From IMG/VR virus record IMGVR_UViG_2585427728_000006, positions 1 to 12,549 of that record: a DNA stretch of 12,549 nucleotides, one strand, 5' to 3'. The position numbers were made by a program, and so were the translations under genes. Of the stretch, positions 1-12,549 are shown piece by piece. Origin of the DNA: a virus. Its lineage: Duplodnaviria; Heunggongvirae; Uroviricota; Caudoviricetes. The notes below the pieces were generated by a model. The model saw only the letters and a program-made list of their open reading frames with translations. It ran no database searches and was not told where the DNA came from. Numbering within the stretch: position 1 is the first letter of the stretch; every line of letters begins with the position of its first letter.

Positions 1-1362
1 ATGTTTAAACCGGAACTCCTTTCCCCGGCGGGAACGCTGAAAAATATGCGTTACGCTTTCGCTTATGGCGCAGATGCTGTTTATGCGGGCCAGCCGCGTT
101 ACTCCCTGCGTGTGCGCAACAACGAATTCAACCACGAAAATCTTCAGCTCGGCATCAATGAAGCCCACGCGCTGGGGAAAAAGTTTTATGTCGTGGTCAA
201 CATTGCACCGCACAACGCCAAGCTGAAAACCTTTATCCGTGACCTGAAACCGGTGGTGGAAATGGGGCCGGATGCGCTGATTATGTCCGATCCAGGGCTG
301 ATTATGCTGGTGCGTGAGCACTTCCCTGAAATGCCGATCCACCTCTCGGTGCAGGCTAACGCCGTAAACTGGGCGACGGTGAAATTCTGGCAGCAAATGG
401 GCCTGACCCGCGTGATCCTCTCTCGCGAGCTGTCGCTGGAAGAGATTGAAGAGATCCGCAATCAGGTGCCGGATATGGAGATCGAGATCTTCGTTCACGG
501 CGCACTGTGCATGGCCTACTCCGGTCGCTGCCTGCTCTCTGGCTATATCAACAAGCGCGATCCGAACCAGGGTACCTGCACCAACGCCTGCCGCTGGGAG
601 TACAACGTCCAGGAAGGGAAAGAAGATGACGTTGGCAACATCGTACACAAGTACGAGCCGATTCCGGTGCAAAATGTTGAGCCGACGCTGGGTATCGGCG
701 CGCCAACCGACAAAGTGTTTATGATCGAAGAAGCCCAGCGTCCGGGCGAGTATATGACCGCGTTTGAAGATGAGCACGGCACTTACATCATGAACTCGAA
801 AGATCTGCGCGCCATCGCCCATGTAGAACGCCTGACCAAAATGGGCGTGCATTCGCTGAAAATCGAAGGCCGTACTAAATCTTTCTACTATTGCGCACGC
901 ACCGCACAGGTTTACCGTAAAGCTATCGATGACGCCGCTGCGGGCAAACCGTTCGATACCAGCCTGCTGGAAACTCTGGAAGGTCTGGCGCATCGTGGCT
1001 ATACCGAAGGTTTCCTGCGTCGTCATACTCACGACGATTATCAGAACTACGAATACGGTTATTCAGTTTCTGACCGCCAGCAGTTTGTTGGTGAGTTTAC
1101 CGGTGAGCGCAAGGGGGACCTCGCGGCGGTAGCGGTGAAAAATAAATTCTCCGTTGGCGACAGCCTTGAGCTGATGACGCCGCAAGGCAACATTAACTTT
1201 ACCCTTGAGCACATGGAAAACGCCAAAGGTGAAGCGATGCCGGTCGCACCAGGCGATGGTTATACTGTGTGGCTCCCGGTCCCGCAGGATCTTGAGCTCA
1301 ATTACGCTCTGCTGATGCGTAATTTCTCCGGGGAAACCACGCGTAACCCACACGGTAAGTGA
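1..1362 (+). CDS. yegQ: U32-family peptidase-like protein YegQ (tRNA hydroxylation protein TrhP)
   Basis: Full-length 453-aa ORF starting MFKPELLSPAGT, matching recalled E. coli YegQ; stop TGA at 1360-1362; followed by cyaR as in E. coli. Confidence 0.9.
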   Translation: MFKPELLSPAGTLKNMRYAFAYGADAVYAGQPRYSLRVRNNEFNHENLQLGINEAHALGKKFYVVVNIAPHNAKLKTFIRDLKPVVEMGPDALIMSDPGLIMLVREHFPEMPIHLSVQANAVNWATVKFWQQMGLTRVILSRELSLEEIEEIRNQVPDMEIEIFVHGALCMAYSGRCLLSGYINKRDPNQGTCTNACRWEYNVQEGKEDDVGNIVHKYEPIPVQNVEPTLGIGAPTDKVFMIEEAQRPGEYMTAFEDEHGTYIMNSKDLRAIAHVERLTKMGVHSLKIEGRTKSFYYCARTAQVYRKAIDDAAAGKPFDTSLLETLEGLAHRGYTEGFLRRHTHDDYQNYEYGYSVSDRQQFVGEFTGERKGDLAAVAVKNKFSVGDSLELMTPQGNINFTLEHMENAKGEAMPVAPGDGYTVWLPVPQDLELNYALLMRNFSGETTRNPHGK

Positions 1363-1392
1363 TTAATTTCGATTATTTTTCCCGGATGGAAA

Positions 1393-1446
1393 ATTCTTAG
1401 AAACCGATCACATACAGCTGCATTTATTAAGGTTATCATCCGTTTC
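1393..1446 (+). promoter_or_regulatory. cyaR promoter region with putative CRP site (TTAGA-N6-TCACA, 1396-1411) and -10-like TATCAT (1434-1439)
   Basis: Half-site TCACA is perfect, left half-site is degenerate; spacing to the inferred cyaR 5' end fits a CRP-activated promoter. cyaR is known to be CRP-dependent. Exact positions not verified. Confidence 0.45.
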
Positions 1447-1533
1447 GCTGAAAAACATAACCCATAAAATGCTAGCTGTACCAGGAACCACCTCCTTAGC
1501 CTGTGTAATCTCCCTTACACGGGCTTATTTTTT
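1447..1533 (+). ncRNA. cyaR: Hfq-dependent small RNA CyaR (RyeE)
   Basis: Sequence GCTGAAAAACATAACCCATAAAATGCTAGCTGTACCAGGAACCACCTCCTTAGCCTGTGTAATCTCCCTTACACGGGCTTATTTTTT matches recalled cyaR; lies between yegQ and ogr as in E. coli K-12; ends in a U-tract. Confidence 0.85.
1507..1533. repeat. P2-type att core, left copy (prophage/chromosome junction next to ogr)
   Basis: 27-bp AATCTCCCTTACACGGGCTTATTTTTT, identical to 12046-12072; its reverse complement AAAAAATAAGCCCGTGTAAGGGAGATT matches the recalled P2 att core; overlaps the cyaR 3' end. Confidence 0.85.
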
Positions 1534-1595
1534 ACGTACAACAAATTGAAATAAAAGGATTTATTTCTGGTCACGTCCACACATTGACCACATCG

Positions 1596-1630
1596 ACAAA
1601 AAAGCCCCTCGACTGAGGGGCTTTCTGTTT
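1596..1630 (-). terminator. Rho-independent terminator downstream of ogr (hairpin usable on both strands)
   Basis: Stem GCCCCTC (1604-1610) / GAGGGGC (1615-1621) with 4-nt loop, flanked by an A-run upstream and T-rich run downstream, so a T-tract follows the hairpin on either strand. Confidence 0.55.
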
Positions 1631-1634
1631 GTAA

Positions 1635-1853
1635 TTACATCCACATAATTTGCTGCCCTGACGGCAAGGGGTGCGGCCTCACGGCGTGGACTTCTCCCGG
1701 CTTCACGATGTATCGCTGTACCGACTCATAAGTGATGAACGTGGCGCTGCAATTCACGTTCTGACACTGGTGATAACGCTCTTTTGTCGTGTCAGTGATA
1801 TAGCGACTTGTACGCGCATGTGCGGCATGCTGGCATAAAGGACAATGAAACAT
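1635..1853 (-). CDS. ogr: P2-type late gene transcriptional activator Ogr (zinc-finger)
   Basis: 72-aa product from ATG at 1853: MFHCPLCQHAAHARTSRYITDTTKERYHQCQNVNCSATFITYESVQRYIV..., matching recalled P2 Ogr/OgrK with the C-x2-C...C-x4-C zinc motif. The 93-aa ORF-track version is an upstream extension. Confidence 0.9.
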   Translation of the reverse strand: MFHCPLCQHAAHARTSRYITDTTKERYHQCQNVNCSATFITYESVQRYIVKPGEVHAVRPHPLPSGQQIMWM

Positions 1854-1934
1854 CGCGAGCACCTCTTCCGGTTTTGTTGATGGTGCCATTTTAGTTAATT
1901 TACCCTTATAAAACAAACAGATAAAAACAAAATA

Positions 1935-2189
1935 TTACTCATCACCTTCTGTTTCGTACTCCACATCAGAAAGCCTGACCTCAAGCTCTAAGGACGTCGT
2001 GAAGCCGCTGTTATTCAGAAAATGTGTCACTTTAGTGATTGTCCAGTCCTGCTCGTCTATGACGCGCTTAAAGCCTGACACTTTAACCGGTGTTTCCGTG
2101 TAAATATCTGCCCGACCAGTAGCCAGGCTGATGGAGAACTCCGCTACACCCCGTTGCAGCTTATCCCACTTCGCCTGAGCGGCACGCAT
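1935..2189 (-). pseudogene. C-terminal fragment of P2 gpD-like tail protein (yegZ-like remnant)
   Basis: 84-aa ORF ending ...TTSLELEVRLSDVEYETEGDE resembles the C-terminus of P2 gpD (about 387 aa in P2). Same frame stays open upstream to about 2312 with no plausible start, so the N-terminal roughly 70 percent of D is missing. Confidence 0.75.
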
Positions 2190-3135
2190 GGCCTGTGCTT
2201 TCGTGGCATATACCGTGGTCAGGGCAAAAACGTTATCAGCCTCACCGGCCAGATGGTATGAGCCACCGGTCAGCTTTACCGGTCTGGCAAAAAGCCTGCG
2301 TGCTGCCGTGCATCACAGCTCACCGATTTACGTCAAACGTAATATTCTGGCCTCGACATTTATCCCGCATCCGTGGCTTTCCCAGCAGGATTTCAGCCGC
2401 TTTGCGCTGGATTTTCTGGTGTTCGGTAATGCGTTTCTGGAAAAGCGTTACAGCACCACCGGTAAGGTCATCAGACTGGAACCCTCACCGGCAAAATATC
2501 CCCGCCGTGGCGTGGAGGAGAATGTTTACTGGTGGGTGCCGTCCTTCAACGAGCCGACACCTTTCGCGCCCGGCTCCGTGTTTCATCTGCTGGAGCCGGA
2601 TATTAATCAGGAGCTGTACGGCATGCCGGAATATCTCAGCGCCCTTAACTCTGCCTGGCTGAATGAGTCAGCCACGCTGTTCCGCCGCAAGTATTACGAA
2701 AACGGCGCACATGCCGGATACATCATGTACGTCACTGATGCCGTGCAGGATCGCAACGATATCGAAATGCTTCGCGAAAACATGGTCAAGTCGAAAGGCC
2801 GCAACAACTTTAAAAATCTGTTTCTCTATGCCCCGCAGGGAAAAGCCGACGGCATTAAAATTATCCCGCTCAGTGAAGTGGCAACGAAGGACGATTTTTT
2901 TAATATCAAAAAAGCCAGCGCCGCTGACCTGCTGGACGCGCACCGCATCCCCTTTCAGTTGATGGGCGGCAAGCCGGAGAACGTCGGGTCGCTGGGTGAT
3001 ATTGAGAAAGTGGCAAAGGTCTTTGTCCGCAATGAGCTTATCCCGTTACAGGACAGGATCCGCGAGATAAACGGCTGGCTCGGTCAGGAGGTCATCCGCT
3101 TTAAAAACTACTCACTGGACACTGACAACGGCTGA
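2188..3135 (+). pseudogene. N-terminally truncated P2-like portal protein gpQ
   Basis: ORF product resembles P2-family portal protein and ends next to cos, as Q does in P2. Frame opens only at 2179 and the first ~40 codons overlap the D fragment on the opposite strand, so the genuine Q part probably begins near 2314 and lacks its N-terminus (P2 Q is about 344 aa). No P gene or late promoter upstream. Confidence 0.75.
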
Positions 3136-3140
3136 ACATC

Positions 3141-3162
3141 GCCGCCTGCGGGCGGCTTTTTT
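3141..3162 (+). terminator. Rho-independent terminator after Q remnant
   Basis: GC hairpin GCCGCC-TGCG-GGCGGC (3141-3156) followed by TTTTTT (3157-3162), 5 nt after the Q stop codon. Confidence 0.6.
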
Positions 3163-3304
3163 ACACCCAGTCATCACGCCCTCACACGCTCACCACCGCA
3201 CAAAACAGCCCGCAGACACAGCAACGCCCCGGCGCAAAATCTAAACGCCGCCACGACGCGCTCAGACGCTGAAAAAATAAAATCAGCACCCCCGCCAGCG
3301 CGCA

Positions 3305-3323
3305 GTGCTTTCCCCGCCTCGCC
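3305..3323 (-). other. P2-type cos site (19-nt cohesive-end sequence)
   Basis: GTGCTTTCCCCGCCTCGCC is the reverse complement of GGCGAGGCGGGGAAAGCAC, the recalled P2 cohesive end; adjacent sequence toward Q also resembles the P2 left end. Confidence 0.75.
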
Positions 3324-3653
3324 CGCCCGCTTCATGGGGCGGTTTTGATGCAATACATGAGCATCGTAATGCCATATCGTGACAGGATTATAGAACATGA
3401 AGGTATACTAACTTACACATGCAAAAAAACGCACACTCAGGCATTCTCTTTGGAATACAATATGGTAAAAATATGATCATTTGAAGCTGCATATCCGTGC
3501 AGATTGAAATCAATGATGCTGCCCCTTCGTTAAGACAGCCAGGCCGCAATCTCTTGAGCTCAAGTGGACATCTAAGACAGAAAAACAATTTAAAGGCAAA
3601 GTTTTCGTAATGGTATCTTTGTCACAGCACACGCTAAAAAGGAACTAAACCTC

Positions 3654-4718
3654 ATGAGCACTCAGCAAGTCCTCAACATCCCTACAGCCGTATCGCAAGC
3701 GACCATCGAAAAATGGTTGAAAGGACTGGAACAGACAACGGAATTAGCCTTTTTTCGCCGTGTTGGCGGGCGGCATGGCTTCAATGTTACGAGCCGCTGG
3801 GCAAGTACATTGGATAACTTGAATAAAACTCTGAATGACCCATCGAAGCAAGGTACGCCTGCAAACTTTTCAAATCTCCGTTTGATTACGTTAAAAATAA
3901 TCACTAGCGTAAACCATTATTATTCAATTGATGGTATTAAATCAGGAACCATTAATTTAATACCAAATATAATCAACTACCCTCACCTCGATAAAACATT
4001 TAGCTCAGTATTTCCAATAAAACTTGATGATAATACAGGACTTCCTTCGACTCCTGGGCATTTCATTACTTCCATCGAAAAAATGGGGGATGGTATTGCT
4101 GTAATATATTCCTATATTATTTTAAGAAAAATCCAAGGAAGGAGTAAGCTACGTAGCAATCAATATCCAGAGCAGTACTTCAACACTGTTTTCATCCCTA
4201 ATGATTTAAGCCGTATAGAATATCGGGTTGATAAATCACTAGGTAAAAGAGCGTCTGAAAAAGCGATGGCAGATTTGCGCGCAAAATTTAATGAATTACT
4301 CGTGGAACTTAATATTAAGTTAGCTGTTGAAACTATAAATTTCTACAAAGCAATTTCCAATATTTACCTTGACAAACAATATGGAAGACTTGTTCAGGTT
4401 AATTTCCTTGATCCAAATGGAGATGAGGATGCTGTTCTTCGTTGCAGAACAGACCCCAATTATGATGCCCGTTATCGCGAGGTTGTATCTAAAACTCAGA
4501 ACGGAACACCTCGCTCATTGACCCTTGAAGTTTCTGGCGTTGCAGTGCGATTAGATAGTAAAGTTGCAAACGAAACAATTTCAAATGAAATTGGTTTTGA
4601 ACCCAGCAAAACTGATTGGTCTACAAACAAATTTTGTGGGGATTTTTATTTTACACAAACAGCAGATCATCAGGTGCATTATGGGGTGATAAATGATTTA
4701 CTCACAAGAGCGAAATAA
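3654..4718 (+). CDS. Hypothetical protein, cargo gene 1 of cos-proximal three-gene operon (354 aa, no recognisable family)
   Basis: ATG at 3654 with AAGGA about 10 nt upstream; long ORF in a strongly AT-rich block; first gene of a co-directional tightly packed trio. No Walker A, RT, TIR or Old-like motifs seen. Confidence 0.75.
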   Translation: MSTQQVLNIPTAVSQATIEKWLKGLEQTTELAFFRRVGGRHGFNVTSRWASTLDNLNKTLNDPSKQGTPANFSNLRLITLKIITSVNHYYSIDGIKSGTINLIPNIINYPHLDKTFSSVFPIKLDDNTGLPSTPGHFITSIEKMGDGIAVIYSYIILRKIQGRSKLRSNQYPEQYFNTVFIPNDLSRIEYRVDKSLGKRASEKAMADLRAKFNELLVELNIKLAVETINFYKAISNIYLDKQYGRLVQVNFLDPNGDEDAVLRCRTDPNYDARYREVVSKTQNGTPRSLTLEVSGVAVRLDSKVANETISNEIGFEPSKTDWSTNKFCGDFYFTQTADHQVHYGVINDLLTRAK

Positions 4719-5127
4719 AAAAATGCGCTCATTAGTGTATAAACAAAGAGTACTCCTGGAGAATGCCGGAAGCTCTTCTGTTTTCATAAATAATGATTCT
4801 CACATATATTATACAAATTTACTAGAATATGTAGAGGGTGATCTTGATCGTAATATTTATACAATCCCAGTATTACGAAAAGCCATAAAAACTGACAATT
4901 ATGAACATTTGCTACGAGTTGTTCAATTTTTTAGTAGCAATACCTCTTGTTTATTTAACGTTAAATATTGCTACGAACTAGAAAACATGGAGTTTGAGGA
5001 CATACAAGCTGATGAATATACCAACTATATATTAAACGGAGTTGAACCTGTAACTGCCAATGGTTCTGAAATTGAAGACTTCAATCCAAAATATCTTTCA
5101 TTTTATTGCATAATAAACCTGGATTGA
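4693..5127 (+). CDS. Hypothetical small acidic protein, cargo gene 2 (144 aa; alternative start at 4723 gives 134 aa)
   Basis: ATG at 4693 preceded by GGGGTG; overlaps gene 1 by 26 nt; stop TGA 5125-5127 lies 5 nt before the gene 3 ATG. Asp/Glu-rich, no recognisable motif. Confidence 0.6.
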   Translation: MIYSQERNKKMRSLVYKQRVLLENAGSSSVFINNDSHIYYTNLLEYVEGDLDRNIYTIPVLRKAIKTDNYEHLLRVVQFFSSNTSCLFNVKYCYELENMEFEDIQADEYTNYILNGVEPVTANGSEIEDFNPKYLSFYCIINLD

Positions 5128-5132
5128 CTGTC

Positions 5133-5981
5133 ATGAACAAACAACAAATCACATGTGAGTTAGGCAAAAGGGTTCATTTTGAAGATGAAGCGAGTTTTAT
5201 TGAAACATTATACTCGGATATAGAAGTCATAATAAAACTAATGGAGCAATCTAGTGACAAGTATTATTGTGATGATGAAGATAAACTAAGCCATACAATT
5301 GTAGCCTCTCTTGTACACCTAGGTTACGATGCAACCGAACAAACAAAAAAAAATGGAAGTGTGGACATAACCGTTCGTCCGAAAAATGGAGGATATACAT
5401 GGATTGCTGAAGCAAAAATCGGATACGGGAACCAAAAAATATTCGAGGGGCTACTTCAGTTGCTTACTCGCTATGTTAAAAGAGATAATCATGCAGGCAT
5501 GGTTATCTATTATCAAAAATCAAAGTCATCTTATCATTTCAAACAATGGCTGAAATACATATACAACCATGAGTGGAAGGATTATTGTACAAAGAAAGGG
5601 TCATTAAAAAAAGCGACTCCGCTACTTTCTCATTTAAAAAGTACGGTTTGTCCGAAAGTCAAACAAGGCTGTTGTTATGCTGACATTGATGTCATCCAAC
5701 CTTCGACTGATGGTCTAAAACTTCGCTGCTTCTATATTGACGTGCATCATGACCCAATTGACAGTAGTGGTTTAAAGAATAAGTCAATCGCCTTTGGTCA
5801 AGCCCAAAATAGAATTAGAGATTTATATCACTTATGGAAGACAGGACAGTTCGACGGCAGTATGATAGATGAATTATTTGAAGAAATAAAAATATATCAT
5901 AGCAATGAACTTGACGAAGAATATGAAGATGAAGATGAAGATGAAGATGAAGATGAAGATTCGAATATAAACTCAAAATGA
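5133..5981 (+). CDS. Hypothetical protein with PD-(D/E)xK nuclease-like signature and poly-(Glu-Asp) C-terminal tail, cargo gene 3
   Basis: ATG at 5133 (the ORF-track start at 5106 is TTG). Contains GSVDITV...(14 aa)...WIAEAKIG, i.e. D78 and E93-x-K95, a spacing typical of PD-(D/E)xK cores; C-terminus EYEDEDEDEDEDEDSNINSK. Confidence 0.7.
   Translation: MNKQQITCELGKRVHFEDEASFIETLYSDIEVIIKLMEQSSDKYYCDDEDKLSHTIVASLVHLGYDATEQTKKNGSVDITVRPKNGGYTWIAEAKIGYGNQKIFEGLLQLLTRYVKRDNHAGMVIYYQKSKSSYHFKQWLKYIYNHEWKDYCTKKGSLKKATPLLSHLKSTVCPKVKQGCCYADIDVIQPSTDGLKLRCFYIDVHHDPIDSSGLKNKSIAFGQAQNRIRDLYHLWKTGQFDGSMIDELFEEIKIYHSNELDEEYEDEDEDEDEDEDSNINSK
5925..5960 (+). repeat. Perfect hexanucleotide tandem repeat (GAAGAT)x6 inside gene 3
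   Basis: Six exact tandem copies of GAAGAT, in frame, encoding (Glu-Asp)6. Confidence 0.95.
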
Positions 5982-5994
5982 ACACCAAGAATCA

Positions 5995-6028
5995 CCCCAT
6001 TAAGTTTAGACATCCTAACTTGATGGGG
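5995..6028. terminator. Putative hairpin between convergent cargo gene 3 and A
   Basis: CCCCATTAAG (5995-6004) pairs with CTTGATGGGG (6019-6028) with one G-U position and a 14-nt loop; no strong T-tract on either strand, so function is uncertain. Confidence 0.3.
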
Positions 6029-6116
6029 AATTGACTTTTAAGTCTGTAACCCTAGCCATCAAAAATAGATTCATTTTAAATAAAAATATATCCGTTACGC
6101 CCCAAAAAAAATTGAA

Positions 6117-8387
6117 TTAATTAGGAAAAACACTCCCAGTTGGAATTTTTTTAAATTTATATTTCCTCCCATCGAAACATACTGTCGCACCGCGTGCTAA
6201 TACCTGTGGTTCCCATTGATTCGGCGTAATACCCTCCTGAGCCAACTCGAATCTTATACGTGGCGTCTGTTCCCGTTCAGCTTTTGTCATTCGTCCTGAG
6301 GGCGCTATCTGATAAGGTTTTAATGGCTCACAGCTCTTTTGCTGGCGATTTGGTCGTGGCGCATCGTGTTTTAGTGCGCATCTGAGCCCCGTCACGACTT
6401 CAGGGTCATCCCAGCCGATAACCCCGCGCTCAATCAGATTCAACACCGCTGCTGCTTGCTCAGAAGGTATGGATGTCATAGCAGGATCGCCACCGCTAGT
6501 TAGCTTTCCACAGTTATTGACAGGACTCCGAGGCGCGGCGATGCCGCTTTTTAAAGTCAAAGGCTCAACGACCGGCACTTTCGGAACAATGCGCCAGTCC
6601 GTCGTTCTGGTGATATGAATATGACGCGCGCCGAGATGCGGCGCGTAAATGCCGACCACTCTCTCGACTTCTTCCTCGTACTCGTTAACTTCATCCGACG
6701 GACTACGGGCAACCCTGACAGTCTGACAATCGCGCGGAACATTTGCCCCACCCTGCGCGCTGATATACAACGCAAAATCACCACTGTCTGCGGCAGCGCG
6801 TGCAGCCTCGACGCGTTCGTCAAACTCATCAGCAATGCTGACGCCGCGAGGCAATTTGCGTAGTTCACGGTAAGCCCCCATTGTCGGCAGGCCAACCGTT
6901 TTAAATTGCGGAATGCGCCACGTTGACGCCCATGCGGTAACAGCCGCGGCAGTGTCTTTCAGCGGCCTGCCGGTATCGTTATCGAGCTGACCATCCAGTG
7001 CATAGCCATCGATGTTTTTTGAGATGTATTTCGCGATATATCCCGCAGCACCGCCCCGGTTAAGGTGTTTTGCCTGAAAACGGTTTCGCGCGGCTCCTCT
7101 TTCGTCACCATCCTCTTTGAGCGCATAGCGACGCATGATTTCGATAATCTGGTTACGCTGGCGTGGATTACAAAAAAGCATCATATGCCAGTGCGGCGTT
7201 CCGTCGTGGTGTGGCTCGACGACTCGCAAACCGTAGACCTGTAAATCATTATCCTTGAATGCCGTGCGCATCAGGCTCCAGATGCGGCAGAGATAACGCT
7301 GCGCATCCTTTGGATTAAATGCCTCATCATTCCAGCCGTGATTTAGCTGGACGGTTTTACTTTCGCCTTTTCCGACCTGACGTGTCGGGTGATACTTTGA
7401 CGGCGCGGTCAGCGTGATAAACATCCCCACATCACCCTCTGCGGCGGCGTAACGCTCAATACCGGCGATGGTGTTCATCAGCTCCATCCGGCGAATTTCT
7501 GGATTAGAAATACTGCCCATCACCTTACTGATAAGGTCGATGCGCTCGCCGGTTTCCCTGTTTTCAAGGTCACACGATTTAAGAAATTCCAGATTTGCCT
7601 GGCGGCGCGCACACACATCACGAATGGCATGTTTACTGGCATAAGGAGAACGGTCTTTATTCACCTCCCCGACAGCAATCAGTAACGCCTCATGCCAGCG
7701 CATACGCTGGCCTTTAAGCTGACTAATCCACCACTCATCGTTAAACAGACGGGCAATGGCAGAATATGCCTGCCTCGTGGTCATCTGTCCTTTACGGTAT
7801 TTTTTCCAGTAGAGAGGGGAAATATTGAAAGCACGTGCAGCGCCAGCAACATGACCATACAGATGCGCCTGCGCCTCATCTGTAAACAGCGATTCTTTCT
7901 CGCCATGTGCATCAACCCATGCATCGCAGAGTTCCTCATACATCATGAAAAGCTGCGATGAGATACGGGCGGCAAACTTTTTCAGCTCCTTGTCATTCAT
8001 CCCCGGCAGACGCGCATAATGGTCACGCTCTGCCAGAAACAGCAACGACGCGTCGGTGTTCATTTCATGGCGCTGATTCACGCGCTCAATACGCGGCCAT
8101 AAACGGCGCTGAAAAGTGGATGTGAGGAAATAAAATCCGTGCACCGGGCTTTTATTGCGCCGGATGTAGTCATAGCGTGAAGTAAACAGCGAGCGCAAAA
8201 AGTAAGGCAGGCGATTAATCGTGGATAAAACACCTTGCACCTGACGCATCTCGTCACGTGTAAGGGGTCTTTCGCGCCCGACGGCCTCGCGTGGCGCGTT
8301 CCATGCATAAGCACCGGTAAACGTCTCACCGGTGCCTGCGGCAAATGCTGACGGAGGGACAAAACGCCCGGAGGCTTTAACGGCCAT
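6117..8387 (-). CDS. A: P2-type replication initiation protein gpA (rolling-circle HUH endonuclease)
   Basis: 756 aa from ATG at 8387 (MAVKASGRFVPP...), closely matching recalled P2 gpA, including the HWHMMLF (HUH) and YIAKYISK motifs. The ORF-track start at 8429 is TTG. Confidence 0.9.
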   Translation of the reverse strand: MAVKASGRFVPPSAFAAGTGETFTGAYAWNAPREAVGRERPLTRDEMRQVQGVLSTINRLPYFLRSLFTSRYDYIRRNKSPVHGFYFLTSTFQRRLWPRIERVNQRHEMNTDASLLFLAERDHYARLPGMNDKELKKFAARISSQLFMMYEELCDAWVDAHGEKESLFTDEAQAHLYGHVAGAARAFNISPLYWKKYRKGQMTTRQAYSAIARLFNDEWWISQLKGQRMRWHEALLIAVGEVNKDRSPYASKHAIRDVCARRQANLEFLKSCDLENRETGERIDLISKVMGSISNPEIRRMELMNTIAGIERYAAAEGDVGMFITLTAPSKYHPTRQVGKGESKTVQLNHGWNDEAFNPKDAQRYLCRIWSLMRTAFKDNDLQVYGLRVVEPHHDGTPHWHMMLFCNPRQRNQIIEIMRRYALKEDGDERGAARNRFQAKHLNRGGAAGYIAKYISKNIDGYALDGQLDNDTGRPLKDTAAAVTAWASTWRIPQFKTVGLPTMGAYRELRKLPRGVSIADEFDERVEAARAAADSGDFALYISAQGGANVPRDCQTVRVARSPSDEVNEYEEEVERVVGIYAPHLGARHIHITRTTDWRIVPKVPVVEPLTLKSGIAAPRSPVNNCGKLTSGGDPAMTSIPSEQAAAVLNLIERGVIGWDDPEVVTGLRCALKHDAPRPNRQQKSCEPLKPYQIAPSGRMTKAEREQTPRIRFELAQEGITPNQWEPQVLARGATVCFDGRKYKFKKIPTGSVFPN

Positions 8388-8652
8388 ATGAGCCAAAAGC
8401 CTCTGAACAACGCTTGCTGAGTTGCTCAACCTGCGCGTTTAAATCAGCAAAAGACTTTGCGCTTCCGGTCAGAATATCGTGATGCATCAGGCCGGAAACA
8501 AGCTGGCTTAATTTCGGATAATAACCAACCACCGCCAGCCATTCCTGACCGGCGTTTTTACCGCTTTCCGCTCTCTTTTTCTCGTGGAGAATAAACTGAA
8601 AGCTGTCACTGGTAACGACATAACGTTCGCCAATTTCAATACGAATACTCAT
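8377..8652 (-). CDS. P2 early-operon hypothetical protein (position of P2 orf83)
   Basis: 91-aa ORF; its ATG (8650-8652) overlaps the stop of the upstream gene, and its own stop overlaps the start of A; position between B and A as in P2. Confidence 0.7.
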   Translation of the reverse strand: MSIRIEIGERYVVTSDSFQFILHEKKRAESGKNAGQEWLAVVGYYPKLSQLVSGLMHHDILTGSAKSFADLNAQVEQLSKRCSEAFGSYGR

Positions 8653-8873
8653 GCCGTTCTCCGGTAATGTTTGTTTTTTGCTTCAAAGACTGACTGGCAG
8701 GAAACACAACGCGTGGCTGACGGATAAGCCGCACGACGGGCAGCAGGTATTGGCGCGTCACACTCTTCGCAAACCAGCGCAGAAGCACCGCAATGTTTTA
8801 CCCTTGCCGCGTTAATCTGACGCTCCAGTAATTCAGCCTGTTGTTCCTGAATAAAATCTACGTTGTCCGGCAT
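8649..8873 (-). CDS. TraR/DksA-family C4 zinc-finger protein (position of P2 orf82)
   Basis: 74-aa ORF with C-x2-C-x17-C-x2-C (CEECDAPIPAARRAAYPSATRCVSCQ); start overlaps the upstream stop (TAATG). Confidence 0.75.
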   Translation of the reverse strand: MPDNVDFIQEQQAELLERQINAARVKHCGASALVCEECDAPIPAARRAAYPSATRCVSCQSVFEAKNKHYRRTA

Positions 8874-9175
8874 TACCAGCTCCTTTTGTCGTTAAGTTTT
8901 TTAAATTCATCAGCGCAATAGCTGGCAATTTCTGTCGTTAATTTCGTCAGTTCATCCACGGAGGAGATTTGCTTGTGAAATACAGCGCGTTTAACAAGTA
9001 AATTGACCACATCAGACAGGAGATTTAATTCGTTCTGATAAATCGCGATAACAGACTCAGTTATTTCGCGTTTTTCTTTATCAAGACCAAGTTGAATAAG
9101 AGATAAATCGCCATTTTTCATAACGGTGATTTTTAAGGCGTTATTCAGTAATACAACTGAACGAGAACAGGACAT
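8873..9175 (-). CDS. P2 early-operon hypothetical protein (position of P2 orf81)
   Basis: 100 aa from ATG at 9175, which overlaps the stop of the upstream gene (TGATG); the 9178 start in the ORF track is TTG. Confidence 0.65.
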   Translation of the reverse strand: MSCSRSVVLLNNALKITVMKNGDLSLIQLGLDKEKREITESVIAIYQNELNLLSDVVNLLVKRAVFHKQISSVDELTKLTTEIASYCADEFKKLNDKRSW

Positions 9176-9399
9176 CAAAGCACCTCCCCGCGAGACAATC
9201 CGATATTGTGAAATTTTTCCGACTCCTGACTGAGCAGCTCGACTATCTCCACGCGGGATAACTCCGCCTTTGTGATGTGGCGAATCATGGCGTCAAGATG
9301 AGAAGAAAAGCGCGTCGCTGCGTCGGCCTGTGCTTCGGTTCTGGCCTGTTGCAGCAGTAATGCGTATTTACCGCACTGATTTTCAGAAACTGTATGCAT
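9175..9399 (-). CDS. P2 early-operon hypothetical protein (position of P2 orf80)
   Basis: 74 aa from ATG at 9399 (MHTVSEN...) with GGAGAAAG upstream; the longer ORF-track version starts at a TTG. Confidence 0.65.
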
Positions 9400-9462
9400 G
9401 ACTTTCTCCAGGCAAAAAGAAGCCCCGCACAATTAAGTGCGTTAAAAACTCTGGTTAATTAC

Positions 9463-9963
9463 TTAATGCAGATATTGCTCTGGTTTTACCGACGTCAGAA
9501 TTGTCGGTGCATACTCAAACAGGCTGAATAATTCACGTAATGCACGGAATAAAGCATCACGCCAGTAACATGATTCTTCATTAATTCGCCAGTATGGCTG
9601 GTTGAATTCTTTTTCAGTCAATCCGGCATGCATAAATAAAGTACGACGCTGACTGACTGTTAAAAAACTAATATATGCATACTCACTTGCGCCAACCTGA
9701 CGGCGTTTGGAGAATGCCCCACGCAATTCATCAATTGCACAAACCAGCCGTTCACGTTCGACGTCGTTCATTTCTTCAAAACGCATCGTTGCGTGACGCT
9801 GTTTTAACTGCGCATGGAAGCAAACCGTTAGCCGTTCGCGTTCCATCATCTGATTATAATAATCGCATGTCTCCTGCCAGCGAGGGACGGCCAGATGCTT
9901 ACCAATTATCCGGCGCATAGCTGCTGGCTGTTTTTCAACGAGATTGAGCGTCATCACTGTCAT
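9463..9963 (-). CDS. B: P2-type replication protein gpB (helicase-loader-like)
   Basis: 166 aa, MTVMTLNLVEKQPAAMRRIIGKHLAVPRWQ..., matching recalled P2 gpB over its whole length. Confidence 0.9.
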   Translation of the reverse strand: MTVMTLNLVEKQPAAMRRIIGKHLAVPRWQETCDYYNQMMERERLTVCFHAQLKQRHATMRFEEMNDVERERLVCAIDELRGAFSKRRQVGASEYAYISFLTVSQRRTLFMHAGLTEKEFNQPYWRINEESCYWRDALFRALRELFSLFEYAPTILTSVKPEQYLH

Positions 9964-10130
9964 TTCCAGACCCTCCGGCTTTTCAGAAAGGTCAGAGTCT
10001 TTTTTAACGGACTCTGTTTTTTGGTGCGGATAATGATTCCCTTACGCCCCTTACCGTGGGTGATGGTGAAGTCAATCGCCCTGGGGCTTTCGTTACGCAA
10101 TAACTGAGCAATACAACGAGGCTCATTCAT
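9960..10130 (-). CDS. Small hypothetical protein (position of P2 orf78)
   Basis: 56 aa from ATG at 10130 with a perfect AAGGAG upstream; the ORF-track start at 10154 is GTG. Confidence 0.6.
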   Translation of the reverse strand: MNEPRCIAQLLRNESPRAIDFTITHGKGRKGIIIRTKKQSPLKKTLTFLKSRRVWK

Positions 10131-10140
10131 ACGGTTCTCC

Positions 10141-10416
10141 TTAACGTGGTTCACCGAGACCTAACCACATCAACCAGCCGTCACGAATCTCTTTAGGACG
10201 GCTTTCATAAGCCAGTTTTAGTCCGTTATTCCATGCCGGAAGGTATACCCAATATTCACCAGCACGCCCCGATACTGACTGAGGGTCAGTAATCTCAATA
10301 ACTGGTAATTTCCCTTTCTCAATCATGCCCCTTACAGCTCTTGGAGTTTTACCAATGAGTTTTGCAAACTCCTGATAAGGCACGGCATCAGTCACGCTTA
10401 CAAGCTGTCTATTCAT
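10141..10416 (-). CDS. cox: P2-type Cox protein (excisionase / repressor of Pc)
   Basis: 91 aa, ...PYQEFAKLIGK...GRAGEYWVYLPAWNNGLKLAYESRPKEIRDGWLMWLGLGEPR, matching recalled P2 Cox; first gene of the leftward early operon. Confidence 0.9.
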   Translation of the reverse strand: MNRQLVSVTDAVPYQEFAKLIGKTPRAVRGMIEKGKLPVIEITDPQSVSGRAGEYWVYLPAWNNGLKLAYESRPKEIRDGWLMWLGLGEPR

Positions 10417-10537
10417 CTGCTACGATTCTCCCTTAGTGCTTCTAATGGCTCCTAATGGCTAATTATTGCCTAAAAGGATAACTCCAGAAGCACAACATTT
10501 CACACTATCAGCAAGAAATTACGCAATCGGAGTAATT
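10417..10537. promoter_or_regulatory. Divergent cox / C control region (Pe/Pc promoters and operator) with tandem 10-bp direct repeats
   Basis: Intergenic region between divergent cox and C; TCTAATGGCT / CCTAATGGCT tandem repeats at 10441-10460 are candidate C-repressor half-sites. Exact promoter elements not assigned. Confidence 0.6.
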
Positions 10538-10837
10538 ATGTCAATAGACGTTTCGGAGAAGTTGAAGCTAATCCGTGAATCTGAAAGGTTAAACCGTAAA
10601 GAATTCAGTGAATTAACTGGTGTAGCCTACAGCTCACTTTCGAGCTATGAGAGCCGGTCAAAAAACGCTGGAGTTGAAGCCATAATGAAGGTCTTACAAC
10701 ATCCCAGATTTACTAAATATACTTTGTGGTTCATGACTGATCAGGTAGCTCCAGAAGCCGGGCAAATTGCGCCCGCTCTCGCACACTTTGGGCAAAACGA
10801 AACAACGTCGCCCCACTCCGGTCAAAAGACTGGTTAA
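10538..10837 (+). CDS. C: P2-type immunity repressor C
   Basis: 99 aa from ATG at 10538; C-terminal half ...FTKYTLWFMTDQVAPEAGQIAPALAHFGQNETTSPHSGQKTG matches recalled P2 C; N-terminal DNA-binding part looks divergent from P2. Confidence 0.85.
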   Translation: MSIDVSEKLKLIRESERLNRKEFSELTGVAYSSLSSYESRSKNAGVEAIMKVLQHPRFTKYTLWFMTDQVAPEAGQIAPALAHFGQNETTSPHSGQKTG

Positions 10838-10952
10838 CAATTTATCGTGAATATATTCATCACAAGTGCCTACTATTGGTGGCTAAATTTCAGCCACCAC
10901 GAAAAAAGCGATTAGTAGTAGCAAAAAAAAGTACCACTCGGAGGGTTTTCTG

Positions 10953-11966
10953 ATGGCAATCAAAAAACTCGATGATGGTCGATATGAAGTGGACATCCGC
11001 CCTACTGGACGTAACGGAAAACGCATCCGTAGGAAGTTTGATAAGAAAAGCGAAGCTGTCGCTTTCGAAAAATACACGTTGTACAACCACCACAATAAAG
11101 AATGGCTATCAAAACCAACAGACAAACGACGTCTGTCGGAACTGACACAGATCTGGTGGGATTTAAAGGGTAAACACGAAGAGCATGGGAAATCTAATCT
11201 TGGAAAAATTGAAATCTTCACAAAAATAACGAATGACCCATGCGCATTTCAAATCACGAAATCCCTTATCAGCCAGTACTGCGCCACCCGAAGAAGTCAG
11301 GGTATTAAACCTTCGAGTATCAATCGTGATTTAACATGTATTAGCGGCATGTTTACAGCCCTGATTGAAGCGGAGTTATTCTTTGGTGAGCACCCTATCA
11401 GAGGGACAAAGAGGCTTAAGGAGGAAAAACCAGAAACAGGCTATCTCACACAGGAAGAAATTGCCTTACTGCTTGCAGCACTTGACGGCGACAACAAAAA
11501 GATTGCGATTCTTTGCCTGAGTACAGGAGCACGTTGGGGAGAAGCAGCTCGTTTAAAAGCAGAAAATATCATCCATAACCGCGTCACGTTTGTTAAAACG
11601 AAAACAAACAAACCACGCACCGTCCCGATCTCAGAGGCTGTTGCCAAAATGATCGCGGATAACAAACGAGGTTTTTTATTCCCTGATGCTGATTACCCTC
11701 GCTTCAGACGAACAATGAAAGCAATAAAACCGGATTTGCCAACGGGGCAAGCCACACATGCACTAAGGCACAGCTTTGCCACTCATTTCATGATTAATGG
11801 AGGAAGTATTATCACGCTACAACGGATACTAGGTCACACGCGGATTGAGCAAACTATGGTTTACGCTCATTTTGCGCCAGAGTACCTTCAGGACGCCATT
11901 TCTCTTAATCCGCTAAGAGGTGGTACTGAAGCCGAGAGTGTCCACACAGTGTCCACAGTAGAGTAA
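10953..11966 (+). CDS. int: P2-type integrase (tyrosine recombinase)
   Basis: 337 aa, GGAGGG SD upstream; C-terminal catalytic region HALRHSFATHF...LGHTRIEQTMVYAHF with the catalytic Tyr; downstream of C as in P2 and adjacent to the att core. Confidence 0.9.
   Translation: MAIKKLDDGRYEVDIRPTGRNGKRIRRKFDKKSEAVAFEKYTLYNHHNKEWLSKPTDKRRLSELTQIWWDLKGKHEEHGKSNLGKIEIFTKITNDPCAFQITKSLISQYCATRRSQGIKPSSINRDLTCISGMFTALIEAELFFGEHPIRGTKRLKEEKPETGYLTQEEIALLLAALDGDNKKIAILCLSTGARWGEAARLKAENIIHNRVTFVKTKTNKPRTVPISEAVAKMIADNKRGFLFPDADYPRFRRTMKAIKPDLPTGQATHALRHSFATHFMINGGSIITLQRILGHTRIEQTMVYAHFAPEYLQDAISLNPLRGGTEAESVHTVSTVE
11938..11957. repeat. Tandem direct repeats GTGTCCACA x2: putative Int arm-type binding sites
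   Basis: Two exact 9-bp copies 11 bp apart at the 3' end of int, about 90 bp from the att core; a related GTCCACACA occurs in the other arm at 1574-1583. Confidence 0.5.
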
Positions 11967-12045
11967 CGTTTAAGGGCTTTCAGTGGTAATTTATGCCGCT
12001 CAAACCCGCATTGTACCGTTGAAAGCCCCTACTGGTGACACCCTA

Positions 12046-12072
12046 AATCTCCCTTACACGGGCTTATTTTTT
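12046..12072. repeat. P2-type att core, right copy (prophage/chromosome junction next to int)
   Basis: 27-bp exact direct repeat of 1507-1533, followed by one extra T. Confidence 0.85.
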
Positions 12073-12136
12073 TATGCATAAGCCCTATCTCTGGTAACCG
12101 TCTTCCATTGACCACATCGATAGAATCCTCCTTCAT

Positions 12137-12169
12137 AGCACGATGCCTTTCACTTATCGGCATCGTGCT
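12137..12169. repeat. Perfect 11-bp inverted repeat (stem-loop) between att core and yegR
   Basis: AGCACGATGCC (12137-12147) and GGCATCGTGCT (12159-12169) with an 11-nt loop; no adjacent T-tract on either strand. Confidence 0.5.
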
Positions 12170-12231
12170 CCCACAGGTTCCGGCTACGCACAGCCAGAAC
12201 GCGCATATTTGACGCTTACCAAAAAATATTC

Positions 12232-12549
12232 TCACTCTCCACATTTGAATGTCAGACGAGCGACACCATGTAATCCTACACCTTCTGTCTTCAGCTCAAC
12301 TATTTGCATTTTTTTGCCCTGAGTAACACAGAAATGAGTTGCATCATTTTTTACTATATTTTCTGCACCAGATATTCTACCCCTGGCTAAAGAAGCTTCG
12401 GCTTCGGTGTAGTATTGGTTATCGAGTTTACGCTGAATATTACTTTTATATGCAAGACCAAATTTACCGATACTTGTCTCATCATTATGCACAGCACAAC
12501 CAGACATAATAAAAATACTAATTAATGATATAGCAGCTATCTTTTTCAT
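12232..12549 (-). CDS. yegR: Putative lipoprotein YegR
   Basis: Complete 105-aa ORF (start codon is the last 3 nt of the window) with signal peptide and lipobox (IFIMSGC); matches recalled E. coli YegR. Confidence 0.85.
   Translation of the reverse strand: MKKIAAISLISIFIMSGCAVHNDETSIGKFGLAYKSNIQRKLDNQYYTEAEASLARGRISGAENIVKNDATHFCVTQGKKMQIVELKTEGVGLHGVARLTFKCGE

Follow-up and report, generated by a model that had tools for sequence, protein, structure and literature searches.

The P2-like element described here (positions 1507-12072 of the window, which is the whole 12,549-nucleotide stretch analysed) is probably a late-gene-deleted, defective (cryptic) prophage at the P2 attachment site of E. 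coli, and an ordinary product of prophage decay. It measures 10,566 bp including both att cores (10,539 bp for the calculated excised circle), in agreement with the sequence-only reading, which had put it at about 10.6 kb, far under P2. The features named there (att cores, int, cox, C, A and B, the origin inside A, and cos) were all found where that reading had placed them. The element sits at the 3' end of cyaR with yegQ on one side and yegR on the other, and the window is 100% identical to the NCBI draft genome GCA_000713425.1.

The shape of the element is set by one junction and the late-gene remnants around it:

1635..1853, minus strand: ogr, late-gene transcription activator, complete (tblastn 72/72 aa, 100% to P2 Ogr; Pfam Ogr_Delta, 2.1e-21)
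1935..2251, minus strand: D', last 106 codons of tail gene D, a pseudogene (tblastn, D residues 282-387 of 387)
2250..2251: deletion junction with 2 bp microhomology (CA), from a three-way alignment of the window, P2 D and A23/P2 Q
2252..3135, plus strand: 'Q, portal gene minus its first 47 codons (tblastn, Q residues 48-343 of 344, 97.3%; Pfam Phage_portal, 5.8e-14)

The junction fuses P2 position ~23638 (in D) to ~1072 (in Q). About 22.6 kb is gone: the window lacks P2 coordinates ~1072-23637, i.e. every morphogenetic and lysis gene. With tblastn we found none of the P, O, N, M, L, lysis, baseplate, fibre, sheath, tube and tape-measure genes in the window, which bears out the earlier statement that no capsid, tail or terminase is encoded, D' and 'Q being the only remnants. 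The same reading held that "exactly" the minimal set of functions had been kept; this goes too far, as ogr, the last 106 codons of D and Q minus its first 47 codons are also retained. D' is 96.6% identical to P2 DNA up to base 2251, and 'Q lies in frame within a chimeric 315-aa open reading frame that starts at ATG 2188. A promoter scan found no promoter-like site upstream of 'Q, the late promoter having been deleted; the ogr promoter region (1854-1934) is still present. We propose that an intact prophage lost the ~22.6 kb in a single illegitimate recombination at the 2 bp microhomology, spanning Q codon 47 to D codon 281. The terminase, scaffold, capsid, head completion, lysis, baseplate, fibre, sheath, tube and tape-measure genes would have been lost in this step, leaving int, C, cox, orf78, B, orf80-83, A with ori, cos, ogr and a three-gene cargo in the old/tin hotspot.

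The D'/'Q junction was found in none of 5,426 complete E. coli genomes, in no GTDB representative genome and in no IMG/VR contig. As the source genome is a draft and the junction is missing from complete genomes, it might be argued that a normal 33 kb prophage was mis-joined during assembly. However, an independent metagenome contig (OLIL01001019.1, 99.78% identical) has the same junction together with both att sites, both chromosomal flanks and 12 substitutions of its own. The structure is thus not an assembly artefact, and we give this explanation almost no credence. These two sequences are the only carriers found and occupy the same chromosomal site; the 12 substitutions and a 12-nt in-frame repeat change that separate them are all non-disruptive.

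Sites and genes for integration and excision are as follows:

1445..1530, plus strand: CyaR (RyeE) host sRNA gene (Rfam RF00112, 100.7 bits against a gathering threshold of 47, E 1.2e-19, full model 1-85)
1507-1533: attR core, 27 bp, ogr-proximal, perfect direct repeat of 12046-12072
1532..1624, minus strand: attR arm (IHF site ~1532-1565, Int P-arm sites ~1569-1596)
1601-1624, minus strand: ogr/F-operon terminator, a terminator-like hairpin
10141..10416, minus strand: cox, excision directionality factor and Pc repressor (91/91 aa, 83.5% to P2 Cox)
10953..11966, plus strand: int, tyrosine integrase (337/337 aa, 99.7% to P2 Int)
11932..12072: attL (P' arm 11932-11958, Cox boxes 11956-12029, core 12046-12072)
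12046-12072: attL core, 27 bp, perfect direct repeat of 1507-1533

The core, AATCTCCCTTACACGGGCTTATTTTTT, is the same as the P2 attP core, and since the cyaR terminator is itself this core, integration rebuilds the 3' end of cyaR. The attR arm matches P2 24249-24382 at 133 of 134 bases and attL matches P2 24356-24498 at 142 of 143: P arm, P' arm and Cox boxes are the same as in P2, and the IHF site is one base off. The single change in Int relative to P2 is M264T, and Cox keeps residues G22, W81 and W84.

Replication and packaging sites are likewise present:

3136..3352: cos region (tQ terminator 3141-3156; 19-nt cohesive end GTGCTTTCCCCGCCTCGCC at 3305-3323)
6117..8387, minus strand: A, replication initiator nickase, 756 aa (91.8% to P2 A over 745 aa, without stops)
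~6513-6536: ori nick sequence GCGCCTCGGAGTCCTGTCAA, inside A
8377-8652, 8649-8873, 8873-9175 and 9175-9399, minus strand: orf83, orf82, orf81 and orf80 (full length, 95-100% to P2)
9463-9963, minus strand: B (166/166 aa, 98.8% to P2)
9960-10130, minus strand: orf78 (56/56 aa, ~98.2% to P2)

The nick region is identical to that of P2, and A, which conserves the catalytic motifs HWHMM and GYIAKYISK, has the same length as A of complete prophages at 98.3% DNA identity. P2 A works mainly in cis. The cohesive end is that of P2, with flanks conserved across 3136-3352; over 352 aligned bases (window 3001-3352), identity to the junction of the circularised P2 ends is 93%, and the cos region is 99.7% identical to that of a complete prophage (L013). 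Compared with P2 by tblastn, int, C, cox, orf78, B, orf80-83, A and ogr are all full length and free of frameshifts and stops. Inactivating mutations in int or A, which the sequence-only reading had named as counting against mobilisation, were looked for by alignment and none was found. The undamaged ~8 kb of early genes, the att arms and cos are also what would be expected under selection for mobility, which speaks against the decay reading.

Two features make up the immunity switch:

10417..10537: Pe/Pc switch region, 100% identical to the prophage record vB_EcoM-720R8
10538..10837, plus strand: C, immunity repressor (99/99 aa, 64.6% to P2 C)

The immunity type is unlike that of P2, which corrects the earlier description of the element. 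From cox to C the DNA is 99.9-100% identical to four other loci (L006, L018, L019 and L021). The switch region holds a direct repeat, CTAATGGCT, present twice (10442-10462), which may be the operator judging from its sequence; a promoter scan gave no match to a consensus promoter in this region. The logic of C, Cox and Pc has been described (PMC3936717).

The cargo consists of three genes at the P2 old/tin hotspot, between Q/cos and A, a position included among the known P2/P4 defence hotspots (PMC9122126):

3654..4718, plus strand: cargo gene 1, 354 aa, predicted fold (AF2 pLDDT 89) weakly like the DNA-binding protein RdgC
4693..5127, plus strand: cargo gene 2, 144 aa, weak PHROG match only (0.0084)
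5133..5981, plus strand: cargo gene 3, 282 aa from ATG 5133 (open reading frame from TTG 5106), with an acidic DE-repeat tail

Genes 1 and 2 have no match in Pfam, PADLOC or NCBIfam. The best Foldseek match of gene 1 is RdgC (2owy, prob 0.97, E 4e-3, TM 0.34-0.38), and gene 2 is always flanked by genes 1 and 3 in related loci. Gene 3 matches phrog_9664 (2.6e-74) and the PADLOC candidate PDC-S54 (1.6e-7); D78...E93-A-K95 is invariant among 30 homologues, and the predicted structure (AF2 pLDDT 85) weakly matches EcoRV, HindIII and Cap4 (E ~0.2). It is a probable PD-(D/E)xK nuclease. Based on this motif and the weak fold matches, the cargo is probably an anti-phage system in which the putative nuclease is partnered by an RdgC-like DNA-binding protein. 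The cargo is shared by complete-looking loci at this site, namely that of strain A23 and eight more (L008, L009, L011-L016). Copies in other prophages and remnants are 99.2-99.9% identical to the cargo, whereas in those loci the adjacent Q-cos segment is ~96% identical (except for L013, 99.7%) and A ~98%; near-identical cargo between less similar flanks points to recombination at the hotspot. For the immunity region and int, the loci that match at 99.5-100% form another set than those sharing the cargo.

Decay at this locus takes many forms. Six other remnants (10.9-15.9 kb), a set biased because it was chosen by similarity to the window, keep int through A with differing late-gene junctions; GF4 has a D'/'Q junction unlike the one described here, in LR-28 the stretch from B into part of A is gone, and nothing of the early region is left in S3 and the K-12-type remnants. 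Many independent decay products, each with its own junctions, fit ordinary decay and not the spread of one mini-element. The early region is intact in the six remnants too, some of them multiply late-deleted, which hints at non-random retention, though in a biased set.

Such retention could also be read as domestication into a defence and immunity island: the host-killing genes were deleted and the remainder kept by host-level selection, with C giving superinfection immunity, the cargo phage defence, and the mobility functions as passengers. The early operon would then be retained by an addiction-like constraint, as loss of C alone would unleash A and Cox. Consistent with this, C through A and the hotspot cargo are intact in the six remnants despite at least one late-gene deletion, in LR-28 the loss of B and most of A has spared C, int and both hotspot cargoes, the cargo is nearly identical to copies at the same site, and none of the differences between the two element copies is disruptive; moreover, conserved defence genes in defective P2 elements have been reported with domestication named as a possibility (PMC13586616). 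On the other hand, the remnant sample suffers from the ascertainment bias mentioned, remnants without C or cargo also occur (K-12 type, S3), and intact genes show 2 synonymous and 3 non-synonymous changes, two copies being too few to gauge purifying selection. The rarity of the element equally fits a recent neutral deletion. We judge domestication to be improbable.

As a decayed prophage, the element would at present be held by C, which keeps the early promoter shut; this implies passive replication with the chromosome and, presumably, immunity against P2-like phages that share its immunity type. The cargo operon would use its own promoter, and the element could neither form particles nor bring about lysis. 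Int, Cox, both att sites, A/ori and cos look functional, so excision and packaging by a heteroimmune P2-like phage that shares Int and att would be possible in principle. Mobilisation by a helper, as proposed by the sequence-only reading, is thus no more than a possibility. The part of that proposal which stands is that all excision, replication and cos parts look intact and virion and terminase genes are absent; the private junction, the decay spectrum and the lack of an anti-repressor or capsid-size gene tell against a satellite.

In its full form this proposal is of a nascent satellite. Helper or resident Int and Cox would excise the element, its own A would replicate it from ori once derepressed, and helper terminase would cut cos; a P2-size head would take it up as a trimer, or else a monomer would go into the small head formed when a P4-like satellite provides Sid. 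After injection it would integrate at cyaR in a new host, bringing the cargo along. Every needed cis and trans part is intact, and the retained ogr encodes a homologue of the P4 transactivator delta (PMC8628076). Sizes are compatible: 3 x 10,539 bp comes to 31.6 kb or 94% of P2, and a monomer of 10.5 kb to 91% of P4 (11.6 kb; PMC7552001). Heteroimmune relatives exist whose int DNA is at least 98.4% identical and which are integrated at the identical 27 bp core, with three or more immunity classes at this site. Helpers are common, given that P2-like sequences occur in ~31% of complete E. coli genomes. There is a precedent in Sp13 of O157 Sakai, which lacks head and packaging genes but was induced, amplified and packaged (PMC2669165), and a reductive-evolution model for hitchers has been published (PMC11389934).

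Nonetheless, horizontal spread is not seen: the junction is private, confined to one chromosomal site and absent from IMG/VR. Remnant sizes (10.5-15.9 kb, each with its own junctions) are not clustered at 1/2 or 1/3 of P2, and replication genes are gone from other remnants at this locus. The element lacks Sid and Psu, and without an epsilon-type anti-repressor its own C should hold A off; the cis action of P2 A is a further point against. P2 prophages are not SOS-inducible (PMC2669165). A 10.5 kb cos molecule fits a P2-size head only as a multimer, which is inefficient even for P4 at three genomes per P2 head (PMC6893505; bioRxiv 10.64898/2026.03.30.715334). Overall, we regard a nascent satellite as unlikely. 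With neither anti-repressor nor capsid-size control, helper packaging of the decayed prophage is expected to be rare, and the cargo more likely spreads by homologous recombination into P2-like phages that enter the cell, whose identity to the element is 96-98% on both sides of the hotspot.

Gene and site order is the same as in P2 and in complete Peduovirus prophages at cyaR/yegQ-yegR (A23, CP028752; vB_EcoM-720R8, ON470606). Att core and arms, int, cox, B, orf78-83, A/ori, cos and ogr are held in common at 93-100% DNA identity by segment; A23 has the same three-gene cargo in the same hotspot and vB_EcoM-720R8 an identical immunity region, whereas orf91, tin and old of P2 are replaced by other cargo in the element.

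The E. coli K-12 P2 remnant, ogrK plus the yegZ fragment of D beside cyaR, shares the chromosomal site and the attR-ogr-D' end. This remnant, and functional ogr genes in K-12 and B, were reportedly described by Barreiro and Haggard-Ljungquist (1992) and Slettan et al. (1992). K-12-type records have 2,639 bp between the ends of the window against ~2,009 bp for empty sites, i.e. a remnant of ~630 bp. Missing from the K-12 remnant are int, C, cox, B, A, cos and the second att core, all of which the element keeps; excision, replication and packaging are therefore closed to it in K-12.

P4 resembles the element in size (11.6 against 10.5 kb), in lacking virion genes, and in its 19-nt P2-type cos, tyrosine integrase and Ogr/delta-family activator; P4-like satellites also carry variable cargo adjoining cos (PMC8628076, PMC7552001). 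Unlike P4, the element has no sid, psu, epsilon, alpha primase-helicase or alpA and replicates by the P2 A/B rolling-circle system; its sequence is a P2 derivative unrelated to P4.

Sp13 (O157:H7 Sakai) is the nearest experimental precedent for mobilisation: by its published description it is P2-like, excisable and without most morphogenetic and packaging genes, as is the element, and it was amplified and recovered as packaged, DNase-resistant DNA (PMC2669165). It has a P4 epsilon-like gene, the proposed cause of its inducibility (PMC2669165), which the element lacks. Packaged DNA of this morphogenesis-deficient prophage and defective P2-like prophages that keep hotspot genes are thus already published. 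The latter, incomplete or defective prophages with near-identical defence genes (PMC13586616; NAR 2026), combine a defective P2 backbone with hotspot cargo near-identical to the copy of intact prophages, as the element does. They are reported to contain numerous mobility-gene pseudogenes, the replication (primase) gene being hit most often among core genes, whereas in the element replication, integration and cos look intact and the damage is a single clean deletion.

A tblastn search of the P2 proteins against the window, which is identical over 12,549/12,549 bases (100%) to contig JORZ01000087.1 of the draft genome GCA_000713425.1, recovers the early and lysogeny module in the order known from P2: int, C, cox, B and A with its internal origin, at 65-100% identity to the P2 proteins. 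Together with ogr and the small reading frames, the retained genes are as follows:

ogr: 100% identity to P2; full length, no stop or frameshift
int: 99.7% identity to P2, with the single change M264T; full length, no stop or frameshift
C: 64.6% identity to P2; full length, no stop or frameshift
cox: 83.5% identity to P2; full length, no stop or frameshift
orf78, B, orf80, orf81, orf82, orf83: 95-100% identity to P2; full length, no stop or frameshift
A: 91.8% identity to P2 over 745 residues, 756 aa in total; full length, no stop or frameshift

The 756 aa of A equal the length of this protein in complete relatives, and its motifs HWHMM and GYIAKYISK are conserved. The nick sequence of the origin within A (GCGCCTCGGAGTCCTGTCAA) is identical to P2, as is the 19-nt cohesive end of cos (3305-3323), which adjoins the portal gene; the wider cos region (window 3001-3352) shows 93% identity to the end junction of circularised P2. 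Among the late genes nothing is detectable beyond residues 48-343 of Q (2252-3135) and residues 282-387 of D (1935-2251). Since the terminase, capsid, lysis and tail operons are incomplete, the element (1507-12072) is a defective P2-like derivative and not an autonomous phage. Judged from sequence, the modules for integration and excision, immunity, replication and terminase recognition carry no damage, and those for making particles and lysing the cell have been lost. The sequence-only reading had listed att, int, cox, C, A/B with the origin and cos as present, and capsid, tail and terminase genes as absent, and this holds on both counts; inactivating mutations in int or A, named there as grounds for giving up the idea, are absent in the comparison with P2. 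Its claim that exactly the minimal set is kept goes too far: all named functions are there, but ogr and the stumps of D and Q are retained as well, and the immunity differs in type from P2.

The chromosomal surroundings contain three features:

1-1362: yegQ/trhP, E. coli gene at one window end
1445-1530: cyaR sRNA gene (Rfam RF00112, 100.7 bits), between yegQ and the P2-like element
12232-12549, minus strand: yegR, E. coli gene at the other window end

These flanks are matched in 5,424/5,426 complete E. coli genomes. The flanking segments 1-1506 and 12073-12549 show a 100% match to several strains in which the cyaR site is empty (e.g. FORC 064 and the B-derived B95.deltaA), so that the prophage was acquired, or was lost by those strains, recently in comparison to the divergence of the flanks. 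The attachment core of P2 is the terminator hairpin and U-run of cyaR, and the 27-bp core AATCTCCCTTACACGGGCTTATTTTTT is found as a perfect direct repeat at 1507-1533 and 12046-12072, as in P2 Int-type integration at the P2 site. The left att flank (IHF site, Int P-arm sites and ogr terminator) matches P2 at 133/134 bases and the right one (P' arm and Cox boxes) at 142/143. The cyaR gene stays intact on integration because the element brings an identical 3' end; an orphan second copy of the cyaR terminator is located at 12046-12072. On the yegR side of the right core, window 12086-12125 holds a degenerate copy of the P2 Int P-arm (CATTGACCACATCGA...; compare 1562-1601), which scores 44 in local alignment where 200 shuffles reach at most 35. 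Given this copy outside the core, the 'bacterial' side of the right att resembles a scar left by an earlier P2 integration.

Homology to the tail gene D runs to base 2251 and homology to Q begins at 2250, the parents sharing only CA at the join. Missing are P2 coordinates of about 1072 to 23637 (~22.6 kb). No IS element or repeat is present at the join of the D remnant (D') and the truncated Q ('Q), so the ~22.6 kb were lost in a single illegitimate-recombination deletion within a resident prophage. The deletion also created a chimeric reading frame (2188-3135, 315 aa), in which 19 antisense codons of D' are in frame with portal residues 48-344. The promoter scan finds no promoter-like site upstream of this frame, and an exact-protein look-up of its product returned nothing on record. 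If expressed, the truncated portal could in principle disturb the head assembly of a helper phage.

With a 300-base junction query the exact join is seen in 0/5,426 complete E. coli genomes. The only genome spanning both halves, E. coli GF4, was rejected as a carrier: its join is 38 bp longer and represents an independent event. The junction 32-mer TCAGCCTCACCGGCCAGATGGTATGAGCCACC has no match in GTDB representative genomes or IMG/VR, and a metagenome scan yielded one contig, OLIL01001019.1, at the same chromosomal site. This contig spans window 1431-12172 at 99.78% identity, including both chromosomal flanks, and compared with GCA_000713425.1 it has 12 substitutions and lacks 12 nt, in frame, from the acidic repeat of cargo gene 3; no change is disruptive. 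An assembly artefact is ruled out by the same junction in an independent contig with 12 substitutions of its own. An estimate of selection from the two copies was dropped, as they hold too few differences. The carriers of the junction form a small lineage, always at the same site. This bears on the suggestion in the sequence-only reading that the element might be mobilised as a satellite by a P2-like helper phage: a search for the same junction in other backgrounds and viromes, serving as an indirect test of mobility, was negative (complete E. coli genomes, GTDB representatives, metagenomes and IMG/VR), and the junction bears no trace of horizontal spread.

We surveyed the cyaR site in an even-step sample of 60 of the 5,443 matching records. 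The site is empty in 37/60 and carries the K-12-type remnant of ~630 bp (ogrK and a D stub) in 3/60; the rest comprises other remnants in LR-28 and S3, 1 stray cos fragment and 17 records with P2-like sequence at this or other sites. The best matches to the window include six further short elements, 10.9-15.9 kb in length (FT130, H5, GCA_016686975, UID2309220004, H1827/12 and 23CRST025). All six keep int, C, cox, orf78, B, orf80-83, A and Q as well as hotspot cargo (a retron, SIR2 with an ATPase, an ABC-three-component system or the cargo of the window), and their late genes were lost by differing, often multiple, deletions. As these six were picked by similarity to the window, selection for the early region is not demonstrable from the set. 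The remnant in LR-28 lacks B through part of A, and S3 and the K-12 type lack the whole early half. In this LR-28 locus (L030; NZ_AP027512.1), which occupies the same site, B and most of A are gone and C and int are kept; its cargo consists of DarT with a macro-domain protein at the Z/fun hotspot and a DUF7380 protein at the old/tin hotspot.

Several apparent breakpoints are shared between P2-like remnants, the partners changing from one breakpoint to the next: L018 has D residue 232 in common with L019, V residue 121 with L007, M residue 146 with L003 and P residue 497/498 with L020. At this residue level of comparison, the shared breakpoints could reflect either stepwise decay from common ancestors or deletion hot spots. 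In complete E. coli genomes, matches of any length are found for the early region in 1,725 and for the late region in 1,666, against 1,183 and 1,556 at a coverage of at least 80%; as a census of early-only remnants these counts are too crude, and they show just that such remnants are a small minority. Overall, the simplest reading is that prophages decay recurrently and independently at a favoured site and that the window represents a clean early stage. The locus displays a spectrum of decay rather than one successful architecture, which speaks against the satellite proposal.

Complete prophages with the same cargo occur at the same site in E. coli A23 (CP028752) and at eight complete-looking loci (L008, L009 and L011-L016). 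The cargo of the element is 99.2-99.9% identical to the A23 type and its A gene 98.3%. The cox-C switch and int are 99.5-100% identical to a group formed by the prophage record vB_EcoM-720R8 (ON470606) and the loci L018, L019 and L021. The Q-cos segment is ~96% identical to most loci sharing the cargo, with the complete prophage L013 (99.7%) as the exception. By these identities, the element is a mosaic in the manner usual for P2.

The cargo lies in the old/tin hotspot of P2:

3450-3477: promoter-like site ahead of the cargo operon (promoter scan)
3654-4718, plus strand: cargo gene 1
4693-5127, plus strand: cargo gene 2
5133-5981, plus strand: cargo gene 3

The operon (3654-5981) has a G+C content of 34-36% against ~50% in its surroundings. 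For gene 1 a confident predicted model was obtained with RdgC as best PDB match, and its predicted fold is RdgC-like. Gene 2 (144 aa) has no match except a weak PHROG hit. Gene 3 combines an invariant D...E-x-K nuclease motif with an acidic (DE)n tail, and its predicted model, also confident, shows weak matches to restriction-enzyme folds. In a search of PADLOC-DB v2 and Pfam, gene 3 alone matches (candidate family PDC-S54, 1.6e-7) and nothing is found for genes 1 and 2. The GATGAA repeat in the acidic tail (window 5923-5934) is variable in length, the metagenome copy being 12 nt shorter; the products of gene 3 at other loci measure 280-288 aa. The cargo genes co-occur across Enterobacterales in P2-like contexts, and contigs from Serratia, Cronobacter, Yersinia, Rahnella, Citrobacter, Enterobacter and Klebsiella carry homologues of genes 1 and 3 together; P2-like contigs of IMG/VR also contain members of the family. 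The position in a P2 hotspot (PMC9122126, PMC13586616) and the D...ExK motif suggest a putative anti-phage system, and the three genes together make an uncharacterised, widely distributed candidate for defence. Backbones 2-4% apart carry an almost identical cargo, which is the mark of homologous recombination at the hotspot. For the cargo, and for the immunity region, rescue into incoming P2-like phages would be a more probable route of spread than satellite transfer.

In P2, C represses Pe, and Cox represses Pc (the source of C and int) and directs excision (PMC3936717); repressors of this type are not SOS-cleavable (PMC2669165). From P2 biology, C would be expected to keep the element silent and passively inherited, and the host should gain immunity to phages of the same immunity class. 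This class is not that of P2, as C shares just 65% identity with its P2 counterpart; a third switch region is found in A23-type prophages. Given these differing switch regions next to near-identical int and att sequences, heteroimmune P2-like phages with near-identical int and att exist. A consensus scan of the switch region returned no sigma-70 promoter for Pe or Pc; the region is 100% identical to that of the complete prophage vB_EcoM-720R8. Between cox and C, a direct repeat CTAATGGCT occurs twice, 11 bp apart (window 10442-10462), and may be the operator of this immunity type.

Mobilisation by a P2-like helper is possible in that every prerequisite part is present, P2-like sequences occur in ~31% of complete E. 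coli genomes and Ogr is the counterpart of P4 delta (PMC8628076). In addition, the P2-like prophage Sp13 of strain Sakai has no head or packaging genes and yet was induced and found packaged (PMC2669165), and the idea of defective prophages as possible 'proto-hitchers' has been published (PMC11389934). Regarding size, three copies of the element amount to 94% of the P2 genome and one copy to 91% of the P4 genome (PMC7552001). The seven remnants measure 10.5, 10.8, 11.7, 13.3, 13.8, 15.2 and 15.8 kb, and 5/7 reach 90-105% of P2 when doubled or tripled. We rejected this fit as evidence, since about half of the range of 10-18 kb would fit by chance; the sizes do not cluster at 1/2 or 1/3 of P2. 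Sid and Psu are missing. A P2 head would be only partly filled by a monomer, and three P4 genomes are packaged into one P2 head with low efficiency (PMC6893505; bioRxiv 10.64898/2026.03.30.715334). No anti-repressor is encoded on the element, so that its own C should hold A off. Moreover, P2 A works mostly in cis, and P2 prophages that have been derepressed contain too little Int; both points count against a satellite. A 3.8 kb 'plasmid' that matches cos perfectly was rejected as a natural cosmid, being an unplaced linear fragment of a P2-like prophage.

In the functional sense, a phage satellite is a non-phage element whose signals promote its packaging into the particles of a helper (PMC11389934); structurally, the element has no virion genes of its own (capsid, tail, terminase) and an intact helper-type cos. 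It might be argued that it is a satellite caught at birth, i.e. a helper phage that a single step cut down to int, C/cox, A/B/ori, cos, ogr and cargo and that now parasitises heteroimmune P2-like phages, the early-region-only remnants at cyaR being repeated births of such hitchers, but we regard this as quite unlikely. If it were true, the 10.5 kb monomer could travel in the small T=4 heads to which P4-like satellites divert P2 assembly, with P4 epsilon possibly derepressing the element; alternatively, a trimer could fill normal P2 heads.

The core set of P4-like satellites consists of int, psu, delta, sid, alpA, epsilon and alpha (PMC8628076). Each reading frame of the element is a P2 homologue or a cargo gene, and the cargo has no Pfam, PHROG-function, NCBIfam or PADLOC match to psu or sid. 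The replication genes are P2 A/B with no reading frame to spare, so the alpha primase-helicase replicon and the epsilon anti-repressor are absent. An integrase and an Ogr-family activator like delta are shared with P4-like satellites, but as P2 genes and not as P4 orthologues. Features of PICIs and cfPICIs (an alpA-type regulator, a primase-replicase, packaging redirection or own capsid genes) are likewise absent among its reading frames. Lacking psu, sid, epsilon, alpha and alpA, the element is not a P4-like satellite, PICI or cfPICI; its genes place it in the P2-like lineage.

No recent descent from phages is seen for P4-like satellites (PMC8628076), and no clean natural example from a cos phage is known for the 'reductive evolution' route (PMC11389934), so helper-dependent transfer, if shown, would matter more than decay. 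The element is a convenient test case for the origin of satellites: none of the required parts is damaged, its parental type is known, and both helpers and P4 belong to the standard laboratory repertoire. Defective P2-like prophages with near-identical hotspot genes were described in 2026, in a study that weighs domestication against continuing gene exchange (PMC13586616). Should the element be only a prophage in decay, it is a further well-resolved case of this known class and illustrates how one microhomology deletion suffices to leave a P2-like phage non-lytic but still carrying immunity and hotspot cargo. Whereas the mobility genes of those prophages, the replication gene above all, are often pseudogenised, the present element differs by one clean deletion, with its replication, integration and cos functions intact.

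Follow-up and report, generated by a model that had tools for sequence, protein, structure and literature searches.

The DNA analysed here is a stretch of 12,549 nucleotides (the window), in which the sRNA gene cyaR (RyeE) meets a P2-type element. The host genes around cyaR are arranged as in K-12, with yegQ/trhP on one side and yegR on the other. The features at and just past cyaR are listed below.

1–1362, plus strand: yegQ/trhP, host gene upstream of cyaR (open reading frame; 98.4% identity to K-12 trhP)
1363–1446, plus strand: cyaR promoter region, host (100% identity to the K-12 intergenic region)
1447–1533, plus strand: cyaR (RyeE) sRNA gene, 87 nt (RF00112 and K-12 b4438)
1498–1525, plus strand: cyaR intrinsic terminator hairpin, followed by the tail TATTTTTT (terminator scan and fold)
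1507–1533, no strand: att core, 27 bp, of the ogr-proximal junction, attR in P2 terms (exact repeat; identical to the P2 attP core)
1532–1596, no strand: phage P arm of attR, with the IHF site at 1532–1565 and Int arm-type sites at 1569–1596 (P2 annotation carried over through a 96.6% alignment)
1601–1624, no strand: rho-independent terminator hairpin of the P2 ogr/F operon (P2 annotation 24265–24288; fold)
1635–1853, minus strand: ogr, late gene activator, intact (72 of 72 aa identical to P2 Ogr; Pfam Ogr_Delta, 1.1e-21)

An Rfam scan of the window revealed a single cyaR match, CyaR/RyeE (RF00112) at 1445–1530 on the plus strand, which scores 100.7 bits against a gathering score of 47 and covers model positions 1–85 of 85. 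The cyaR gene of K-12 MG1655 (b4438), an annotated ncRNA of 87 nt, maps to 1447–1533 with no mismatch (87/87), and the 84 nt upstream of it are also 100% identical to K-12. Because the sequence is identical to that of K-12 cyaR, we infer that the window's strain would normally express and terminate CyaR as an Hfq-binding RNA of about 87 nt.

The cyaR terminator folds into a hairpin of 11 pairs with a 6-nt loop (1509–1514), at a dG of −15.9 kcal/mol and a z score of −6.5. Its G+C-containing stem at 1498–1525 stands directly before the T-run of the tail, as in an intrinsic terminator. We notice that the stem co-varies over 120 enterobacterial species (ACACGGGC, ACGCAGGC, GAGCTGGC and others), in a comparison whose search pattern itself demanded the terminator loop and the adjoining bases AATCTCCCTT.

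The att core at the 3' end of cyaR

The 27-mer AATCTCCCTTACACGGGCTTATTTTTT is present in two exact copies, at 1507–1533 and 12046–12072, with 0 mismatches between them. Because cyaR occupies 1447–1533 and the left copy 1507–1533, the att core coincides exactly with the final 27 nt of the annotated gene, in agreement with the initial annotation of this DNA. The initial annotation had also equated the core with the terminator hairpin and the U-tract. This holds for the loop, the entire 3' arm and the tail, but not for the 5' arm, of which only 2 of 11 nt belong to the core. The other 9 nt of the 5' arm (1498–1506) are host-only and lie outside the repeat.

The 27-mer is identical to the annotated attP core of P2 (AF063097, 24356–24382; 27/27). 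Blastn aligned window positions 1507–2251 to P2 24382–23638 with 96.6% identity, over the core, the IHF site, the P arm, the ogr terminator, ogr and the end of D. The arm sites of attR were transferred from AF063097 (IHF, 24324–24357; P arm, 24293–24320), with one substitution relative to P2. From 1534 on, the DNA is that of the phage, in the order IHF site, P arm, ogr terminator and ogr. The proposals that integration preserves the cyaR 3' end and that the context downstream is phage-derived are therefore both borne out by the alignments, with all 87 nt of cyaR regenerated at 0 mismatches to K-12. When the outer flanks of the two junctions are joined into a chimeric 128-mer, the result is the unoccupied host site known from other strains.

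CyaR termination next to phage DNA

We then considered whether the phage-derived context measurably alters CyaR 3'-end formation, in which case CyaR dosage would depend on lysogeny. Such an effect could run through termination efficiency, through the length of the Hfq-binding tail, or through read-through antisense to ogr. Some read-through of CyaR is plausible, because its terminator is intrinsically leaky: read-through reached 41% when it was assayed in an hfq mutant on a double-terminator plasmid (Morita 2022, PMC9765468). Nothing shows that such read-through depends on the prophage. The phage IHF site (1532–1565) abuts the U-tract. An inverted repeat of the empty context, GGGCTTAT...ATAAGCCC, is lost at the cyaR junction, and the T-run is polymorphic (T6 or T7) among host flanks.

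Comparison with unoccupied sites, six of which were inspected base by base, weighs against the effect. Five of the six read ...GGGCTTATTTTTT-A, as the lysogen junction does, so that the hairpin, the T6 U-tract and the A behind it are the same in both. The two contexts split only from the second base after the T-run, with ACGTACAAC at the lysogen junction and ATGCATAAGCCC in the empty sites. Moreover, a second strong hairpin with a T-rich tail, that at 1601–1624, lies 68 nt past the cyaR end and before ogr, and it scores as a terminator on the plus strand too. Read-through from cyaR should stop at this hairpin, and the resulting RNA would be about 180 nt long. Finally, K-12, from which the 87-nt definition of CyaR comes, already has the core–P arm–ogrK context. 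We therefore find an influence of the phage context on CyaR 3'-end formation unlikely, and the suggestion of the initial annotation that this context could affect termination or read-through into ogr-antisense sequence is weakened.

Shortening of the U-tract from T7 to T6 by integration was first considered because the right junction of the window and K-12 have T7. It was rejected, as five of six aligned unoccupied sites have T6 and then A. Among host flanks, we observed T7 in the right junction of the window (12066–12073), in K-12 and in strain Z1323, and T6 in the five other unoccupied sites. On these alignments, the length of the T-run is a host polymorphism and not a result of integration. 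The polymorphism would yield CyaR tails of differing length in empty-site strains. We also notice that the unoccupied-type flank at 12059–12085, GGGCTTAT(T6–7)ATGCATAAGCCC, forms an 8-bp inverted repeat. It shares GGGCTTAT with the 3' arm and tail of the cyaR terminator, and the prophage separates it from cyaR.

The right-hand junction and the rebuilt attP

The right end of the window holds the second junction and the host flank beyond it.

11932–12029, no strand: P' arm (two TGTCCACA repeats, at 11939 and 11950) and Cox-binding region of attL (P2 24399–24496)
12046–12072, no strand: att core, 27 bp, of the int-proximal junction (attL), an orphan copy of the cyaR 3' end without the hairpin (exact repeat; fold)
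12086–12125, no strand: host flank similar to the P2 P arm, perhaps a relic of an earlier P2-type attR (over 40 nt, 75% identical to 1562–1601)
12232–12549, minus strand: yegR, host (12055–12549 is 100% identical to K-12)

The P' arm and Cox-binding region of attL is identical to P2. Window positions 6161–12072 align to P2 30260–24356 with 93% identity (blastn), from A through int and the P' arm to the core. When the inner flanks of attR and attL are joined, they restore the P2 attP (24250–24499) but for one substitution in about 249 aligned bases. It includes the P arm, the IHF site, the Cox sites and the P' arm, and the arm repeats TGTCCACA and TGACCACA are present; the published consensus of the Int arm-type sites is tgTGGaCa (Nilsson 2011). 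The cognate tyrosine integrase adjoins one of the junctions, and the excisionase Cox is present.

With its 3' arm and a T7 run, 80 nt past the int stop codon, the right-hand core might be taken for an intrinsic terminator of int or for another, truncated cyaR. Because 9 nt of the 5' arm lie outside the repeat and phage sequence precedes the core, the right-hand copy is unfolded. The place of the 5' arm is taken by phage sequence, which is unpaired (dG −3.5, z +0.8), and the scan of this core called no terminator. As for a second cyaR, Rfam gives only the one match, and the promoter and the seed region are absent. With no hairpin, no terminator call and a single Rfam match, we rejected both roles, which are very improbable. 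The existence of a direct repeat is all that speaks for a chance repeat, or for the target-site duplication of a transposable element unrelated to P2 Int, and this reading is practically impossible given that the repeat had 0 matches in 200 dinucleotide shuffles, that it is the annotated attP core with flanks that rebuild attP and its arm sites, and that the element contains intact P2 int and cox.

We are nearly certain that a P2-type prophage occupies the P2 attachment site that overlaps the 3' end of cyaR and that the window spans its two junctions; no observation contradicts this reading. That this is the known P2-type site next to cyaR had been stated at the outset, and the identity of the core, the rebuilt attP, the K-12 annotation and the literature all agree with it.

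From the established P2 Int/IHF/Cox system, we infer how the junctions would have formed. P2 Int, a tyrosine recombinase, and IHF would have exchanged strands somewhere inside the 27-bp identity of attP and the host site, a segment that runs from the top of the cyaR terminator stem through the loop and the 3' arm to the U-tract. The phage brings these 27 bases with it, so that after integration the ogr-proximal junction would again hold all 87 nt of cyaR behind the host promoter, and the int-proximal junction would keep an orphaned, non-functional cyaR 3' end. Past cyaR, the order would then be phage IHF site, P arm, the ogr terminator, which looks bidirectional, and ogr on the opposite strand.

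The host flank beyond the right junction

The host flank at 12086–12125 reaches a local alignment score of 38 against the P2 P arm, whereas shuffled sequences score 13.9±2.1 and 0 of 2000 shuffles reach 38. Its likeness to the P2 P arm (window positions 1561–1596) includes the 15-mer CATTGACCACATCGA without a mismatch and one arm-type Int repeat, TGACCACA, that is still intact. This arm-like segment lies 15–16 nt nearer the core than the P2 arm does. The flank (12073–12125) is conserved in unoccupied E. coli sites (also in the loci L003–L008 and L068) and is absent from the locus of Escherichia sp. E1V33. Among phage records, we found no extant phage with a P arm matching it. The sole records that cover it, ON470606 and a 2.4-kb 'Phage TP', look like sequences including host flank.

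On the basis of this resemblance, even the "empty" cyaR site seems to be scarred by an older P2-type insertion, whose fossil attR would be common in E. coli. The cyaR site is said to have been described by Barreiro and Haggard-Ljungquist in 1992 as the preferred P2 site, under the name locI. One may speculate that the empty-site flank holds a fossil P arm and that either this relic helps to make cyaR a preferred P2 site, if Int still binds it, or Int or IHF bound just past the U-tract modulates CyaR 3'-end formation in lysogens; we consider this proposal quite unlikely.

A deletion derivative of P2

Between the two junctions, the following features were identified in addition to ogr.

1938–2255, minus strand: D', 3' remnant of the tail gene D, aa 282–387 (tblastn 97%; the blastn alignment to P2 stops at 23638)
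2242–3132, plus strand: 'Q, portal gene without its first ~47 codons (tblastn, Q aa 48–343; Pfam Phage_portal)
3305–3323, no strand: cos, joined cohesive ends (19-nt overlap of the alignments to P2 1–19 and 33575–33593)
3353–6160, plus strand: non-P2 cargo in the old/tin slot, with ORFs at 3654–4718, 4693–5127 and 5106–5981 (no P2 blastn match)
6117–10416, minus strand: P2 early operon with A, orf83, orf82, orf81, orf80, B, orf78 and cox (tblastn; PHROGs)
10538–10837, plus strand: C-type immunity repressor (64.6% identity to P2 C, tblastn)
10953–11966, plus strand: int, tyrosine integrase, intact (99.7% identity to P2 Int over 337 aa; Pfam Phage_integrase and Int_N)

Judged by its sequence, the element at 1507–12072 is a 10.5-kb deletion derivative of P2 ('mini-P2') and not a full prophage. 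Blastn and tblastn show that P2 1073–23637 (22.5 kb) is missing, that is the 5' part of Q, P through U, and most of D. At the deletion junction (2250/2251), D' (aa 282–387) abuts 'Q (aa 48–343). The element keeps both att sites, int, cox, C, B, A, orf78, orf80–83, the ori region, cos and ogr. With this content, the mini-P2 may still be able to excise and replicate, and a helper P2 might package it.

A search of 5426 complete E. coli genomes did not recover the D'/'Q junction in one piece, and the D'/'Q fusion ORF has no recorded counterpart. With its junction absent from those genomes, this form of the remnant is rare, which has no bearing on the relation of att to cyaR. A comparable ogr–D'–'P–Q remnant was observed at cyaR in a Citrobacter youngae locus (L097).

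In the early operon, identity to P2 is 91.8% for A, 98.8% for B, 83.5% for Cox (91 aa) and 95–100% for orf78–83 (tblastn). We notice that C and Cox diverge from P2 (64.6% and 83.5% identity), whereas Int, B and Ogr are about 99–100% identical. This suggests a different immunity type on an otherwise P2-identical backbone.

The three cargo ORFs encode 354, 144 and 291 aa and replace old/tin in a known accessory/defence hotspot of P2. None of them matches a Pfam or NCBIfam family, and none has a solid PADLOC assignment. ORF1 matches phrog_12777 weakly, and ORF3 matches phrog_9664 (2.6e-74) and, weakly, the PADLOC candidate PDC-S54 (1.6e-7). The segment 3353–6160 is thus a candidate for uncharacterised anti-phage cargo.

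Occurrence of the junction in E. coli and other genera

The cyaR–core–P arm junction was detected in 1222 of 5426 complete E. coli genomes. The unoccupied site, counted as the chimeric 128-mer at a coverage of at least 80%, was detected in 4208 of the 5426, so that the two classes are nearly complementary, and a few small remnants may fall in the unoccupied count. The phage context hence applies to about 22% of complete E. coli genomes and the unoccupied context to about 78%.

In a survey of 120 species-representative loci, a P2-type P arm (local score of at least 46) directly follows cyaR in eight, with Citrobacter, Buttiauxella, Enterobacter and E. albertii included. These eight loci carry several different 27-nt core variants, each matching the local terminator, and in three of them ogr, D and further tail genes come after the P arm. 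The arrangement cyaR–core–P arm–ogr–D... of the window recurs in two Citrobacter youngae loci and a Buttiauxella MAG, as well as in Enterobacter sp., in E. albertii (as a remnant) and in many IMG/VR contigs. Unlike the 27-mer common to E. coli and P2, the core in other Enterobacteriaceae follows the local variant of the cyaR terminator, for example ...TTACGCAGGCTTATTTTTT. The core variant ...TTACGCRGGCTKATTTTTT is carried by 46 IMG/VR viral contigs, beside ogr–D–U–T or beside int.

The exact 27-mer of E. coli and P2 was also seen in three Kluyvera loci and in an Enterobacter hormaechei record. In many IMG/VR prophage contigs, the core lies at exactly 1507–1533 and the contig starts at the yegQ start codon. 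This shared core position and start suggest that the window is a predicted-prophage record with host DNA at its left end.

Relation to known systems

The arrangement of cyaR and the P2 junction is already known, because it is documented by the K-12 annotation of PR-X and by two earlier studies. In K-12, the cryptic prophage PR-X (ogrK and yegZ, the latter equal to D') is annotated as overlapping the cyaR 3' end. "cyaR RNA" is listed as a P2-type insertion site in strains W, K-12 and B (Archer 2011, PMC3032704), and ryeE has been treated as an already known phage target, with reference to Wassarman 2001 (Bobay 2013, PMC3603311).

P2 and the K-12 PR-X (ogrK–yegZ) share with the window the 27-bp core, the orientation cyaR–core–P arm–ogr and the host genes yegQ/trhP and yegR. 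The two remnants differ in their deletions. The window has lost an internal segment (P2 1073–23637) and retains int, cox and the two att sites intact. In PR-X, by contrast, the deletion starts inside D and extends into the attL core; 629 bp remain, and of the second core only 18 bp. The window differs from P2 itself in its C, at 64.6% identity, and in the cargo of the old/tin slot.

Temperate elements that integrate in the 3' ends of tRNA, tmRNA and sRNA genes resemble the window in that the att core duplicates the 3' end of a structured-RNA gene, and the RNA gene survives the insertion because of this duplication. Examples are phage 186 at tRNA-Ile, Fels-2 and SopE-phi at ssrA, and Salmonella phages at ryeB/sdsR. 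Compared with other integrations in RNA genes, the duplicated part in the window is short (27 bp) and comprises only the 3' portion of a terminator hairpin, with no functional RNA domain.

The finding matters little beyond correct annotation. The junction fixes the exact ends of the P2-type element (1507–12072) and shows that cyaR is intact in this strain. For studies of CyaR termination and read-through, it means that the reference context of K-12 is itself phage-derived. The locus adds to the cases of structured RNA genes whose conserved 3' ends are phage targets.

Follow-up and report, generated by a model that had tools for sequence, protein, structure and literature searches.

A defective P2-like prophage at the cyaR site of Escherichia coli, very probably formed by an internal deletion joining remnants of genes Q and D

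Introduction

In phage P2, the portal gene Q and the tail gene D are widely separated, with the Q start at 1221 and the D start at 22791, that is, 21.6 kb apart, in good agreement with the roughly 20 kb given in the original prediction for this locus. In the DNA analyzed here, a stretch of 12,549 nucleotides hereafter called the window, remnants of these two genes are in direct contact. This arrangement raises the question of how the two remnants were brought together and what kind of element has been left behind. We find that positions 1507-12072 very probably represent a defective, or 'grounded', P2-like (Peduovirus) prophage of 10,566 bp, residing in E. coli and formed by an internal deletion between Q and D.

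A P2-like prophage inserted at cyaR

The insertion point of the prophage is the 3' end of cyaR, between yegQ (trhP) and yegR. In the ORF map, yegQ/trhP occupies positions 1-1362 (plus strand), followed by the small RNA gene cyaR at 1445-1530 (plus strand; Rfam RF00112, 100.7 bits, E = 1.2e-19), the 3' terminator of which overlaps the att core, with a terminator-like hairpin detected at 1498-1525 by the hairpin scan. The left 27-bp P2 att core, attR (AATCTCCCTTACACGGGCTTATTTTTT, 1507-1533), is a perfect direct repeat of the right core, attL, located by a repeat search at 12046-12072; beyond attL lie host DNA and the host gene yegR (12232-12549, minus strand). Both 27-bp repeats correspond to the P2 attP core (24356-24382), and the alignment to P2 begins at window position 1507, the equivalent of P2 24382. 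The element thus displays the duplicated 27-bp core of integration at the P2 attachment site, with host genes outside both cores. The flank comprising yegQ and cyaR is 100% identical to that of E. coli A23, and positions 12055-12549, on the yegR side, are 100% identical to K-12.

Separately, we observed that a host segment immediately outside the right core (12086-12125) shares 75% identity over 40 nt with phage DNA immediately inside the left core (1562-1601). The same host sequence is found in K-12, and the 'empty' bacterial site thus already resembles the scar of an older P2-type arm.

Between the cores, the gene order attR-ogr-D, Q-cos-A-B-cox-C-int-attL is collinear with that of P2 at 93-97% DNA identity (blastn), and the 13 P2 proteins matched in the window by tblastn keep the P2 order. 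As intact comparators, we used P2 itself (NC_001895) and the prophages of E. coli A23 (NZ_CP028752) and ET350 (NZ_CP100966), which share the att site and core, gene order and orientation, and show 93-100% DNA identity over everything the window retains. All three carry the P-to-U block (20.2-22.6 kb) that is absent from the window, and the C region of the window differs from that of each of them.

The joint between the D and Q remnants

The original prediction had described a C-terminal fragment of gpD on the minus strand adjoining an N-terminally truncated portal gene Q on the plus strand, and the P2 alignment, tblastn and Pfam all agree with this description. Alignments to P2, A23 and ET350 unanimously place the joint at 2250/2251, with nothing between the two remnants. 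Window positions 1507-2251 correspond to P2 24382-23638 (96.6% identity, E = 0), encompassing the att core, the ogr terminator, ogr and the end of D, and positions 2250-3323 correspond to P2 1072-1 (95.8% identity, E = 0), encompassing Q from nt 150, the terminator tQ and the left cohesive end. In three-way alignments with P2 and A23, the dinucleotide CA at the deletion joint (2250-2251) is the sole sequence common to both parental sites; alignment to P2-like genomes, which the original prediction had proposed as its check, has thus yielded both the breakpoint and its microhomology. At the joint and at the parental sites there is no IS element and nothing that resembles an att site, and a repeat search of the window revealed no repeat there beyond 2 nt.

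The D remnant, D' (1935-2251, minus strand), consists of the last 317 nt of the tail gene (approximately residues 283-387 of 387) and was delineated by alignment to P2 and A23, tblastn and Pfam; in A23, window position 2251 falls 317 nt from the 3' end of D. This remnant lacks the upstream part of the gene along with the F-operon promoter. Its translation aligns without gaps to residues 282-387 of P2 gpD (97%, tblastn) and matches positions 232-304 of the 305-position Pfam profile Phage_GPD, the C-terminal end. The Q remnant, 'Q (2250-3135, plus strand), is the portal gene without its first 149 nt (49 codons and 2 nt) and without its promoter pP; it was recognized by the P2 alignment, the Pfam profile Phage_portal and tblastn, with an ungapped match to residues 48-343 of P2 gpQ (97%). 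Downstream of Q lies the terminator tQ (3141-3156, plus strand), a GC-rich hairpin followed by a T run that is equivalent to P2 tQ (160-181).

The original prediction also held that the two remnants face each other, and this wording has to be reversed: the fragments read away from each other, D' toward ogr and 'Q toward cos, with their truncated 5' ends abutting. This is the native relative orientation of the two genes in P2, and we therefore consider the rearrangement a plain deletion, with no inversion.

The open frames do overlap on opposite strands at 2188-2312, exactly as predicted. On the minus strand, the D' ORF (1935-2189) encodes 84 aa, and its frame contains no stop between 2312 and 1938, and the uppermost 21 codons of this open stretch are antisense to Q. 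On the plus strand, the ORF list and translation give a chimeric ORF of 315 aa (2188-3135, ATG at 2188), in which 21 codons antisense to D precede Q codons 51-344. The overlap simply results from the joint, which runs each frame into the antisense of the other gene. A promoter scan of 1400-3449 detected no sigma-70-like promoter. With pF and pP, their native promoters, lost and no promoter-like site nearby, D', 'Q and the chimeric ORF would be silent, inert leftovers. Neither the D nor the Q leftover contains stops or frameshifts, which suggests that the deletion is evolutionarily young.

Taken together, these features point to an internal deletion that would have extended from nt 150 of Q to nt 847 of D, fusing the remnants at 2250/2251. 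Since the parental sites share only the 2 nt CA and there is no IS element or repeat at the joint, we infer that joining was homology-independent (illegitimate) and proceeded via replication slippage or end joining. At the joint, resemblance to the att core does not rise above background, and with CA as the only common sequence, the joint falls into the class of microhomology or illegitimate deletions.

What the deletion removed

The missing interval spans P2 positions 1073-23637 (22,565 bp) and amounts to 21,094 bp relative to the intact A23 prophage and 20,230 bp relative to that of ET350. According to the P2 annotation, 25 genes were lost, from P to U, together with all four late promoters. 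A tblastn search with all 41 P2 proteins matched none of these 25 in the window, among them P, O, N, M, L, X, Y, K, lysA, lysB, R, S, V, W and J, as well as I, H, G, FI, FII, E, T and U. The lost functions include the terminase (P, M), scaffold, capsid and head completion (O, N, L), lysis (Y, K, lysA, lysB, lysC), and the tail and baseplate genes X to U, along with the Z/fun cargo slot.

The element is therefore a defective prophage in the usual sense, lacking genes essential for virion assembly, packaging and lysis, with Q and D themselves truncated, and we infer that it can no longer make particles or lyse its host. The original prediction that a deletion had removed virion production is thus supported, as P to U are absent in the tblastn search and three alignments define one joint. 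The window contains the two att cores along with host DNA on either side; hence, the missing genes are not elsewhere in this prophage. The two findings that would have overturned the prediction did not materialize: both segments, D and Q, align collinearly with a P2-type genome in their native orientation, and the missing genes are absent from the att-bounded prophage.

What the prophage retains

The set of features said to have been kept, namely, cos, int, C, cox, B, A, ogr and the cargo, proved to be full length and uninterrupted throughout. By tblastn, Ogr, Int, C, Cox, Orf78, B, Orf80-83 and A all align to their P2 counterparts over their full length without gaps. On the left, the hairpin terminator of ogr and the F operon (1601-1624) was assigned by coordinate transfer from P2 24265-24288 and by the hairpin scan. 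It is followed by the intact gene of the late-gene activator, ogr (1635-1853, minus strand), the product of which is identical to P2 Ogr at 72 of 72 aa (Pfam Ogr_Delta, E = 1.1e-21) and which keeps its own promoter region (approximately 1887-1916, the equivalent of P2 23973-24002). With the late promoters gone, Ogr would be left without a target in cis.

The 19-nt cohesive-end sequence cos, identified by alignments to the P2 ends, is located at 3305-3323, with flanks conserved on both sides; window positions 3305-3352 align to the P2 right end, and the left-end alignment (to base 1) and the right-end alignment (from 33593) overlap on exactly these 19 nt. Further right, the window is collinear with P2 30260-24356 over 6161-12072, from A back to int and the att core. 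The early operon (6117-10416, minus strand), comprising cox, orf78, B, orf80, orf81, orf82, orf83 and A, is intact, its products are 84-100% identical to the P2 proteins, and the replication origin lies inside A. The integrase gene int (10953-11966, plus strand) is also intact, its product matching P2 Int over 337 of 337 aa with 99.7% identity.

The C immunity repressor (10538-10837, plus strand; 99 aa) matches P2 C over its full length at 65% identity (phrog_147, E = 2e-43). In this region, the segment 10395-10680, which contains the 5' part of C, the Pe/Pc promoter-operator and the cox start, is only 63-79% identical to P2, A23 and ET350, compared with 96-99% for its flanks. Because of this divergence, and because C is 65% and Cox 84% identical to their P2 counterparts, the immunity type of the prophage is assigned here, on its sequence, as different from that of P2. 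The functions that may have survived the deletion are immunity (C), excision (int, cox, att cores and arms) and replication (A, B, ori), along with cos and the cargo.

The cargo consists of three genes (3654-5981, plus strand; ORFs of 354, 144 and 282-291 aa, 32-37% G+C) that fill the position of P2 old/tin between A and cos; P2 has old, tin and orf91 at this position. The A-Q cargo hotspot is a known defence hotspot of P2-like phages (PMC9122126). No Pfam or NCBIfam family was detected for the three proteins, which matched only PHROGs of unknown function. The product of gene 3 showed a weak PADLOC match to the candidate system PDC-S54 (E = 2.8e-7), and the first cargo protein is recorded in 266 blocks of the assembly collection. 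We also observed that the third protein ends in an Asp/Glu tail encoded by a (GAAGAT)n repeat (5905-5960), the copy number of which varies in frame, by +6 nt or -12 nt, among the four known copies of the element.

The cargo is 99.6-100% identical to that of the intact A23 prophage. The A23 prophage and the window element thus form a natural pair, with and without virion genes, that carries the identical uncharacterised cargo and could be used to test whether this cargo has an anti-phage role and whether a grounded prophage still excises or replicates.

One deletion or several

One joint is most simply read as the trace of one deletion event. The competing reading, in which the joint is the end product of at least two successive deletions, the later ones erasing the earlier joints, is unlikely but has to be taken seriously, in view of the other remnants found at this locus. 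At least 17 other E. coli genomes contain P2-like remnants at the cyaR site, with 1-3 internal late-region deletions each. Two or three such deletions are frequently found in the same remnant, several remnants look like larger deletions nested on smaller ones with one end in common, and nested deletions would leave an identical single joint. However, the window element has only one joint, neither of its endpoints (D+317, Q+150) matches an endpoint in any other remnant, and no intermediate is present among 5,426 complete E. coli genomes. A single deletion accordingly remains our preferred reading of the joint.

Most of these sister remnants keep int-to-A, the A-Q hotspot cargo, cos and ogr, a pattern toward which the sample is biased, because the window itself served as the query in retrieving it; others lack part of A, part of ogr, the early region or int. 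Every joint differs, most sisters have undergone two or three deletions, and other cargo is present (SIR2/ATPase, retron, ABC-3C, NACHT and others). Set among these remnants, the window is best described as one point on a continuum of prophage decay. Defective P2-like prophages with intact defence genes have already been described as a class (PMC13586616).

Deletion endpoints of the sister remnants at the cyaR site (loci L006-L010, L014, L022, L025 and L033-L039, the window being no part of this set) recur within 1-6 nt between strains, while being paired with different partner endpoints and, in some cases, with retention of the opposite side. The recurrent endpoints are ogr+203, D+150, D+470/471, FII+302/307, FI+618/623, V+271-276, S+421/422, M+310/313 and P+1487-1493, the last of these in four strains; the window joint is not at any of them. 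The dinucleotide TA lies within the microhomology in at least 11 of 31 joints, compared with 3.45% of the dinucleotides there, and the sites often read SYTA^(N)CC. Two candidate causes of the recurrence were considered and rejected. For P2 Int acting at att-core-like pseudo-sites, ungapped similarity to the 13-nt core center was at background, and the best core-like sites were not used by the deletions; for the P2 A protein, the ori nickase, the P2 ori nick site has no such motif.

Copies of the joint and the possibility of mobilization

Two draft E. coli genomes and two metagenome contigs carry the identical joint, in each case at the cyaR site and with the same host flanks. Exact look-up of the 84-aa D' product identified both drafts, GCA_000713425.1, which matches 12,189 nt of the window at 100% identity, and GCA_000713775.1, which is 99.97% identical, as well as a JGI metagenome contig with the same arrangement. 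The fourth copy, retrieved in a metagenome scan, is a contig of 10,730 bp spanning window positions 1431-12172; the idea that this contig derives from an excised circle was rejected, as host DNA is present at both ends, which marks it as an integrated copy. The 28-nt joint sequence is absent from the 5,426 complete E. coli genomes, from the GTDB species-representative genomes and from the 2.9 million IMG/VR viral contigs scanned. Exact look-up of the 315-aa chimeric ORF gave no match, presumably because gene callers picked another start.

The copies are separated by 4-12 substitutions, along with changes of repeat length in cargo gene 3 that preserve the reading frame. At 2482, 3291 and 6388, the window has C where the three non-identical copies (L013, L015 and L032) have A; the same C-versus-A difference is found at 2500 in L013 and L032, and at 11184 in L015. 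All substitutions in L013 and L015 are of this C-versus-A type, and these could be either lineage-specific changes or a signature of sequencing damage in one data set.

The retained gene set also admits a more dynamic reading, that of a helper-dependent 'mini-P2', in which co-infection by a heteroimmune P2-like phage could excise, amplify and package the element, for example, as a trimer, and so spread the cargo. By sequence, int, cox, both att sites, A, B, ori, ogr and cos are intact, and the element, at 10.6 kb, is about the size of P4; three copies (3 x 10.57 kb = 31.7 kb) would come close to a P2 headful. P4 sid mutants are packaged as multimers. We nevertheless regard this reading as very unlikely: all five occurrences share one chromosomal site and one set of flanks, and one of them lies on a contig that runs into host DNA at either end; the scan of 2.9 million viral contigs returned no match; genes for capsid-size determination or helper derepression are missing from the element; and the sister remnants form a decay continuum that includes loss of A and int. 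Were it nevertheless correct, the element would be a satellite in the making, born of a single deletion.

Parentage of the two sides

Comparison with the intact relatives does not single out one parent. ET350 is the nearest relative for the ogr-D' end (99.9-100%) and A23 for the cargo, cos and the 3' end of A (99.6-100%); Q is only 96-98% identical to either. With no single intact parent found, and P2-like phages being mosaic, the common origin of the two sides of the joint rests on parsimony.

The split affinities of the two sides are what would be expected if the element descended from a tandem double lysogen, in which a deletion of approximately 53 kb began in D of the prophage next to cyaR and ended in Q of the second prophage, joining sides from different phages. 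Such mosaicism, however, is normal among P2-like prophages and extends throughout the early region as well, and a rarer starting state and a much larger deletion would be required for the same result, making this origin highly improbable. A false joining of D' and 'Q during assembly, conceivable insofar as the joint-bearing GCA_000713425.1 is a draft contig, can be dismissed, because another draft genome and two metagenome contigs from independent assemblies contain the same 28-mer joint, which has only 2 nt of homology and no longer repeat that could mislead an assembler. Deletion within one prophage remains the reading we adopt.

Comparison with known systems

The element invites comparison with the satellite P4, which it approaches in size (10.6 versus 11.6 kb) and with which it shares a P2-type cos, an activator of the Ogr/Delta type, an integrase and autonomous replication functions. 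In contrast to P4, it has no sid, psu, epsilon or alpha-type genes, and its replication and integration genes are P2's own. Every ORF of the element is either a P2 early gene or codes for one of the three cargo proteins, and no P4-like satellite gene is found among them; nor is there a sign of P4-like spread, the joint having no match in IMG/VR and all five copies occupying one site.

Closer parallels are provided by remnants at the same locus. In strains 18AR0366, GF4, H5, FT130 and 23CRST025, late genes were lost via internal deletions with 0-6 nt of microhomology, and int-to-A, cargo, cos, part or all of Q, and ogr were retained. Two of the five, 18AR0366 (D+229|Q+594) and GF4 (D+381|Q+173), also have a direct D'-'Q joint, at positions different from that in the window (D+317|Q+150).

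The best-known remnant at this site is that of E. coli K-12, ogrK-yegZ, annotated as 'cryptic prophage PR-X', which likewise lies at the 3' end of cyaR between yegQ and yegR. A 1992 paper by Barreiro and Haggard-Ljungquist (J Bacteriol 174:4086) reportedly deals with this cryptic P2 remnant. The original prediction had likened the cyaR-ogr-D arrangement of the window to ogrK/yegZ, and on the left the likeness holds: the attR-ogr-D' end is kept in both, and window positions 1-2149 are collinear with K-12 2165668-2167816 at 97.7% identity. It does not extend to the deletion itself, which is a different one, the D fragment of K-12 (yegZ) being 215 nt long versus 317 nt in the window, that is, 102 nt shorter. 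The K-12 joint connects the equivalent of window position 2149 to 12055, inside the attL core, with TACAC/ACAC microhomology, so that the K-12 deletion extends through Q, cos, cargo, A, B, cox, C and int and leaves approximately 0.63 kb of phage DNA, compared with 10.6 kb in the window. This joint (D+215 to the attL core) is not present in the window, which continues 102 nt further into D and then into Q. Judged by these joints, K-12 carries a separate, larger deletion, and the window element could not descend from the K-12 form. The K-12 joint is also the only one we saw with an endpoint in the att core, and integrase-promoted aberrant excision would fit there.

Taken alone, the element described here matters little, as a further snapshot of P2 prophage decay at a well-known attachment site. 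Its value lies in offering a precisely mapped, apparently young deletion, and, seen next to it and its sisters, the K-12 ogrK/yegZ scar proves to be just one among many remnants that arose at this locus by independent decay.

Follow-up and report, generated by a model that had tools for sequence, protein, structure and literature searches.

Which function is served by the three genes that fill the slot between cos and gene A, the site of old and tin in P2, in a decayed P2-like prophage? The prophage lies in the window, by which we mean the whole stretch of 12,549 nucleotides that was analyzed. The GpA-GpQ hotspot is the home of many defence systems of P2-like phages (PMC9122126; PMC13586616), and a sequence-only reading of the window had proposed that the three genes form an undescribed anti-phage system. 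We lean towards the view that the cassette is a self-contained, horizontally mobile accessory module of three genes, carried by temperate phages and satellites, that most likely shields the lysogen from other phages. The features on which this view is built are listed in Table 1.

Table 1 Features of the cos-to-A slot in the window.
Feature	Position	Strand	Basis or remark
P2-type cos site	3305..3323	-	Exact match to the reverse complement of GGCGAGGCGGGGAAAGCAC
Swapped AT-rich cassette	3353..6160	+	blastn against P2; GC contrast with flanks
Sigma-70-like promoter candidate, TTGGAA-16-TATGAT	3450..3477	+	Consensus scan, 9/12 matches
Gene 1, 354 aa, pI 9.1 (basic)	3654..4718	+	RdgC-like fold
Gene 2, 144 aa, pI 4.7 (acidic)	4693..5127	+	Always between genes 1 and 3
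Gene 3, 282 aa	5133..5981	+	PD-(D/E)xK nuclease fold
(GAAGAT)7 hexanucleotide repeat	5919..5960	+	TRF; encodes the (ED)n acidic tail of gene 3
Stable hairpin	5995..6028		RNA fold; between convergent gene 3 and gene A
Gene A, P2 replication endonuclease	6117..8429	-	ORF; bounds the slot on the right, convergent with the cassette

On the left, the variable slot is bounded by the cos site. Using blastn against P2 we aligned window positions 3305-3352 with cosR, annotated as such in AF063097, plus the adjacent 29 nt. Next to cos, P2 homology breaks off at 3352; it resumes at 6161 inside the 3' end of gene A, thus delimiting the swapped segment and bearing out the earlier assignment of the slot to the old/tin position of P2. 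Besides the three genes, the segment, which stands in place of P2 orf91-tin-old, includes an upstream region of its own and the final ~44 nt of gene A. From 6161 onward gene A is 94% identical to P2 A, and its counterpart in E. coli A23 is annotated as 'replication endonuclease'. The block had been judged AT-rich by eye, and the computed values agree: 36% GC (0.360) for the cassette versus 52-54% for its flanks, with 0.543 for yegQ, 0.533 for the Q fragment and 0.524 for gene A. Along 3600-6200 the GC content stays at 0.31-0.41, compared with 0.50-0.57 on either side. For AT-rich loci of this type, silencing by H-NS has been reported (bioRxiv 10.64898/2026.09.05.749240). The trio therefore fits the definition of P2 hotspot cargo given by Rousset et al. 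2022, as it lies between cos/Q and A of a P2-like element in a region that varies between similar phages.

The promoter candidate is found about 175 nt upstream of gene 1 and ~130 nt inside the cassette edge. In P2 the old-tin transcript likewise begins about 120 nt inward of this edge, a resemblance that is suggestive only. The hairpin at the other end of the cassette has a predicted energy of -20.5 kcal/mol (z = -3.6), a value reached by none of 200 shuffles. No clean T-run was found at this hairpin, which possibly acts as a bidirectional terminator.

The tight packing of three co-directional genes convergent with A, as first described from the open reading frames, was confirmed in its coordinates, in the 26-nt overlap of genes 1 and 2 and in the 5 nt between the gene 2 stop and the gene 3 ATG. 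As evidenced by the conservation of all three frames across 83 loci, with identity falling to 10-30%, these ORFs are real genes. The order 1-2-3 is kept in every one of the 83 loci that have enough upstream DNA, and each gene is matched exactly once per locus (5,893 ORFs); these loci were collected via gene 3, and the count is silent on solitary copies of gene 1 or gene 2. A hydrophobic segment is absent from all three proteins (maximum 19-residue hydropathy <1.0 in each). Profile searches with the trio returned neither an NTPase motor nor a recognizable modification-reading domain, and no ATPase or Toprim match was obtained in Pfam or PADLOC. There is no methyltransferase match among the cassette's only three ORFs, so that it does not qualify as a type II restriction-modification system.

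Gene 3 lies in an ORF spanning 5106-5981, of which the ATG at 5133, also used by RefSeq, gives the protein of 282 aa. It is composed of a nuclease part (residues ~1-165), a conserved C-terminal domain with the motif P208-x-D210-x-S212 and an acidic tail. The first part has the restriction-endonuclease-like α/β core and the elements of the PD-(D/E)xK motif, namely an acid on the second core strand, (D/E)xK on the third and a helix glutamate. Residues E49, D78, E93, K95, Q109, R113 and Y114 do not vary among the 50 close and 41 diverse homologs compared. Type II restriction enzymes and McrC are the best structural matches, and NucC, Can2 and HamA match as well. No curated Pfam nuclease family scored above threshold; below it we found PDDEXK_9 in 10 of 50 members (best value 0.013) and Mrr_cat in two of the 50. 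The fold and the conserved residues support gene 3 as a PD-(D/E)xK nuclease with the predicted triad D78/E93/K95. Of the earlier proposal of a nuclease effector, the nuclease fold and the three residues are thus corroborated, and the role as effector is one that we infer. The repeat behind the acidic tail varies in length between strains, and the gene 3 product measures 280 aa (A23), 282 aa (window) or 286 aa (ZH177).

A single-gene candidate of PADLOC-DB, PDC-S54, aligns weakly with gene 3 over residues 13-147 (profile positions 230-369 of 410, E 2.8e-7), and the same partial alignment occurs in 16 of the 41 diverse relatives, with a best E-value of 1.4e-7. This is a domain-level match only, as PDC-S54 is a single longer protein and lacks counterparts of genes 1 and 2.

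Sequence searches with genes 1 and 2 in Pfam, NCBIfam, PADLOC and PDB gave nothing significant. Gene 1 nevertheless displays the two-domain fold of RdgC, with an extra N-terminal helical region relative to E. coli RdgC. The family has almost no invariant residues, and neither the gene 1 product of the window nor any of 41 diverse members has a match in Pfam, RdgC included. Aligning the gene 1 profile with hhalign yielded probabilities of 0.2% for E. coli RdgC and <1% for lambda RexA, each a weak test with a single-sequence template. The likeness to RdgC is one of fold alone, without a sequence-level relationship. A structure search of BFVD returned only weak matches, to phage proteins annotated as 'exonuclease' or 'recombination-associated protein'. 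Based on the predicted structure, we propose that gene 1 encodes a DNA-binding sensor or scaffold, and its pI is compatible with DNA binding by a putative ring-shaped dimer. The label DUF5939, attached to the trio in an earlier catalog (Rousset 2022), probably came from HHpred and was not reproduced by HMMER on any member. Other hits (MmgE_PrpD_C, DUF7164, TiaS_TCKD, type III-E sigma factor and thymidylate synthase) were far below cut-offs and not family-wide.

Gene 2 may alternatively start at 4723, giving 134 aa, which is the length of some homologs. Its family is not recognizable, with no Pfam match among 46 diverse members. From its size, charge and position we propose an adaptor or an inhibitor of the nuclease.

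The trio is not restricted to one kind of element. At the same Q/cos-A position it was found in other P2-like prophages, those of E. coli A23, Rahnella and Citrobacter. Elsewhere it is carried by a P4-like satellite, after delta; by Stx1a phages, between Q and stx1A; by a PM2-like Vibrio phage of 14.8 kb, next to the integrase; by a lambdoid prophage, in the att-int flank; and by an integrase/AlpA island, next to an AspBHI/Mrr restriction gene. Its GC content is below that of the flanks in all 74 unique loci, by a mean of 13 points. Megablast of the phage collection with the cassette DNA gave no match, the matches in that collection coming from the protein-level search. The cassette is intact in two otherwise decayed prophages, those of the window and of ZH177. 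At the P2 locus it occurs in only two of 5,426 complete E. coli genomes and most P2-like phages lack it, which marks it as dispensable cargo. The extension of the module far outside P2, like the RdgC-like fold of gene 1, lay beyond the reach of the sequence-only reading.

A comparison with known systems reveals partial likenesses. Like P2 old-tin, the cassette occupies the cos-A slot, is transcribed from cos towards the oppositely oriented gene A, and has its own promoter region (a candidate here) and a nuclease-based exclusion function (predicted here). In contrast to old-tin, it lacks ATPase and Toprim domains and consists of three genes including an RdgC-like protein and a PD-(D/E)xK nuclease. 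We detected no BLAST/HMM similarity to Old, Tin or orf91, and the trio is not a member of the OLD family. As the earlier reading had noted, the proteins do not resemble Old, Tin, reverse transcriptases, TIR or P-loop proteins either, as judged by negative BLAST/HMM and family searches. Rst_3HP, validated by Rousset et al. 2022, is likewise an unannotated trio of the P2 hotspot whose first protein resembles a nuclease. It differs in sizes and order (about 340, 360 and 225 aa), and identity was rejected with BLASTP E-values ≥ 0.49, no hits with the family HMMs and no PADLOC match.

In the Rex exclusion system of lambda, the DNA-binding partner RexA is RdgC-like (PMC11077077). RexAB, however, includes the membrane protein RexB, whereas the trio has no RexB-like polytopic partner and its predicted effector is a soluble nuclease. 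E. coli RdgC itself is a recombination-associated, ring-shaped DNA-binding dimer; gene 1 is instead always tied to a nuclease operon. DS-1, a validated E. coli defence operon from DefensePredictor, combines a nucleoid-protein-like DNA binder (YejK/NA37) with a second protein. The families differ, gene 1 having no NA37 match, and DS-1 has two genes with no nuclease listed.

The trio has been cataloged before, and the claim that it is undescribed does not hold. It appears in Table S5 of Rousset et al. 2022 as summary row no. 145 ('DUF5939 | DpnII-MboI', n = 14), and the per-genome rows list 'hypothetical + hypothetical + hypothetical' and the protein sequences are the same; the systems tabulated as tested in that study do not include it. 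In Table S10 of DefensePredictor, gene 2 (log-odds 9.39) and gene 1 (5.66), both above the strict cut-off of 4, are entered as 'Predicted novel defence gene'. Of the candidates cloned in that study only 45% were protective, and among the entries listed, accessions and peptide strings gave no link to its validated systems and did not place the trio in its tested set. The literature searched contains no experimental report on the trio or a homolog. No named system matched the trio, neither as a validated PADLOC 2.0 system nor by full-length homology, as the earlier reading had anticipated. The trio is thus a cataloged, predicted and unnamed candidate defence system, not a wholly undescribed one.

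The trio is best read as a putative defence module of sensor, adaptor and nuclease. This reading draws on the position, the modularity and mobility, the effector fold, the RdgC-fold sensor candidate and the DefensePredictor scores. Expression would start from the cassette's own cos-side promoter, similar to old-tin in P2. The gene 1 product may bind as an RdgC-like dimer to DNA or to an infection-linked DNA feature such as ends, forks or recombination intermediates; alternatively, it may recognize a phage protein acting on such features. Gene 2, translationally coupled to both neighbors, would link gene 1 to the nuclease or keep the nuclease inactive. Gene 3, given its fold and invariant residues, would be the effector, a presumed Mg-dependent DNase directed at phage DNA or, in abortive infection, at host DNA.

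More tentatively, gene 1 could form an RdgC-like DNA ring or clamp that serves as infection sensor, with the acidic adaptor licensing the restriction-fold nuclease in a new immune family, an idea that we rate as possible rather than probable. The sensed cue would be a DNA state characteristic of an entering or replicating phage, such as free ends, forks or recombination intermediates, or else a phage protein that targets RecA or DNA. If true, RexA, RdgC and the gene 1 family would join in one 'DNA-clamp' sensor class, present on five or more unrelated types of temperate element, Shiga-toxin phages among them.

Three readings other than defence by sensing were weighed. The acidic gene 2 product, encoded directly upstream of the nuclease and translationally coupled to it, would suit the antitoxin of a tripartite toxin-antitoxin or addiction module, in which gene 3 is a DNase toxin and gene 1 a regulator or chaperone, and which mainly stabilizes the mobile element instead of blocking phages; the survival of the cassette in two degraded prophages is consistent with this. 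Yet gene 1, the largest gene, is always retained, which a simple two-part pair would not need, and defence hotspots harbor the module in five or more kinds of element. For a type II toxin-antitoxin system the gene arrangement is the only point of fit, and we consider an addiction module unlikely. Many toxin-antitoxin modules act as abortive-infection defences, so that this alternative partly overlaps the defence module that we favor.

A constitutive restriction-like complex, dependent on modification or structure in a type IV-like manner and using the RdgC-like protein to load the nuclease onto incoming DNA, would work without sensing or cell death. It finds support in the closest structural matches of gene 3, in the missing methyltransferase and in the island where an AspBHI/Mrr type IV enzyme neighbors the trio, but the trio has no NTPase motor or recognizable modification-reading domain. 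Moreover, the PD-(D/E)xK fold alone cannot separate restriction enzymes from abortive-infection effectors, given the matches to NucC, Can2 and HamA, and such a complex seems improbable to us. Lastly, the trio may serve the DNA metabolism or lysogeny control of the phage itself, the RdgC-like protein modulating RecA or recombination and the nuclease tuning induction, recombination or replication, with no part in excluding competitors. RdgC is an inhibitor of RecA functions and RexA skews the lambda switch (PMC11077077), and the weak BFVD matches of gene 1 point the same way. This is very unlikely, however, for cargo as dispensable as its rarity at the P2 locus indicates, which lies outside replication and recombination operons, convergent with A, and is also carried by satellites and islands without a lytic cycle of their own.

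Many defence operons combine a predicted nuclease with an accessory NTPase. Should the trio prove protective, it would add a so far unnamed defence family, unusual in pairing the nuclease with an RdgC-fold protein and no NTPase. Phage exclusion by RdgC-like proteins would moreover gain a second, tractable example after lambda RexA, whose exclusion mechanism is, to our knowledge, unresolved after decades. Its value is tempered by the hundreds of comparable candidates and by its presence in two published candidate lists. The trio resides on medically relevant elements: the Stx1a-phage variant was found in 23 of the 5,426 complete E. coli genomes and another variant on 605 contigs, among which Salmonella Montevideo is well represented. 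The trio could thus affect the range of phages able to superinfect these pathogens.

The three cassette genes, gene 1 (RdgC-like fold), gene 2 (a small acidic protein) and gene 3 (a PD-(D/E)xK nuclease), occupy the cos-to-A slot of a P2-like prophage as foreign, low-GC cargo. Their number, coordinates, slot and spacing (26-nt overlap of genes 1 and 2; 5-nt gap between genes 2 and 3) are as described in the sequence-only reading, and the GC content judged low there by eye is 0.36 compared with 0.52-0.54 in yegQ, Q and A. P2 itself carries A, orf91, tin, old, the old-tin transcript start and cosR in this order, with old-tin convergent with A. On the cos side, homology between the window and P2 extends to 3352; at 6161, within the final codons of A, it sets in again. 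This delimits an exchanged segment of 3353-6160, which comes with its own upstream region. At 6117-6160 P2 homology breaks within the last ~15 codons of A and orf91 is absent, so the 3' end of A appears to have been swapped together with the hotspot cargo. A promoter-like site upstream of gene 1 and a stable hairpin between gene 3 and A are suggestive only, as a candidate promoter and a possible terminator.

Features of the P2-like prophage and its cassette (window positions)
Feature	Coordinates	Strand	Remark
yegQ	1-1362		host gene, left end of window
ogr	1635-1916	minus	
Tail gene D fragment	1935-2189	minus	
Portal gene Q fragment	2188-3135		C-terminal; abuts D fragment
cos	3305-3323		19-nt P2 cohesive-end sequence, P2 sequence match
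Promoter-like site	3450-3477		candidate
Gene 1	3654-4718		354 aa
Gene 2	4693-5127		144 aa
Gene 3	5133-5981		282 aa from ATG, start also chosen by RefSeq
Hairpin	5995-6028		stable
Gene A	6117-8429	minus	right of cassette; followed by small early genes, cox, C, then int
int	10953-11966		
yegR	12232-12549		host gene, right end of window

The prophage is bounded by yegQ and yegR. Among 5,426 complete E. coli genomes, two share the cassette and its chromosomal site: A23, whose P2-like prophage is intact, and ZH177, whose prophage is decayed in a version that differs from the window's. Collinearity of the window with A23 starts only at 2250, so the late genes that lie between Q and D have all been deleted. 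The prophage is a deletion remnant, as seen at 1635-3135: ~20 kb of late genes are gone, with the cassette and early region left intact. The cassette genes are intact in all three genomes (window, A23 and ZH177) and annotated in each as 'hypothetical protein'. ORFs of 66 and 74 aa across the cos region and the cassette upstream region (3388-3588 and 3174-3398, minus strand) have no annotation in A23 or ZH177 and are probably not genes. In the ZH177 remnant (L002, 1-1562), genes of the SIR2 family and with a PIN domain adjoin the tail-fibre genes and mark a second site for cargo in the same P2-like element.

Loci were sampled via gene 3 from species-representative genomes, IMG/VR and contigs encoding specific homologues, and iterated profiles built for each gene were run over all 5,893 ORFs of these loci. 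The complete trio, with constant gene order and all genes on one strand, was recovered from 83 of 86 loci; in the other three a contig end cuts the locus just upstream of gene 3. The profiles matched no other ORF in any locus. This strict synteny, new here, holds across very distant relatives. Genes 1 and 2 go down to about 10-30% identity with the window proteins, and the usual spacing is a short overlap. Trio GC lies below that of the surroundings in every unique locus (74/74; mean difference 13 points), even in hosts of about 63% GC. The trio travels between elements as a single unit, and it is rare: gene 3 was found in 6 of 185,579 species-representative genomes.

As the sequence-only reading had asked, homologues recur in the Q/cos-A slot of other P2-like prophages, in Escherichia, Rahnella and Citrobacter. 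The trio also lies between attachment site and integrase in the flank of a Citrobacter lambdoid prophage, beside a lambdoid integrase in an E. coli island, next to an AspBHI/Mrr restriction gene in an integrase/AlpA island, and in a Pseudoalteromonas chromosomal island. Its occurrence in Stx1 phages, in a P4-like satellite and in a PM2-like phage is new here. In the Stx1a-converting phage Stx1_499 (LC567825.1; L087, 4493-6600) a divergent copy (350, 130 and 221 aa) sits on the opposite strand between antiterminator Q and stx1A, and this DNA is also found in 23 of 5,426 complete E. coli genomes, O145:H28 strains among them. In Vibrio phage 10N.247.311.62_PE001 (PQ189315.1; L088, 1351-3626), a temperate PM2-like (Vinavirales) phage of 14.8 kb, the trio adjoins the integrase and takes up ~2.3 kb, roughly 15% of the genome. 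In Rouxiella badensis (CP114060.1; L015, 5895-8798) it directly follows an Ogr_Delta gene (delta) and a DUF927/Toprim primase, an arrangement resembling a P4-like satellite's hotspot. Since P2 and P4 are reported almost never to swap defence genes (2026 NAR study), the trio family may be one of the few cargoes common to both. Acinetobacter and Moraxella phage records matched gene 3 (tblastn, gene 3 query alone).

Extra hotspot genes flank the trio on both sides in a Rahnella ecdela P2-like prophage (L003, 4264-5996 and 8941-9714), with DUF8093, two small ORFs and DUF4926 on the upstream side and an FRG-domain gene on the downstream side. Several cargoes can be stacked in the slot. The commonest member of the cluster of one E. 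coli island variant (L005) was counted on 605 contigs, of which many belong to Salmonella enterica serovar Montevideo. Deposited proteins of this cluster are often partial, suggesting that assemblies frequently break within the locus.

The idea of a defence system is reasonable and the trio a good candidate, but its novelty was overstated. Rousset et al. 2022 (PMC9122126) list the trio in Table S5 as 'hypothetical + hypothetical + hypothetical', with accessions that agree with the RefSeq annotation, and in the summary sheet as system 145, 'DUF5939 | DpnII-MboI', with 14 occurrences and protein sequences that match those of the window exactly. It is absent from the cloned systems of Table S2, and the validated 'hp + hp + hp' trio of that study is unrelated. 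DefensePredictor (PMC13092281) places gene 2 (log-odds 9.39) and gene 1 (5.66; strict cut-off 4) among the predicted, uncharacterised defence proteins of Table S10; no trio variant was found among the tested units listed, and 45% of its cloned units were protective overall. Full-text searches by accessions, PHROG numbers, PDC-S54, or RdgC with defence returned nothing relevant on the trio, and every cluster member is named 'hypothetical protein'. The trio has been described before, although neither under a system name nor as a tested one.

Of the possible readings, an anti-phage (or inter-element exclusion) module is supported best. Gene 3, with its PD-(D/E)xK fold and invariant catalytic residues, would be the effector DNase; gene 1, whose RdgC-like fold is new here, would be its probably DNA-binding partner; and gene 2 would couple or restrain the two. 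Expressed in the lysogen, such a cassette would presumably respond to a trigger by restriction or abortive infection. The same genes could instead form a toxin-antitoxin or addiction module or a constitutive restriction-like complex, or act in recombination or lysogeny control of the phage itself.

Gene 2 is acidic (pI 4.7), its homologues form 12 clusters, 46 diverse members gave no family match, and only G124 is nearly invariant. At 5919-5960 a (GAAGAT)7 microsatellite codes for the (ED)n tail of gene 3; the three copies from E. coli differ in tail length (gene 3 products of 280, 282 and 286 aa). The tail, which is missing from distant homologues, could be DNA-mimicking and auto-inhibitory or may merely be slippage-prone.

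Follow-up and report, generated by a model that had tools for sequence, protein, structure and literature searches.

A mobile three-gene cargo at the Q-A hotspot of a P2-like prophage: a first gene with predicted resemblance to RdgC and a putative role in anti-phage defence

Introduction

What does a 354-aa protein of no recognisable family do as the first and largest product of an AT-rich cargo block in a P2-like prophage? The question is raised by the 12,549-nucleotide stretch of DNA analysed here in full (the window). An earlier note on the letters of this stretch had guessed, from gene order and size, that the protein might be the sensor or regulatory component of its block. The block lies in the Q-cos-A interval, where P2 carries old and tin, and which is a hotspot of anti-phage systems (Rousset et al. 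2022). P2 hotspots also bear restriction enzymes, as well as non-defence cargo in the form of partition systems and the CDT toxin (Rousset et al. 2022), and such non-defence content counts against reading the block as defence.

Results

The cargo lies in a deletion remnant between yegQ and yegR

Between yegQ and yegR, the window contains the remnant of a P2-like prophage, in which ogr, a C-terminal gpD fragment, a truncated Q, the cos 19-mer, the AT-rich cargo genes g1, g2 and g3 (the trio), gene A, cox, C and int follow one another in that order. The features on which the analysis draws are listed below.

2188..3135, + strand: 5'-truncated P2-type portal gene (Q), the left hotspot border; the retained part is 97% identical to the A23 portal protein
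3305..3323, - strand: P2 cos cohesive-end 19-mer, GGCGAGGCGGGGAAAGCAC; exact match, with 0/200 shuffles matching
3450..3477, + strand: weak sigma-70-like promoter candidate 5' of g1, TTGGAA-16-TATGAT; 9/12 positions in a consensus scan
3654..4718, + strand: g1 (354 aa, basic, pI 9.1); four-helix N-terminal region (residues 15-85), then two alpha/beta modules, in a predicted RdgC-like fold
4693..5127, + strand: g2 (144 aa, acidic, pI 4.7), no detectable family; a homologue is directly 3' of g1 in all loci
5133..5981, + strand: g3 (282 aa), a probable PD-(D/E)xK nuclease with a C-terminal acidic tail, from its motif and weak profile matches
5919..5960, + strand: (GAAGAT)7 hexanucleotide repeat encoding the (ED)n tail of g3; TRF score 77
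6117..8429, - strand: P2 replication endonuclease gene A, the right hotspot border; 99% identical to A23 gpA, annotated 'replication endonuclease'

Collinearity of the window with the intact A23 prophage was limited to two stretches, 2246-10394 and 10681-12549. The C-terminal gpD fragment abuts the 5'-truncated portal gene (1935-3135), therefore all the morphogenesis genes are missing and the prophage is a deletion remnant. E. coli A23 carries the same cargo, with 99.7% DNA identity; there the P2-like prophage is intact and the cargo is flanked by the portal and replication endonuclease genes, and the RefSeq protein for g1 in A23 (WP_004016844) is 100% identical to that of the window. In E. 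coli ZH177 the prophage has truncated terminase, gpV, gpA and repressor genes. None of the three, A23, ZH177 or the window, has lost an intact g1, g2 or g3.

The yegQ/yegR site was found in three prophage states: intact (A23), decayed (ZH177) and with a D'-'Q deletion (the window). The unmatched stretch of the window at 10395-10680 takes in the intergenic region of cox and C together with the 5' end of the gene for the C repressor, and so points to another immunity allele.

[quoted passage not shown] Identity of the trio with Tin was rejected by BLASTP, which detected no similarity, and no ATPase, Toprim or OLD-family match was found for the trio in Pfam or PADLOC.

g1 is a real gene of a small family

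The g1 open reading frame is intact from the ATG at 3654 to the stop at 4718 on the + strand (354 aa) and is preceded by an AAGGA ribosome-binding site ~9 nt 5' of the ATG. Its family comprises 24 full-length clusters of 45-100% identity with 71 invariant columns, and it is because of this conservation that g1 is regarded as a real gene and not a chance reading frame.

The note had also described a GC-balanced N-terminus followed by AT-rich coding sequence, and the measured composition agrees: the GC content of g1 is 52.7% in the first 150 nt and 31-35% in the later 150-nt blocks, except for 46.7% at 4404-4553, and GC3 drops from 0.53 over the initial 60 codons to 0.27 over the rest. The neighbouring P2 gene A has a GC content of 52%. 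The homologues of g1, divergent ones included, likewise have a richer 5' end (0.43-0.47 vs 0.30-0.40), therefore the gradient is a property of g1 itself and a recombination junction at this point was rejected. The 5' composition reflects the make-up of the gene, whose N-terminal region is rich in Gly, Ala and Arg. An 80-aa antisense reading frame (3662-3904, minus strand) lies inside the GC-richer part and is probably a by-product of local composition.

Comparison of g1 with Pfam, NCBIfam and PADLOC gave no significant match, and a g1 profile matched none of the PDB sequences even at E<=10. The sole family match was to phrog_12777 (function unknown; E 4.5e-8). At the level of sequence the description as a protein of no recognisable family therefore holds, and g1 received no assignment to a housekeeping or phage structural family. 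The motif RVGGRH at residues 35-40, which had been considered too weak for a HEPN domain, proved to be poorly conserved: H40 is replaced by Y in 12/24 family members and R35 by I or L in 3/24. There was no HEPN match for g1 in Pfam or PADLOC, the region lies within a predominantly alpha/beta protein, and the HEPN reading was discarded.

In relatives with as little as 16% identity, residues L75, P121, P182, E189 and R273 survive and R187 and R191 are nearly invariant; the surviving residues centre on a hairpin, FNTVFIPxxxxR(I/V)E(Y/F)R. The protein is basic (pI 9.06), with 16 alignment columns that are always K or R.

The trio is rare, linked and mobile

Homologues of g2 and g3 directly follow g1, in the same order, in 35/35 loci with downstream sequence, and the stop and start codons of the trio usually overlap or abut across loci. 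Neither of the two findings that the earlier note had named as refuting its reading, a housekeeping or structural family or a lack of co-occurrence, was thus obtained. In the most distant copy, from Ramlibacter, the g2 slot is filled by a gene of equal size that is unrecognisable by profile. The divergence of g1, g2 and g3 is tightly correlated over 19 non-redundant loci (Pearson r 0.95-0.96). The correlated divergence and the complete linkage together indicate that the trio is inherited as a unit.

The g1 family is very small. Of 5.8 billion clusters at 90% identity it accounts for 24, all organism-named members being from Enterobacterales, and an exhaustive profile search of 1.84 billion representatives at 50% identity recovered 27. 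g1 was found in 2/185,579 species-representative genomes and the cargo in 2/5,426 complete E. coli genomes; protein-level matches to g1 were found in 1/50,697 phage records and 1/72,556 plasmids, and megablast against phages gave no match.

The carriers are diverse and mutually unrelated. Among P2-like prophages, where several genera are represented, the trio invariably occupies the Q-A hotspot, and in lambdoid prophages it is found at the ends, directly beside int. The Vibrio phage 10N.247.311.62_PE001 (Vinavirales, 14.8 kb) carries the whole trio beside its integrase, where it makes up ~15% of the genome (L036, 1351-3626). Three further settings involve integrase islands or a plasmid: in a Citrobacter integrase island the trio adjoins an EcoRII restriction-modification system, in an integrase-bearing island of Vibrio parahaemolyticus (L017, 1985-4250) DprA-like and phosphoribosyltransferase genes lie immediately upstream of it, and in a Pantoea megaplasmid it lies at a prophage end near RelE. 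In Cronobacter and Ramlibacter it is found at chromosomal sites. The pairing of DprA with a phosphoribosyltransferase is of a type validated as a P2-hotspot defence system (Rousset et al. 2022). The record of the Vibrio phage also holds a gene annotated as resembling the P2 replication gene A.

In defence hotspots and islands, and next to known defence genes, the trio occupies the positions by which anti-phage genes are generically recognised through enrichment. Its mobility, its hotspot placement and its retention after prophage decay form the pattern expected of defence cargo that benefits the host.

g3 is a probable nuclease and g2 a small acidic protein

The start of g3 is placed at TTG 5106 by a mechanical reading of the frame and at ATG 5133 by RefSeq and Rousset. 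In eight diverse homologues of g3, E69, D78 (in VDITV), and E93 and K95 (in E-A-K) are invariant, which is the layout of a PD-(D/E)xK site, and copies from Ramlibacter, the Vibrio phage and Pantoea keep the D...EAK core. The PDDEXK_9 profile matched weakly, in 3/8 g3 members with a best E of 0.013; g3 also matched phrog_9664 (E 2.6e-74), and its profile against PDB sequences gave only noise. A single-sequence AF2 model of g3 had a pLDDT of 38.5. From the motif and sub-threshold matches, g3 is a probable PD-(D/E)xK nuclease.

The PADLOC candidate PDC-S54 is partly similar, positions 219-369 of its 410-position profile matching the N-terminal nuclease region of g3 (residues 13-156; E 1.6e-7). 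It differs from the trio in being one model only, whose C-terminal half holds the domain and which has no counterpart of g1 or g2, and a literature search on PDC-S54 found nothing. The length of g3 is 280 aa in A23, 282 in the window and 286 in ZH177, differences that are consistent with copy-number change in the (GAAGAT)n repeat; the acidic tail is missing or different in many homologues.

g2 had no family match, and its profile against PDB gave only noise. Read from ATG 4693, it overlaps g1 by 26 nt; an alternative start at the invariant M11 (ATG 4723), 4 nt past the g1 stop, is used by some gene callers in other loci.

g1 is predicted to resemble RdgC in fold

A confident AlphaFold2 model of g1 built from the 24-sequence alignment (pLDDT 87.4, pTM 0.87) has four helices in its N-terminal region (residues 15-85) and, after them, two alpha/beta modules. 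The top Foldseek match among 350,542 chains was RdgC, a weak match (E 0.066, probability 0.82, TM 0.36-0.41, 9% identity) that lies below the usual same-fold TM threshold and is not significant by itself. Against viral structure models the best matches were phage proteins of ~280-320 aa, which included the 'Exonuclease' of Escherichia phage PTXU04 (probability 1.00) and a 'Recombination-associated protein'; such names are often borne by phage RdgC homologues. The models thus suggest that g1 resembles RdgC in its three-dimensional scaffold of paired alpha/beta modules, to a moderate degree.

Membership of g1 by sequence in RdgC or RexA was rejected. PF04381 (RdgC) matched none of 26 diverse g1 family members at E<=10, and hhalign of an extended g1 alignment returned probabilities of 0.2% against E. 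coli RdgC and 0.1% against lambda RexA. The 27 proteins recovered by the exhaustive g1 profile search of 1.84 billion representatives included none from the RdgC family (>5,700 clusters), and g1 matched no PADLOC family.

E. coli RdgC (PDB 2OWL; PF04381) is a recombination-associated, ring-shaped DNA-binding protein, a homodimer with a basic central pore, and the likeness of g1 to it is one of predicted fold. The observations on g1 that bear on such a ring are its basic pI and its always-K/R columns. The two differ in that g1 has an additional N-terminal four-helix region, and in genetic setting: the housekeeping gene for RdgC stands alone, and g1 without exception heads a mobile trio. In the structure paper on lambda RexA, this protein was placed in the RdgC/Iml3/Chl4 DNA-binding scaffold, and non-specific DNA binding is described there for both RdgC and RexA. 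As a prophage-encoded accessory gene that acts with a separate partner protein, RexA (of RexAB) is the closest functional analogue of g1. A membrane partner like RexB was not found in the trio: no 19-residue Kyte-Doolittle window reached >=1.6 in g1-g3 or in four distant trios, compared with 51 in the RexB control.

Lambdoid phages carry RdgC homologues in their early-left regions, near int or cI, for which superinfection exclusion like that of RexA has been suggested. These homologues and the trio are both prophage-borne, the trio directly adjoining int in lambdoid prophages. However, the lambdoid homologues are true members of the RdgC family by sequence, unlike g1, and no partners like g2 or g3 have been described for them.

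The trio is catalogued

All three trio proteins are listed in Table S5B of Rousset et al. 2022 as system #145, 'DUF5939 | DpnII-MboI', with 14 occurrences and no note, and WP_004016844 is also listed in Table S5A. The label of #145, including DpnII-MboI, is an HHpred label for the whole system; hmmscan gave no match to DUF5939 in any of the three proteins. A sequence search matched only Table S5, and the trio is absent from Table S2, which holds the cloned and tested systems. Another system of that study, 'hp + hp + hp' (pFR109, from E. coli E1114), protects against P1 (Rousset et al. 2022) and, like the trio, consists of three genes without clear domains at the P2 Q-A hotspot. The two are not the same, since the best BLASTP E over 9 pairwise combinations was 0.31 and the sizes and order of the genes differ.

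In a literature search, no paper was found to mention the trio accessions, an RdgC-like defence protein of this kind, or an RdgC-like fold for the largest protein of the trio. The type of locus is known and the trio is catalogued; it is without a name or a model in PADLOC v2.0.0, the sole defence library scanned.

Discussion

The data place g1, g2 and g3 together as a conserved mobile operon that would be accessory cargo of the cos-proximal Q-A hotspot of P2-like prophages, and the trio is likely to be an anti-phage defence module, here termed putative. We propose that g1 is the DNA-binding subunit of a three-gene superinfection-exclusion operon, a model that, taken whole, we give an even chance of being correct. 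g1 would be a soluble basic protein in which a family-specific four-helix N-terminal region precedes a C-terminal part of ~270 residues with a DNA-binding scaffold of the RdgC/RexA/Iml3-Chl4 type, and it may form dimers or rings. It would bind DNA, or the replication or recombination intermediates of a phage, and would direct or license the g3 PD-(D/E)xK nuclease as effector, the small acidic g2 being a possible adaptor or inhibitor. Against this model stand the lack of a sequence link to RdgC or RexA, a fold match that is moderate, and the presence of the same alpha/beta modules in proteins of mainly protein-protein contact (CENP-L/Iml3, Mediator Med18/20). The guess in the earlier note that g1 has a sensor or regulatory part is now firmer than gene order and size had made it, because the predicted fold is the non-specific DNA-binding scaffold of RdgC, as in RexA; from the model, such a role is plausible.

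A more specific form of the proposal, which we put forward tentatively, is a Rex-like immunity system in which an RdgC-fold clamp formed by g1 detects phage DNA intermediates or ends and frees the g3 nuclease from inhibition by g2. If correct, this would be the first RdgC/RexA scaffold wired to a nuclease effector and not to a membrane channel, and a Rex-like trio would be common to tailed (P2-like, lambdoid) and tailless (Vinavirales) temperate phages.

Other functions were weighed against defence. The trio may be a toxin-antitoxin or addiction module, with g3 as nuclease toxin, g2 as antitoxin and g1 as DNA-binding autoregulator, and with stability of the element as its main effect. The small size and acidity of g2 and its translational coupling to or overlap with its neighbours suit an antitoxin, as the g3 motif suits a toxin; the trio is kept in decaying prophages, and RelE-type toxin-antitoxin genes are near it in two loci. 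However, autoregulators of such modules are usually small HTH or RHH proteins and not 354-aa proteins with an RdgC-like fold, no toxin-antitoxin family was matched in Pfam, NCBIfam or PADLOC, and in every locus the large gene comes first in an unchanging order of three. We consider this reading, which overlaps with abortive-infection defence, to be unlikely.

Slightly less probable again is a restriction-like system that has no methylase and is Type IV-like or modification-dependent, in which g1 would read modified or foreign DNA and g3 would be the endonuclease. The g3 motif fits such a system, one source names a homologue of g3 'Restriction endonuclease', and the Rousset label reads DpnII-MboI; a methyltransferase was not found in the block, and restriction enzymes do occur in P2 hotspots. 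Against it, Pfam and PADLOC gave no match to SRA, YTH, EVE, an Mrr N-terminal domain or a Type IV family, and DNA binding by RdgC and RexA is non-specific.

The trio could instead serve the phage, as a DNA-transaction module in which induction, replication or recombination is aided by a nuclease together with a modulator of RecA or of recombination that resembles RdgC, as is proposed for RexA in its effect on the lysis-lysogeny switch. RecA functions are inhibited by RdgC, and RexA shifts the lambda switch to lytic growth (RexA structure paper), RdgC homologues are present in lambdoid early-left regions, and the best viral structural matches of g1 are phage proteins, two of them with the names 'Exonuclease' and 'Recombination-associated protein'. 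Nevertheless, the trio is also found in islands and at chromosomal sites without phage genes, and it survives in remnants unable to form virions. Being rare and patchy among otherwise near-identical P2 backbones (2/5,426 complete E. coli genomes), it is distributed in the manner of exchangeable accessory cargo, not of a function at the core of the phage, and a phage-beneficial role is doubtful, a shade more so than restriction. Least probable, and improbable by our estimate, is that the RdgC resemblance is incidental, g1 being a non-DNA-binding scaffold or a new enzyme and the match reflecting generic TBP-like alpha/beta modules.

If the trio is a working defence system, as in the model preferred here, it adds a family that is undetected by PADLOC v2.0.0. 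It would also provide phage exclusion with another instance, the second and the structurally closer one, of the RdgC scaffold, and a clean case of defence cargo that moves between unrelated mobile elements, from P2-like, lambdoid and Vinavirales phages to islands. How lambda RexA senses infection is a question of decades' standing. In vitro reconstitution would be much easier for a soluble RdgC-fold protein paired with a nuclease than for RexA and RexB, its partner in the membrane, and the sensing of phage DNA intermediates by this scaffold would therefore be directly testable.

Two extra small genes (102 and 119 aa), neither with a match in Pfam, separate g3 from gene A in the Enterobacter P2-like prophages (L002-L004, 8472-9143), and in this lineage only; they may supplement the trio system or form a small cargo of their own.

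Follow-up and report, generated by a model that had tools for sequence, protein, structure and literature searches.

A small acidic protein with a predicted winged-helix fold in a three-gene nuclease cassette of P2-like prophages and other mobile elements

The old/tin region of P2-like phages, located between the portal gene and gpA, is known as a defence hotspot (PMC9122126, PMC13586616). The closest described counterpart of the locus analysed here is an entry in Table S5B of Rousset et al. 2022, where P2-hotspot system #145 is listed as 'DUF5939 | DpnII-MboI'. This is the same cassette, and the table gives the sequences of its three proteins (PMC9122126). Its accessions, WP_024166900, WP_004016844, and WP_004016846, are found among the P2 gpA-gpQ loci with 14 occurrences (PMC9122126). 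The entry is a catalogue line with HHpred labels only: DpnII-MboI is the label of the third protein, and the 144-aa protein is given no role. The cassette is absent from the cloned and tested systems in Tables S2A and S2B of the same work (PMC9122126). Literature searches with the accession numbers of the cassette retrieved no citing paper, and searches on PDC-S54, DUF5939, and RdgC-like defence systems retrieved no description of it.

Among validated systems, the nearest in kind is Rst_3HP ('hp + hp + hp', pFR109), a three-gene system of the P2 hotspot conferring protection against P1 (Rousset et al. 2022, PMC9122126). Rst_3HP and the cassette have in common the hotspot, the number of genes, and proteins without clear domains; the Rst_3HP proteins, however, are roughly 337, 358, and 226 aa long, sizes unlike those encoded here. 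Kinship to Rst_3HP was rejected for Hp1, Hp2, and Hp3 (HMM scores of at most 2.5 bits, blastp E of at least 0.39), as was kinship to the P4 RexA-like protein or to P2 Tin, for which no similarity was detected.

The window, i.e., the whole 12,549-nucleotide stretch analysed (positions 1 to 12,549 of IMG/VR record IMGVR_UViG_2585427728_000006), is a defective P2-like prophage of E. coli, and three AT-rich cargo genes occupy its portal(Q)/gpA "old-tin" defence hotspot. The GC content of the cargo is 31 to 38%, compared with ∼52% in the flanks. The left border of the hotspot is a 5'-truncated P2-type portal gene (gpQ; 2188..3135, + strand; Pfam Phage_portal, E 5.8e-14). The counterpart in strain A23 is intact, and homology to it starts only at window position 2246, equivalent to nucleotide 147 of the A23 gene. 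The right border is the P2-type replication gene A (gpA; 6117..8429, - strand; Pfam Phage_GPA, E 2.2e-122), annotated by RefSeq as 'replication endonuclease' in strain A23. A terminator-like hairpin (3141..3156, + strand), recognised by pattern match as a GC-rich stem followed by a T run, sets the cargo apart from the portal gene. The sole promoter-like site on the + strand from the portal gene to gene 1 is a candidate sigma-70 promoter for the cargo operon (3450..3477; TTGGAA-16-TATGAT), assigned from its consensus match of 9/12 positions. An Rfam search of the window placed no RNA family in the cargo.

Gene 2, the subject of this work (4693..5127, + strand), runs from ATG 4693 to a TGA stop at 5125-5127 and encodes 144 aa. 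Its start overlaps the end of gene 1 by 26 nt in a different frame (gene 1 stop TAA, 4716-4718); an alternative in-frame ATG at 4723, 4 nt past the gene 1 stop, would yield a product of 134 aa. Downstream, a 5-nt spacer (CTGTC, 5128..5132, + strand) separates the gene 2 stop from ATG 5133 of gene 3. These positions agree throughout with the first-pass annotation, which had named both candidate start codons, the gene 1 stop, and the 5-nt interval to gene 3. An SD-like GGGGTG (4683..4688, + strand), read from the sequence, lies within the last part of gene 1 and precedes ATG 4693 by 4 nt. It is kept in 5 P2-hotspot loci, but its conservation is assignable to neither role because the same bases encode a conserved Gly-Val of gene 1. 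More generally, asking how well the two ATGs and the SD-like motif are conserved did not help to choose the start, since these bases also encode the conserved C terminus of the gene 1 product, and only the distant Pseudoalteromonas locus discriminates. The homologue at that locus lacks an ATG around the site equivalent to 4723, and its N terminus aligns to the long form of gene 2. In addition, the N-terminal helix of the AF2 model of gene 2 starts at residue 2, which was counted as favouring the long form. The true start is thus probably ATG 4693, giving the 144-aa protein.

Judged from its junctions, gene 2 is translationally coupled to both neighbours. Across loci, genes 1 and 2 either overlap by 26, 23, or 20 nt or lie 1 to 2 nt apart, and genes 2 and 3 are either separated by 2 to 5 nt or overlap by 4, 8, or 23 nt. 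The tight spacing of genes 2 and 3 is kept even where the proteins of a locus are only ∼25% identical. Because the coupling is conserved across such divergent homologues, co-expression of the three genes as one operon is a sound inference; no terminator-like site was found on the + strand within 3654-5981. The co-expression suggested by the first-pass annotation is borne out to this extent.

Several observations concern the coding status of gene 2 and the family to which it belongs. At 31% GC, a stop-free stretch of 144 codons would arise by chance with P ∼6e-6. Relative to an Enterobacter homologue (88% identical), gene 2 has a dN/dS of 0.055 at a dS of ∼1.1; this pair was relied on because dS is saturated against Serratia, Yersinia, and Citrobacter, and values over all comparisons range from 0.055 to 0.34. 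An identical protein, WP_024166900, is present in RefSeq in two complete E. coli genomes. On these grounds, gene 2 is a genuine protein-coding gene, and purifying selection acts on it. The product has a pI of 4.74 and a net charge of about -8 (pI 4.52 for the 134-aa form), so that its earlier description as a small acidic protein stands. Acidity is conserved in the family (pI 4.1 to 6.4, median 4.75). In a search of 1.84 billion representatives, all full-length matches were 133 to 148 aa long, with 0 fusions. Comparison of gene 2 and 32 family members with Pfam, NCBIfam, PADLOC, and PHROGs gave nothing consistent and no annotated family, and a sequence-profile search of the PDB with gene 2 gave no match below E 0.3.

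The AF2 model of gene 2 (pLDDT 88.7) opens with a basic N-terminal helix with 6 K/R, continues into a winged-helix core whose wing is acidic, and ends in a C-terminal alpha/beta extension that is conserved; the core has the helix-turn-helix followed by a beta-hairpin wing that defines a winged helix. Most of the proteins that it matches in fold are DNA-binding winged-helix proteins (Fur, PerR, Zur, TFE, ArsR, and GntR), and a Foldseek search of the BFVD viral structures returned generic, weak winged-helix matches only. Sequence identity to the Fur/PerR N-terminal domain, the extended winged helix of TFE/TFIIE-alpha, the winged-helix domain of Fic proteins, and Z-alpha is 7 to 15%. Unlike those domains, gene 2 combines an acidic wing (residues 96-104; 4 D/E, 0 K/R), a hydrophobic and conserved recognition-helix position (YEHLLRVVQFFS; VVQFF), the extra basic N-terminal helix, and the conserved C-terminal extension. 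It carries no metal-binding or DNA-binding signature. The fold matches, together with the basic N-terminal helix, which could contact nucleic acid, and the frequency of small regulators in defence and toxin-antitoxin (TA) operons, would suit a winged-helix autoregulator of the operon, a DNA-binding repressor rather than a subunit of a complex. We regard such a role as very unlikely: the net charge of about -8 and the family-wide acidity, the acidic wing, and the hydrophobic recognition-helix position all speak against it, and the gene sits in mid-operon, coupled on both sides, rather than at the 5' end or in divergent orientation. By composition only, gene 2 lacks the basic or polar recognition helix and wing of DNA-binding winged-helix regulators.

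The two partners offer further clues. Gene 1 (3654..4718, + strand) encodes a basic protein of 354 aa (pI 9.1) that is structurally similar to the base and centre domains of RdgC. Its closest fold kin are lambda RexA and E. coli RdgC (the RdgC/RexA/Iml3/Chl4 fold), although none of 24 members of the gene 1 family matched Pfam RdgC at E values up to 10. We infer that gene 1 is the DNA-binding or sensor subunit. Gene 3 (5133..5981, + strand) encodes 282 aa: the N-terminal part is a PD-(D/E)xK domain, the C-terminal region is conserved (P208, D210, S212), and the tail is acidic. A mechanical ORF list gives its start as TTG 5106; ATG 5133 aligns with homologues and is the RefSeq-annotated start. 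Across 47 sequences, down to 26% identity, residues E38, E49, D78, E93, A94, K95, and Q109 are invariant, and gene 3 contains the catalytic D...(D/E)xK core of PD-(D/E)xK nucleases. Profile matches of the family to PDDEXK_9 (11/47), Mrr_cat (7/47), and AddB_N (6/47) are sub-threshold; the match of gene 3 to phrog_9664 has an E of 7e-74. The earlier designation of gene 3 as a putative nuclease agrees with the invariance of D78, E93, and K95 and with the sub-threshold PDDEXK_9 and Mrr_cat matches, and gene 3 would be the effector of the trio. Sequence-profile searches of the PDB with genes 1 and 3 gave no match. Within the acidic tail, a Glu-Asp repeat of 6 units (5925..5960, + strand) varies in length between strains: A23 has 5 units, the window 6, and ZH177 8, in proteins that are otherwise identical.

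A further point of comparison is the PADLOC defence candidate PDC-S54, which shares the nuclease domain: gene 3 residues 13-147 match positions 230-369 of the 410-position profile (E 2.8e-7). PDC-S54, by contrast, is a single larger protein, the match is limited to its nuclease part, and it has no counterpart of gene 1 or gene 2, neither of which matched PADLOC. A literature search for PDC-S54 retrieved no paper on it.

The trio recurs, in the same order and with the same tight coupling, in more than 12 contexts across the Gammaproteobacteria. It occupies P2 hotspots of Serratia, Enterobacter, Yersinia, and Citrobacter, adjoins a lambdoid integrase in E. coli, and is present in a Providencia prophage and in a PM2-like Vibrio element. 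It is also found in an Enterobacter island that carries an IS element, a kinase, and a pair of AAA_15/21 ATPases; next to a type I restriction hsdR gene in Photobacterium; in the Pseudoalteromonas chromosome; and in Stx1a phages, where it separates Q from stx1A. Acinetobacter and Moraxella phage Mcat13 have trios whose architecture matches and whose gene 3 is homologous. The locations are thus those of defence hotspots and mobile elements: the P2 gpQ/gpA site, the neighbourhoods of hsdR and of the AAA_15/21 pair with its IS element, and accessory positions in lambdoid, Stx1a, and PM2-like prophages. The Stx1a, Acinetobacter, and Moraxella trios are the most distant, and their counterparts of genes 1 and 2 show weak homology or none that was detected; hhalign comparisons of the gene 1 and gene 2 profiles with the Acinetobacter and Stx1a counterparts were not significant, and that with the Moraxella gene 2 counterpart was weak (E 1e-4, probability 57%). 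At every locus examined, gene 2 belongs to a trio in which the gene 1 position is taken by a member of that family or by a protein of equal size; gene 2 is never alone and never fused. In our judgement, gene 2 is almost certainly a real and obligatory member of a conserved three-gene module.

This distribution bears on two questions, the first being whether the module serves immunity at all. The cassette might instead be a non-immune accessory module of prophages, such as an addiction module or a helper in recombination or replication, with gene 2 as one subunit. RdgC is a recombination modulator (PMC11077077), P2 hotspots also hold non-defence cargo such as partition systems and toxins (PMC9122126), and no report of phage protection by the cassette was found in the literature. 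Set against this are the trios adjoining a type I restriction system or the AAA_15/21 ATPase pair with an IS element, the presence of the trio in accessory positions of at least 5 unrelated temperate phage types, and the match of the gene 3 nuclease domain to a PADLOC defence-candidate model. A non-immune function therefore seems quite improbable, and the three-gene module is probably an anti-phage system.

The second question concerns the partnership of genes 2 and 3, for which the first-pass annotation had offered an adaptor, an inhibitor, or an antitoxin-like protein. As in type II TA modules with nuclease toxins, gene 2 is small, acidic, and located directly upstream of, and tightly coupled to, a potentially harmful nuclease. 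It could thus be an antitoxin-like, stoichiometric inhibitor of the gene 3 nuclease that is displaced or degraded on infection, with gene 1 as an accessory. By virtue of its acidic surface, it could act as a DNA mimic in the cleft of the nuclease, and gene 2 evolves somewhat faster than its partners, as is common for antitoxins. Unlike type II TA modules, however, the cassette always has three genes: none of the more than 12 contexts holds a pair of genes 2 and 3, and a gene for a protein of 338 to 369 aa is always upstream. Gene 2 resembles no antitoxin family, and its core lacks the basic surface of typical type II antitoxin DNA-binding domains. An inhibitor of this type is somewhat unlikely. 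Of the roles proposed earlier, that of an adaptor or regulatory subunit is plausible, whereas the antitoxin-like one finds no specific support.

Evolutionary rates suggest one further role. At the same loci, gene 2 is the fastest evolving of the three (58 to 60% identity, versus 72 to 76% for gene 1 and 62 to 68% for gene 3), as would be expected of a protein in contact with a changing phage factor. Gene 2 could accordingly be a trigger sensor that recognises a phage or anti-defence protein and relays the signal to the nuclease, with gene 1 merely tethering the complex to DNA. Yet its dN/dS is still low (0.055 to 0.34), and its best-conserved motifs, KYCYE and EIEDFNPKYLSFYC, extend over much of the protein. 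This function, too, is highly improbable.

The reading that we favour, though tentatively and at somewhat less than even confidence, is that gene 2 is a non-DNA-binding adaptor or regulatory subunit of a three-part nuclease system. Stated in full, and with the same reserve, gene 2 may be the obligatory small subunit of a mobile operon that joins it to an RdgC/RexA-fold protein and a PD-(D/E)xK nuclease in an uncharacterised anti-phage system. In such a system, gene 2 would act through protein-protein contacts rather than through DNA binding. It would connect the DNA sensor, gene 1, with the nuclease, which it would keep inactive. The trigger would be the engagement by gene 1 of foreign or abnormal DNA, for example, ends or recombination or replication intermediates, after which the gene 3 nuclease would cut DNA. 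Co-variation of the net charges of gene 1 and gene 2, sought as a hint of electrostatic pairing, was not significant (Spearman rho -0.46, p 0.13, n 12).

A bolder version of this scheme, which we consider unlikely, would make the cassette a new immune system across the Gammaproteobacteria, in which an RdgC-fold ring or horseshoe surveys DNA and gene 2 serves as a DNA-mimicking plug or latch. Loading of the sensor at phage DNA ends or recombination intermediates would displace the latch and license the PD-(D/E)xK nuclease. Were such a latch real, it would represent a new sensing logic in which the RexA/RdgC fold is linked with defence by a nuclease.

What the work adds on gene 2 alone is of modest but concrete value: its family, an orphan one, has a fold model of high confidence. 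If the cassette defends, its RdgC/RexA-fold protein, acidic winged-helix protein, and PD-(D/E)xK nuclease would constitute a new three-part architecture in prophage-borne immunity. It would also provide a second, more tractable case of an RdgC/RexA-fold protein in phage exclusion, the mechanism of Rex having been unclear for decades. Finally, because a distant trio lies directly between the Q antiterminator gene and stx1A in Stx1a-converting phages of pathogenic E. coli, the function and expression of that variant may also bear on the biology of Shiga-toxin phages.

The gene 2 open reading frame (4693-5127, + strand) is a real, selected protein and not a chance reading frame. Given its own base composition, 144 stop-free codons would occur with P ∼ 6e-6, and comparison of codons 11-144 with an 88%-identical Enterobacter homologue gives dN 0.060, dS 1.10, and dN/dS 0.055. 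The frame opens at ATG 4693, 26 nt inside gene 1 (3654-4718, + strand; stop TAA 4716-4718) and in a different frame, with a second in-frame ATG at 4723, 4 nt past the gene 1 stop. Its TGA (5125-5127) is followed by the spacer CTGTC and ATG 5133 of gene 3 (+ strand). A mechanical ORF list extended gene 3 upstream to TTG 5106; in homologous loci, however placed, the start aligns with ATG 5133, which RefSeq uses as well. The first-pass annotation had described a small acidic protein that overlaps gene 1, has an alternative ATG, and ends just before gene 3. Every one of these coordinates is present in the sequence, and the 144-aa product has a pI of 4.74 and a net charge of about -8.

In the window, the annotated flanks of the cargo (Pfam-type annotation) comprise YegQ (Peptidase_U32), Ogr, portal, gpA, DUF5405, Cox, an HTH repressor, and an integrase. 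The CyaR (RyeE) sRNA gene (1445-1530, + strand; Rfam, 100.7 bits) separates yegQ from the prophage ogr, and thus the P2-like element is inserted beside this sRNA. The 2.7-kb cargo recurs at 99.5-99.7% identity in two complete genomes, E. coli A23 and ZH177, where it is flanked by the portal gene and the "replication endonuclease" gene of a P2-like prophage that occupies the yegQ-yegR interval. The GC content of the three cargo genes is 31-38%, versus ∼52% in their neighbors. The gpQ/gpA interval is the P2 old-tin locus, described as the main defense hotspot of P2-like phages (PMC9122126; PMC13586616). The prophage in the window is a defective deletion remnant: its match to an intact portal gene starts only at 2246, with the first ∼146 nt of that gene lost, and so the element lacks its packaging, head, lysis, and tail genes. 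Despite this deletion, the cargo and early region are intact. An 84-aa ORF on the - strand (within 1935-2246), which has no Pfam match, abuts the 5′-truncated portal gene; we take it to be a gpD tail-protein fragment. The portal gene and gene 1 are separated by 518 nt (3136-3653) of normal GC content (49%), a stretch with two small - strand ORFs (3174-3398 and 3388-3588) and several terminator-like hairpins distributed over both strands; judging by P2 organization, it is presumably the cos region. In the related ZH177 prophage (locus L002, 256-2562), a SIR2-family gene and a PIN-domain gene adjoin the tail-fiber genes, a site that is a second cargo hotspot of the same element.

Gene 2 is always part of a three-gene operon that is mobile and sited in defense hotspots. 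The order of a 338- to 369-aa, a 130- to 153-aa, and a 210- to 282-aa protein was found in every locus opened, and tight junctions are kept in all loci compared: genes 1 and 2 overlap by 26, 23, or 20 nt or are 1-2 nt apart, and genes 2 and 3 are 2-5 nt apart or overlap by 4, 8, or 23 nt. Within 3654-5981, no + strand terminator-like site was found, and a sequence pattern resembling a promoter lies upstream of the cargo genes at 3450-3477. The trio occupies P2 hotspots of Serratia, Enterobacter hormaechei, Yersinia, and Citrobacter, a site adjoining a lambdoid integrase in E. coli, a Providencia prophage, a Pseudoalteromonas chromosome, a Photobacterium locus next to a type I restriction hsdR gene, a PM2-like Vibrio element, and an Acinetobacter contig. 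Outside any P2 prophage, the trio of Enterobacter sp. ECC-019 (island locus L020, 596-3900) has as neighbors an IS (rve) transposase, a PARIS- or OLD-like pair (an AAA_15/AAA_21 ATPase and its 225-aa partner), and a RamC_N/Pkinase protein, surroundings that look like a defense island. The Stx1a-converting phage Stx1_499 (locus L019, 2493-4600) carries a distant version between antiterminator Q and stx1A, annotated as three hypothetical proteins (350, 130, and 221 aa; HMM E values of 1e-9 for gene 2 and 1.7e-41 for gene 3); among 5426 complete E. coli genomes, 23 have this version at ≥99% identity, O145:H28 STEC included. In Moraxella phage Mcat13 (KR093637; locus L024, 1925-4052), three overlapping ORFs (352, 153, and ∼210 aa) that share this architecture lack annotation in the GenBank record (gene 3 HMM E 1.2e-33). 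All three proteins are found by HMM out to the Vibrio element, and genes 2 and 3 are found in the Stx1a phage. Clear homology is limited to gene 3 in Acinetobacter and Moraxella; the middle protein there resembles gene 2 in size and acidity and gives a weak profile match. With the trio recurring at such sites, it is quite unlikely to be nondefense cargo.

The first-pass annotation had cast gene 2 as an adaptor, inhibitor, or antitoxin-like partner of the nuclease. A coexpressed partner is reasonable for an invariable operon member, but the antitoxin label lacks specific support, because the module is never bicistronic in the loci opened and gene 2 bears no antitoxin signature. Partnership could also take the form of pure inhibition of the nuclease, which we regard as unlikely.

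Gene 1 (354 aa, pI 9.1) found no sequence-level annotation in Pfam and PDB profile searches. Its fold matches are exactly the RdgC/RexA/Iml3/Chl4 class, which was defined with the lambda RexA structure and whose members are dimers with non-specific DNA binding (PMC11077077). That gene 2 is itself the trigger sensor is improbable. In gene 3 (282 aa), residues E38, E49, D78, E93-A94-K95, and Q109 are invariant among 47 sequences down to 26% identity. Matches to PDDEXK_9 and Mrr_cat are repeated but sub-threshold, and gene 3 also matches phrog_9664 and the nuclease part of PADLOC candidate PDC-S54. Outside the nuclease core, a second invariant motif, P208-x-D210-x-S212 (within residues 200-215), is kept even in short variants (210-221 aa). 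The acidic C-terminal tail contains a Glu-Asp hexanucleotide repeat (5925-5960) with 6 units in the window, 5 in A23, and 8 in ZH177; since gene 3 is otherwise identical, slippage-type length variation is suggested.

Gene 2 belongs to a small, orphan family (12 clusters in a 5.8-billion-protein index). Scanned with a profile, 1.84 billion sequences yielded 24 representatives, of 133-148 aa except for two fragments and none fused to another protein. Neither gene 2 nor 32 relatives matched a Pfam, NCBIfam, or PADLOC family, and no PDB chain is related to gene 2 by sequence. The family as a whole is acidic (pI 4.1-6.4, median 4.75), and VVQFF, KYCYE, and PV..G.EIEDF.P..LSFYC are the best-conserved motifs. 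Among the closest loci, divergence is somewhat faster in gene 2 (58-60% identity) than in genes 1 and 3 (72-76% and 62-68%, respectively). A confident AlphaFold2 model (13-sequence alignment; mean pLDDT 88.7, pTM 0.79) predicts an acidic winged-helix protein, with a long helix at 2-24, further helices at 34-49, 58-65, 70-81, and 106-115, a beta hairpin (88-95 and 101-104), and a last strand at 135-141. In this model, the N-terminal helix carries 6 K/R and is basic, the wing has four acidic and zero basic residues, and a conserved hydrophobic helix, YEHLLRVVQFFS, occupies the recognition position. Such a charge distribution speaks against a winged helix of the classical DNA-binding kind; autoregulation by gene 2 appears very unlikely.

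Throughout the P2-hotspot clade, both ATGs and the GGGGTG four bases ahead of ATG 4693 are invariant. This conservation proves neither start, because these bases also code for the conserved end of gene 1 (..HYGVINDLLTRAK). The case that tells the two apart is Pseudoalteromonas gene 2, in which an ATG 19 nt inside gene 1 is followed by no ATG for 99 nt and the long form is the one with which the N terminus (MSSLELEKLNEALDKQR) aligns. An internal Met is also missing from several other distant members, and the first helix of the AlphaFold2 model begins at residue 2. The true start is quite probably ATG 4693. Gene callers chose a shorter form, always 134 aa, in about one-third of homologue clusters, and reinitiation at ATG 4723, 4 nt past the gene 1 stop, is possible.

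The cassette was recorded previously as P2-hotspot system #145, "DUF5939 | DpnII-MboI," with 14 occurrences, in Table S5B of Rousset et al. 2022, which prints all three protein sequences (PMC9122126). It is absent from the cloned systems in Tables S2A and S2B of that study (PMC9122126), and its proteins are unrelated to those of the validated three-hypothetical-protein system reported there. A literature search found no paper naming the cassette accession numbers or an RdgC-like plus nuclease defense system. We propose, tentatively, that gene 2 has an adaptor or regulator role, in which it would act through protein-protein contact as a regulatory adaptor between the RdgC-fold DNA sensor and the PD-(D/E)xK effector. 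The operon is probably an anti-phage system, a candidate with a new component combination among hotspot-borne, nuclease-based defense cassettes.

Follow-up and report, generated by a model that had tools for sequence, protein, structure and literature searches.

Two lines of earlier work come closest to the locus described here. The first concerns the RdgC fold. RdgC is a ring-shaped, non-specific DNA binder that modulates RecA and replication restart, and the same fold class occurs in RexA of phage λ, the DNA-binding part of the Rex exclusion system (summarised in PMC11077077). The second concerns the accessory-gene hotspot beside cos in P2-like phages, where P2 itself carries old and tin and where, in other cases, many validated defence systems are located (PMC9122126). 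In the catalogue of this hotspot, exactly the three proteins studied here were listed as system 145, labelled 'DUF5939' / 'DpnII-MboI', with 14 loci (Rousset et al., 2022; Tables S5A/B, PMC9122126). The DpnII-MboI label, which is that of a restriction-endonuclease Pfam family, was assigned by HHpred, and the system was given no functional comment; it appears in neither the validated nor the tested-negative set of Table S2, its protein sequences being present only in Table S5 (PMC9122126). The nuclease-like nature of one component was thus already noted in a supplementary table, since Rousset et al. gave it this label. Regarding the other label, DUF5939 had no Pfam match in genes 1-3 or in the first 399 residues of the 'DUF5939/Mrr_cat' protein that the same authors reported from the P4 hotspot, and no mention of it was found in the text of any paper searched. 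As far as we found, there is no earlier description of the partner with the RdgC-like fold, of the active-site invariance, of the strict linkage or of the wider distribution among phages, all reported below; literature searches on the cassette proteins, on RdgC-like phage proteins and on the PADLOC candidate PDC-S54 returned nothing relevant beyond the RexA structure paper.

Comparison with the known anti-phage systems of PADLOC-DB v2 did not place the cassette among them: genes 1 and 2 had no match at E values up to 1, and gene 3 had only a partial match to PDC-S54. The 3HP system ('hp + hp + hp', pFR109) resembles the cassette in occupying the same type of P2 hotspot and in consisting of three genes without Pfam domains. 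It was rejected as an assignment because its proteins differ from those of the cassette in length and are unrelated in sequence, and because neither gene 1 nor gene 2 matches any model in PADLOC, a collection that presumably includes models of 3HP. The 3HP system itself has been validated against phage P1 (PMC9122126).

The window, that is, the whole stretch of 12,549 nucleotides analysed, is a decayed P2-like prophage flanked by two E. coli genes, trhP and yegR (Table 1). Along it, the Q fragment is followed by cos, the three-gene cassette (3654-5981) and gpA. The trio therefore lies in the cos-proximal hotspot, between the portal gene gpQ and gpA and beside cos, at a position that is variable between related prophages. 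The island between cos and gpA has a GC content of 36%, compared with 49% across the remainder of the window.

Table 1. Features of the 12,549-nt window and of the three-gene cassette
Feature	Position	Strand	Remark
trhP	1-1362		E. coli flanking gene
ogr	1635-1916	minus	Retained prophage gene
gpD, last 84 codons	1935-2189	minus	C-terminal fragment of tail gene D
Portal gene Q fragment	2188-3135		5'-truncated; retained prophage part
P2-type cos site	3305-3323	minus	GGCGAGGCGGGGAAAGCAC on the minus strand; exact match
Promoter-like site TTGGAA-16-TATGAT	3450-3477	plus	Consensus scan; weak
Gene 1	3654-4718	plus	354 aa, pI 9.06; predicted RdgC-like DNA-binding fold
Gene 2	4693-5127	plus	144 aa, pI 4.74; acidic, no recognisable domain
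Gene 3	5133-5981	plus	282 aa; PD-(D/E)xK domain at about residues 45-130, α/β C-terminal extension, acidic tail
Glu49 codon	5277-5279	plus	Acidic residue, invariant; opens core helix 1
Reported motif, Asp78 to Glu93-Ala94-Lys95	5364-5417	plus	Asp78 on strand 2, Glu93-Ala94-Lys95 on strand 3
Pro208-x-Asp210-x-Ser212 loop	5754-5768	plus	Invariant; C-terminal half of gene 3
(GAAGAT)7 hexanucleotide repeat	5919-5960	plus	Encodes the (Glu-Asp)n tail of gene 3
Stem-loop	5995-6028	plus	Just after the gene 3 stop codon; MFE -20.5 kcal/mol, z -3.6
gpA (replication gene)	6117-8429	minus	Retained prophage gene
Early genes, cox, C			Retained in the prophage
int	10953-11966		Retained in the prophage
yegR	12232-12549		E. 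coli flanking gene

Gene 3 and its predicted active site

The sequence-only reading of this DNA had claimed that gene 3 carries a PD-(D/E)xK-like signature, with Asp78 and Glu93-x-Lys95 in two successive strands, and had regarded gene 3 as the likely effector. The position given for the motif proved right to the base (Asp78, GAC, 5364-5366; Glu93, GAA, 5409-5411; Lys95, AAA, 5415-5417), and the ORF is intact, translation of 5133-5981 (+) giving 282 aa that contain NGSVDITVRPKNGGYTWIAEAKI. Residues are counted from the ATG at 5133; a program-made ORF call opens the gene at an upstream TTG (5106), and the ATG was taken as the start because homologs begin there. The motif alone, however, is not beyond chance, since shuffles of gene 3 yield it so often. 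In its loose form, D-x(8-25)-[DE]-x-K, the pattern is found four times in gene 3 and is present in 98.9% of its shuffles, and a stricter version requiring hydrophobic neighbours occurs once and turns up in 7.3% of shuffles. On this test we rejected the motif as statistically significant by itself; it is conservation and structure, rather than the motif alone, that make it meaningful.

Among 5.8 billion proteins, 56 relatives of gene 3 were found, and conservation was read from an alignment of 44 homologs with 25-82% identity. Around the motif, G75, V77, D78, W90, E93, A94 and K95 are invariant in all 44, as are E49, E105, G106, Q109, R113, Y114, Y126, P208, D210 and S212 elsewhere in the protein. 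Glu49 is the probable fourth active-site residue, completing the usual E...D...ExK set, and the invariance of E49/D78/E93/K95 is a signature of selection on catalysis. An AlphaFold (AF2) model obtained from the homolog alignment (pLDDT 86.3, pTM 0.81) shows a helix at residues 49-62, strands at 66-72, 76-82 and 90-96, a helix at 100-114 and a further strand at 120-127, which is the α-βββ-α-β core of the PD-(D/E)xK superfamily. The presence of a restriction-endonuclease-like core in the predicted structure had been set beforehand as a test, and since the core was found, the restriction-endonuclease-fold reading stands. In the model, E49 opens the first helix, D78 lies in strand 76-82 and E93 and K95 lie in strand 90-96; the two successive strands are thus where they had been predicted, and the arrangement is that of the superfamily site (Glu on helix 1, Asp on strand 2, ExK on strand 3), kept throughout the family. 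With the four invariant residues and the modelled core both in favour, we hold with high confidence that gene 3 is a genuine PD-(D/E)xK-fold protein with a functional-looking site.

The top structural matches of gene 3 are type II restriction enzymes of the PD-(D/E)xK fold, namely the BamHI/BglII/BstYI/OkrAI group, with which it shares just 10-12% identity; a search of PDB sequences with gene 3 returned no match, including none to this group. Gene 3 also differs from these enzymes in its obligate linkage to two other genes and in some 130 additional C-terminal residues, which include the invariant PxDxS loop. The third motif position is Lys in gene 3, as in the classical ExK, whereas it is Glu in BamHI and Gln in BglII. 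Unlike the BamHI group, gene 3 has no partner methyltransferase: in the window and about 20 related loci, none was found within or consistently beside the trio, the occasional restriction-modification neighbours being unrelated. Since an adjacent cognate methyltransferase is lacking, the cassette does not qualify as a type II restriction-modification system.

At the level of sequence families, gene 3 itself had no match to Mrr_cat (PF04471), PDDEXK_9 (PF08011) or DpnII-MboI (PF18742) at E values up to 1. No member of its family reached a Pfam gathering threshold, and the matches seen among relatives were all sub-threshold, with PDDEXK_9 in 11 of the 44 members (best E 0.013) and Mrr_cat in 7 (best E 0.0016). 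Gene 3 corresponds to PHROG 9664 (unknown function), and its family is best treated as an unnamed one within this very large and well-known superfamily. In the PADLOC model PDC-S54, the nuclease core of gene 3 (residues 13-147) aligns to positions 230-369 of 410 with an E value of 2.8e-7, and 29 of the 44 relatives match the same model. This match is partial, weak and limited to the domain, PDC-S54 being a single-gene candidate, itself uncharacterised, with a different N-terminal region of 230 residues. Because gene 3 has the sole recognisable catalytic site in the cassette and its domain recurs in this defence candidate, it is a reasonable inference that gene 3 is the likely effector, as had been suggested.

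Two features outside the canonical core deserve mention. The Stx-phage and Acinetobacter variants described below retain the Pro208-x-Asp210-x-Ser212 loop; could it be an extra active-site loop, or a contact for a partner protein? At the C-terminus, the number of Glu-Asp pairs is 5, 6 or 8 in alleles of gene 3 with 100% identity elsewhere, and this difference in (GAAGAT) copy number indicates microsatellite-like slippage of the tract. In more distant homologs the tail is acidic but different, or absent.

Partner proteins and distribution of the trio

Gene 1 showed no match to Pfam, NCBIfam, PADLOC or PDB sequence models. A profile search of 1.84 billion proteins revealed a tiny family of 27 clusters at 50% identity, all of about 350 aa, among which there was no sign of the large RdgC family; likewise, the Pfam RdgC model matched none of 18 gene 1 members or 7 remote relatives, and hhalign comparison of the gene 1 profile with E. 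coli RdgC and λ RexA gave no signal (probability of 0.1% for RdgC). The similarity to RdgC is structural only, with a Foldseek E value of 0.066. Gene 1 is thus RdgC-like in its predicted three-dimensional fold but not in sequence, and our claim concerns the fold and does not make gene 1 a member of the RdgC family, because there is no detectable sequence relationship. It has 9% identity to E. coli RdgC (PDB 2OWL) and is 50 residues longer; moreover, RdgC is a solitary chromosomal gene, whereas gene 1 is carried by mobile elements and linked to the predicted nuclease gene. The family is marked by the invariant motif F176-x3-F-I-P-x4-R187-x-E189-x-R191 and by the further invariant residues G244, R245, R273 and R299. 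From the pI of 9.06, the invariant arginines (R187, R191, R245, R273 and R299) and the fold, gene 1 is predicted most likely to bind or encircle DNA; its pI and arginines would suit a ring or horseshoe dimer on double-stranded DNA. The λ RexA/RexB pair, prophage-encoded like the trio, is the only precedent we found for an RdgC fold in phage exclusion; both systems combine a protein of this fold, established for the non-specific DNA binder RexA (PMC11077077) and predicted for gene 1, with a separate effector.

Gene 2 matched nothing in Pfam, PDB, PADLOC or NCBIfam. Its reading frame overlaps that of gene 1 by 26 nt (4693-4718) and ends 5 nt before gene 3. Some database entries place its start at the ATG at 4723, giving 134 aa instead of the longer form; the long form, together with translational coupling, is favoured because the N-terminal extension is kept in homologs. 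We propose that gene 2 is most likely an adaptor or inhibitor, bridging or restraining genes 1 and 3.

To assess linkage, each fetched locus was translated in six frames and its ORFs were searched with HMMs of the three proteins. Wherever a locus has upstream DNA and its gene 3 shows 29% identity or more, the three genes follow one another in the order 1-2-3, with overlapping or abutting frames. Such loci come from E. coli, Citrobacter, Serratia, Rahnella, Rouxiella, Atlantibacter, Shewanella, Pseudoalteromonas, Aeromonas, Photobacterium and Enterovibrio, and the carriers include lambdoid prophages of E. coli and Citrobacter, where the trio lies beside int, a Pseudoalteromonas island, a Photobacterium island adjoining a type I restriction-modification system, and integrase-flanked islands, one of them with an AspBHI/Mrr-like neighbour. 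A complete trio also lies beside the integrase of Vibrio phage 10N.247.311.62_PE001 (PQ189315, Vinavirales; 1351-3626 of the locus), a 14.8-kb, PM2-like, tailless, temperate phage. Its presence in such a prophage shows that the cassette moves between very different virus lineages. At the end of this phage genome opposite the trio there is a MazF-like gene.

A diverged trio of 350, 130 and 221 aa was found between the antiterminator gene Q and stx1A, on the opposite strand, in seven Stx1a-converting phages (phage Stx1_499, LC567825, 2493-4600 of the locus, and six others). The third protein of this trio is clearly homologous to gene 3 (hhalign probability 99.7%) and retains both D...ExK and PxDxS; the first two proteins have weak collinear similarity to genes 1 and 2. 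The most distant relatives of gene 3 come from Acinetobacter sp. ANC 3832, where a same-sized trio (4388-6573 of the locus) lies beside a C5-methyltransferase gene, and from a MAG of the alphaproteobacterium Hasllibacter, where the gene 3-like ORF (5776-6438 of the contig) stands on a high-GC contig with no recognisable partners. The gene 1 analogues of Acinetobacter and of the Stx phages agree with gene 1 in size and position, their homology to it being not established. The Vibrio and Stx1a phage relatives were detected by protein-level searches only, and a nucleotide search of the phage collection gave no match.

Defence as the favoured function and its alternatives

Taken together, these findings make it fairly probable, in our judgement, that genes 1-3 constitute a defence or exclusion module with the gene 3 nuclease as its effector. 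We hypothesize that the three genes were acquired horizontally as a single operon, which the P2-like prophage carries as cargo in its defence hotspot beside cos. The executing component would be gene 3, acting as a metal-dependent PD-(D/E)xK nuclease with the active site E49/D78/E93/K95. Gene 1, basic, arginine-rich and of the RdgC fold, may bind or encircle DNA as a sensor or targeting subunit, and the small acidic gene 2 product may bridge or restrain the other two. Upon infection by another phage, the complex would cut the DNA of the invader or that of the host (abortive infection), and the lysogen population would be protected. A more specific version, which we put forward only tentatively and think rather doubtful, is that the RdgC-fold clamp would sense phage DNA as it invades or replicates, or be loaded onto it, and that the acidic adaptor would then license the BamHI-like nuclease, making this an uncharacterised type of system. 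We counted against the defence reading that genes 1 and 2 match no sequence model, that gene 3 stays below every Pfam threshold, that the likeness of gene 1 to RdgC is confined to structure, and that the cassette lies in a decayed prophage with just a weak promoter-like site upstream.

Among other explanations, the trio might be an addiction module similar to toxin-antitoxin systems, in which gene 3 would be the toxin, the acidic gene 2 product the antitoxin and gene 1 a regulator, phage protection being secondary. A gene for a small acidic protein that immediately precedes a nuclease gene and seems to be coupled to it in translation would fit such a module, as would the constant location of the cassette on mobile elements beside integrases. 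Nevertheless, a conserved partner of 350 aa with an RdgC fold is atypical of toxin-antitoxin pairs, the linkage of three genes is strict across deep divergence and the surrounding hotspot is rich in defence cargo, so we consider an addiction module unlikely; in any case it would overlap with the defence model and not exclude it.

It also seems rather improbable to us that gene 3 is a solitary or modification-dependent (type IV-like) restriction endonuclease for which genes 1 and 2 provide specificity or accessory subunits. The cassette contains no methyltransferase at any locus, as expected for a type IV enzyme, and one gene 3 homolog bears the UniRef name 'Restriction endonuclease'; on the other hand, no NTPase or known modified-base reader domain was detectable, and the Mrr_cat and DpnII-MboI sequence models were not matched at threshold. 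Such an enzyme would fall under the defence model as a special case, and computation cannot separate the two.

A third explanation is that the genes are accessory to recombination, replication or repair, an RdgC-like modulator of RecA or of DNA ends acting with a structure-specific nuclease or exonuclease on prophage DNA. The known role of RdgC in modulating RecA and replication restart (PMC11077077) and the adjacency of the cassette to the replication gene gpA speak for it. Several observations nevertheless make this role quite improbable. The top structural matches of gene 3 are not recombination exonucleases, and the cassette, of foreign composition at 36% GC, lies in the accessory hotspot and not in the early operon. 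The cassette is also rare, occurring in 2 of 5,426 complete E. coli genomes and in 10 of 185,579 species representatives, with 27 clusters of gene 1, and it has moved among phages of unrelated types and into non-phage islands, as a moron would and a core function would not. Finally, inactive members of the PD-(D/E)xK fold are known, but a catalytically dead, binding-only gene 3 whose motif is a structural relic is highly improbable, since none of the four canonical acidic and Lys positions varies among the 44 sequences, whose identity goes down to 25%, and all are kept in the Stx-phage, Acinetobacter and Hasllibacter variants.

If the defence reading is right and the cassette protects against phages, it would add a defence system with a sensor-like component of the RdgC/RexA fold and provide a second example of this little-understood DNA-binding fold acting in phage exclusion, one that is biochemically tractable, with a soluble nuclease readout. 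At 2.3 kb, the cassette is small and self-contained, and the point mutants to be made are clear (E49A, D78A, E93A and K95A). It is carried by medically relevant mobile elements, i.e. P2-like, lambdoid and, in its diverged version, Stx1a prophages; if it is protective, the version between Q and stx1A could influence superinfection and thereby the ecology of Shiga-toxin phages. If the cassette turns out to be inactive against phages, it would simply lengthen the list of uncharacterised PD-(D/E)xK families carried by prophages as cargo. As a system it is a variant of the familiar theme of a sensor plus a nuclease effector, with an unusual partner fold, and we regard it as a plausible, good but not startling candidate defence system.

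The decayed prophage around the cassette

The consensus scan gave the promoter-like site at 3450-3477 as the sole plus-strand candidate upstream of gene 1. At the other end of the cassette, the folding energy of the stem-loop after gene 3 was attained by none of 200 shuffles, and this element is probably a terminator separating gene 3 from gpA, which converges on it.

Large parts of the prophage have been deleted. The C-terminal fragment of gene D, on the minus strand, meets the 5'-truncated Q at about position 2188, and because these two fragments abut, the whole late region is absent. Despite this deletion, of which 1935-3135 is the remnant, both the early region and the defence-like island have stayed intact. 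A less-deleted copy of the same prophage occupies the same insertion site in E. coli ZH177, and there SIR2-family and PIN-domain genes lie among the tail genes (3156-5462 of that locus), a region that looks like a second cargo site with likely defence genes.

Follow-up and report, generated by a model that had tools for sequence, protein, structure and literature searches.

The perfect hexanucleotide array (GAAGAT)6 lies in frame near the 3' end of a gene for a predicted nuclease in a decayed E. coli prophage, and its copy number differs between otherwise near-identical strains. We give about an even chance to the explanation as a whole, namely that slippage resizes an acidic tail on the nuclease of a three-gene cassette, that the tail likely competes for DNA and that its different lengths are probably near-neutral. 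Array and tail belong to known kinds, the coding variable-number tandem repeat (VNTR) and the acidic tail, found here in a candidate defence cassette.

The features of gene 3 and its surroundings are listed below by their position in the window, that is, the whole stretch of 12,549 nucleotides analysed here.

5133-5981, + strand: gene 3, 282 aa from the ATG at 5133; predicted PD-(D/E)xK restriction-endonuclease fold, helical C-terminal domain and disordered acidic tail
5364-5417, + strand: putative catalytic motif D78 (5364-5366) ... E93-A-K95 (5409-5417), in invariant alignment columns
5919-5924, + strand: degenerate first unit GAATAT (Glu-Tyr), included in the 7.0 copies of Tandem Repeats Finder and part of a motif of the relatives
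5925-5960, + strand: (GAAGAT)6, six perfect hexanucleotide units in frame, coding for (Glu-Asp)6 as gene 3 residues 265-276
5961-5981, + strand: SNINSK codons (5961-5978) and TGA stop (5979-5981), 3' of the array
5995-6028, + strand: stable hairpin, possible operon terminator (-20.5 kcal/mol, z -3.7)

The six perfect tandem GAAGAT units that the first-pass annotation had placed in gene 3, in frame and coding for poly-(Glu-Asp), are present as described: counted from the ATG at 5133, residues 265-276 read EDEDEDEDEDED, in the frame of the open reading frame 5106/5133-5981. Its statement that they come just before the stop was wrong, since six codons (SNINSK) intervene before TGA, so that the array is near the stop rather than at it. 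Run on the window, Tandem Repeats Finder delimited the repeat as 5919-5960 (period 6, 7.0 copies, 97% matches, score 77), starting at 5919 because the preceding GAATAT is a unit one base off. The Tyr of this hexamer is part of a conserved ELxEEY motif (ELDEEY or ELEEEY in close relatives), where the 5' edge of the array is anchored. By our own arithmetic, the chance origin of a perfect 36-base periodic run in 12.5 kb (~12,500 x 4^-30) is ruled out. Gene 3 could alternatively start at a TTG at 5106, giving 291 aa; in two other genomes the RefSeq start is the equivalent of ATG 5133. The downstream hairpin begins 14 bases past the stop of gene 3, has no clean T-run and was missed by a terminator scan.

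Tail length had been expected to vary between strains, and it does. Near-identical E. coli loci carry 4, 5, 6, 7, 8 or 9 perfect GAAGAT units, the length differences among near-identical strains being whole units only and always in frame. The island that holds the cassette is present in 2 of 5,426 complete E. coli genomes, at 99.5-99.7% identity, one match being 6 bases shorter and the other 12 bases longer than the query. A three-way alignment gives 6 units for the window, 5 for strain A23 and 8 for strain ZH177, with the rest of the aligned stretch identical. The copy-number set was composed of the window and 9 further genomes, all of which encode an identical gene 1 protein, and its perfect arrays are distributed as follows.

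5 units: three genomes
6 units: about four loci, the window among them
7 units: one genome
8 units: one genome
9 units: one genome

At the protein level, the cluster at 90% identity holds two recurring alleles, one of 4 units (P0057; 35 contigs) and one of 5 units (31 contigs), besides two rare variants with interrupted repeats, and a metagenome scan for the repeat flank added one contig (L022) with 4 units at the DNA level. No match to the exact flank was found in a scan of one genome per species, and an exact-sequence look-up returned none for the 6- and 8-unit proteins, alleles that are both present as DNA. Among the sampled loci, no allele was frameshifted or had fewer than 4 units. Comparing copy number among related strains, as had been suggested, thus revealed anything but invariance.

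The pace of these changes can be judged from the flanking DNA. Four genomes (L001, L012, L018 and L021) show 0 differences over 2,822 flanking bases and carry 5, 9, 6 and 6 units, respectively, and the 5-unit and 6-unit alleles each occur on haplotypes 3-6 substitutions apart, that is, with homoplasy. Therefore, turnover of the array exceeds all point changes in 2.8 kb combined. Recurrent fast turnover of this kind is the signature of slipped-strand mispairing, and the earlier proposal of a slippage-driven length change that spares the reading frame holds for these loci. In view of the unchanged flanks, we expect a slippage rate of at least about 1e-6 per generation. As a control, two clusters of relatives lacking an acidic tail (P0025 and P0026) were compared over hundreds of contigs: every full-length member has 265 aa, and the C-termini are near-identical. 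A further single ED gain is found in a Cronobacter cluster (TDDEDEEND vs TDDEDEDEEND).

The segment that is resized in this way is strongly charged. It has 16 Asp or Glu in 26 residues and a net charge of -15, with +2 for the remainder of the protein, and its last ~22 residues are predicted to be disordered (pLDDT 53-57 in the AlphaFold2 model). A long disordered Asp/Glu run at the terminus of a nucleic-acid-binding protein is one feature of autoinhibitory and DNA-mimic tails, and gene 3 has such a run. In the 22 relatives that share 48% identity or more with it, the segment past the last helix is 6-26 aa long and contains 48% D/E and ~7% K/R, as compared with 12-15% D/E in the protein body, whereas the tail sequences themselves are unconserved; the window tail is the longest and most acidic at this level of identity. 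In distant relatives, the chain stops where the last helix ends (HPEYFV) or continues into a short DPDD motif or a basic tail (those with no tail or a basic one are P0050, P0052-56 and P0183). Conservation of the tail wherever the nuclease domain occurs therefore fails, the tail being acidic at 48% identity or above and missing or basic in distant relatives, which implies that the core mechanism works without it and weakens the case for the tail being essential.

The nearest orthologues bear on the origin of the array. The Enterobacter gene, 85% identical, carries (GAAGATGTC)2.7 at the same tail site, encoding EDVEDVED, and the Cronobacter gene has only GATGAAGATGAA there; the pure GAAGAT array would thus have expanded recently, within the E. 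coli lineage. The same follows from the wider family, with short unrelated acidic tails nearby and none, or basic ones, far away, which makes the long ED run a recent E. coli enlargement of an accessory tail. From these sequence comparisons we infer that the enterobacterial branch inherited a short acidic tail from its ancestor and has kept it for its negative charge rather than its sequence, and that in E. coli this tail has recently grown into (ED)n by slippage starting from the conserved ELDEEY. The acidic tail would be accessory rather than core, its exact length being under no strong constraint. The Enterobacter repeat lies at 4748-4837 of locus L023 (Enterobacter sp. ECC-019), in a cassette that adjoins an IS element and a protein kinase gene and is not in a P2 prophage.

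Regarding the body of the protein, the AlphaFold2 model of gene 3, built on a 52-sequence alignment, has a pLDDT of 87.6, and residues D78, E93, K95, Q109, R113 and Y114 are invariant in that alignment (A2). Both the fold and the catalytic residues that define the PD-(D/E)xK superfamily are found, so that the nuclease assignment made by the first-pass annotation is supported by the modelled fold together with the invariant D78, E93 and K95. An exhaustive profile search returned ~19 full-length clusters at 50% identity and ~700 clusters sharing the nuclease module alone; the best-scoring stand-alone module proteins are ~200-230 aa long. The module also forms the C-terminal domain of proteins of 900-1,200 aa with a NACHT NTPase and central HEAT repeats (STAND/NLR-like; P0198, P0205, P0210, P0223, P0233 and P0253 are examples), and the order NACHT, HEAT, nuclease is, judged by its predicted domains, an immune-type architecture. 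In addition, gene 3 gives a domain-level match to the PADLOC candidate PDC-S54 (1.6e-7). The fold, the invariant residues, the sharing with NACHT-HEAT proteins and the PDC-S54 match together make gene 3 very probably an effector nuclease. Its sequence identity to PD-(D/E)xK endonucleases of the BamHI, BglII and BstYI type and to McrC is only 11-12%. Gene 3 differs from these enzymes by an additional helical domain at its C-terminus, by the lack of an adjacent methyltransferase gene and by its place in a three-gene cassette with an RdgC-like protein.

The other two genes of the cassette and the borders of the locus are as follows.

2188-3135, + strand: fragment of a P2-type portal (gpQ) gene, left hotspot border (Phage_portal 5.8e-14)
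3654-4718, + strand: gene 1, 354 aa, basic (pI 9.06); predicted RdgC / CENP-L / Iml3-type fold, of the RexA/RdgC DNA-binding fold group
4693-5127, + strand: gene 2, 144 aa, acidic (pI 4.7), of no recognisable family, overlapping gene 1 by 26 bases
6117-8429, - strand: P2-type replication gene A, right hotspot border (Phage_GPA 2.2e-122)

Between portal and gene A, the three co-directional genes (3654-5981) form an island of 35% GC. The model of gene 1 matches RdgC, CENP-L, Iml3, CENP-N and Chl4, with a ring or horseshoe fold. Lambda RexA belongs to the same fold group (PMC11077077), and likeness at that level holds; gene 1 as a RexA homologue was rejected, the sequence signal being absent (hhalign probability 0.2% vs lambda RexA). 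Unlike the RexA system, the cassette has no RexB-like membrane partner, its partner being a nuclease. When genes 1-3 were searched against Pfam, NCBIfam and PHROGs, the only matches were to phrog families without an assigned function and, below threshold, to DUF7164; searches of gene 2 and of the family profiles of genes 1 and 3 against PDB sequences gave nothing informative. Genes 1 and 2 have no match in PADLOC, and the island DNA has none in a collection of phage genomes; plasmids hold distant protein relatives only.

A trio of proteins of 350, 140 and 270-290 aa is nonetheless conserved in Cronobacter, Enterobacter, E. coli, Citrobacter, Pseudoalteromonas and Aeromonas. Its sites include the P2 hotspot in Enterobacter, the edge of a lambdoid prophage in E. 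coli and a position beside an integrase in Citrobacter, and it often lies at prophage edges or beside integrases; the three genes thus stay together and also occur in further mobile or defence settings.

In the window, it occupies the locus between portal gene Q and gpA by which the P2 defence hotspot was defined (Rousset et al., 2022, PMC9122126). The same three proteins appear in that survey as system 145, "DUF5939 | DpnII-MboI", in 14 of 18,150 P2 loci, and the representative protein listed has six ED units (Table S5, PMC9122126). System 145 is absent from the cloned systems of the same study, as are the start strings of the window proteins (Table S2, PMC9122126), and a literature search by RefSeq accession, PDC-S54 or DUF5939 found no paper on the cassette. 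The validated "hp+hp+hp" (3HP) system shares the Q-gpA locus and the make-up of three genes without clear Pfam domains (PMC9122126); identity with it was rejected, since the proteins of E. coli E1114 differ in length and their sequences, on reading, are unrelated. Compared with the defence families described in PADLOC, the cassette matches none, with gene 3 alone reaching the domain-level PDC-S54 match given above. On the basis of location, architecture and domain sharing, we regard the cassette as a candidate defence system. Because the nuclease module is common to NACHT-HEAT STAND proteins, it is a reasonable candidate for experimental testing, and as catalogued P2-hotspot cargo it is of interest independently of the repeat.

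These findings allow us to propose the following model. Replication slippage would add or remove whole GAAGAT units, making the array a hypermutable in-frame microsatellite, and each gain or loss would resize the disordered polyacidic tail at the C-terminus of the PD-(D/E)xK-fold nuclease. The nuclease would be the probable effector of a cassette that also encodes an RdgC-like basic DNA-binding protein and a small acidic protein and that P2-like prophages carry as cargo, in their defence hotspot between portal and gpA. The tail, in turn, would compete electrostatically for DNA and, as long as the system has not been set off, weaken the binding of DNA to the nuclease or to its basic RdgC-like partner. 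Acidic C-terminal tails are known in HMGB1, E. coli SSB, T7 gp2.5 and T4 gp32. As in these proteins, which offer precedents for electrostatic self-inhibition, gene 3 has a long disordered Asp/Glu run on what would be a DNA-acting protein, whereas its tail, unlike theirs, is unconserved across the family. D/E-rich segments have been described as DNA mimics (PMC6294567), as has the acidic surface of T7 Ocr (PMC2806950), which is a folded mimic and not a tail. In view of the D/E-rich mimics and the acidic-tail precedents, the tail seems most likely to compete with DNA, by its charge, at the nuclease or at the RdgC-like partner, and the DNA-mimic or autoinhibitory function put forward by the first-pass annotation is plausible by analogy. 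Single length variants of 4-9 units are probably near-neutral or weakly tuning.

A somewhat unlikely reading is that the tail has no role at all: slippage would have produced the ED run as a by-product, in a disordered C-terminus free of constraint, with charge and length both without effect. Several observations agree with it: in distant family members the tail is missing or basic, identical backgrounds carry arrays of many lengths and the codon pair is the same in every unit, a sign of recent slippage rather than of selection on the amino acids; GAA and GAT are, besides, already the commonest Glu and Asp codons of the island. At 35% GC, however, unconstrained drift should favour Lys, Asn, Ile and Phe over Asp and Glu, whereas the tails of the 22 diverged relatives remain acidic and poor in Lys and Arg despite their differing sequences. 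The absence of arrays below four units and of frameshifted alleles from the samples likewise counts against a wholly unconstrained tail.

At the other extreme, length itself may be under selection, each unit shifting the activation threshold or the target range of the nuclease, so that populations would hedge sensitivity against autoimmunity. We consider this unlikely. A turnover that outpaces point mutation, with homoplasy, would suit such a function, as would a range bounded at 4-9 units and in-frame changes by which every variant remains functional. There is also precedent in restriction systems, where EcoR124I and EcoR124II differ in a 12-bp in-frame repeat of HsdS and the change in copy number alters function. 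Length-dependent slippage rates, however, also give bounded ranges, and mutational bias alone could produce the 4-9 observed; furthermore, the copy-number sample is small and has no phylogenetic control, and the cassette is rare, as the counts in complete genomes and P2 loci show. A fuller version, in which (GAAGAT)n is a contingency element, the length of an autoinhibitory tail sets the firing threshold of a defence nuclease and the RdgC/RexA-fold protein serves as DNA sensor, strikes us as distinctly doubtful. If true, lysogen populations would keep sampling the trade-off between sensitivity to phage and damage to themselves.

The likeness to HsdS extends to head-to-tail units in multiples of three bases within a restriction- or defence-type gene, and, as in other in-frame coding VNTRs, copy number shifts between close strains without a frameshift. 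The HsdS repeat, on the other hand, lies in a spacer that sets the geometry of target recognition, whereas that of gene 3 lies in the disordered C-terminal tail of a nuclease. To our knowledge, few hypervariable simple-sequence loci are known in E. coli, and we know of no description of length-variable in-frame repeats in anti-phage effectors. Should tail length tune the nuclease, it would provide a simple, heritable and reversible adjustment of immune sensitivity, together with a natural allelic series of 4-9 units for dissecting the acidic restraint of DNA enzymes. Were the tail neutral, the array would still be a handy high-resolution typing marker for the prophage lineage.

It is improbable that the polyacidic segment serves to bind the basic gene 1 protein for assembly and does not inhibit the nuclease, or, in an alternative form under the same joint low estimate, that the segment draws in a DNA-binding phage protein which acts as the trigger. 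The basic pI and the DNA-binding ring or horseshoe fold of gene 1 are in keeping with a docking site, and the acidic tip of SSB is a classic protein-docking tail. Nevertheless, in 7 loci the charge on gene 1 shows no co-variation with that on the tail of gene 3: in L010, for example, gene 1 has a charge of +7 and the gene 3 tail is basic, and in L011 gene 1 has a charge of 0 and the tail is acidic.

An effect on translation, in which at least 12 consecutive acidic residues would cause intrinsic ribosome destabilisation (IRD) and a lower or conditional yield of full-length nuclease, is very hard to credit. D/E runs are the defining feature of E. coli IRD sequences, although the risk is maximal at N-termini, internal acidic runs being cryptic because the nascent chain in the exit tunnel counteracts it (10.1101/2021.02.02.429294). 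The run of gene 3 is preceded by 264 residues and is thus not N-terminal, and the reading is unlikely because acidic runs are reported to be cryptic behind a long nascent chain.

Finally, although short-read data can mis-assemble repeats, we see next to no chance that the copy-number differences are an assembly or sequencing artefact, because perfect arrays of 4-9 units (24-54 bases) occur in independent assemblies and are all under typical read length, the two complete chromosomes differ (5 vs 8 units), the 4- and 5-unit alleles recur on the many contigs counted above and different alleles have separate RefSeq protein accessions.

The cassette is carried by a prophage that is itself in decay. 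The window corresponds to E. coli chromosome with a gutted P2-like prophage between yegQ and yegR; it starts in a U32-peptidase-like gene, annotated as yegQ in matching genomes, and ends in yegR, as judged by identity with annotated genomes. The early region (replication gene A, cox, repressor and integrase) and the hotspot cargo have been kept. Besides the hotspot borders listed above, the remnants include the following.

1635-1916, - strand: ogr
1935-2189, - strand: short open reading frame at the site of the annotated late-control gpD gene in matching genomes
10953-11966: integrase

Within 1363-3135, ogr and the short open reading frame directly abut the portal fragment, and the structural genes are all lost; the N-terminal ~60 residues of the portal fragment are not portal-like. 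In strain ZH177 the pattern of prophage decay differs and the cargo is the same. The longest open reading frame of gpA opens at a TTG and has 770 aa, while the orthologue is called as 756 aa, and the true start is probably downstream of that TTG. Two further direct repeats were observed in the window. One is a 10-base repeat, GCTCCTAATG x2.3, at 10438-10460; it lies in the short gap that separates cox from the divergently oriented repressor gene, and may represent repressor operator repeats. The other, an 11-base repeat, AGTGTCCACAC x1.9, at 11937-11957, occupies the 3' end of the gene for the integrase, near the junction between prophage and chromosome, and may be related to the attachment site.

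Follow-up and report, generated by a model that had tools for sequence, protein, structure and literature searches.

The switch region between cox and C of the prophage analysed here most probably represents a genetic switch of the P2 Hy dis type, in which the C repressor would act at repeats around the early promoter Pe and a tandem repeat in the same spacer would take part in the control of the repressor promoter Pc by Cox. A probability of about 0.8 is given to this reading as a whole. The immunity type appears to be the known type of P2 Hy dis and E. coli B, an assignment that rests on a type-specific primer sequence, on operator geometry and on the strain B origin attributed to Hy dis. 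A distinct immunity specificity had been proposed in the original prediction; it very probably differs from that of P2, but it is not new, apparently being the Hy dis type, which is common in E. coli.

The window, that is, the whole stretch of DNA analysed (12,549 nucleotides), extends from yegQ (1-1362) to yegR (12232-12549) and encloses a defective P2-like prophage of approximately 10.6 kb, inserted between yegQ/cyaR and yegR. Its principal features outside the switch are:

1635-1916, minus strand: ogr.
1935-2189, minus strand: C-terminal fragment of tail gene D.
2188-3135, plus strand: N-terminally truncated portal gene Q.
3654-5981, plus strand: three ORFs in a low-GC block.
6117-8429, minus strand: replication gene A, followed by small early ORFs.
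9463-9963, minus strand: B.
10953-11966, plus strand: int, a P2-type tyrosine integrase (Pfam Int_N and Phage_integrase) that is approximately 97-100% identical to P2 at the nucleotide level in the portion compared.
12046-12072: attL core, a 27-bp direct repeat, AATCTCCCTTACACGGGCTTATTTTTT, with the attR copy at 1507-1533.

The D fragment directly adjoins the Q fragment (1935-3135); capsid, tail and lysis genes have been lost and all late genes are absent, which leaves a remnant prophage. None of the complete E. coli genomes in the collection matches 80% or more of the window at one place. A full-length gene for the small RNA CyaR (RyeE) was identified at 1445-1530 on the plus strand (Rfam RF00112, 100.7 bits). 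Its 3' end overlaps the attR core repeat at 1507-1533; integration thus took place at the end of this gene, the terminator of which the prophage rebuilds.

Between the portal fragment and gene A lie three overlapping or adjacent ORFs on the plus strand (3654-4718, 4693-5127 and 5106-5981), within a block (3500-6050) whose G+C content is 34-41% compared with approximately 50% in the flanks. This block occupies a variable slot, filled by old and tin in P2 and by SIR2/ATPase, ABC-three-component or reverse-transcriptase genes in other strains. At the curated threshold, no Pfam family matched any of the three ORFs; the third gave a weak match to the PADLOC candidate PDC-S54 (E = 1.6e-7) and a sub-threshold match to DUF7164. 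The block is present in just two of 5426 complete E. coli genomes, those of A23 (from a capybara) and ZH177 (from a pig), and is a candidate for an uncharacterised anti-phage system.

The two regulatory genes of the switch are arranged as cox (minus strand), a spacer of 121 bp, C (plus strand) and int (plus strand), with C at the head of a C-int operon and facing cox:

10141-10416, minus strand: cox, encoding the Cox protein of 91 aa, Pc repressor and excision directionality factor (full-length match to Pfam Phage_Cox, E = 1.7e-42).
10538-10837, plus strand: C, encoding the immunity repressor of the P2 C family, 99 aa, with its ATG at 10538 and a stop codon ending at 10837.

Residues 1-99 of C aligned to residues 1-99 of P2 C (PDB 2xcj/2l49) with an E value of 2.5e-39, and Pfam HTH_3 was found over residues 9-54. 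Identity to P2 C (AF063097) is 64.6% overall (64 of 99 residues) and is unevenly distributed, with 24 of 55 residues identical in positions 1-55 (44%) and 40 of 44 in positions 56-99; the description of C as P2-like in its C-terminal part and divergent in its N-terminal part was thus correct. The C peptide given in the original prediction is the product of the ORF at 10538-10837, the start that it implied being one base off. Residues strictly conserved in the C family comprise Arg13, Glu16, Tyr37, Glu38, Lys60, Tyr61, Pro72 and Gly75-His83 (PMC2995052); all of them are present in the window protein and are invariant in a four-way alignment. Five residues of P2 C, Tyr31, Thr33, Ser35, Tyr36 and Arg41, have been proposed to contact bases, and three of these five are changed in the window protein (T33S, Y36S and R41S), so that a specificity unlike that of P2 C is to be expected. 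The specificity of C very probably differs from that of P2 C. The divergent DNA-binding half, together with the absence of the P2 operator ATCTAAAC from the window, also agrees with the earlier view of the prophage as a P2 relative whose repressor would be heteroimmune to P2. On alignment to P2, neither the N-terminus of C nor the operator was identical to its P2 counterpart, and heteroimmunity to P2 therefore stands.

The divergence from P2 is confined to a cassette that extends to either side of the spacer:

10250-10756: divergent immunity cassette of approximately 500 bp, delimited by windowed identity to P2 (AF063097).

Identity to P2 within the cassette is 43-80% in 30-nt windows, compared with 27-30 matches per 30-nt window in the flanks, the sole exception being 26 of 30 at 10907-10936 (i.e. 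87-100% identity). The cassette spans the N-terminal winged-helix half of Cox, both promoters, the whole of the 121-bp spacer and approximately the first 73 codons of C. Cox is identical to P2 Cox at 76 of 91 residues, all of the differences falling in residues 2-50. The cassette holds both predicted DNA-binding domains and all of the predicted operator sites.

This module is widespread. A segment of 861 nt (10100-10960, from the end of orf78 through cox and C into int) is 100% identical to Escherichia phage vB_EcoM-720R8 (ON470606), which lies at the same chromosomal site, and the same segment is present at 99% identity or above in 349 of 5426 complete E. coli genomes (approximately 6%). The exact C protein is encoded on at least 1000 contigs. 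In E. coli B REL606 (NC_012967) and in AS19, the 697 nt from cox through C contain one difference, a synonymous one at 10705, and the prophage occupies the same yegQ-yegR site; the C and Cox proteins of the window are those of REL606 and AS19. Phage P2 Hy dis is reported to be a product of recombination between P2 and the defective prophage carried by strain B (Cohen 1959, Virology 7:112). Hy dis is said to have been placed in immunity class II of the P2-like coliphages by Karlsson et al. in 2006, and its switch had reportedly been characterised biochemically by Renberg-Eriksson et al. in 2001, more than 20 years ago. Literature searches on how Hy dis arose in strain B, and on the P2-like defective prophage of REL606/BL21, yielded nothing beyond the Haggard-Ljungquist papers.

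Independent markers of the Hy dis type were also found in the window. Primer A3-44, CCTTTCAGATTCACGG, is a P2 Hy dis-specific PCR primer (Methods of PMC1904268), and it matches exactly within C:

10573-10588, minus strand: match to primer A3-44 (16 of 16), in the divergent part of C; no shuffled sequence matched.

The identity of the window C to P2 C, 64.6%, is near the 63% published for P2 C and Hy dis C (PMC1904268). Membership of one immunity class has been taken to require C proteins that are at least 95% identical (quoted in PMC3448106). The identity of WPhi C and Hy dis C has been published as 44%, which is discrepant with the 49.5% obtained here between WPhi C and the window C. Hy dis Cox is reported to carry Glu33 and Thr25 (PMC3936717). 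The window Cox has Glu33 as in Hy dis, and Thr24-Pro25, a pair also found in E. coli B, against the published Thr25. The proline published at position 25 of WPhi Cox falls at column 24 of the alignment, and the Cox position given in PMC3936717 is likely to be off by one, judging from these sequences.

A scan for consensus promoters and terminators between 10300 and 10960 returned no matches, and both promoters were therefore placed by homology to the annotated P2 record:

10516-10544, minus strand: Pe, the early promoter as read from the sequence, with TTGACA at 10544-10539, a spacer of 17 nt and TAATTT at 10521-10516.
10441-10466, plus strand: Pc, the inferred repressor promoter, with the -35 equivalent TCTAAT at 10441-10446 and the -10 AATTAT at 10461-10466, from alignment to P2 (AF063097).

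The geometry of Pe is that of the annotated P2 Pe, in which the -35 TTGACA likewise overlaps the start codon of C and the -10 follows 17 nt on. The Hy dis operator consists of 8-bp half-sites placed around the Pe -35 with their centres 26 bp, or 2.5 helical turns, apart (PMC1904268, PMC2995052), one of them bearing a natural mutation (PMC1904268). The window contains a pair with this geometry, namely 8-bp repeats at 26 bp that flank the -35 and differ by one mismatch:

10527-10534, plus strand: probable C operator half-site TCGGAGTA, in the Pe spacer and overlapping the GGAG Shine-Dalgarno sequence of C.
10553-10560, plus strand: probable C operator half-site TCGGAGAA, upstream of the Pe -35 and within codons 6-8 of C.

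The two 8-mers match at seven of eight positions, lie on either side of the TTGACA at 10539-10544 and are the only TCGGAGWA sites in the 12.5-kb window; the 7/8 match fits the natural mutation published for Hy dis. Taken blind, such a pair is unremarkable, as three 7/8 pairs with lags of 12-44 occur in 10417-10600 where approximately 2.3 are expected (an estimate). With the geometry fixed beforehand, the chance of finding one falls to approximately 0.004-0.01 by an analytic estimate. The C operator of the window is thus most likely the TCGGAGTA/TCGGAGAA pair, the exact nucleotides of each half-site being those suggested by the published geometry. No matching pair at a lag of 26 was found in the Pe-proximal region of the Klebsiella phage ST16-OXA48phi5.4, a region too different to provide evidence of covariation of the half-sites.

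An operator made of direct repeats on both sides of the Pe -10, the arrangement of P2, was also considered. The pairs were AGCACAAC/AGCAAGAA at a lag of 20, picked out by eye, and AGAAATTA/AGTAATTA at a lag of 17. Both were rejected; a P2-like O2 is unlikely at the downstream position because this falls in a polymorphic stretch:

10491-10515: polymorphic stretch downstream of the Pe -10, at the position of the P2 O2, with no sign of constraint.

The tandem repeats of 10 bp noticed originally in the cox-C spacer are present and lie at its other end:

10441-10450 and 10451-10460, plus strand: tandem 10-bp repeat TCTAATGGCT/CCTAATGGCT, corresponding to two of the phased boxes, covering the Pc -35 equivalent and ending shortly before the -10.
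10437-10475, minus strand: four cox-box-like 9-mers, TTAGAAGCA, TTAGGAGCC, TAATTAGCC and TTTTAGGCA, in 10-bp phase, a putative Cox array.

The match at a lag of 10 extends over 13 nt with one mismatch (10438-10450 against 10448-10460) and is not random, as none of 5000 dinucleotide-preserving shuffles of the 121-bp spacer contained a run as long at lags of 8-12. The cox-boxes of P2 have the consensus TTAAA(G/C)NC(A/C), are spaced by 10-11 bp and overlap Pc, which Cox represses (PMC3936717). Measured from the ATG of cox, the boxes lie at 21/31/41/51 in the window, at 24/33/43 in P2 and at 20/30/40/51 in ST16-OXA48phi5.4. The window array matches the P2 consensus at 25 of 36 positions, a score equalled or exceeded in 62 of 1000 shuffles, which is marginal; the corresponding figure for P2 itself is 13 of 1000. 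The tandem units match the consensus at just 6-7 of nine positions. In the attL arm, between int and the core, the best-scoring boxes are identical in sequence to those of the Cox site annotated in P2 attP, consistent with the ability of Hy dis Cox to complement a P2 cox mutant (PMC3936717). The stretch holding Pc and the repeat is better conserved with the Klebsiella phage than is the Pe-proximal half of the spacer.

Since the fit to the P2 cox-box consensus is moderate, it is judged rather more probable than otherwise that the tandem repeat and its neighbours constitute a Cox-binding array, and a role confined to Pc architecture is regarded as unlikely. The latter explanation would make the repeat an old slippage duplication of 10 bp that provides the spacer or core of Pc and binds no protein. 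The weak match to the cox-box consensus and the placement of the repeat, which covers the -35 equivalent of Pc and ends shortly before its -10, favour it, and a change of copy number would alter the spacing of Pc, which would alone be enough to account for the absence of variants with one or three copies. Against this, boxes phased at 10 bp occur at the same offsets in P2 and in the Klebsiella phage and are not tandem duplicates of one another, P2 Cox covers the corresponding stretch (PMC3936717), and the unselected flanks of the repeat, 10417-10433 and 10471-10490, are invariant as well.

The conservation of the repeat was apparent among 51 IMG/VR contigs, each of which has exactly two copies and the exact 37-nt repeat segment; no variant with one copy or three was found in IMG/VR. 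When loci were collected from the side of the C gene instead, 50 of these 51 came back, so that the repeat is invariant whichever route of collection is used. The full locus was compared in 48 IMG/VR loci with the module. Positions 10417-10490, including the cox-box array, are invariant in all 48. Eleven of the 12 variable positions of the spacer lie within the 25 nt of 10491-10515. In agreement with an operator around the Pe -35, two singleton variants are the sole changes in 10516-10560, and one variant falls in the half-site at 10527-10534. An identical C is encoded in 47 of the 48 loci; the sequence of one locus differs nearly throughout from 10785 onwards (the equivalent of 10785-10836) and yields another C-terminal tail of C. 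The stretch at 10491-10515 is a mutational hot spot in a switch that is almost invariant elsewhere; it lies around the predicted start of Pe and the zone shared by the transcripts from Pe and Pc.

A perfect 8-nt inverted repeat, GTGCTTCT/AGAAGCAC (10436-10443 and 10486-10493), brackets Pc and the tandem repeat. It was rejected as a regulatory hairpin: the plus strand folds with z = -3.8, but a single plus-strand transcript over the stretch is not expected, the Pe leader on the minus strand folds with z = -1.5 and the right arm is polymorphic. The inverted repeat probably arose by chance.

Two further roles for the tandem repeat are jointly regarded as improbable: a variant Cox operator matched to the divergent winged helix of Cox, or a low-affinity C site through which C would autoregulate Pc. 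If the repeat were a specificity determinant of its own, the swapped cassette would be a unit of two repressors and two operators, beyond a simple repressor swap, and if it were a variant Cox operator, cross-repression of Pc between heteroimmune phages would be module-specific.

It could also be supposed that C of a dead prophage is a silent relic that confers no immunity, as the deletion of all late genes would have relaxed selection for phage functions. This is very improbable. C, cox, int, the GGAG sequence, Pc and Pe are intact and are base-for-base those of vB_EcoM-720R8, and the spread of the exact C protein over at least 1000 contigs and 47 of 48 IMG/VR loci is likewise difficult to reconcile with a relic. 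The suggestion in the original prediction that the repressor may still be active is plausible, given the gene, its GGAG Shine-Dalgarno sequence and the two intact promoters, identical to those of complete prophages.

Least credible is the proposal that the tandem repeats are the operator of a C protein with a distinct and possibly undescribed specificity, for although P2-family C proteins bind direct repeats (PMC2995052) and this one stands out most among the direct repeats of the spacer and is invariant in nature, it sits on Pc at the cox end, 56-80 bp from the -10 and -35 of Pe, the promoter at the C end on which the repressor acts, the C half-sites of known systems lie 22-34 bp apart from centre to centre and flank elements of Pe rather than adjoining at 10 bp, the module is of the E. 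coli B/Hy dis type, whose operator has been mapped around the Pe -35, and the repeat region is the better conserved with a Klebsiella phage that has an 89% identical Cox and a different C recognition helix.

Taken together, these data suggest the following model of a Hy dis-type switch, in which the Hy dis operator geometry and heteroimmunity are taken from the literature, and the identities, positions of elements and conservation from the present analysis. The cassette of approximately 500 bp is the immunity module carried by the prophage of E. coli B and by origin would be that of P2 Hy dis (class II). As in P2, Pc and Pe face each other in the 121-bp spacer, with Pc driving C-int rightwards and Pe driving cox-B-A leftwards, and the product of each operon would silence the opposing promoter. 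Dimers of C would bind TCGGAGTA (10527-10534) and TCGGAGAA (10553-10560) around the Pe -35; binding there would block Pe and thereby protect against phages of the Hy dis type, P2 and WPhi being unaffected. The tandem repeat over Pc, as part of the array phased at 10 bp, would bind Cox, which would repress Pc. The nucleotides assigned to the half-sites, binding of the repeat by Cox and expression of C from the remnant are what we infer. It is a reasonable prediction that the host would exclude Hy dis-type phages and remain open to infection by P2 and WPhi.

Among the P2-like coliphages, at least seven to ten classes of immunity are distinguished. The type present in the window is almost certainly that of P2 Hy dis and E. 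coli B, which has long been known and whose switch has already been characterised. For purposes of annotation, the remnant should protect its host from Hy dis-type P2-like phages and not from P2. The locus also offers a caution, in that a conspicuous repeat in a switch need not be the operator of the repressor; here, an inconspicuous pair of 8-mers probably is, and the striking repeat belongs to the promoter opposite.

Comparison with known systems places the switch among the P2-like phages as follows. The switch of P2 has the same gene order, convergent-promoter layout and overlap of the Pe -35 with the start codon of C, a spacer of 114 bp compared with 121 bp in the window, a nearly identical C-terminal dimerisation part of C and C-terminal half of Cox, and the same Cox boxes in its attP arm as in the attL arm of the window. 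It differs in its operator, since the P2 half-sites O1 and O2, ATCTAAAC, lie 22 bp apart and flank the Pe -10, whereas the candidate operator of the window flanks the -35 at 26 bp. WPhi (immunity class III) shares the C and Cox families and the use of direct-repeat operators, but its C and Cox are approximately 50% (49.5%) and 44% identical to the window proteins, respectively, and its half-sites, of 10 bp each at a spacing of 34 bp, lie on both sides of the Pe -10 (PMC1904268). The Klebsiella phage ST16-OXA48phi5.4 is closer, with Cox 89% and C 78% identical and the phased array over Pc conserved; it differs in the recognition helix of C and in the Pe-proximal sequence, and so probably represents another immunity type. 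Escherichia phage vB_EcoM-720R8 differs from the window in that it appears to keep a full-size prophage (34.8-kb record). In the prophage of E. coli B the set of deletions is another and smaller one; the window has lost all late genes, and its cargo genes in the slot from the portal fragment to gene A are different. In the cox-C module, the primer match, the half-site geometry, Glu33 of Cox and the integration site, the window and the Hy dis/E. coli B prophage are alike.

Follow-up and report, generated by a model that had tools for sequence, protein, structure and literature searches.

The chromosomal site between yegQ and yegR of Escherichia coli, which we take to be P2 locI, is occupied in K-12 by a cryptic P2 remnant consisting of ogrK and a fragment of gene D, reportedly described by Barreiro and Haggard-Ljungquist (J Bacteriol 1992). 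Att sites are known to carry scars left by prophages, and decayed ("grounded") prophages and islands occur at the targets of integrases. The arms of the P2 attachment site contain repeats recognized by the phage integrase, and the consensus of such P2-type arm repeats is tgTGGaCa (PMC3448106). The DNA analyzed in this study, referred to here as the window, is a stretch of 12,549 nucleotides in which the same chromosomal site carries a deleted P2-like prophage and, on the far side of that prophage, a flank that resembles one of the phage arms.

The resident element and its attachment site

The window has the order yegQ (trhP), core, P arm and ogr, followed by the remainder of a deleted 10.5-kb P2-like prophage and then by int, P' arm, core, flank and yegR. 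The features and their positions are given in Table 1. From the core through ogr, the sequence is 97% identical to that of P2 (AF063097), and the left 27-nt core is identical to the annotated core of P2 attP. The segment at 1569–1596, GGTCACGTCCACACATTGACCACATCGA, is the counterpart of the P2 Int "P arm" site (AF063097 24293–24320; L001 1563–1590), and the reverse complement of the 15-mer at its end holds aTGTGGTCa, which agrees with the tgTGGaCa consensus at seven of the eight positions. The resident element has a length of only 10.5 kb and every late gene from portal to D has been deleted; it is therefore a P2-like prophage minus its late genes.

The right half of the core in E. coli reads ACACGGG, and most relatives have ACGCAGG or ACGCGGG (L009, L010, L013 and others), a difference at two positions. 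At both of these, E. coli has the same bases as the core of P2 attP. Kluyvera combines a right half of the E. coli type with a compensating change in the left stem. As judged from these alignments, a phage may have been the source of this right half in E. coli.

Table 1. Features of the 12,549-nucleotide window. Positions are numbered from its first nucleotide.
Feature	Position	Strand	Basis
yegQ/trhP (tRNA hydroxylase), conserved host gene left of the site	1–1362	+	ORF; annotation of matching E. coli genomes
yegQ intrinsic terminator, hairpin 1498–1525 plus T run; overlaps left core 1507–1533	1498–1533	+	Terminator-like site
P arm of resident element, annotated Int binding site; two arm-type repeats, cGTCCACAca and tGACCACAtc	1569–1596	+	AF063097
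15-mer copy 1, final 15 nt of the P-arm footprint, holds arm repeat unit 2	1582–1596	+	
Terminator hairpin after ogr	1601–1624	+	
ogr, late transcription activator	1635–1853	-	Pfam Ogr_Delta, E = 2e-21; P2 annotation
Interior of deleted P2-like prophage	1854–10952		Pfam Phage_portal, Phage_GPA, HTH_3; matches to P2-like prophages at yegQ-yegR of other E. coli
Interior: gene D 3' fragment, 84 aa	1935–2189		
Interior: truncated portal gene without start	2188–3135		
Interior: three ORFs without Pfam match	3654–5981		
Simple ATGAAG tandem array	5923–5958		
Interior, beyond the ORFs of 3654–5981: replication gene A, early genes, HTH repressor-like gene in the position of C			
int, P2-type tyrosine integrase	10953–11966	+	Pfam Int_N, Phage_integrase; P2 annotation
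P' arm of resident element, two GTGTCCACA repeats	11932–11958	+	AF063097 "Int, P' arm" (L001 1387–1413)
Right copy of 27-nt att core, int-side junction	12046–12072	+	
Probable fossil spacer, leftover of the core-to-P-arm (IHF site) segment, about 15 nt shorter than in P2	12073–12092	+	Alignment to P2; long allele
Probable fossil P arm, homologous to 1569–1596; unit 1 degenerate (GTCTTCC for GTCCACA), unit 2 intact	12093–12120	+	
15-mer copy 2	12106–12120	+	Present in unoccupied sites of prophage-free strains
Hairpin with 11-bp stem (AGCACGATGCC ... GGCATCGTGCT) within the probable fossil; no T run after it	12137–12169		Read from sequence; not called as terminator
yegR, small lipoprotein-like orphan gene inside the probable fossil island	12232–12549	-	

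The repeated 15-mer and its flank in E. coli

The initial annotation of the window drew attention to an exact 15-bp identity between the phage arm beside ogr and the flank beyond the right core, and this identity is confirmed: CATTGACCACATCGA is present at 1582–1596 and at 12106–12120, in both cases on the + strand, and the whole window contains no further copy with two or fewer mismatches. The pair had been judged improbable by a rough estimate, and the calculations agree, with two matches to CATTGACCACATCGA in 0 of 200 dinucleotide-preserving shuffles and an expectation under a uniform model of about 0.07 exact same-strand 15-mer pairs across 12.5 kb. Apart from the ATGAAG tandem array, no longer exact direct repeat occurs in the window except the 27-nt att core (1507–1533 and 12046–12072). 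The proximity of each copy to an att core, also remarked on at the outset, amounts to a distance from core to 15-mer of 48 nt for copy 1 and 33 nt for copy 2; each is found within 50 nt on the right side of its core, with the same orientation, and the flank copy is 15 nt nearer.

The similarity extends upstream of the 15-mer in an imperfect form, as had been noticed. Ungapped extension of the pair by the repeat finder (family D2) covers 40 nt with 75% identity (1562–1601 and 12086–12125), and in a gapped alignment of 36 columns TATTTCTGGTCA-CGTCCACACATTGACCACATCGA is placed opposite TATCTCTGGTAACCGTCTTC-CATTGACCACATCGA with a score that was reached in 0 of 2000 shuffles. By blastn, the match spans 41 nt at 80.5% identity (E = 0.002). 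Overall, the homology between the flank and the phage arm is approximately 36–41 nt long and was equalled in 0 of 2000–3000 shuffles.

A third exact copy of ATTGACCACATC, comprising 12 of the 15 bases and including the arm-type repeat, is located at 9002–9013 inside an ORF of the early region, where no second repeat adjoins it; the chance expectation for a match of this kind is about 0.001. P2 itself also has a copy of ATTGACCACATC, in orf81 (AF063097; L224 2009–2020, minus strand).

A synthetic empty site, composed of the left flank, the core and the right flank, was matched against E. coli genomes and gave a match at a single place in 4565 of 5424, in some cases with 100% identity and with only trhP and yegR annotated. 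Nearly every E. coli genome (5424 of 5426) has the flank that we regard as fossil. In all five of the E. coli sites read that lack a resident P2-like element (L002, L005, L006, L007 and L223) the core is followed by the 15-mer, and the ST131-type site L004 has the 15-mer together with a core that contains one substitution (ACACAGG). Both copies are present in K-12, in which the ogrK-D' remnant is situated to the left of the same flank. Because the 15-mer is found in empty sites and to the right of the K-12 remnant, the flank copy is not part of the resident element. Sampling of occupied junctions through anchors outside the 15-mer gave an identical 15-mer in 113 of 113, and all four of the E. 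coli flank alleles that were aligned have it as well; the adjoining spacer shows substitutions and a 12-nt indel.

One of these alleles has a longer spacer. This long allele (PCN033 and others) was represented, among the 5424 genomes matched, by 127 genomes with at least 99% identity and by 83 more with 95–99%. Its spacer of 44 nt adds 12 nt and is collinear with the 48 nt of P2 from the core onward, and it extends the homology by placing GGATTGAT opposite GGATTTAT of P2. On the basis of this alignment, the common allele looks like the long form after a further 12-nt deletion.

Two other variations of the flank were observed. The empty-site flank of E. coli 21AH126 (L006) begins with ACGCGTAAGCCC where the common allele has ATGCATAAGCCC, and this start matches the first 8 nt of the P arms of the K-12 remnant and of E. 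albertii (ACGCGTAA), which is additional homology beside the core. Site L004 (ST131-type) and site L005 (a soil E. coli) have a 169-bp AT-rich insertion between CCAAAAAAT and ATTCTCACTCTCC, just downstream of the yegR stop; this insertion is missing from the other alleles.

The island between the core and yegS

The yegQ region was compared across 80 enterobacterial species loci. A core-like sequence is present at the same position after yegQ in 77 of the 80, and in most of them yegS begins about 100–130 nt after the core. No homologue of yegR was found in the 80 loci. The 15-mer was not found at the position of the flank copy in Escherichia sp. E1V33 or in most of the 80 loci; the examples that do occur among these species are at the phage spacing, 75 nt from the start of the core, in resident P2-like prophages (Citrobacter youngae, Scandinavium and others). 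In E1V33, an unclassified Escherichia that is the single close outgroup without the island in this comparison (n = 1), the core is followed by GCCTCACGACTTTCATCC... and then by yegS. In E. coli, the core is followed by about 797 bp, then by CCTCCGACTTTCATCC... and yegS, and the insertion starts right at the T run of the core. The island, which continues for approximately 320 nt past the end of the window, has a GC content of 38.8% as compared with 54.2% for yegQ and 49.9% for yegS.

Insertions of 0.3–1.9 kb between the yegQ-terminator core and yegS are also seen in many other genera (L008, L030, L034, L038, L047, L049, L052, L061, L066, L068, L073, L075, L076, L079–L081 and L083; from about 4534 to the start of yegS). 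Across Enterobacteriaceae in general, the edge of the core seems to act as a hotspot for insertions.

At the right end of the island, beyond the window, the core of E1V33 is aligned opposite AATCCTCCATACTTGAACTGACTTTTT, which stands where a second core would be expected, with 17 of 27 positions identical in an ungapped count made by eye from the MAFFT alignment. The score of this degenerate right core was reached by 8 of 3000 shuffles in a position-anchored test. The 33 nt that precede it agree with the P' side of P2 at 23 of 33 positions (0 of 3000 shuffles) and do not match the host yegQ side (1311 of 3000 shuffles). Over the last 60 nt of the island, 42 positions are identical to P2 (0 of 2000 shuffles); homology is borderline in the segment 60–140 nt from the right end (64 of 2000 shuffles), and further inside than 140 nt no P2 signal was found. 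The homology at the right end emerged only in position-anchored tests; when the whole island was compared by blastn with the available P2 sequence, without positional constraint, the P-arm block was the only match. The island thus has an insertion point at the integrase crossover site, core repeats at both ends (27 of 27 positions in the left one), arm homology in the order core-P ... P'-core and a GC content unlike that of the neighboring core genes, all of which are characteristic of a prophage remnant; recognizable phage genes, which are also characteristic, are absent from its interior.

The gene yegR, which lies in the island, encodes a protein without a match in a Pfam scan, and a tblastn search of phage records with YegR returned nothing besides two records that include host flank. 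A search of a large database found almost only proteins of E. coli and Shigella, and the few distant homologues are in unrelated, non-phage contexts. These searches did not tie yegR to a phage, and the gene could be a later insertion rather than phage cargo. Its position would fit phage cargo, since P2-like prophages at the yegQ core in other genera accommodate 0.5–1 kb of additional genes in the interval from the P arm to ogr. The location of this E. coli orphan inside a probable prophage fossil, at a place where related phages carry cargo genes, suggests a hypothesis for its origin. In three of the prophages from other genera, the space between the P-arm terminator and ogr contains one extra ORF, of 91 aa in Scandinavium, 165 aa in an Enterobacteriaceae isolate and 201 aa in Citrobacter youngae (L086, L071 and L057, respectively; about 4600–5600); P2 has nothing in this space.

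Origin of the flank copy and comparison with known systems

It is established that the repeat exists and is homologous to the phage arm, that E. coli has an insertion in comparison with other species, and that both ends of the island have arm homology. The flank next to attB is very probably the decayed end of a much older P2-like prophage, of whose P arm copy 2 of the 15-mer is the fossil. A scar of an earlier P2-like integration was one of two interpretations offered in the initial annotation, and it is now supported by evidence independent of the 15-mer itself, namely the E. coli-specific insertion at the core edge, the collinear long allele and the decayed P' arm and second core at the far end. 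Alignment of the flank with the P2 attP arms and with empty sites, which had been proposed as the appropriate check, yielded homology to the P arm and a flank that is retained in prophage-free E. coli. The outcome that was expected to speak against a scar, a 15-mer present in unoccupied sites with no phage-arm similarity beyond it, is seen in its first half only: the 15-mer is indeed in unoccupied sites, yet the similarity to the phage arm reaches past it.

The ancestral arrangement would have been yegQ, the terminator with the core, about 100 nt and yegS. A P2-like phage would have integrated at the core by Int recombination to give the order core - P arm ... P' arm - core, and deletions and drift would have reduced this old prophage to a remnant of about 800 bp that comprises the spacer, the P-arm remnant, the hairpin, yegR, AT-rich DNA, the P' remnant and the degenerate right core. 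The left core would have survived intact because it is also the terminator of yegQ, and would still be used by present-day P2-like phages. A later P2-like phage, represented by the deleted 10.5-kb element, would have integrated at this left core, with the consequence that its int-side junction adjoins the old P arm and arm sequence stands to the right of both cores. Copy 2 would then be what has best survived of the P arm of an ancient P2-like prophage, one that entered the yegQ-terminator core in the stem lineage of E. coli, and we consider this explanation as a whole to be highly likely. It represents an ordinary kind of genomic scar and not a new mechanism. Younger stages of decay are found at the same site: the ogrK-D' remnant of K-12, which ends in a partial core followed by the fossil, and the 10.5-kb element of the window. 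E. albertii, with a core and a truncated P arm, has another. In E. albertii NBRC 107761 (L010 4507–7100), the P arm is cut within the first repeat, ...TTTATTTCTGATCGCGTCCAC being directly followed by TGTAAG, and the ORFs after it appear from their translations to resemble the cytolethal distending toxin genes cdtA and cdtB.

A donor phage was sought by blastn of the flank against 50,697 phage records, which returned only the core and the same two records with host flank that the YegR search gave; in viral contigs, the exact pattern of the arm as it stands in the flank occurred only in predicted E. coli prophages that run over into yegR. Derivation of the flank from a P arm of the Citrobacter type by the loss of 11 nt, equivalent to one repeat unit, gives 22 exact nt but was set aside in favor of the P2-type alignment, which accounts for the upstream CTGGTCAC block as well. 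Our literature search, which did not extend to the key papers on the P2 att sites (Yu et al. 1989; Barreiro and Haggard-Ljungquist 1992; Yu and Haggard-Ljungquist 1993), found no earlier description of the flank homology.

Coincidence as the source of the 15-mer pair is effectively refuted. Short exact repeats do occur in 12.5 kb, and the third, 12-nt copy is within a coding region, but the expected number of pairs and the shuffles given above, the placement of each copy within 50 nt of a core, on its right side and with a shared orientation, and the extension of the homology well past 15 nt leave a negligible probability of chance. Transfer in the reverse direction, in which the host copy would be the original and the phage P arm would have been captured from the bacterial flank, could be envisaged as a result of aberrant excision, which can carry att-adjacent DNA into a phage genome, and sequence similarity alone does not indicate direction. 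However, the flank is missing from the ancestral arrangement in other Enterobacteriaceae, and the island has phage-arm homology at both ends in the prophage order; in addition, arm repeats with the same consensus are found on both arms of P2 and in P2-like phages with other integration sites, and the same 15-mer is at the phage spacing in P2-like prophages of Citrobacter, Scandinavium and other genera. We therefore regard capture from the host as highly improbable.

The other interpretation in the initial annotation, an arm-type Int site in the flank, holds to the extent that one arm-type repeat is present in the sequence, and nothing was found that indicates function. A functional auxiliary site of this type, whatever its origin, might be kept by selection either as part of a preferred attB or by producing a pseudo-attP junction, P' - core - P*, that alters excision or secondary recombination. 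The intact repeat in the flank copy (aTGTGGTCa) and the invariance of the 15-mer in the aligned alleles and occupied junctions, while the adjoining spacer varies, are consistent with this proposal. However, the flank has one intact repeat only, and a P2-type attP arm is characterized by two or more direct repeats that match tgTGGaCa and are spaced by about one turn of the helix. The IHF-site segment that attP has between core and arm is deleted or diverged in the flank, and the spacing from the core, 33 nt as against 48 nt in attP with a 12-nt difference among natural alleles, does not constitute a conserved geometry. The invariant run of 31 nt among the four alleles is not unusual for the variation observed, and this test of selection on the flank copy was accordingly negative (p = 0.13). 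Furthermore, the 15-mer is the most conserved part of the arm among P2-like prophages in other genera, so selection on the host copy need not be invoked to explain a perfect match to P2. The published model restricts arm sites to attP (PMC3448106). Neither selection on the flank copy nor activity as an Int site is indicated by these sequence comparisons; the copy presumably has no present function, and maintenance as an auxiliary site is unlikely. It is also unlikely that P2 Int binds the fossil repeat, in which case the int-side junction would be a near-complete look-alike of attP (P' - core - P*) and the empty site would resemble the ogr-side junction. If Int did bind there, the choice of site might be biased to this locus, or excision and tandem lysogeny might be altered, and an old prophage scar would shape the behavior of its descendants. 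The mechanistic consequence is limited unless the flank site is functional.

An origin of the flank in an ancient prophage has practical implications. The yegQ-yegR site serves studies of P2 integration, and its "bacterial" arm, if it is decayed phage DNA, retains an arm-type repeat for Int, which is relevant to experiments and to att-delimitation pipelines that take the shortest interval as a phage-free attB. The locus provides a small, clear case in which integration and decay have recurred at a single att site embedded in a terminator, with the fossil, the K-12 remnant and the present element as successive layers.

As compared with the P arm of P2 attP, the flank block at 12093–12120 is homologous, has the same orientation and is on the same side of the core, and its last 15 nt are identical, inclusive of one repeat of the tgTGGaCa type. 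It differs in that unit 1 is degenerate, the IHF segment is deleted and the spacing from the core is 15 nt shorter and dependent on the allele; moreover, it resides in the chromosome of prophage-free strains as a putative site known from sequence. The cryptic remnant of K-12, which directly adjoins the fossil on its left, occupies the same attachment site and would have arisen by the same process, in which a P2-like prophage is cut down to its ogr-side end. The K-12 remnant is young: it closely resembles P2, its ogrK is intact and part of its right core is retained, whereas the fossil is older, with approximately 70–80% identity to P2 in short stretches only and no phage gene left. Like decayed prophages and islands at other integrase targets, it has an intact repeat over a host function, in this case the yegQ terminator, together with a degenerate repeat at the other end and a low GC content. 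In contrast to grounded prophages in general, it is very small, approximately 0.8 kb, and forms the accepted "bacterial" arm of a classical attB.
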